DNA from: an archaeon
Lineage (GTDB): Archaea > Thermoproteota > Thermoprotei > Thermofilales > JAPDKD01
DNA: 24,000 bases
Reading direction: 5' to 3'
NCBI GenBank assembly: GCA_029258735.1
Contig: JAPDKD010000054.1
Location: 878 to 24,877, forward strand
The position numbers and the translations under genes are program-made. The notes under the pieces are model-generated. The model saw only the letters and a list, made by a program, of their open reading frames with translations, had not been told where the DNA came from and ran no database searches. Below, one piece after another: positions 1 through 24,000 of the stretch. Position 1 is the first letter of the stretch, and the number at the start of each line of letters is the position of its first letter.

Positions 1-242
1 ATAATGTTCTCGCTGTAATGAAATCTAGCCTAGACGAGTATCCCGCAAAAAAGGCTAAGGGCAGTATCACGAAGTGCATAATTAATATTAAAATACGCAG
101 CTTAACAGGTACTTGTCTATACTTGTTATTTCCCAGCATTACTATTCACATCTGATTTATGAACTTACAAATATAACTACTTCGCGCAATGTCTGCATTA
201 ACTGTTTTAAGTGTGAAAGAATAGCTATTACGGAGAAGCTCA

Positions 243-701
243 ATGAATATTGTAGTGTTTCTAAAAGAAGACAAGAAAGGGACCGAGATACTTGTAGGGG
301 AAGAAACTCTAGCTGAGCTTTTATGTCAGAAATTCCAAGGCAAAATGGTGGAAGATGAAGCTGGATGGATTATTAAAACAGACCTGCCCATATCGGATGT
401 CGCCAAAATGCTTGAGAAGTTGGAACTTCCTCAGGGAAAAATTGATGTCCATTACTTCGATATAATGTTGGAAGCAAAAAATGCTGGAAAAGGTGTAGCG
501 CGGTGCCCTGTCTGCGGTTCTACAAATATTCATTTATCAACTTTAAGTGGATGGTTAACTCCTCAGCTCTACGTGTGTGAAGACTGCGGATATATTGGAC
601 GCTTTGTCCTAATTGTAGAGGAGAGTGAAAAGGAAGATGAAAGCCAGCCTTTCAAAAAGAGAATTAGCCAAAAGAATAGACCACACCATACTGAAGCCTA
701 A
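243..701 (+). CDS. hypothetical Zn-ribbon protein
   Basis: 152-aa ORF. GGAG at 232-235 lies 7 nt upstream of the ATG. It has a CPVC...CEDC four-Cys ribbon and an acidic/basic tail. The 3' end overlaps deoC out of frame. Confidence 0.5.
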   Translation: MNIVVFLKEDKKGTEILVGEETLAELLCQKFQGKMVEDEAGWIIKTDLPISDVAKMLEKLELPQGKIDVHYFDIMLEAKNAGKGVARCPVCGSTNIHLSTLSGWLTPQLYVCEDCGYIGRFVLIVEESEKEDESQPFKKRISQKNRPHHTEA

Positions 702-1341
702 TGCTGATTGGAGCAAAGTAAAGCAAGTATGTGAAAAAGCGGTCAGCTATGACTTTAGGGGGTGTTGCATCCCCCCTATTTACCTTAAAAAGGCGAAGGA
801 GGTTCTCTCCACTGGCAGGACAAGATTAGTTACAGTTGTTGGCTTCCCCTTAGGATATAGTCTCGGCGAAATAAAGGTAGCTGAAGTGGAGAGATGTATT
901 CAGCGGGGCGCGGACGACGTCGACATGGTGATGAACGTCTCGCTATTCAAAAGCGGAGAAATAGATATTGTAAGGAAGGAAATAGAAAGGGCGGCGGAAA
1001 TAGCGCATAGTTACGGTGCCGTTCTAAAAGTAATAATAGAGACTTCTCTATTAACGCCAAGTGAAATAGTAAAGGCGAGCGAACTCGTAGTAGCAGCAGG
1101 AGCAGATTTCGTGAAAACTAATACTGGCTTCGGTGCGCGCGGAGTAGCGCCCAGCGACGTAATGCTCATAAAGAAGGCAACAGCCTACTCGGGGGTAAAA
1201 ATAAAGGCTGCAGGAGGTATAAGAACAGCACTGGACGCCCTCCTTTACATTTCGTTGGGAGCTGATGTGATCGGCACGAGTTCAGGCGTAAAAATAATTA
1301 ACGAGTACGATTCACTATTATCTACAGTTCAACAATCGTGA
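625..1341 (+). CDS. deoC: deoxyribose-phosphate aldolase (class I aldolase, DeoC family)
   Basis: The N-terminus [12 protein letters not shown] is typical of DeoC. Also present: [26 protein letters not shown] (Schiff-base Lys context) and KAAGGIR. The start is either GTG 625 or ATG 637. Confidence 0.85.
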
Positions 1342-1357
1342 AAGTAGATGGAGGCAG

Positions 1358-2401
1358 ATGTCGATGAAAACATCGCGACAAGTCGGAATAGTAGGCTATG
1401 GAGCGTACGTACCCATATACAGAATAAAAAACCAAGAAATAGCTAGAGTATGGGGTAAATCGACGTGGCCTATAAAGGAGAAAAGCGTGCCCGGCTTAGA
1501 TGAAGATTCTCTTACAATGGCATATGAAGCATCATATAATGCCGTAAAAAGGGCTCAAATACCGCCCGAAGAAATAGAAGCCGTCTACGTGGGCTCGGAA
1601 AGCCCCCCATACGCCGTTAAGCCGTCGGCAACAGTAATTGCCGAAGCTTTGGGCATAACGCCGCGACTAATAGCTATCGATATGGAATTTGCTTGTAGGG
1701 CGGGAACAACGGCGCTGCAGAGCGTTATAGGTCTGGTAGGTAGTGGAATGATAAAATATGGGCTTGCAGTTGGAACCGATACTGCTCAGGGCAGACCTGG
1801 AGACGCTTTGGAATTTACGGCTGCCGCCGGAGCAGCGGCATTCATCGTCGGAAAAGGTGAAGAAGCTCTGGCAGAAATAGAAGCCACATATTCCTATGTA
1901 ACAGATACTCCGGATTTTTGGCGTCGTGAAGGGCAAAAATATCCTAGACATGGTGGACGCTTTACGGGAGACCCTGCCTATTTTAAGCACATAGTTGAGG
2001 CTGCGCGAGGGTTAATGAGCGAGGCTGGTCTAGCCCCCCAAGACTTCGACTATGTGGTGTTTCATCAGCCAAACTTGAAATTTCCCTTGAGAGTTGCTAA
2101 AAGGCTAGGTTTCAGTAAGGAGCAGGTAAGTGCTGGGCTTTTATCGGGTATTATCGGCAATACTTACGCCGCCGCGTCTATGATAGGCTTAGCAGCGGTT
2201 TTAGATAAGGCTAAACCAGGCGAGCGGATACTCGTAGTGTCTTTTGGAAGCGGTGCTGGAAGCGACGCAATAAGCTTAGTTACGACCGAGCTTCTTGAAC
2301 AAAAGAGGAGCTTAGCCCCGCTCGTTGAAAGCTACATCAATCGCAGGATATACGTGGACTACGCGACATATGCAAAGTTTAGGGGTAAAATAATGAGGTG
2401 A
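1358..2401 (+). CDS. archaeal hydroxymethylglutaryl-CoA synthase
   Basis: 347 aa. Motifs: [11 protein letters not shown], catalytic Cys context [17 protein letters not shown] and SFGSGAG. GGAGG at 1349-1353 precedes the start. Tightly linked to the thiolase and DUF35 genes. Confidence 0.9.
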
Positions 2402-2408
2402 GAGACCG

Positions 2409-3575
2409 ATGAGAAAAGTATACGTAGCTGGCATAGGAGCCACAAAGATAAGGGAGCACTGGGAGGTATCCCTGAGAGAACTCTTGGTAAAAGCCGCTCA
2501 AAAAGCAATAGAAGACTCAAATATTGAGAAAAAGAAGATTCAGGCAGCATTTATTGGAAACATGTCTTCTGGCGTTCTTCAGGGACAGGAACACTTGGGA
2601 AGTTTGTTTGCAACGTGGATGGGAATACCCGGCATAGCCGCTTCAAAGGTTGAAGCTGCATGCGCCAGCGGAGGAGCCGCATTTCATAGCGCTTACTTAG
2701 CAGTTGCATCAGGAATGTATGATTGCGTAATAGCTCTAGGCGTAGAAAAGATGTCGGATGCGTTAACAGGCGATGTCACAGCAGCGCTGATAATGGCCGA
2801 CGATCAAGACTACGTTGCATTTACTGGCGCTTCTTTTGTTGGTCTAAACGCGTTAGTTTATAGAGCCTACATGAAGAAGTATGGGGCTAAACAGGAGGAC
2901 ATCGCTCTCTTCGCCGTGCATGACCACAAGTATGCTGTCAATAATGAGCTTGCGCAGTTCAGAAGGGAATTCTCCCTAGAGGACGTGCTAAAGTCTCCCT
3001 TAATAGCTGATCCCATAAGATTGCTGGAATGTGCTCCAACGGGCGACGGCGCGGCTGCCGTAGTGCTTTGTTCAGAAGAATATTTAAAGGAAGCCAACAA
3101 TGAGGTTAAGATAGAGGTAGCTGCTTCTACTCTTGCCACAGATATCCTTAGCTTGCATGATAGGGACGATTTGACTACCTTGCAGGCAACGGTGAGAGCG
3201 GCTGAAAAAGCCTATAAGATGGCTAAAATATCACCTTCCGACGTTGACGTCCTAGAGGTACATGACGCCTTCACTATACTAGGCGTTATACATCTGGAGG
3301 ACCTAGGTTTTGCAAAGAAAGGAGAGGGATGGAAGCTGGTAAAAGAAGGGGAAATCGAGCTTGGCGGCAAAATACCAACGAACCTCATGGGAGGGCTAAA
3401 AGCTCGGGGGCATCCTGTAGGTGCTACGGGAATATACCAAATATATGATGCAGTAACGCAGCTAAAAGGAGAAGCAGGTAAAAACCAAGTTGACGACGCG
3501 GAAGTAGCGCTAGCGCAGAACGTGGGTGGAGTAGGCGGCACCGTTTCCATTAATATTTTTAGGAGGGTGAGATGA
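2409..3575 (+). CDS. acetyl-CoA C-acetyltransferase (archaeal thiolase)
   Basis: 388 aa. Motifs: active-site Cys context VEAACASGGAAF, EVHDAF, GHPVGATG and NVGGVGGT. Only a 7-nt gap after the HMGCS gene. Confidence 0.9.
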   Translation: MRKVYVAGIGATKIREHWEVSLRELLVKAAQKAIEDSNIEKKKIQAAFIGNMSSGVLQGQEHLGSLFATWMGIPGIAASKVEAACASGGAAFHSAYLAVASGMYDCVIALGVEKMSDALTGDVTAALIMADDQDYVAFTGASFVGLNALVYRAYMKKYGAKQEDIALFAVHDHKYAVNNELAQFRREFSLEDVLKSPLIADPIRLLECAPTGDGAAAVVLCSEEYLKEANNEVKIEVAASTLATDILSLHDRDDLTTLQATVRAAEKAYKMAKISPSDVDVLEVHDAFTILGVIHLEDLGFAKKGEGWKLVKEGEIELGGKIPTNLMGGLKARGHPVGATGIYQIYDAVTQLKGEAGKNQVDDAEVALAQNVGGVGGTVSINIFRRVR

Positions 3576-3576
3576 G

Positions 3577-3981
3577 ATGGTGAAAGCTAATAGTATACCT
3601 CGAGTATGGAGAGAAAGAACGATAAAGTACAGGCTCATAGGGGGCAAATGCAAGAAATGCGGCAAAAGCTTCTATCCATTTAGGCGCATATGCCCAAGGT
3701 GCGGAAGCGAAGAAATCGAGGAGGTTCACCTTCCACGAGAAGGAAAGCTGCTATATTACACGGTTATAAGGGCCCCTCCCTCAGATTTTGAGGAATACGC
3801 GCCGTATGTTGTCGGCATAGTTGAGCTGAAAGATGGTACAAGAGTATTAGCACAGATTACCGACGTTGTTGAAGACCAGTTAGAGGAGGGAGTCGATGTA
3901 GAAGCGGTATTCAGAAAATACAGGGAGCAGGGTAAAGAAGGAATAATAGAATACGGGATAAAGTTCCGCCCCAAAACCTAA
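3577..3981 (+). CDS. DUF35 OB-fold/Zn-ribbon protein (scaffold of the thiolase/HMGCS complex)
   Basis: 134 aa. CKKCGKSFYPFRRICPRCGS zinc ribbon followed by an OB-like segment (VVGIVELKDGTRVLAQI). The start is 1 nt after the thiolase stop. Confidence 0.85.
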   Translation: MVKANSIPRVWRERTIKYRLIGGKCKKCGKSFYPFRRICPRCGSEEIEEVHLPREGKLLYYTVIRAPPSDFEEYAPYVVGIVELKDGTRVLAQITDVVEDQLEEGVDVEAVFRKYREQGKEGIIEYGIKFRPKT

Positions 3982-3984
3982 AAA

Positions 3985-3997
3985 TTCTATTTTTTCC
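3985..3997 (+). terminator. oligo-T tract after the mevalonate trio
   Basis: TTCTATTTTTTCC lies 4 nt after the DUF35 stop. Archaeal termination commonly uses T-runs. The next gene starts only 12 nt later, so read-through is possible. Confidence 0.25.
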
Positions 3998-4008
3998 TAA
4001 ACATTCTC

Positions 4009-4320
4009 ATGGAAACGTTAAGGCAACGCATACTTCAAGTGTTAGAAGAAGCCGACAGTCCTCTCACCGTGGACGAAATAGGAGCAGCGCTTGATATTCC
4101 AGTGAGGGAGCGTAAACGTCTATACGAGGAGCTAGTGCATTTAGCAAAAACCGTGGAGAGAAAAAGCGGAGGAGCAATGAGAATAATGTACGAGCCTCCC
4201 AGGTGCGTGCATTGCGGCTATGTCTTTAAGGATCTAAAGAGAATTAGGAGGCCTAGCCGATGCCCAAAATGCAAAAGCGAGAGGATACTGCCTCCGCGTT
4301 TTATTCTTTTGAAGAAGTAA
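4009..4320 (+). CDS. transcriptional regulator, N-terminal HTH fused to a C-terminal Zn-ribbon
   Basis: 103 aa. RILQVLEEADSPLTVDEIGAALDI is a winged-helix-like segment. The ribbon is CVHCG...CPKCKS. The 3' end overlaps the convergent gene by 20 nt. Confidence 0.6.
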   Translation: METLRQRILQVLEEADSPLTVDEIGAALDIPVRERKRLYEELVHLAKTVERKSGGAMRIMYEPPRCVHCGYVFKDLKRIRRPSRCPKCKSERILPPRFILLKK

Positions 4321-5350
4321 TCTTCCTCAAAACGGTCAATACTATTGCTGAGACAATCGCCGGCAACGCAGTATCCGTTGAAAGCGTTATGCCTGGCGCT
4401 ATGTCTATTATTAGAGAAGCCTGCCTCAGTATTCCAGTCGGTATACCCTCTCTGGCACCAACTAAAACATTAACCCTTTTACTTTTTGCAATTATTTCAT
4501 AGAGCGAGTCTTCCACTTCAGTAATTACTTTTCCCCTAGTTGACGTAGCTATAATTGGTTCTCCCCTTCTATCTCTTACGAATTGATACATGTCTTGAAG
4601 CTTCAAAGGCACAGCCCTAACTTCCCTTGCATATGACTTCCTTTGAATTTCTAGCCGAGAATTTACTCCCTCCAAGAGGCCAGAAAGAAAAGCGTTTAAC
4701 TCTTTGACTTCTACTGATTTTATTGGAGCTACGACATATTCTCGTAATTCAAAAGTTTGCACGGCTCTGCCTATTCTCAGCCCCAAATTTTTTGCTGCGG
4801 ATAATGGACCAGTATAAGGTATTTGTGCAATGGAAATTTTTCTAAGCAAACTTAGGACTTCCGGCTTTCCAGGATACTTCTTCTTCAGTTCCTCCTTTCC
4901 ATCAATGATTCCGATATATGCCTTCTCATCTATTATCTCGATAAGAACTATTTTATCTGGATACGTTAGGTTTACTGGGGCACCTGTAGCTTTTTGTACA
5001 GCGGCGCCAGCTGCTACATTAACATCCAAAGAAGTATAGCTATGTCTTCCTCGCCGTGTGGTTCTTACAGCAAAGCTTTCATCTCGGGCGATTCTTTCTT
5101 TAGCTATTTCTGCCGCACTTTCTGCTATATCCTTTAAATCTGTGGGAGATACTGCAAGCACCTTAAAGACCTTTTCTATTTCGGGAATCTCCTTTAATTC
5201 GCTTAGAACGTCTTCTTCTGTTTCAACTAACACGATTCCCTTATAGCCATGTGGTCGCGGTATACACTTTGCAGATGGAATTATTTCCCGTATAGCGGAG
5301 GCAGCAACTCTTTCTAATTCCTTTAAAGTTTTTACGAAGAAGATAGGCAT
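4301..5350 (-). CDS. THUMP domain protein fused to a SPOUT-like (knotted) RNA methyltransferase domain
   Basis: 349 aa. THUMP core: ESFAVRTTRRGRHSYTSLDVNVAAGAAVQKATGAPVNLTYPDKIVLIEII. The C-terminal VNVLVGAREGIPTGILRQASLIIDIAPGITLSTDTALPAIVSAIV resembles the SPOUT knot motif. Confidence 0.65.
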   Translation of the reverse strand: MPIFFVKTLKELERVAASAIREIIPSAKCIPRPHGYKGIVLVETEEDVLSELKEIPEIEKVFKVLAVSPTDLKDIAESAAEIAKERIARDESFAVRTTRRGRHSYTSLDVNVAAGAAVQKATGAPVNLTYPDKIVLIEIIDEKAYIGIIDGKEELKKKYPGKPEVLSLLRKISIAQIPYTGPLSAAKNLGLRIGRAVQTFELREYVVAPIKSVEVKELNAFLSGLLEGVNSRLEIQRKSYAREVRAVPLKLQDMYQFVRDRRGEPIIATSTRGKVITEVEDSLYEIIAKSKRVNVLVGAREGIPTGILRQASLIIDIAPGITLSTDTALPAIVSAIVLTVLRKITSSKE

Positions 5351-5355
5351 CGAAA

Positions 5356-6651
5356 CTAATATACAAACTTCGCTATAAAAAATCCTATTGTCCTATCTCT
5401 ATGCGGGAAAAGCCTTCTCACCTTCTCTGAGAAGACATATCTACTGTATCCAGGCGAACCAAAAGGAGAAGGTTCCAATTTAACTTTTTCGACAAAAGGA
5501 GCTATAACTTCTTCTCCCTCTTCCGGTAGCAAGGAGCAGGTAGCGTATATTAACTCTCCTTCTGTTTTTACGTACGTGAGTAATACGGCTAGCAGCTTTT
5601 TTTGAAGTATAGAATATTTCTCTATGAACGGTTTCTTCCAGAGAGCTAATCTAAGCCCGGGATCGGAGCCTAGAGATCCAGTATTCGTGCAAGGTGCATC
5701 TAAAAGTATTTTATCAAATTTCTTTTTGAAAGGGGGAAAAGAGGAATCAGTGCGAATTATGTCCACGTTATTAATGCCTAGCCTGCTAAATATCTTGATC
5801 ATTTCCTTAATCCTTTTATGGGATAGATCGGCAGCTAAAATCCTGGCTCCAGCTAATTGGGCTATATGCGAAGTTTTTATTCCCGGTGCAGCTGCGGCGT
5901 CTAGAATAGTCTCATAACTATGGGGATCCAAACTATGCACTACAATTGCGCTGCCCTTTTCTTCAATTATAAAGCCGCCCTTAGCAAAAAGCGAGTGCTT
6001 TGATAGCTTCTCTCTCCCCCTCACAACCTCGTACATGAAGGGAATATTTGAGCACTTGCGAACCATGATATTATCTTTTTTCAAAGCGTTGAGAACGTAA
6101 GTCTCATCAAACTTTATCGTGTTTATCCTTATCCACGTCGGCTGTTTTTTCATCGCATTAAGAAGCTTTAACGTTTCCTCGCGACCCATAAGTTCCAGAA
6201 GCTTCTCGACGAGCCAAGGAGGCGATACGTATTCAACAGCAAATTTATGGTGAAGGGGAAGCTTTTCTAATGCATGATCAGTCCATTCAAGGTTTCTCTC
6301 AGAAAGTAGATTCCAGAGTTTTTTACTCAGTAAACCTCCACGTAATGTTGATAGGTCATCTTTGCTGCATTGTCTGCTTTTCAATAAAGCGAAGGCTACG
6401 CGAAAAGCGTTTTTTCGCCTAAGGGGCGTTTTTTCCAGCCTTTCTCTTTTTAATAGAAGATCTGCTTTGGGGAAATGCTCTAAAGCCAGCAGGGCATAAC
6501 TATATCCCTCCTTTATATCGCTCGGTACCTTCCTTTCTATCTTTTTTAAGGCATCTCGAAAGGCCGAGTCTAAGGTTTGCCTCCTTCTTTCAATGATCTC
6601 TAATGTTAGAGAAGCTAATCTAAATCCCGTAACACTCATAGTATCATACAC
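5356..6651 (-). CDS. NOL1/NOP2/Sun-family RNA cytosine-C5 methyltransferase
   Basis: 431 aa. Motifs: SAM motif LDAAAAPGIKT, motif IV LLDAPCTNTGS and motif VI YATCSLLPEEGE. The ORF-track start is GTG 6651. ATG 6639 fits better with a minus-strand TTTTAAAA box at 6665-6672, which would make it leaderless. Confidence 0.85.
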   Translation of the reverse strand: MYDTMSVTGFRLASLTLEIIERRRQTLDSAFRDALKKIERKVPSDIKEGYSYALLALEHFPKADLLLKRERLEKTPLRRKNAFRVAFALLKSRQCSKDDLSTLRGGLLSKKLWNLLSERNLEWTDHALEKLPLHHKFAVEYVSPPWLVEKLLELMGREETLKLLNAMKKQPTWIRINTIKFDETYVLNALKKDNIMVRKCSNIPFMYEVVRGREKLSKHSLFAKGGFIIEEKGSAIVVHSLDPHSYETILDAAAAPGIKTSHIAQLAGARILAADLSHKRIKEMIKIFSRLGINNVDIIRTDSSFPPFKKKFDKILLDAPCTNTGSLGSDPGLRLALWKKPFIEKYSILQKKLLAVLLTYVKTEGELIYATCSLLPEEGEEVIAPFVEKVKLEPSPFGSPGYSRYVFSEKVRRLFPHRDRTIGFFIAKFVY

Positions 6652-6702
6652 GGTTGCTAGTTATGTTTTAAAAACCGCGAGACTGGTTTAAGTTTTCTGC
6701 TA

Positions 6703-6712
6703 TTATTTAAAT
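6703..6712 (+). promoter_or_regulatory. TATA-like box (TTATTTAAAT)
   Basis: A/T box in the divergent spacer. The predicted TSS is near 6733-6736, which would place the palindrome below at or just after the TSS of the 6805 gene. Confidence 0.3.
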
Positions 6713-6737
6713 TTAGCGATGTGCAAACTTGCACACC

Positions 6738-6765
6738 TGTGCATGTGCATGCACATGCACATGCA
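6738..6765. repeat. 28-nt alternating pyrimidine-purine tract containing a 24-bp perfect palindrome (6738-6761), within an array of seven TGCA cores (6722-6765)
   Basis: Read directly: TGTGCATGTGCA|TGCACATGCACA is its own reverse complement. The Y-R alternation is unbroken from T6738 to A6765. An adjacent inverted repeat is GTGCAA(6721-6726)/TTGCAC(6729-6734). Confidence 0.95.
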
Positions 6766-6804
6766 ATTTATGATTTGCCTCTGCTGAATAAGCTCGGTGA
6801 AAAC

Positions 6805-7383
6805 ATGAGTTTAATTAAATGGATTCTTATAGGTGTCGGATTCTTAGTGTTATTTCACGTTTCAAAAATACTTAGCCTGTTAATCTTAGCGGGATATATA
6901 ATATATAAATTGACTGGACGAATAAGAAATAACATAGAGGATAAAAAGGGATTCAAAAGAAAACTAAAAATAACTACTAAAATTAACGAAAATTTCTCAA
7001 ATAAAAATAAAATGATACATGTTGTGGAAAACAGCGAGGATAAATACATTTCAATAGGCATAGGCAAGTGGCTAAAACCCTCAAAGTACATATTATCCTC
7101 TTCGAAGGCCTTCCAAGAGATTGTCAACGACCTTTCCTTATTTTCTTCAGAAACAGGGACAGATCTTTTTCTTATTGCTAACTTAAGGTCTTTAATGAAG
7201 GAGCCAGAAATTATACTTGCCCCGGTGTGCAGGGAACTATCTCTAATAAGTGCTGCCAAAAAACTTAACGCAATCGACGACGCAATAGCCTCCTACCTAG
7301 CAGTAAAAGGGTACGCTTTTGAAAAGAAAAAATCAGATAAGTCAGAGGATGTGGTTGCAATTGCAAGTAATAGTTCTATCTAA
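6805..7383 (+). CDS. hypothetical membrane protein (2 N-terminal TM helices plus a cytoplasmic domain)
   Basis: The start is moved to ATG 6805, which has GGTGA at 6795-6799 upstream. The TM segments are WILIGVGFLVLFHV and LSLLILAGYIIY. No family recognised. Contains a P-loop-like remnant, ISIGIGKW. Confidence 0.5.
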   Translation: MSLIKWILIGVGFLVLFHVSKILSLLILAGYIIYKLTGRIRNNIEDKKGFKRKLKITTKINENFSNKNKMIHVVENSEDKYISIGIGKWLKPSKYILSSSKAFQEIVNDLSLFSSETGTDLFLIANLRSLMKEPEIILAPVCRELSLISAAKKLNAIDDAIASYLAVKGYAFEKKKSDKSEDVVAIASNSSI

Positions 7384-8332
7384 ATTGCCGGATAGCGTAG
7401 AAAACGGCATCCTTTTCACAAATAATATTTCAAAAGCTTCTCAACCAGTATTTTGTGTGCATAAAAATATGCTAAGATTTGCCGCTTACGGCTTCGTTGC
7501 TGATAAATTACTAACATTCAAAGATTATAATCGCCTTCTTTTTCTCTCTAGATATCTAAACAAGGACTATATAGCAATCAGCGACCTAGCATGTATTGCC
7601 CCTCTGACTCTTTTTGAGACATTTTTAGCTGTTAGCCCCTATTTTTCTAACAGTCCTTCAAAAATGGAAAAAGCATACTATGTTGATCCTATATTTTACA
7701 ATACGTCAATTCTTTCGACAGTAGCTAGCGAATTATCTTCACGGAGAGCGTTTGAATCAATCATATTAGATTACGCCGACTTTCTAGATGAAGCTACACT
7801 TAAAGTTTTAAATCTTCTACTTCAAGGATTAAACGTAAATATATACTTAGTCTTCTATAACTTAAATAAGGCTTTGAAGCTTTCGACAGCATCTCGAATA
7901 GACATGTACGGCGGCGTCTTAAGTGTAGCCGCGCTCAAGCGATTAAGAATAGAAAGATATCTTCCTCCAACGCTTGAAAGCGTCTTTAATCCTGGCGAAG
8001 TTACAATAAACAGGAGGAAGGGTTTTCTCTCCATAGTTTCACCTATCAAAGAAGAAAAAGTTCAAAACTTCCTATTAACAAGCCAATCACAGGAAAGGAT
8101 CGATCTGAAGAGCATTTTTGGACAAAAAAGCGAGAGAATACTTGAGCTTTTAAGAGAACTTCACAGCGTGGGAGGCGTTGCACTCTATCAAGCATTTTTG
8201 GAGTGGGCACACACATTGAACCTCAAAGTTCAAGACGTACTAAAGTTAATATATACAGAATATATTTCCATCGAAAGACATTCCTCAAGTTTATACGTAA
8301 AGTTAAGTTACAAAGGTTTCCACATAATTTAA
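7319..8332 (+). CDS. hypothetical protein with a C-terminal winged-helix-like domain; possible decayed archaeal-ATPase-like core
   Basis: 337-aa ORF with alternative starts at 7349 and 7469. Walker-B-like IILDYADFLDEAT, but no Walker A. The C-terminal ERILELLRELHSVGGVALYQAFLEW is wHTH-like. Overlaps the upstream ORF by up to 65 nt in another frame. Confidence 0.45.
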   Translation: MKRKNQISQRMWLQLQVIVLSKLPDSVENGILFTNNISKASQPVFCVHKNMLRFAAYGFVADKLLTFKDYNRLLFLSRYLNKDYIAISDLACIAPLTLFETFLAVSPYFSNSPSKMEKAYYVDPIFYNTSILSTVASELSSRRAFESIILDYADFLDEATLKVLNLLLQGLNVNIYLVFYNLNKALKLSTASRIDMYGGVLSVAALKRLRIERYLPPTLESVFNPGEVTINRRKGFLSIVSPIKEEKVQNFLLTSQSQERIDLKSIFGQKSERILELLRELHSVGGVALYQAFLEWAHTLNLKVQDVLKLIYTEYISIERHSSSLYVKLSYKGFHII

Positions 8333-8361
8333 TAAACTAGAAGAGATGAAAAATAAAAGAG

Positions 8362-8844
8362 ATGGACGTTTTCATAGTTGACGACGAAAAAATAGCAGAA
8401 GCGTTAGAAGACAAAGTAAGAATCGACATTCTAGTATTATTAAAGCATAAAGGAGAACTTCATGTAAACAAAATTTCTCAACTACTACATAAACACAGGT
8501 CAACTATAACTAGACACCTAACAAAGCTTATAGAAGCAGAATTAATCGAAAAAATTCCAACACAATCAGGCTACGTATATCGTCTAACAAACAGGGGTAA
8601 TAAAGTATTGGAGGGCCTTCAAGAGAGTGGTTTTACAGTACGAGTAAAACTACAAAAGCAGAGTAAACAAAAGCTATTTTACAATACAATAATTGTTGTT
8701 CTCGCAGTTTTGTTGCTTTATATTGTTATTACTCCTATAAGTATTCACGCATTAACTAGGATCATTATTATAGTGCCATTAGCATATATATTATATACAC
8801 TAATTAAAAAATCAAAGGAAACGCCCGCCTCAAAACAAGATTAG
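8362..8844 (+). CDS. ArsR-like wHTH regulator with two C-terminal TM helices
   Basis: 160 aa. The wHTH is VRIDILVLLKHKGELHVNKISQLLHKHRSTITRHLTKLIEAELIEK. The hydrophobic segments are LFYNTIIVVLAVLLLYIVITPISI and IIIIVPLAYILYTLI. Confidence 0.65.
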   Translation: MDVFIVDDEKIAEALEDKVRIDILVLLKHKGELHVNKISQLLHKHRSTITRHLTKLIEAELIEKIPTQSGYVYRLTNRGNKVLEGLQESGFTVRVKLQKQSKQKLFYNTIIVVLAVLLLYIVITPISIHALTRIIIIVPLAYILYTLIKKSKETPASKQD

Positions 8845-9754
8845 TAACATAGCTAATGTAAAACAGAGCAAACACTATAAGAAGTGCCCGGTCCAGCGGG
8901 AGATGCTTAAATATAGATATTGTAGAAGCTAAATACGTCAAAGTCAGAACTTGAAGAGTTCTGTAAATAATATATGATACAAGCAGATAGTCCACCGAAA
9001 AAGCCGCAGCAATAACAGGTATTAATGTATTCTCAAGAAGGGAAAAAGAGAAAATCGGCAAAAACGCTACGAGCGTAGCAGAAAGTATCTCCCACTCCCA
9101 CTCTCTATGGCCCAAGAGACGGCATATAAGATCTAAGAGAGCCGTAACCCCAAGCCAGCTAACTAAAAGTTTTACAACCAACCATAGAGGCCTAGGCAGC
9201 GATACAACGCCTAGATTCACCAATTCAGCAGGACTCTGATTATATTTTCTACTAAGTTCAAATAACGTTAAATCCAAGTTACCAAGGTTAACGAGGACTA
9301 TAGCCATAGAAAATGTTATCAGCATAGCTATGCTTGCCAAACGTTCATCTTTATACATGCTTATGAAAATTGCCTCAGGGAAAATTATTTTTCTAAGATA
9401 GTTTTGATAGAAACGATATAGCTTGCTTTTAGGCCTCAATGTGTGTTCAATTCTCCTAGATTCTTCCCTAATAATATTGTAAAGTATTTTCCCTCTTTCG
9501 GTGAGAACATACCTTTTATTAGCGTCCTTTTCAACGTAACCCTGCAACGCGTCGAGATTATAATAAAGATTCCCAACGCTTATCTTCAGAGCCTTTCTAA
9601 GCTCGCTGAAAGATGCTCCATTACGTTGTCCCAAAAAAAGTATAATTGTTCGCCTATTCTGGTTTCCTAATACATTATATAAGTCATCAGGGCTGATCTC
9701 GTATGAGCTTACACGTGAATTTTCGCGAGGCATAGCTACGTCACGCTTGAACAC
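8804..9754 (-). CDS. wHTH (ArsR-like) regulator fused to a polytopic membrane domain (about 5-6 TM)
   Basis: 316 aa. N-terminal LGNQNRRTIILFLGQRNGASFSELRKALKISVGNLYYNLDALQGYVEKD, followed by multiple hydrophobic helices. The start is GTG 9754 or ATG 9733. The 3' end overlaps the convergent wHTH gene by 41 nt. Confidence 0.6.
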   Translation of the reverse strand: MFKRDVAMPRENSRVSSYEISPDDLYNVLGNQNRRTIILFLGQRNGASFSELRKALKISVGNLYYNLDALQGYVEKDANKRYVLTERGKILYNIIREESRRIEHTLRPKSKLYRFYQNYLRKIIFPEAIFISMYKDERLASIAMLITFSMAIVLVNLGNLDLTLFELSRKYNQSPAELVNLGVVSLPRPLWLVVKLLVSWLGVTALLDLICRLLGHREWEWEILSATLVAFLPIFSFSLLENTLIPVIAAAFSVDYLLVSYIIYRTLQVLTLTYLASTISIFKHLPLDRALLIVFALFYISYVTNLVLRRAFPLIF

Positions 9755-9905
9755 AAACTGCCTTATTTCCCATTGCGGAAGGTGAATAATAAGTTTTTAC
9801 GCGTCTTTGTATAAAACTTAATTATAAATTCTTGGTAGCAGAATTAACTTAAGAGCGGATAATTCGTGAAATATGATGCTGGTTATTAGATAATGGGGTG
9901 GGAAA

Positions 9906-10112
9906 ATGCGTTCGAAAGTGAAAGGTATACTAATCGTGGTTTTTGCTTTGATTTTTTTAGGAGTTTACATTTTGTCTTATGTAAAACTTTTTGTAGAGCC
10001 GATAAAAGATTCAAAGATGTATCTTAGCATTTTACTCCTCCCCCTGCTAGCGGGTGTTATCATTTTCTGTATTTATACTTTATGGATTGGCGTATCAATG
10101 ATGAAATCTTAG
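9906..10112 (+). CDS. small membrane protein (2 TM)
   Basis: 68 aa. GGGGTG lies just upstream of the ATG. It has two clear hydrophobic helices. Confidence 0.4.
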   Translation: MRSKVKGILIVVFALIFLGVYILSYVKLFVEPIKDSKMYLSILLLPLLAGVIIFCIYTLWIGVSMMKS

Positions 10113-10122
10113 ATTTACTTGG

Positions 10123-10830
10123 CTATTGCTCATAGGTACTATTATAAAATTGAAGTAGCACGTTGTACTCGTTAATTAGTTCTTGAGGTATCTTATATAT
10201 TGATTTATCATAAGGTATGAGGAAGATATCATTGTAAAATTCTCGGGAAAGGAACCTTAAAACATTATAGTAGTTAATCCTTCCTTTTTTCAAAATTTTA
10301 ATTTTTTTCTTGCCTTTTTCTTCAAAATTGGCGGCTTCTATCATTTTTACTAAGCGCATAGATGATCTTAATGCTTCTTTTAATTCATGCGTCGATGTTA
10401 AAGCATCAGGTGTTATTTTCACCCAAAGAACTCCGCCGATTTTGTCTAACAAGGTATTTTTTACTTTCTCTACATTTCTGGGAGCCGCTTCTATGCATAA
10501 ATTATTCTTGTAACTTGAAAATAAGTCAAATAGAGAGTTTAGTTCACGCTTTAAAATTTTTAAAGGTATATTGGCAGCGATATATCTAATTTTGAGCTCG
10601 TCAGCAATGATAAGAGTTCTCTCTAAAACATCGCGACTATAGCTATGCATGTACAATTGTAGGGCATAATACGGCATATCTAGGAAAAATAGGGTATCTA
10701 CGATTTCGCTTACGCCTTTCTCTTCGATCTCAGTATCTGCGATTTGAGGTACAACTGGTATCTTAAAGATTTCTAAATATCTGTTAACTATTTCCAGGTC
10801 TTGTAGCCGCATTTTTACTACTAGCTTCAT
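10123..10830 (-). CDS. hypothetical protein (weak resemblance to the xylose-isomerase-like TIM-barrel pattern)
   Basis: 235-aa ORF with no recognisable catalytic motif. The alternating strand/helix pattern (IIADELKIRYIAANIP, NNLCIEAAP, VLWVKITPDA) is only suggestive. Confidence 0.4.
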   Translation of the reverse strand: MKLVVKMRLQDLEIVNRYLEIFKIPVVPQIADTEIEEKGVSEIVDTLFFLDMPYYALQLYMHSYSRDVLERTLIIADELKIRYIAANIPLKILKRELNSLFDLFSSYKNNLCIEAAPRNVEKVKNTLLDKIGGVLWVKITPDALTSTHELKEALRSSMRLVKMIEAANFEEKGKKKIKILKKGRINYYNVLRFLSREFYNDIFLIPYDKSIYKIPQELINEYNVLLQFYNSTYEQ

Positions 10831-10960
10831 TACCGCACTGAAAATTTCCTAGAAATATACGCTTAAAAGAGTTTCCATAGCACCCACGCTTAAGAGAAAT
10901 AATACGGGAGTATTACTTCTGTAGATTTTTAGTTTATATTTTGTTTTTGCTAGATAAGTT

Positions 10961-10969
10961 TTTTATAAA
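10961..10969 (+). promoter_or_regulatory. TATA box (TTTTATAAA)
   Basis: Centred about 22-34 nt upstream of the TTG 10987 and GTG 10999 candidate starts. Consistent with a leaderless or short-leader transcript. Confidence 0.4.
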
Positions 10970-10986
10970 GTAAAAAGCTGAAAAGT

Positions 10987-11421
10987 TTGGGGTTAAAAGT
11001 GTCGTATGTACTAGAAGAGTACGACGGGTTCGGTCAGCTACTTGCCAGCATAGATAATAGAATCAAGGACCTGCAGCAAAAGTATAATGCGCTTTCGCAG
11101 AGGCAGCAAGCGCTCAGCGTCCAAGCTGAGAGAATAAGGAGGCTAGAAGAAGCGCTAAGCAAACTAGTCGGCAGCGAGATTAAAAGCATTAGGGAAATAG
11201 ATTTCATGGGGCTGAAAGTAGTGGTGGGGGCTAGAGTAGTTGATGAGCTAGCTGTAGTAGAGGAAGTTTTAACCTCAGTGTCAGATACTCTAATGGCCCT
11301 ACAGAAGGTTCGAGACGTAATAGACCAGCTAGCAAAATCCGTAGGCGAAAGTAGCGGAATAAAAATCTTAGTAGAAGCTATTAACGGCATACCTGTACGG
11401 CTACTTCTACGTGAAACTTAA
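10987..11421 (+). CDS. cytoplasmic coiled-coil protein (coil - short beta segment - coil)
   Basis: 144 aa. Heptad-rich N-terminal (IKDLQQKYNALSQRQQALSVQAERIRRLEEALSKL) and C-terminal helices. No signal peptide. The stop overlaps the next ATG (TAATG at 11419-11423). The start is TTG 10987 or GTG 10999. Confidence 0.5.
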   Translation: MGLKVSYVLEEYDGFGQLLASIDNRIKDLQQKYNALSQRQQALSVQAERIRRLEEALSKLVGSEIKSIREIDFMGLKVVVGARVVDELAVVEEVLTSVSDTLMALQKVRDVIDQLAKSVGESSGIKILVEAINGIPVRLLLRET

Positions 11422-13916
11422 TGAAACTTAGACGTACAGCGATTTTTCTCAATATAGCTCTAATTTTCTTTTTAGTTCCTTTAAATGCCTTTGTTGCGAA
11501 CTCCAGCCCTGACGAGTTCACATTAAAACGCCTAAGACTTAATGCACAAGTAACCGCCGTATGCAAAGCTGATAGATACGGAGTTGCTATACTAGGCCTC
11601 GAAAACGGCACTATTCTAGCTTTAGGTAAAAACGTAATAAGGCACTTAACTGCAATACACGCTAAACCCCTGGCATGCGATTTTGCTGAGGAGTCAAGCA
11701 AGCTTATTGTATCAGCTAGCGATGGAAGCCTAGTACTAATATCTTTGAACTCTAATATAGAAGCTGTTAGCACGTCTTTGCTGCGACTTTTACCAGGGGA
11801 TGAAACTATTAAAAATGTAGCTGTATCTCAGGATGCGCGGTTCGCGGTTCTACGGGTAATTTACACTTATCATGAAAGAGAGGCCGAAAAGCTTGTATTT
11901 ATTGATATGATAAAAAGGCATATAGTGGCTGTAAGAGACGCGGATAGCACACCTAGCTTAGTGAGAATATTCTATTTTAAAAGAGTTGGAGATGTTCTTC
12001 TTCTACAAACACTAGATACATTCTGCGAACTTTGCGAATATACTGACAATCTTATTGAAGCCTATAATTTATCAAGCCTTAAAAGACTTTATTGGGAGAA
12101 AATAGGACTTTCTCTAGAGGCAGTTTCTGAAGTAAGTGACAAACTGACATTATTTAAACTTTTACCCGAAAATGGTAAATATAATGTCTTAATTTTAAAC
12201 TATAAAAGCGGGAAAATTTTATCTAAATTTAAAGTTGATTATGAACCGCAACAAATATTATTTTTCGATCAATATCTAGCTTTCATTAAAGATGCGTCAA
12301 TAAACATTTACGACCTTAAGGGCGCAATCAAAAAAACAATAAAAATACCGATTTCCTCTAGAGCATGCAGTAGCGATGGCTTTTTATTCATAGCTTCTCC
12401 AGCGTCAATAGAAATTTACGACAAAAAATTCAGCATAAGATATGAGGCCTCGATAGAATATAAGCCTCCGCCAAAGCCATGTTATTTATGCGTCGCCTTT
12501 CCGGGCGCGGCACTAATAGTATATCATGATAAAAAGACTGTTTATATTGTTTCAAGGCTTACCCAGATTTTATTCGAGGCGTTAATTCTTGACGAAGAAG
12601 AAAATCTTGTGCAAAATGCCCATATAGAACTTTTTGATGAGAAAGGCCTATTATTATATGCTGGAAGGTCTGGAAGTGATGGGAAAATTGCTGCCGTAAT
12701 TGATCTTAATAAGTCATTAACAGAATTGATTAAAATAAAAGTATTTAAAAAGGGATTTGGAAATAAAACCTTGTGGGTAAAGCTCGAGAACGAATCTTTA
12801 TCTTTAAAGATAAGGATAGAAAAAACAAAGCAAGTATTTCAACTAATGATAAAGGTTCTTGACGAAGATAAAAATCCCGTAAAAAACGCATTTGTAGCTA
12901 TCTACACAGCTGATCAAAAATACGTAGATGGAGGTTTATCTAATCAAAACGGAATAGTTTCCTTTAATCTAAGCGAGGGAAGATATAGAGTCAAAGTTAC
13001 AAAACAGAACTTTTACGAAAAAGAAGAATTAGTTGACATATCTTCTAGCGAATCTCCAATAGAAAAGGTAGTAATTCTGAGAAAGCGAAAGCCCTATCTT
13101 ACAGTTACTCTACCTACAAATAGCAGCATCACGCATTTAATTATATCTGGACCTGATTTTGAGCGAAAGATTGAAAACATTACGCAGAATATTTACGTGC
13201 TGCCCCTTTCAGATGTAGGCTACTATTTCATAAAAGTATTTGCAAAATGTGGGTCGAAAAACTACGAAATTTACGTTGAACAAAACGTAACAATAAATAT
13301 AGAACAAATTAAATGCTATGGACATAACGCCTCCTTAGGCAAAAGAAAAGATGAGCTTCTCGACCAAATAAAAGATGAATTATCAAAACATGTAATTCAC
13401 CTAGAAGAGAAAGAGATTCCAATATCCGGGGTTCTTACCTCATACGATGGAACCTTTGTGTTGGATTTGAATGCAAGAGACGAGATTATAATCTTAGAGT
13501 TGTTTTACACTAAGTGCTGGGGATGCGAAAAACTAATACCTTTAATAAACAACCTCTCAAAAACTTACAATACAATTATTGGAGGCATGGTTACAATTTA
13601 TCAAACTGATAGTGATCAGGATATTGAAGAATACATTAAAACACACAACGTTGAGGTTCCAGTGTTTAGGGACACCCTAAGTTTAAAGGAGAAAGTTGGA
13701 GTTAGTGTTGTACCAGCAGTAATTGTAATAGTGGACGGCAAAATAAGGTTGATGGGTGTAGGAGCAAAAATTAACGAAAGCAACGCGTTTGCAAAGCCCA
13801 ATCTATCAGAACTAGTGGACTTGAATTCGCTTCCTAGAATATCATTTATAGTTGGTATGATATTTTTAATAGTGTTGAGTGCCTTCGGCAAGGTGAAACA
13901 AGAACATGAGGACTAA
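11421..13916 (+). CDS. large membrane-anchored surface protein: signal/anchor, beta-propeller-like repeats, 2 CarboxypepD_reg-like domains, TlpA/ResA-like thioredoxin (CWGC), C-terminal TM
   Basis: 831 aa. N-terminal MKLRRTAIFLNIALIFFLVPLNAFVA. About 8 strand-[DN]G-strand repeats. NAFVAIYTADQKYVDGGLSNQNGIVSFNLSEGRYRVKVTKQNFYEKEE matches the CarboxypepD_reg pattern. ELFYTKCWGCEKLIP is the thioredoxin motif (CWGC at nt 13515-13526). The C-terminal TM is ISFIVGMIFLIVLSAFG. Confidence 0.8.
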   Translation: MKLRRTAIFLNIALIFFLVPLNAFVANSSPDEFTLKRLRLNAQVTAVCKADRYGVAILGLENGTILALGKNVIRHLTAIHAKPLACDFAEESSKLIVSASDGSLVLISLNSNIEAVSTSLLRLLPGDETIKNVAVSQDARFAVLRVIYTYHEREAEKLVFIDMIKRHIVAVRDADSTPSLVRIFYFKRVGDVLLLQTLDTFCELCEYTDNLIEAYNLSSLKRLYWEKIGLSLEAVSEVSDKLTLFKLLPENGKYNVLILNYKSGKILSKFKVDYEPQQILFFDQYLAFIKDASINIYDLKGAIKKTIKIPISSRACSSDGFLFIASPASIEIYDKKFSIRYEASIEYKPPPKPCYLCVAFPGAALIVYHDKKTVYIVSRLTQILFEALILDEEENLVQNAHIELFDEKGLLLYAGRSGSDGKIAAVIDLNKSLTELIKIKVFKKGFGNKTLWVKLENESLSLKIRIEKTKQVFQLMIKVLDEDKNPVKNAFVAIYTADQKYVDGGLSNQNGIVSFNLSEGRYRVKVTKQNFYEKEELVDISSSESPIEKVVILRKRKPYLTVTLPTNSSITHLIISGPDFERKIENITQNIYVLPLSDVGYYFIKVFAKCGSKNYEIYVEQNVTINIEQIKCYGHNASLGKRKDELLDQIKDELSKHVIHLEEKEIPISGVLTSYDGTFVLDLNARDEIIILELFYTKCWGCEKLIPLINNLSKTYNTIIGGMVTIYQTDSDQDIEEYIKTHNVEVPVFRDTLSLKEKVGVSVVPAVIVIVDGKIRLMGVGAKINESNAFAKPNLSELVDLNSLPRISFIVGMIFLIVLSAFGKVKQEHED

Positions 13917-13998
13917 GAAGCTGCTTTCAATCCTAATAACTCTTCTCTTCCTATTCTCTGTTATAGCTACAGCTTTGCTATTAGTGTTTAAGCCGTAA
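13906..13998 (+). CDS. candidate 30-aa single-TM micro-protein (MRTKKLLSILITLLFLFSVIATALLLVFKP)
   Basis: Not in the ORF track because it is too short. The ATG at 13906 overlaps the last 11 nt of the 831-aa gene in another frame. It has a basic N-terminus plus one hydrophobic helix, and a TAA stop at 13996-13998. Confidence 0.3.
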   Translation: MRTKKLLSILITLLFLFSVIATALLLVFKP

Positions 13999-14017
13999 GT
14001 TGACTTAGCAGTAAGTA

Positions 14018-14025
14018 TTTATAGA
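14018..14025 (+). promoter_or_regulatory. TATA box (TTTATAGA)
   Basis: Centred about 27 nt upstream of GTG 14049. Fits a leaderless eS25 mRNA. Confidence 0.45.
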
Positions 14026-14048
14026 AAAAGGGTAAAGCGTCTCTATAG

Positions 14049-14393
14049 GTGAGGAAGTTGGGAGGAAGGAAGAAGCCAACAATTTCACAGTTGGAGAAGA
14101 GGACAAAACGACAGGCACGAGAGAAGGAGAAAAAACGTGAAAGAAAGTTTGAAATGGTTCTAGATACTTCGGGCAGGCTTACTCAGGCTTCAATCGACCA
14201 AATAATTGGCGAGATAAGGCGAATGCGGTATGTTACGCCATATGTTATCGCGTCAAAATTTGGCTTAAAAATTAGTAGAGCACGCAGAATCCTGAGAAGA
14301 TTATCAGAGGAGGGTGTTGTAAAGGTTTATGACTATAATAGGAGAGTGCCTATTTACGTTCCCGTTAAAGGAGGTCAGAAAGGTAAACTTTAG
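14049..14393 (+). CDS. rps25e: 30S ribosomal protein eS25 (S25e)
   Basis: A basic N-terminus (GGRKKPTISQLEKRTKRQAREKEKK) followed by a winged helix (YVTPYVIASKFGLKISRARRILRRLSEEGVVKVY), typical of archaeal S25e. The start is GTG 14049 or TTG 14058. Confidence 0.85.
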   Translation: MRKLGGRKKPTISQLEKRTKRQAREKEKKRERKFEMVLDTSGRLTQASIDQIIGEIRRMRYVTPYVIASKFGLKISRARRILRRLSEEGVVKVYDYNRRVPIYVPVKGGQKGKL

Positions 14394-15114
14394 GCTTTTT
14401 CCGGTATTCCTTTTTTAAGTTAATTACTCCAAGTCTAGTTCTTTCAATAAAACCCATACTTGAAAGCTTTTCTATAACTTCTTCGGGATTTTCCACTTTC
14501 ATTCCTTTAAGATCTTCTTTGAATCTAATTTCGCCTACGCTCCAATAAGTAAGTAGATATTTTAGCGCCTTGCGAATGTTCTCGTCTGGCAGTGAATTAA
14601 GATCAATCTCGTAGGCTTCTTGTTTAATATTTTCTTTTTTTGGAGGTCTCTCGCTGATTTCTTTAGTTTTCTTTTCTTCGGTTTCTTTTTTCTTGGGTTC
14701 CTCAAAAAATGTTAGAAGGGACTTTGTTGCGGCTGGTGGTTTCTCTCTTTCTAACCGCTTTTTTTGCGTTTTTCTTTTTATCTTTCTCGGCTTTTTTATC
14801 CTCTCCTTTTTCCTTATTGAAGGCTTTTCCGCAATTAATTTCAGTTCTTTTCTTTCTTCTCTTTTTTCTTGTGTTTTGAGCGATATTTCCTTGGGTATGC
14901 TTATTTTTAAATCCTCATCGACTATGATGGTGTCTTCTGAGGTTATGATTCTTTTTTCCTTTTTAAGGTCATTTATTAATAAGTATAGTGTTAACGGCGA
15001 TATTTTATGTTTGCGCGTCCATTCTAGGAGAAAATCATATGTTATCTTCTTATGCTGAAGAATTTGATTGTATAACTCTTTAAGTAGAGCCTCGTATTCT
15101 CCGTTTTTATTCAT
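14365..15114 (-). CDS. hypothetical protein: N-terminal and C-terminal winged-helix-like domains joined by a long K/E-rich linker
   Basis: 249 aa. N-terminal LLEWTRKHKISPLTLYLLINDLKKEKRI. Central KKERIKKPRKIKRKTQKKRLEREK...KKKETEEKKTKE. C-terminal IRKALKYLLTYWSVGEIRF...VIEKLSSMGFIERT. The start overlaps the stop of the upstream gene (ATGAATAA). Confidence 0.55.
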   Translation of the reverse strand: MNKNGEYEALLKELYNQILQHKKITYDFLLEWTRKHKISPLTLYLLINDLKKEKRIITSEDTIIVDEDLKISIPKEISLKTQEKREERKELKLIAEKPSIRKKERIKKPRKIKRKTQKKRLEREKPPAATKSLLTFFEEPKKKETEEKKTKEISERPPKKENIKQEAYEIDLNSLPDENIRKALKYLLTYWSVGEIRFKEDLKGMKVENPEEVIEKLSSMGFIERTRLGVINLKKEYRKKPKVYLSDLL

Positions 15115-15460
15115 TGGTGGTGCCCTTTGCGTTGCTTTGCGGCGGTAATATCTTTATTAGTCCTTTGCTTGCTAGCATGCCTAAAAATGTTAGCATTGAT
15201 GTTTCAGCCTCTTTCCAGTGCAGGTCGTATTTGTCTGCTAATCTTTCTATGAGGTTTTCAACAGTTGTTCCTTGGCCGATTTGTTTCCAGACAAAAGTTC
15301 CTATTTCATCTAGTTTTATTTTTCTCTCTTTCGGCGTTGGGACAAGGCCGCTGAAAAGGCTTTTAGAACTATTATTTGACTTTAATTTTATTATTAATGT
15401 AATAATACCATCTTCTTCTATCCATTCAATATTTTCTGATCTTTTAACGATGCTTTTCAT
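15107..15460 (-). CDS. PqqD-family / RRE-like (RiPP recognition element-like) protein
   Basis: 117 aa. KLDEIGTFVWKQIGQGTTVENLIERLADKYDLHWKEAETSMLTFLGMLASKGLIKIL follows the PqqD pattern (Ln.tg..iW.l.dG..tv.ei...l...y.v..e.a..dv..fl..L...gli). Confidence 0.55.
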   Translation of the reverse strand: MKSIVKRSENIEWIEEDGIITLIIKLKSNNSSKSLFSGLVPTPKERKIKLDEIGTFVWKQIGQGTTVENLIERLADKYDLHWKEAETSMLTFLGMLASKGLIKILPPQSNAKGTTNE

Positions 15461-15592
15461 TATGACTTCTCTAGGTATTTCAACTCTGGCAGGCCTCTTT
15501 TTCTTAAAGAATCTAATGTTTCATCCCCAATATTGTTAAGAGGTGGATACTCTAAAATATAATTTTAAAGAATATTTAAAAATTTAAGGTAT

Positions 15593-15919
15593 TTATAAAA
15601 TTTCTTTTATAAGGAATATTAAAGCGGACAATATGATGAGAAAAAACAGGATGTAGAAGTACATTGTGACTGCTTGCACAAAGAAATCGGCGAAAAGGTC
15701 TGCTGCCGCTTTCCATACATGATTTAAATCTTCTTTTATATAATCATTTTTTTGTAATATATTGAAATAGTTTTCTAGATATTTGATGAAAAAATGCGTG
15801 GTGCTATTAGTGAACTTCATGCCCCATTCCAAGCTATGCCGGAAAGCTCCAGCGGATATTAATGTGATTATTAATGCCGATAAGAGCATAGCGAAAATAA
15901 GATATTTCGCTGCCATCAT
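15593..15919 (-). CDS. hypothetical membrane protein (TM helices at the N- and C-termini)
   Basis: 108-aa ORF. The hydrophobic ends are LIFAMLLSALIITLISAGA and FYILFFLIILSALIFLI. No family recognised. Confidence 0.45.
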   Translation of the reverse strand: MMAAKYLIFAMLLSALIITLISAGAFRHSLEWGMKFTNSTTHFFIKYLENYFNILQKNDYIKEDLNHVWKAAADLFADFFVQAVTMYFYILFFLIILSALIFLIKEIL

Positions 15920-15971
15920 AATATTTAGTAAAAATCCTTAATAAGCTTGAAATCTAGGTTGCCATAGTGCT

Positions 15972-18734
15972 ATGTGTAATGGGTTCGATTACTTATCTCC
16001 GCGTCTTCAGCAAGTATTGGCGAAGTACGGGTATAGAAAGCCTACGCTAGTTCAGTCTATAGCCGCACATTACATTAAAAAGCGGGCAAACGTTGTAATT
16101 ATAGCTCCGACTGGATACGGAAAGACTGAAGCGGCCGTTTTTCCCATATTGGACGAATTATCTGCGATTACGGCTCGAACCGGAATAAAAGCGATTTACA
16201 TTACACCTTTAAGGGCGCTTAACAGAGACATATTTCGGAGACTTAATTCAATAGCCCGCGAAGTAGGGGTAAGAATTTCAATAAGACATGGCGACTCTAC
16301 TCAACGTGAAAGAAGAGAAATAATTGAAAATCCCCCTGACATTCTAGTTACAACTCCCGAATCTTTACAGATAATACTTGTAGGTAAAAGGCTTCGCGGC
16401 TTGCTTGGAGAAGTAGAGTGGGTTATTGTTGACGAGATACATGAATTAGTAACTTCAAAAAGAGGGGTCCAGCTTGCCGTGGCCTTGGAGCGTCTTCAGA
16501 AAATATCTAATAAAAGAATTCAAAGGATAGGGTTATCCGCTACTATAGGAGACTCGGAGCTAGTGGCAAAGTTCCTGGCTGGAGAAAGGCATGTTTCAAT
16601 TGTATCAGTACCAATCGAAAAAAGATTAAATATAGACGTGATATATGAAGAAGATTTCGAAAAGAGGCTCGACATAATTAGAAAAATTATTGATGAGTCT
16701 AGAGGTTCTGTGCTAATATTTACAAATACTAGGGATACGGCTGAGGCTCTTTCGTCAAAACTAAAGACAAAGATGGGAGAACATATTGATGTACATCACG
16801 GGTCTCTGGACAGGAATTTAAGGATAGAAAGTGAATCCAAGTTTAAAAAAGGTTTCTTGAAAGCTATGGTAAGCACATCTTCGCTTGAGCTGGGTATAGA
16901 CATCGGAAAAATAGACACAGTAATACAGTATATGTCTCCGCGTCGAGTTACAAGGCTGGTTCAAAGAGTTGGAAGAAGCAGCCATAGACCCGGACTACCC
17001 TCAAACGGTATAATAGTAGCAGCAAATTTAGAGGATCTCATGGAATCGGCTGTTATCGCCGCAAGAGCAAGACGCGGAAATCTGGAAAAACCCGCAACCT
17101 ACATGGGATCGCGAGACGTACTTGCGCATCAAATCGTGGGCATGGTTTTAGAGAAGCCGGGAATACGCGTGGATGAAGTATACAATATCGTCAACAAGGC
17201 TTACCCATATAAAGACCTAACACTTAGGGAATTAAAAAGAATAGTCGGATTTCTATCGCAGCTGAAGTTGTTAAGAACGTATATTAATGGATCATTAAGG
17301 CCACTAAGGAGGAGCTATGAATACTATTTCGAGAACTTATCAACTATCCCCTACAGGAAGACATTAAAGGTTATAGATACGGGAACAAACAAGGTCATAG
17401 GTTTTTTAGACGAAGACTTCGTGAGAAGCACGCTGGATATAGATGAATACTTTATACTTGCTGGAAGAGTATGGAAGGTTGATGCAATAGATTTTGAAGA
17501 CGGGCTTGTGCGTGTATCCCACGAAGCAAGAGAAGGCATACTGCCTGCGTGGACGGGTGAAGACATCCCCGTAGATTACTACGTTTCGAGGGAGTTAGGT
17601 GCCTTAAAACGACGCCTAACAAGATCGCTTGGCAACGATAAATGCATCATTAAGTTGCTTTCTGAGTATGGCTTAGAGAAAAATGCTGAAAAAATAAGGT
17701 CGATTCTCGTTAAACAACTGGAAGCTTGCAAATGTGTACCTAGCGATGAAGAAGTTTTAATAGAATCGCTAGGCAGAATTGTAATAATACATTCACATAT
17801 TGGCACGAAGGCGAATACGACATTAGGACTTCTAGTGGCGTACTACCTTTCAAGAAGGCTAGGAATACCGGCAAAATTCCGCGCGCTGCCTCACGCAGTC
17901 GCGATATATTCAAGGGAGGTTCTCCCTTTAAACAAGATAGTGGAGATTCTTGAGCCAAACATATTGTCGCTATTAGAAGATGCTATAGTATCATCTAATC
18001 TTTATAGCTATAAATTACTTCAAGTGGCAAGAAGGTTCGGCATATTATCCAAGAAAGTAGAGAAAATTCCCCTTAATATTCTTAAAGCGCTACTGCCGAC
18101 TCCAGCTGGTGAAGAGGCAATAGCTGAAGTAAAAGTAGCGTTTCTTGATGTACTAAATTTGAAAAAATGGCTAGAAGTAAAAAATAAGAAATGGAAAATA
18201 AAAATAATTTATCGTAAACAGCCATGTCCGCTTTCAGAGTATATTGTAAATGTTTTTGCTAGAAGCGGATACACAACCAGTGCCGTTCCAGCGAGACTAC
18301 TAATAAATGTGGTCAAACAAAGGCTTATGGAATCGCGGATAAAGCTCATATGCCTTAACTGCGGATGGTCTTGGACCATAAAAATCAAAGAATTTTCCGG
18401 CAAAATCGAATGTCCCGTATGTCGTTTTAGACTTGTCGCGCCGGTGTCGCCTTGGGACTCTGACGCCGAGAGGGTAGTTAAAAAGAAGAAGAAAGGAAAA
18501 AAGCTGTCCGACGAGGAAAAAACAAAGATTAAAGAGCTGGTCTTAGCCGCTAAGCTTTTTTCAAAAAATGGGCGAAAGGCTCTGCTAACCCTCGCGGGAA
18601 GAGGCATAGGTCCCAAAACTTCCGCGAGAATACTCTCTAAATCACCCGATGAAGAAGAACTAATTAAAAACATTGTGGAGGCCGAAAGAAACTTCGCGAG
18701 AACGCATAAGTATTGGAAAAACAAGGCAAGCTAG
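15972..18734 (+). CDS. lhr: Lhr-type SF2 DEAD/DEAH-box helicase with a C-terminal Zn-ribbon and HhH-like tail
   Basis: 920 aa. Motif I APTGYGKT, Ia TPLRALN, II VDEIHEL, III SATIG, VI QRVGRSSHR. The C-terminal ribbon is CLNCG...CPVCRF, followed by GRGIGPKTSARIL. Confidence 0.85.
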   Translation: MCNGFDYLSPRLQQVLAKYGYRKPTLVQSIAAHYIKKRANVVIIAPTGYGKTEAAVFPILDELSAITARTGIKAIYITPLRALNRDIFRRLNSIAREVGVRISIRHGDSTQRERREIIENPPDILVTTPESLQIILVGKRLRGLLGEVEWVIVDEIHELVTSKRGVQLAVALERLQKISNKRIQRIGLSATIGDSELVAKFLAGERHVSIVSVPIEKRLNIDVIYEEDFEKRLDIIRKIIDESRGSVLIFTNTRDTAEALSSKLKTKMGEHIDVHHGSLDRNLRIESESKFKKGFLKAMVSTSSLELGIDIGKIDTVIQYMSPRRVTRLVQRVGRSSHRPGLPSNGIIVAANLEDLMESAVIAARARRGNLEKPATYMGSRDVLAHQIVGMVLEKPGIRVDEVYNIVNKAYPYKDLTLRELKRIVGFLSQLKLLRTYINGSLRPLRRSYEYYFENLSTIPYRKTLKVIDTGTNKVIGFLDEDFVRSTLDIDEYFILAGRVWKVDAIDFEDGLVRVSHEAREGILPAWTGEDIPVDYYVSRELGALKRRLTRSLGNDKCIIKLLSEYGLEKNAEKIRSILVKQLEACKCVPSDEEVLIESLGRIVIIHSHIGTKANTTLGLLVAYYLSRRLGIPAKFRALPHAVAIYSREVLPLNKIVEILEPNILSLLEDAIVSSNLYSYKLLQVARRFGILSKKVEKIPLNILKALLPTPAGEEAIAEVKVAFLDVLNLKKWLEVKNKKWKIKIIYRKQPCPLSEYIVNVFARSGYTTSAVPARLLINVVKQRLMESRIKLICLNCGWSWTIKIKEFSGKIECPVCRFRLVAPVSPWDSDAERVVKKKKKGKKLSDEEKTKIKELVLAAKLFSKNGRKALLTLAGRGIGPKTSARILSKSPDEEELIKNIVEAERNFARTHKYWKNKAS

Positions 18735-18835
18735 AGAAAGCATTTGATCAATTTACCCGTACTGCTAGCCTCAACCTTTACTTTATCAGCTTAAGCGCAC
18801 GTTTCACATGACTATTAGATGTCCACGCGCAAAAG

Positions 18836-18843
18836 TTTAAATA
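18836..18843 (+). promoter_or_regulatory. TATA box (TTTAAATA) with an A-rich BRE-like flank
   Basis: AAAAGTTTAAATATAT is centred about 36 nt upstream of ATG 18876. AGGTG at 18865-18869 acts as an SD. The box lies downstream of the ORF-track ATG at 18819, which argues against that longer start. Confidence 0.55.
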
Positions 18844-18875
18844 TATACAATTTATCAGAAACAAAGGTGTTTCAA

Positions 18876-19190
18876 ATGGAGTACGTATATGCTAGCTTAT
18901 TGCTACACCATGCTGGGCAAGAAATAACCGAAGAAAAAGTTAAAGCGATACTTCAAGCAGCTGGCATACAAGTAGATGAAGTCCGCGTAAAAGCTGTAGT
19001 AGCCGCATTAAAGGAGGTAAATATAGAGGAAGCAATCAAGAGCGCTGCAGTGCCCGCTGTAGGCGTTGCTGCTGCACCTGCACCCGCGGCCGCGCCTCAA
19101 GAAGCCCAAGAAGAAAAGAAGAAAGAAGAGGAAAAGAAAGAAGAAGAAAGTGAAGAAGCAATAGCGGAAGGACTTGCAGCGCTTTTCTAA
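18876..19190 (+). CDS. rpl12: 50S ribosomal stalk protein P1 (L12e/aP1)
   Basis: [30 protein letters not shown]..., then an Ala/Pro hinge, an acidic [16 protein letters not shown] stretch and the conserved C-terminus EGLAALF. Confidence 0.9.
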
Positions 19191-19924
19191 GTCCCCTTTA
19201 ACTGTTCCCTCAATATTTCATATAATTTTTTTACTTGCTGAGTGTAAAATCTGTACCTAACTTTCTGCATACCCGGCTGCGGAGAGTCAACGACGATTTC
19301 AACGAACTTACGGCTTTCATTCAAGTGTATATCGCCTTTGAGGGGAAATTTTAGCGGAGTCTTTTTATCTATTATTATTCCGCGGTCTGTAACAACGTAC
19401 TCTGACGGTATCATTATTACGCCTTTTCCTCGGTAAAATAGCCGGGAAAATAGATTAAAGCCTATGGATATGACATAGAACATTCCGTAAAAAGTTAAAT
19501 ACGCGAAGAAGAGGCTTGTTTGCTTTTCTCCCACGTATGGCAAGATTAGCGATGACACTGAAGAGAGGAATTGGTCTCTAAAGCCTGGAATAAATACGAG
19601 AGCAAAGATAATTATTGTGGGGATAAAGTAGAGAATCATCATTATTCCCTGAGTTTTTAAGTCCTCATTTAGTCTTGGGTCCATTATTTTTATTTTATTG
19701 ACAGATTCTCTTCGTGCCGTAAACAGTTTTTGCCCCTTCTCTATATATTCTAGGTCTTTAACAATTCTAGCAGCGCTCTTTCCAGTAATCAGAAAAGTTG
19801 CTCCAAACACGATTACAATGTAACCTATAAACATTAGAGATAGCAGGTCGGGCCTAAAGGAAGATAACCATGCAAAGATTACTGTAGCAATTATGCCTAC
19901 AACATACATTATATATCTATTCAT
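19187..19924 (-). CDS. hypothetical membrane protein (about 4-5 TM) with a C-terminal soluble beta-rich domain
   Basis: 245-aa ORF. It has hydrophobic helices, and the C-terminal [31 protein letters not shown] looks PH-like. A TTTTTTAAAG box on the minus strand sits near 19954-19964. Confidence 0.5.
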
Positions 19925-19979
19925 AGCCTACACATACTGATGGACTTTAAACCGCTTTAAAAAAGTTTTACTGCAAGCG

Positions 19980-21068
19980 CTAACGTTTGTTGGCTAGCTC
20001 AGAAATCTCCTCAACGATGAGGGATAAGGGATTTTCAAGCTCGCTAATAAGTTTCTCCGTTCTCCTCTTATATGCTTCGCTATTTTTAATCACCTCTAAA
20101 ACAACTTTTTCTAGCATTTTAGTTGAACTTACGTGCATAATCGGGAACCCTTTCTTCTTTAAGAACTCTGTAACCTCAAGTTTTTTAGGAAAATAAGTAA
20201 TGGATGGAGTGCCTAGAATGGCTGCTTCTTGAGCCATTGTTGCGCCTCCAGTTAGAACACAGGAAGCGTATTTCTCCAGTGATTGCATATCAACGGGGTT
20301 TTCCAAAATCTTGATATTAGGGATCTTTTCTGCTAACTTTCTCGCGATGAGGGCTTGGTCTCTATAGCGAGGATAATAAACGACCGTTAAGTATTCTGAA
20401 ATCTCAGCAGCCAATTTCAAAAAAACGTCCTGACTGATATCATAGTCATAGTAGGAGGCTTTAACTTCAGCAGGACGAATAATACAATAGCTATAGGGTT
20501 CTATATTAAGCATCCTTAAAGGCTTCAATGACGGCTTAAAATTAGCGCACCAAGTAACTTCAAAAACGCCGTCAAAAGTTATCAGGCGGGAAGGGTAAAT
20601 TATATACTTTCTAATTTTGTTTTCGATGCACGAGGGAACTATAACGATTTCCGCGAGTGGGAGGGTGAGCCTATTAACTTTATCTGAATGCGGCGAATCC
20701 GTCAGGGCTACAATAGGCACGCCTAAGCCAAAAGCTACACGGCACGAATCAGGGGAAGTAAAAGACGAGTGAACAAGGAGGTCAACGTCGAGGGTTCTAA
20801 AAAGCGAGAAGAGTCCTTCCTGCCTGCTAAGTGACGCCTGAAGTTTAGAACTCAACTCTTTACCTCCATACTTTCCAACAACAACGCTACGCACACCATG
20901 ATTTTTCAATATTTCTGAGGTAAGTTCATGCTCACGCGTCGTAACTACTACATTAAAACCTTTTTTTCTTAGAGAATCATATATGTGTGAATATAAAAGG
21001 GCTTGCTTCGGAGTTAAAGCTTCCAACCAAACAAGCCCTTCAGAACTCGTAGATATCTCCTTCTTCAT
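19980..21068 (-). CDS. DUF354-family protein (GT-B / UDP-GlcNAc-2-epimerase-like fold family)
   Basis: LVWLEALTPKQALLYSHIYDSLRKKGFNVVVTTREHELTSEILKNHGV...VGKYGGKELSSKL matches the DUF354 N-terminal pattern as I recall it. The start is moved to ATG 21068. The R/K-rich 15-aa extension in the ORF track is the out-of-frame reading of the upstream gene's poly-Glu tail. Confidence 0.6.
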   Translation of the reverse strand: MKKEISTSSEGLVWLEALTPKQALLYSHIYDSLRKKGFNVVVTTREHELTSEILKNHGVRSVVVGKYGGKELSSKLQASLSRQEGLFSLFRTLDVDLLVHSSFTSPDSCRVAFGLGVPIVALTDSPHSDKVNRLTLPLAEIVIVPSCIENKIRKYIIYPSRLITFDGVFEVTWCANFKPSLKPLRMLNIEPYSYCIIRPAEVKASYYDYDISQDVFLKLAAEISEYLTVVYYPRYRDQALIARKLAEKIPNIKILENPVDMQSLEKYASCVLTGGATMAQEAAILGTPSITYFPKKLEVTEFLKKKGFPIMHVSSTKMLEKVVLEVIKNSEAYKRRTEKLISELENPLSLIVEEISELANKR

Positions 21069-21363
21069 AAGCGATCGTACCTTCCTCCTCTTCCTCGTAC
21101 CCCTCCTCCTCATATTCCCCTTCTTCTACGTCCTCTACGGGAACGTCTAGTTTAAACGACAGCCAAAGTGATATTGCAGCTAAAAGAATAAAGACAACGG
21201 TAAATGTTATTCCTATAAAATACATCCTCTCCCTGGCCGGCTTGGTAGGTGCTATATAGGGATAACCGCCTAGAACAAAGCTTCCAAGCCTTACAGGTGT
21301 CCAATATAATACGATGGCAACGATGCACAAAACAGCCGCTACGACTAAGGTCATTCTCAACAT
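21040..21363 (-). CDS. small 2-TM membrane protein with an extremely acidic Tyr-containing C-terminal tail
   Basis: ATG at 21363. The TM segments are LVVAAVLCIVAIVLYW and FIGITFTVVFILLAAISLWL. The tail is VEDVEEGEYEEEGYEEEEEGTIAYEEGDIYEF. Confidence 0.5.
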   Translation of the reverse strand: MLRMTLVVAAVLCIVAIVLYWTPVRLGSFVLGGYPYIAPTKPARERMYFIGITFTVVFILLAAISLWLSFKLDVPVEDVEEGEYEEEGYEEEEEGTIAYEEGDIYEF

Positions 21364-21426
21364 CAATCACCTAAGAACCTAAAAAAGATAAATCGGTAAT
21401 GATAAAAATAGCTTGCTAGCATTGCG

Positions 21427-22800
21427 GTGAGAACGCTGCTGAGGCTTATAGTGCGATCCAAAAAGGATAAAGACGCTCTAGAAGCCGCTATAAATGCGTT
21501 TTACACCGGATGGAAAATAAATATATATACGCTTAAAGGAGCCAGAACACCAGAAAAAATAATAGAAAACCTACTTAGATATTATACTGATAAAGAGTTC
21601 ATTTTGCTATTGCTTGGCAGAGAAGACGTAGAAGCTTATAGACAATTAATACAAGGATCTCCTCCTAACGTTGCAGTACACTTAGTCCCCAAAGCTAAAA
21701 TTCGCAACGCCAGGACTGCCGAATTGTTTTGGGAGCTTGAAAAAGCTAGAGCAACGCTTAGGCTAAGGATACGATGGAATAGTGTTCACAACGCTTATGA
21801 GCTAGGAAAAATGCCGAATCTACGAGAATACGAATTAATGCCTTATAACGATGTATTTTTCGACCTTATAGGCGCGTATATCAAATTAACGCAAACACCA
21901 GATAGGGAAAAAACGCGCAACGGTGAAGTTTACCTTGTACAAAGAGCGCTTGGAGGTTTACATCGACTCTATCAGGGAGAAAAACTGTTCTACAAAATAA
22001 CTATTCCAGACGCTTTATGCTCAATTAAATGGGAAAAAGTGGAAGATGAAGGAGAACACGCGGAGCTTTATAACACACTAAAAGTCAATAAAAGGATGTT
22101 AGAGCTTTATGAGCAAATATCGCTATCACTCTTAGACTCTGCAGGAAGCTTCGATAAGATTATAGTTCCCTGGAGCGGCGGAAAAGACAGCACGGCTGCA
22201 CTACTGCTTGCGCTGAAAAAATACGGCAGAAAAAAAGTTACTGCCGTCTATGTAAATACACTAGTGGATTTCCCGGAAAACGAGGAATACGTAGAAAAAA
22301 CAGCGAAACAACTCGGTATAAAGCTAGTAAAGGCAGTAGCTGACTTAAAAACAAAAATTAGGCAAGGCGTGCCTCTGCCTTCCCACGAAAACAGATGGTG
22401 CACGGGAGAAAAAATTAAGGCGCTAAAAAGAACAATCCGAGAAATCGCGGATGGAAAAATGCTAGTAATATCAGGAGACAGAGATTCGGAGTCCAGAGCA
22501 AGGTCAAAACGTCCCCCCATTCGAAAAGAAGAATATTGGACGGTGGCTTCCCCCCTGAAGCTCTGGTCAACAGCACATGTACAGTTTTACCTGCTAATTA
22601 ACGGGGTCCAGCTAAACCCCCTATACTATAAAGGATTTTACAGGCTCGGATGCTACATATGCCCATCACTAAGAAGTTGGGAAATCAAACTAATCCAGAA
22701 ATACGGGCTCGACAAAGGCTTCGACGAAATCCTATATAAGAAATTCATAACCATGAAAAAAGCTGAATGCATAAGTAGAAGAAGGATAGAGTTATATTAA
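21427..22800 (+). CDS. PAPS-reductase/ATP-pyrophosphatase-family protein with an uncharacterised N-terminal region of about 230 aa
   Basis: 457 aa. PP-loop VPWSGGKDSTAALLLA, ISGDRDSESRAR, and NPLYYKGFYRLGCYICP (CysH-like C-terminal motif). GTG start, with an AAAAATAG box about 20 nt upstream. Confidence 0.75.
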   Translation: MRTLLRLIVRSKKDKDALEAAINAFYTGWKINIYTLKGARTPEKIIENLLRYYTDKEFILLLLGREDVEAYRQLIQGSPPNVAVHLVPKAKIRNARTAELFWELEKARATLRLRIRWNSVHNAYELGKMPNLREYELMPYNDVFFDLIGAYIKLTQTPDREKTRNGEVYLVQRALGGLHRLYQGEKLFYKITIPDALCSIKWEKVEDEGEHAELYNTLKVNKRMLELYEQISLSLLDSAGSFDKIIVPWSGGKDSTAALLLALKKYGRKKVTAVYVNTLVDFPENEEYVEKTAKQLGIKLVKAVADLKTKIRQGVPLPSHENRWCTGEKIKALKRTIREIADGKMLVISGDRDSESRARSKRPPIRKEEYWTVASPLKLWSTAHVQFYLLINGVQLNPLYYKGFYRLGCYICPSLRSWEIKLIQKYGLDKGFDEILYKKFITMKKAECISRRRIELY

Positions 22801-22820
22801 CCAACTTCATTGCAATTAAA

Positions 22821-22880
22821 GGGGATGAAGAAGCCGTCCCAGTAACAGAGCAGTGATGTCCTCGCGACGAGCAGACCCCC
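22821..22880 (+). ncRNA. candidate C/D-box-like sRNA with non-canonical boxes
   Basis: GGG-G-AUGAAGA-(14 nt)-CAGA-GCA-GUGAUGU-(12 nt)-CAGA-CCC. Both C/D and C'/D' can form tandem G.A/A.G pairs plus a G-C pair. The terminal stem is G22821-23/C22876-78. Length is 60 nt, sited 20 nt after a stop codon in a convergent spacer. Confidence 0.35.
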
Positions 22881-23365
22881 TAATACGTAGGAAGGTTAAG
22901 CTTCTTCCAAGCTTCTAACAGCTCTAAGCACTTATCCCGCTTATAGTTTGGAATAATTTCTAAGGGGGCACCTGTAAGCTCCTTAATTTTCAAGACAGGC
23001 AACCTAAGCTCGTTAAAACCAAGCGCCGCCACATCCTCTATCGAAGTCCCATAATACAGCCTGCTTATCCTAGCCCAATGAATAGCCCCAAAACACATGG
23101 GGCAAGGCTCAGTAGTAGAATATATCTCCGCTTCAGAAAGATCATAAGTGCCGAGCTTCTTAGCCGCCAGCCTAATGGCGTTTATTTCGGCATGCGCCGT
23201 CGGATCCTTATCGCGAAGAACAGTGTTATGAGCCACCACCAGCACTACACCGTTCCTAACAATCGCCGCGCCGAAAGGCCCTCCTTCTCCCTTTTTTATT
23301 CCCTCAAGAGCTGACTTTATAGCTAAAACCATGGGATCAACAGTATAGCCCAAAACACCACCCAA
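22880..23365 (-). CDS. guaD: guanine deaminase-like CDA-fold zinc deaminase
   Basis: GGPFGAAIV...DPTAHAEINAIR...EPCPMCFGAIHWARISRLYYG resembles Bacillus GuaD more than TadA, judged from my recollection of those sequences. The likely true start is ATG 23332 (MVLAIKSALEG...). The ORF-track start is TTG 23365. Confidence 0.7.
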   Translation of the reverse strand: MGGVLGYTVDPMVLAIKSALEGIKKGEGGPFGAAIVRNGVVLVVAHNTVLRDKDPTAHAEINAIRLAAKKLGTYDLSEAEIYSTTEPCPMCFGAIHWARISRLYYGTSIEDVAALGFNELRLPVLKIKELTGAPLEIIPNYKRDKCLELLEAWKKLNLPTY

Positions 23366-23414
23366 AGAAAAGTAAGCCTTACCTATTTAAACCTTCAAAC
23401 TCGCAAGAGCAAAA

Positions 23415-23422
23415 TTTAAATC
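23415..23422 (+). promoter_or_regulatory. TATA box (TTTAAATC) for tRNA-Tyr
   Basis: AAAATTTAAATC is centred about 45 nt upstream of the tRNA 5' end, which implies a leader of about 20 nt. Confidence 0.45.
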
Positions 23423-23463
23423 TCATGCATCTAACTACAAAATAGCCAGCTAACAATAGCCGG

Positions 23464-23598
23464 CCCCCCGTAGCTCAGCGGAAGAGCGGCCGGCTGTAGG
23501 TCCAAACCGCGCGGCGACGAGGCACAAAGCCTGGAATGAAGCCGCGCCAGCCAATAGAAACCGGCAGGTCGGGGGTTCAAGTCCCCCCGGGGGGACCA
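23464..23598 (+). tRNA. tRNA-Tyr (anticodon GTA at 23496-23498) with a 60-nt intron at the canonical 37/38 site and an encoded CCA
   Basis: Folded by hand. Acceptor CCCCCCG/CGGGGGG (C1-G72, the archaeal/eukaryal Tyr identity pair). D stem GCTC/GAGC. Anticodon stem GCCGG/CCGGC. Loop CTGTAG[intron]A. Variable region AGGTC. T arm GGGGG-TTCAAGT-CCCCC. Discriminator A, then CCA. Confidence 0.9.
23500..23559 (+). other. tRNA-Tyr intron (bulge-helix-bulge at the splice sites, structured core)
   Basis: The 4-bp central helix is C23494-T23497 paired with A23554-G23557 (one G.T). The 3-nt bulges are AG|G (23498-23500) and AA|A (23558-23560). The internal 7-bp helix is GCGCGGC(23509-15)/GCCGCGC(23541-47). 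Confidence 0.8.
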
Positions 23599-23599
23599 C

Positions 23600-23615
23600 T
23601 TTTCCTAATATTTTT
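23600..23615 (+). terminator. T-tracts after the tRNA (TTTT ... TTTTT)
   Basis: CACTTTTCCTAATATTTTTA lies immediately 3' of the CCA. Oligo-T termination is typical for archaeal RNA polymerase. Confidence 0.4.
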
Positions 23616-24000
23616 ATATTAAAATTGGTAGGGGAGGGGTGTTTAAAAACTCATGGAGGATTTTGCGTCTTTCTTTTAGTGGATATTTGTATGCTTCAAG
23701 AAGTGCTTTCAGTTTTTTGCTACGTTTGCTTTCTCTGAAACCTATTTCAGCGGCAAATTTATGTAATGCTTTCTTGCCGCCTAAAATATGTAAGCTGTAG
23801 CTATGTTTAAAGTTAATTACTCTGTTATCTATAATTCTTGTTTGTGGTGGATTTAGATTGATTTTTGTCTTATATCCTAAGTTTCTAAGTAGTTTTGATG
23901 TTACTAAAAGGACTTCTAAATCGCCTGTTGACATTTTTAAAATGTAGCCAGAAGCCGACTTTTTAATTGAGACGCATCCCTCGCTGTCGAATAGTCCCTG
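23614..24000 (-). CDS. LAGLIDADG homing-endonuclease-like protein (C-terminal part; the ORF is open to the window edge)
   Basis: The frame upstream of the ORF-track Met stays open to nt 24000 and reads QGLFDSEGCVSIKKSASGYILK, a LAGLIDADG-type motif (GLFDSEG). The downstream segment LHILGGKKALHKFAAEIGFRESKRSKKLKALLEAY is typical of the endonuclease fold. Confidence 0.6.
   Translation of the reverse strand, partial: QGLFDSEGCVSIKKSASGYILKMSTGDLEVLLVTSKLLRNLGYKTKINLNPPQTRIIDNRVINFKHSYSLHILGGKKALHKFAAEIGFRESKRSKKLKALLEAYKYPLKERRKILHEFLNTPPLPILI

Follow-up and report, generated by a model that had tools for sequence, protein, structure and literature searches.

What might an archaeal protein do that carries a large beta-propeller and a thioredoxin-like domain on a single chain, apparently outside the cell? 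The envelope proteins of hyperthermophilic, strictly anaerobic Thermoproteota are heavily disulfide-bonded and glycosylated and fold outside the membrane; to our knowledge, almost nothing is known about how thiols and disulfides are managed there. The question is raised by one gene in the stretch of DNA analysed here (hereafter the window: 24,000 nt, forward strand positions 878 to 24,877 of contig JAPDKD010000054.1, assembly GCA_029258735.1, from a Thermofilales archaeon, JAPDKD01). The answer to which we give somewhat better than even chances is that it encodes a membrane-tethered extracytoplasmic thiol-disulfide oxidoreductase, a type-I membrane protein with a client-binding propeller on a stalk and with coupled partners. 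The features of the locus are the following (window coordinates, all on the + strand):

10960..10969, +, TATA-like box TTTTTATAAA, putative operon promoter, some 30 nt before the likely start of the partner gene
10999..11421, +, partner gene, coiled-coil protein of about 140 aa
11421..13916, +, gene under study, propeller / Ig-like stalk / thioredoxin-like predicted surface protein, 831 aa
11421..11498, +, N-terminal signal peptide or anchor by hydropathy, residues 1-26 (basic KLRR, then a hydrophobic core)
11511..12560, +, eight-bladed WD40/PQQ-like beta-propeller, residues 31-380 (AlphaFold2, Foldseek, profile against PDB)
12024..12035, +, second invariant CxxC, C202-E-L-C205, in block LQTLDTFCELCEYTDNLIEAYN
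12561..12818, +, Ig-like beta-sandwich 1, CarboxypepD_reg-like, residues 381-466 (AlphaFold2 strands; CarboxypepD_reg match of orthologues)
12831..13079, +, Ig-like beta-sandwich 2, CarboxypepD_reg (Pfam PF13620), residues 471-553
13092..13316, +, beta-sandwich 3 with Cys pair C610/C632, residues 558-632 (AlphaFold2 model)
13338..13763, +, helix and TlpA/ResA-like thioredoxin-fold domain, residues 640-781 (profile against PDB; secondary-structure order)
13515..13526, +, active-site motif C699-W-G-C702 in FYTKCWGCE
13713..13715, +, Pro765, candidate cis-proline opposite the CxxC
13836..13892, +, predicted C-terminal transmembrane helix, residues 806-824 (hydropathy 2.32 over 19 residues)
13893..13913, +, short charged tail VKQEHED, 6-7 aa, predicted cytoplasmic
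13906..13998, +, unannotated mini-gene, 30-aa single-TM peptide MRTKKLLSILITLLFLFSVIATALLLVFKP, its start overlapping the last codons of the gene under study

Architecture and predicted location

The open reading frame runs from the ATG at 11421 to the stop at 13914-13916, exactly where a first, sequence-only reading of this DNA had placed it, and every peptide quoted in that reading is present. A chance frame is ruled out, because it holds 831 codons at about 36% GC and has about 29 conserved full-length orthologues. From the N- to the C-terminus the parts are a signal or anchor, an eight-bladed propeller, three Ig-like beta-sandwiches, a TlpA/ResA-like thioredoxin domain, a transmembrane helix and a short tail; profile matches, an AlphaFold2 model and conservation all bear out the multi-domain architecture first read from the letters. 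The model, built on 21 sequences, has a pLDDT of 82.8 and a pTM of only 0.54, and the relative placement of the domains is not fixed by it. The family occurs in the heat-loving Thermofilales only. Its cultured hosts are Infirmifilum lucidum and Thermofilum pendens, in which the protein is A1RY82 and bears the automatic name 'Redoxin domain protein'. The ectodomain is fast-evolving, with about 20% identity among family members. We found no characterised protein with this architecture; the names in the databases are only 'Redoxin domain protein' or 'carboxypeptidase regulatory-like domain-containing protein'.

The propeller, expected from about eight blade-like repeats, is modelled with 32 strands (residues 33-379) that make up eight four-stranded blades. 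Foldseek matches it to WD40 propellers, the best being the eight-bladed ODA16 (TM 0.70 on the target), and its profile finds PQQ-like and WD40 propellers among PDB entries, at values as low as 1e-12 (Cake designs, YncE, BamB, WD40). In the stalk, CarboxypepD_reg (PF13620) is recognised at residues 478-542 (E=4e-8; 33.9 bits, passing the cutoff of 32.3) and in all six close members examined (best E 7e-22), and giant repeat proteins match the family profile at positions 386-556. Two carboxypeptidase-regulatory-like sandwiches had been proposed, and orthologues do carry two CarboxypepD_reg stretches, but the count was short: there are three sandwiches rather than two, because the model adds residues 558-632, which no Pfam family recognises. 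The cysteines of this third sandwich, C610 and C632, are lost together in the members P0012 and P0041 and therefore fit a structural disulfide.

The hydrophobic maxima of the protein lie at residues 7-25 and 807-825, and all orthologues are alike in this, sharing the hydrophobic N-terminus and keeping the C-terminal helix in every member. These two segments, which the sequence-only reading had also recognised together with the charged tail, are the only membrane segments, and no conserved membrane cysteine was found in the family. In the Thermofilum and Infirmifilum orthologues the tails are longer (24-66 aa) and strongly acidic. N-x-S/T sequons number 14 in the protein, against 4.6±1.9 expected, and 292 against 108 expected in the whole family, a 2.7-fold excess; no such excess appears in the cytoplasmic neighbours (Lhr, 3 against 3.6). 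From the signal-like N-terminus, the C-terminal helix and the sequon excess we infer that the ectodomain lies outside the cell, which agrees with the outward topology first predicted.

Two invariant cysteine pairs

Only 16 of the 831 alignment columns are invariant among 21 sequences reaching down to 19% identity, and C202, C205, C699, G701, C702 and P765 are among them. Both CxxC motifs and Pro765 are also kept in all further full-length orthologues, including those of T. pendens and I. lucidum.

The membrane-proximal pair belongs to the thioredoxin domain. Taken alone, the protein scores 17.7-17.8 bits against the thioredoxin-type families of Pfam, under their cutoffs of 23.5-27, and E=1.5e-6 against the NCBIfam ResA model. 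The profile of the domain matches ResA in the PDB at 5.9e-12 over the full length (positions 25-145 of 147), as well as StoA (1.2e-9), SOQ1 (7djj, 9.8e-9) and NHLRC2 (6gc1, 1.8e-8), and the distant members P0041 and P0065 pass curated Pfam cutoffs (AhpC-TSA, Redoxin, Thioredoxin_8). By sequence comparison the assignment is thus solid at the level of the family, and the TlpA/ResA-like fold first suggested, with its CWGC motif, stands. In the models C699 and C702 sit at the start of a helix (702/706-715), and the order of secondary structures fits a thioredoxin fold; the last helix usual to that fold is missing or disordered (residues 782-805, pLDDT <50). Across the family the active site reads FFYTxC[WTESP]GC, without the Trp that usually precedes a thioredoxin CxxC. 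The conservation of the motif that the earlier reading proposed to check is complete for C699, G701 and C702, and Pro765, for which a cis-Pro context had been claimed, aligns with the Pro-Thr of ResA, its cis form being a candidate. The CxGC and Pro765 are invariant while the sequence around them falls to about 30% identity.

The other pair, C202-E-L-C205, went unnoticed in the sequence-only reading. It sits on an enlarged loop of the propeller, between strands 192-198 and 211-216, and its block LQTLDTFCELCEYTDNLIEAYN, with the consensus D-x-x-C-E-x-C-E-x-T-D-N, is the best-conserved block of the protein (distant members share 56% identity here but 23% over the propeller domain as a whole). 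The conserved propeller segments (RDxxS 172-181, the CExC loop 199-210, GLS 228-231) all fall, by the strand order of the model, on D-A and B-C loops, which form the usual ligand-binding face of propellers (convention in PMC6107167). They may therefore mark the active face.

Linked genes

Wherever a locus extends far enough upstream, a homologue of the coiled-coil gene directly precedes the gene under study; this holds also for T. pendens and I. lucidum, whose surrounding genes are otherwise different. The partner family has 75 members, all from Thermofilales; it gave no significant Pfam or PDB match, and neither a signal peptide nor a transmembrane helix was found in the partner. Its likely start is the GTG at 10999 (the mechanical open reading frame opens at the TTG at 10987, and the database gene call, P0175, has 140 aa), its TAA stop overlaps the next ATG as TAATG, and the spacing of TTTTTATAAA, standard for archaeal promoters, suggests that this box may serve the whole operon.

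On the downstream side, the mini-gene is conserved in three divergent clades as a peptide of 28-30 aa and is absent from the corresponding position in Thermofilum and Infirmifilum proper. Synonymous and nonsynonymous codon differences stand at 20:3 between the window and locus L001 and at 13:0 between L004 and L009, against 3:18 and 1:20, with stops, in the other two frames; judged by this codon pattern, the small frame is under purifying selection. Neither the mini-gene nor the constant linkage of the coiled-coil partner is remarked on in the sequence-only reading. The three-gene neighbourhood proposed in the sequence-only reading holds in part: the upstream gene is always linked and the mini-gene accompanies part of the family, but the other neighbours (S25e, PBP2, PqqD, a 235-aa gene, DUF7347) reflect lineage synteny only, which is broken elsewhere. 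No CcdA/DsbD, DsbB or VKOR-type partner gene was found in the window or in any neighbourhood compared.

Known relatives, proposed role and alternatives

With ResA, StoA, CcmG and TlpA the thioredoxin-like domain shares homology along its entire length, a CxxC where helix 1 begins, the conserved Pro, the family-typical central insertion and, by prediction, membrane tethering on the outer side. ResA, CcmG and TlpA are small single-domain proteins, N-terminally anchored or soluble; here, in contrast, the domain is the last module of a long multi-domain chain whose anchor is C-terminal, and C[W/T/E/S/P]GC takes the place of WCxPC. The loci compared hold neither a cytochrome c context nor a CcdA/DsbD partner. 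Closer in composition are NHLRC2 (animals, bacteria) and SOQ1 (plant thylakoid lumen), which combine a TlpA-like/Trx8 domain with a beta-propeller and a beta-sandwich; SOQ1 is membrane-anchored, has these domains on the non-cytoplasmic side and carries in another domain a second Cys pair proposed to exchange with the Trx motif. In our protein, however, the domains run the other way round (propeller, sandwiches, Trx, TM), the propeller is N-terminal with eight WD40/PQQ-like blades instead of six NHL blades, and the second pair lies in the propeller and not in an nDsbD-like domain. The NHLRC2/SOQ1 active-site motif CC(I/V)NC (PMC6107167) is not present in the family. We rejected a correspondence between the C-terminal nDsbD-like domain of NHLRC2/SOQ1 and sandwich 3, which shows no nDsbD similarity and whose cysteines some members have lost. 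The protein is an independent, convergent fusion and not an orthologue of NHLRC2 or SOQ1.

DsbD likewise combines, on the outer side, a CxxC-bearing thioredoxin-like domain (cDsbD) with an Ig-like one (nDsbD) that has a Cys pair too, essential there; the Cys-bearing sandwich of our protein shows no similarity to nDsbD, and its pair is not invariant. A DsbD-type transmembrane reductase was rejected, as a multi-pass membrane domain whose cysteines would carry electrons across from the cytoplasm is lacking. In DsbI of Helicobacter and Campylobacter, a Dsb-system redox protein is joined to an extracytoplasmic beta-propeller (PMC4597128); its redox module is a DsbB-like membrane domain with no thioredoxin fold, unlike ours. 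The Methanosarcina YVTN propeller with PKD (1l0q), one of our fold matches, also has an extracellular propeller followed by Ig-like domains, but archaeal surface proteins of this kind are without a thioredoxin domain or a conserved CxxC. A Thermoproteota S-layer protein (PySLP-like) was rejected too: that of T. pendens is A1RY64 (preprint 10.64898/2026.08.21.746120) and not the family member A1RY82, and the tails are acidic, not basic. The novelty claimed for the architecture thus survives in that no characterised protein has the same one, but joining a redox module to a propeller is not new, as NHLRC2, SOQ1 and DsbI already do so.

As an oxidoreductase, the protein would have its whole ectodomain beyond the cytoplasmic membrane, in the Thermofilales cell envelope. 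The membrane-proximal TlpA/ResA-like domain, with its C-x-G-C and the proline opposite, would be the catalytic module, and the three Ig-like domains would form a stalk carrying the propeller, to which a client or ligand would bind. The C-E-x-C loop may be a second redox-active site, or else a site on which the thioredoxin domain acts. Since the two CxxC motifs lie at opposite ends of a three-domain stalk, they could form a direct relay only if the chain bent back on itself or an adjacent molecule took part. Other points that weigh against an oxidoreductase are the sub-cutoff Pfam scores of the single protein, the absent Trp and last helix, the failure to find a CcdA/DsbD, DsbB or VKOR-type gene in the loci compared, a coiled-coil partner that matches no known family, and the precedent of NHLRC2 described below. 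The gene would be co-transcribed and translationally coupled with that of the cytoplasmic coiled-coil protein and, in part of the family, coupled also to the membrane peptide, both products being probably subunits or assembly factors. A bolder version is a long shot: the two- or three-gene unit would be a Thermofilales-specific envelope redox machine, a thiol relay of thioredoxin and propeller CExC spanning the sub-S-layer space by fold-back or between molecules, acting on external sulfur/polysulfide or envelope proteins without a DsbD/DsbB-type partner, its cytoplasmic partner organising or regulating it through the TM helix and tail. The substrates first proposed, S-layer proteins or sulfur compounds, are speculation.

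Against this stands the reading of a redox-inert surface scaffold or adhesin, in which propeller and stalk bind an external ligand or envelope neighbour and the thioredoxin-like domain, with a static disulfide, has a structural or binding role. The layout of propeller, Ig-like domains and C-terminal TM is a common archaeal surface one, with 1l0q among the matches, and the fast evolution of the ectodomain would suit it. NHLRC2, moreover, has a Trx-like domain without classical reductase activity: its equally conserved motif goes with no insulin-reductase activity (PMC6107167). We nevertheless consider inertness unlikely, since the catalytic constellation F-Y-T-x-C-x-G-C plus Pro is invariant amid surroundings of about 30% identity, while C610/C632, lost in some members, illustrate what becomes here of a disulfide with a purely structural role. 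The invariant propeller block, rich in possible ligands, could instead make the CExC a metal site, its two Cys and flanking conserved Asp, Glu, Thr and Asn perhaps completed across an oligomer interface, in a metalloenzyme or sensor propeller whose thiols the thioredoxin domain keeps reduced. Many extracellular propellers do hold metal centres on the corresponding face, but two cysteines alone are no canonical site, the CxxCH haem motif is absent and no known metal-binding propeller matches the LQTLDTFCELCEYTDNLIEAYN block (profile against PDB), and we hold this to be very unlikely.

The two remaining alternatives concern the substrate. The CExC and/or CxGC thiols might attack elemental sulfur or polysulfide outside the cell and pass sulfane sulfur to a membrane sulfur/polysulfide reductase, or sulfur might recharge the CxxC as oxidant: cultured Thermofilum strains are anaerobes that must reduce sulfur, and they possess a sulfur/polysulfide reductase of PsrC type (PMC2678158), and two invariant thiol pairs are predicted to face outside. 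This idea, inferential throughout, is distinctly improbable: psr/sre genes are linked at none of the loci compared, no rhodanese, Sud, TusA or DsrE-like module was found, and sulfur respiration is widespread in Thermoproteota, of which only Thermofilales have the family. A classical ResA/CcmG/TlpA-type reductant for the cysteines of apocytochrome c or copper proteins is suggested by the best sequence matches of the domain (ResA, StoA, TlpA-like proteins), but we give it hardly any credence, for T. pendens is a strict anaerobe without a haem biosynthesis pathway (PMC2678158), ccm/ccs/ccdA genes are absent near the loci compared, and the size, modularity and anchoring of those proteins differ as described above.

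The family is a concrete candidate for extracytoplasmic thiol-disulfide chemistry, present in the cultured T. pendens Hrk5 and I. lucidum, and it offers two invariant cysteine pairs and a partner gene to which it is obligately linked. After NHLRC2 and SOQ1 this is the third, independent case in which a TlpA-like domain, a propeller and a beta-sandwich are fused, and such recurrence suggests a design of general use in redox enzymes that serve specific clients. Should the CxxC of the propeller turn out to be redox-active, NHLRC2 and SOQ1 could usefully be compared with this family as regards mechanism.

The protein and its domains

The gene under study is an uninterrupted reading frame of the window at 11421-13916 (+), encoding 831 amino acids, exactly where the sequence-only reading had placed it, and every peptide quoted there is found in the translation. 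Its base composition is unremarkable compared with the rest of the window. Two segments have a membrane-type hydropathy: residues 7-25, behind a basic KLRR, and residues 807-825, followed by KQEHED. CarboxypepD_reg is found above the curated Pfam cutoff (residues 478-542), the thioredoxin matches (residues 676-770) fall below the Pfam cutoff, and the match of the NCBIfam ResA model (residues 684-785, E=1.5e-6) is far under that model's own curated cutoff. Hence, the domain list first proposed was right, its thioredoxin part being only suggestive as long as a single sequence is considered.

Judged by sequence comparison, domain profiles run against PDB sequences settle the domain identities. 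The profile of the C-terminal domain matches ResA over its full length (5.9e-12), as well as StoA, further TlpA-like proteins and, in SOQ1 and NHLRC2, the Trx-like domains; distant family members exceed the curated Pfam cutoffs of AhpC-TSA, Redoxin and Thioredoxin_8. By homology, this C-terminal domain belongs to the TlpA/ResA-like family. The profile of the N-terminal domain retrieves PQQ-like and WD40 propellers (designed "Cake" propellers, YncE, BamB), and in the same comparison the block around C202-E-L-C205 (the CExC motif) has no PDB counterpart.

A first AlphaFold2 run with 6 sequences (pLDDT 69) left residues 174-242, including the CExC block, unmodelled; a second run with 21 sequences reached a pLDDT of 82.8 and a pTM of 0.54.

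Features of the target predicted by AlphaFold2
Residues 33-379, propeller, 32 strands forming eight four-stranded blades
Residues 381-466, 471-553 and 558-632, three beta-sandwiches
Residues 640-657, helix
Residues 658-781, TlpA-like thioredoxin fold order, helix opened by the CxxC, inserted helix and strand
Residue 765, proline preceding the penultimate strand of the thioredoxin-like domain
Residues 782-805, disordered linker
Residues 806-824, transmembrane (TM) helix

In this model, the last helix typical of the thioredoxin fold is absent. Foldseek searches of the PDB returned WD40 propellers, the best being the eight-bladed ODA16 (TM 0.70 normalised to the target), together with the TIE protein, which has Ig repeats, and a fragment of an archaeal S-layer protein that combines a YVTN propeller and a PKD domain. 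We tested the third sandwich as an nDsbD-like domain and rejected this assignment, no similarity being found. Judging from strand order and repeat pattern, the CExC loop (199-210) would be an enlarged B-C loop, and the conserved stretches 172-181 and 228-231 would be D-A loops. This would place all three on the propeller face which usually bears the binding or active site.

Distribution of the family and its conserved cysteines

Only seven relatives came out of a word-indexed search through 5.8 billion proteins. An exhaustive HMMER profile search of 1.84 billion cluster representatives added about 17 full-length ones (718-877 aa), the remaining matches being giant CarboxypepD_reg repeat proteins aligned to the stalk only. 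Such repeat proteins also dominated the output of a third large protein search, made with a 21-sequence profile, which brought no new members. When one genome per species was scanned, the family was found in Thermofilaceae (order Thermofilales according to NCBI), Thermofilum, Infirmifilum and unclassified Thermoprotei MAGs. Two cultured organisms encode orthologues: T. pendens Hrk5 (ABL78162.1 / A1RY82, named "Redoxin domain protein" in UniProt and "carboxypeptidase regulatory-like domain-containing protein" at NCBI) and I. lucidum (QOJ79565.1). The target and its archaeal partner gene, described below, are also carried by contig QNBI01000129.1 (L012), labelled "Spirochaetes bacterium B123_G9". 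Its motifs and tail are identical to those of the Thermofilaceae contig L011, the two contigs are essentially the same, and L012 was probably mis-binned into a bacterial MAG.

In the literature we found no paper characterising this family. We rejected the target as an S-layer protein: that of T. pendens has been assigned to A1RY64, another gene than A1RY82 (2026 S-layer preprint, 10.64898/2026.08.21.746120). An archaeal sheath protein was also considered and rejected.

In the alignment of 21 sequences, with identities down to 19%, 16 of the 831 columns are invariant, and they include C202, C205, C699, G701, C702 and P765. The family motif of the thioredoxin active site is FFYTxC[W/T/E/S/P]GC, and this block is 64% identical in distant members. 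The block around C202 and C205 reads (Q/E)T(L/I)DTxCExCExTDNxIE(V/A)Y and shows 56% identity to distant members, compared with 23% for the whole propeller. Both the CExC and the CxGC (C699-W-G-C702) motifs are kept in every further full-length orthologue examined, which makes about 29 distinct sequences overall, two of them shorter by one stalk domain. A third cysteine pair, C610/C632, is missing in some members, and both residues are gone together in two of these (P0012 and P0041). This is the behaviour of a dispensable structural disulfide, which makes the strict invariance of C202/C205 and C699/C702 more telling.

Partner gene, mini-gene and neighbourhood

In every locus with upstream sequence, the target is directly preceded by a gene encoding a coiled-coil protein (about 140-145 aa); the two are also adjacent in both complete genomes (T. 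pendens and I. lucidum), where they stand beside unrelated genes. In the window, the TAA stop of this partner overlaps the ATG of the target as TAATG; about 30 nt ahead of the likely GTG start of the partner, at 10999, is a TATA-like box. The partner family has 75 members, and every one belongs to this lineage (Thermofilales). The partner has neither a signal peptide nor a TM helix, and its identity to Thermofilum is about 45%, against about 22% for the target. Neither Pfam nor the PDB gave it a significant match: Pfam returned sub-threshold coiled-coil families only, and the partner profile met only coiled-coil noise in the PDB (V-ATPase subunit E 0.04, prefoldin 0.27). These scores do not support the UniRef name "Prefoldin subunit alpha" of the T. 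pendens partner.

A further small gene follows the target.

Mini-gene
13906-13998 (+), 30 codons, its ATG overlapping the last target codons: MRTKKLLSILITLLFLFSVIATALLLVFKP

Its peptide, with a single TM segment, is listed by no gene caller and is kept in three divergent clades. Synonymous and nonsynonymous codon differences stand at 20:3 and 13:0 in two comparisons, and at 3:18 and 1:20 in the two other frames, which contain stops. The mini-gene is under strong purifying selection. It is absent at this position from Thermofilum and Infirmifilum proper. Since the S25e gene seems to own a separate TATA-like box, the predicted transcription unit joins the target to its partner and, within this clade, to the mini-gene. 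These boxes were read by eye; a scan for sigma-70 promoters and intrinsic terminators was set aside, the host being archaeal.

Other features of the window
1358-3981 (+), HMG-CoA-synthase-like gene, thiolase and DUF35/ChsH2 OB-fold gene
6721-8332 (+), overlapping ORFs of 220 and 337 aa
8804-9754 (-), DUF7347 protein in which a winged-helix HTH is joined to a Yip1-like, multi-pass membrane domain
10123-10830 (-), uncharacterised protein of the ~235-250-aa type
14365-14393, convergent genes of S25e and PBP2 (PolB1-binding protein 2), overlapping at their 3' ends by about 29 nt
15107-15460 (-), stand-alone PqqD-like protein, 117 aa, Pfam E=3e-12, peptide-chaperone / RiPP-recognition fold
23464-23595 (+), Rfam tRNA match, 132 nt, model positions 1-71

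The gene order (HTH, DUF7347 membrane-HTH, 68-aa membrane protein, 235-aa unknown, coiled-coil, target, S25e, PBP2, PqqD-like, Lhr) is common to closer relatives and disrupted in Thermofilum and Infirmifilum. The DUF7347 gene and its uncharacterised companion recur close together across Thermofilales, independently of the target (loci L015, L016, L017, L018 and L019). The convergent arrangement of S25e and PBP2 is kept in orthologous loci, and the PqqD-like gene stays beside them; no radical-SAM or other peptide-maturation gene is present in the window. The overlapping ORFs, without Pfam match, are also paired in related loci (L001-L008). The trio listed first consists of the genes of the archaeal acetoacetyl-CoA thiolase / HMG-CoA synthase complex. 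In T. pendens and I. lucidum it lies within about 4 kb of the partner and target pair, and therefore the region is anciently syntenic but rearranged. The tRNA match, for which ARAGORN made no call, is probably an intron-containing archaeal tRNA.

Topology, function and known systems

Every member starts with a signal-like stretch and has one TM helix near its C-terminus, behind which come basic and then acidic residues. N-glycosylation sequons are enriched 2.7-fold over the family (292, against 108 in composition-matched shuffles); the target has 14 for 4.6±1.9 expected, and cytoplasmic neighbours show no enrichment (Lhr helicase, 3 against 3.6). Hence, the ectodomain with both CxxC motifs very probably lies outside the cell, with a predicted order in which the thioredoxin domain is closest to the membrane and the propeller at the distal end. 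The cytoplasmic tail has 6 aa in the target and 24-66 aa in Thermofilum/Infirmifilum-type orthologues (loci L010, L013, L015-L019; proteins P0030, P0032, P0039, P0045, P0057, P0067). These long tails are strongly acidic (net -8 to -12), carry a recurring (D/S)SLRG(F/Y/D)N-like motif and have aromatic or acidic ends (..DEYW, ..DIDF, ..ESWEE); they resemble a motif on which a cytoplasmic partner might dock.

Alongside the observed domain identity, invariance of catalytic residues and gene linkage, we lean, on balance, towards reading the target as a membrane-tethered extracytoplasmic thiol-disulfide oxidoreductase; we infer its location, its activity and the roles of its partners. The TlpA/ResA-like domain would be the catalytic module, and the propeller, on its three-domain stalk, would bind a client or bear a second redox site, the CExC loop. 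That loop could instead be a metal site. A direct intramolecular relay between the two CxxC motifs is an attractive idea, given the parallel of DsbD and the exchange that has been proposed for SOQ1; however, each end of the stalk bears one of the two sites, and the AlphaFold2 model says nothing reliable on the arrangement of domains. Neither the window nor any of the neighbourhoods fetched contains a gene for CcdA, DsbD, DsbB or VKOR.

The classical role of such domains, maturation of cytochrome c or copper proteins, is unlikely, because T. pendens lives strictly anaerobically and lacks a pathway for haem biosynthesis (PMC2678158). Handling of external sulfur or polysulfide fits the physiology, these organisms being obligate sulfur reducers with a PsrC-type reductase (PMC2678158), but finds no genomic support. 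A redox-inert scaffold keeps some probability beside the oxidoreductase which we favour, as NHLRC2, with an equally conserved motif, showed no insulin-reductase activity (PMC6107167).

Compared with ResA, CcmG and TlpA, the target is no orthologue: its size and domain content, the polarity of its anchor, its motif and its context all differ. With NHLRC2 and SOQ1 it shares the combination of Trx8 domain, propeller and beta-sandwich, all located on the non-cytoplasmic face of a membrane. However, it lacks the features that define them: a CC(I/V)NC motif, a Trx domain placed ahead of a six-bladed NHL propeller, and an nDsbD-like domain at the C-terminus. Its fusion is therefore a convergent one. 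A further redox protein fused to a propeller is Helicobacter DsbI (PMC4597128). The claim that extracytoplasmic thioredoxins are all small and made of a single domain was thus too strong, as NHLRC2, SOQ1 and DsbI all combine a redox module with a propeller. Our search found no archaeal precedent, nor one for this domain arrangement. The observation is genuine, clearly delimited and conserved, and the second invariant CxxC, the obligate partner gene and the hidden mini-gene go beyond its first description. The target, whose function is a predicted one, is a lineage-specific variant within a known type of system and not a new category.
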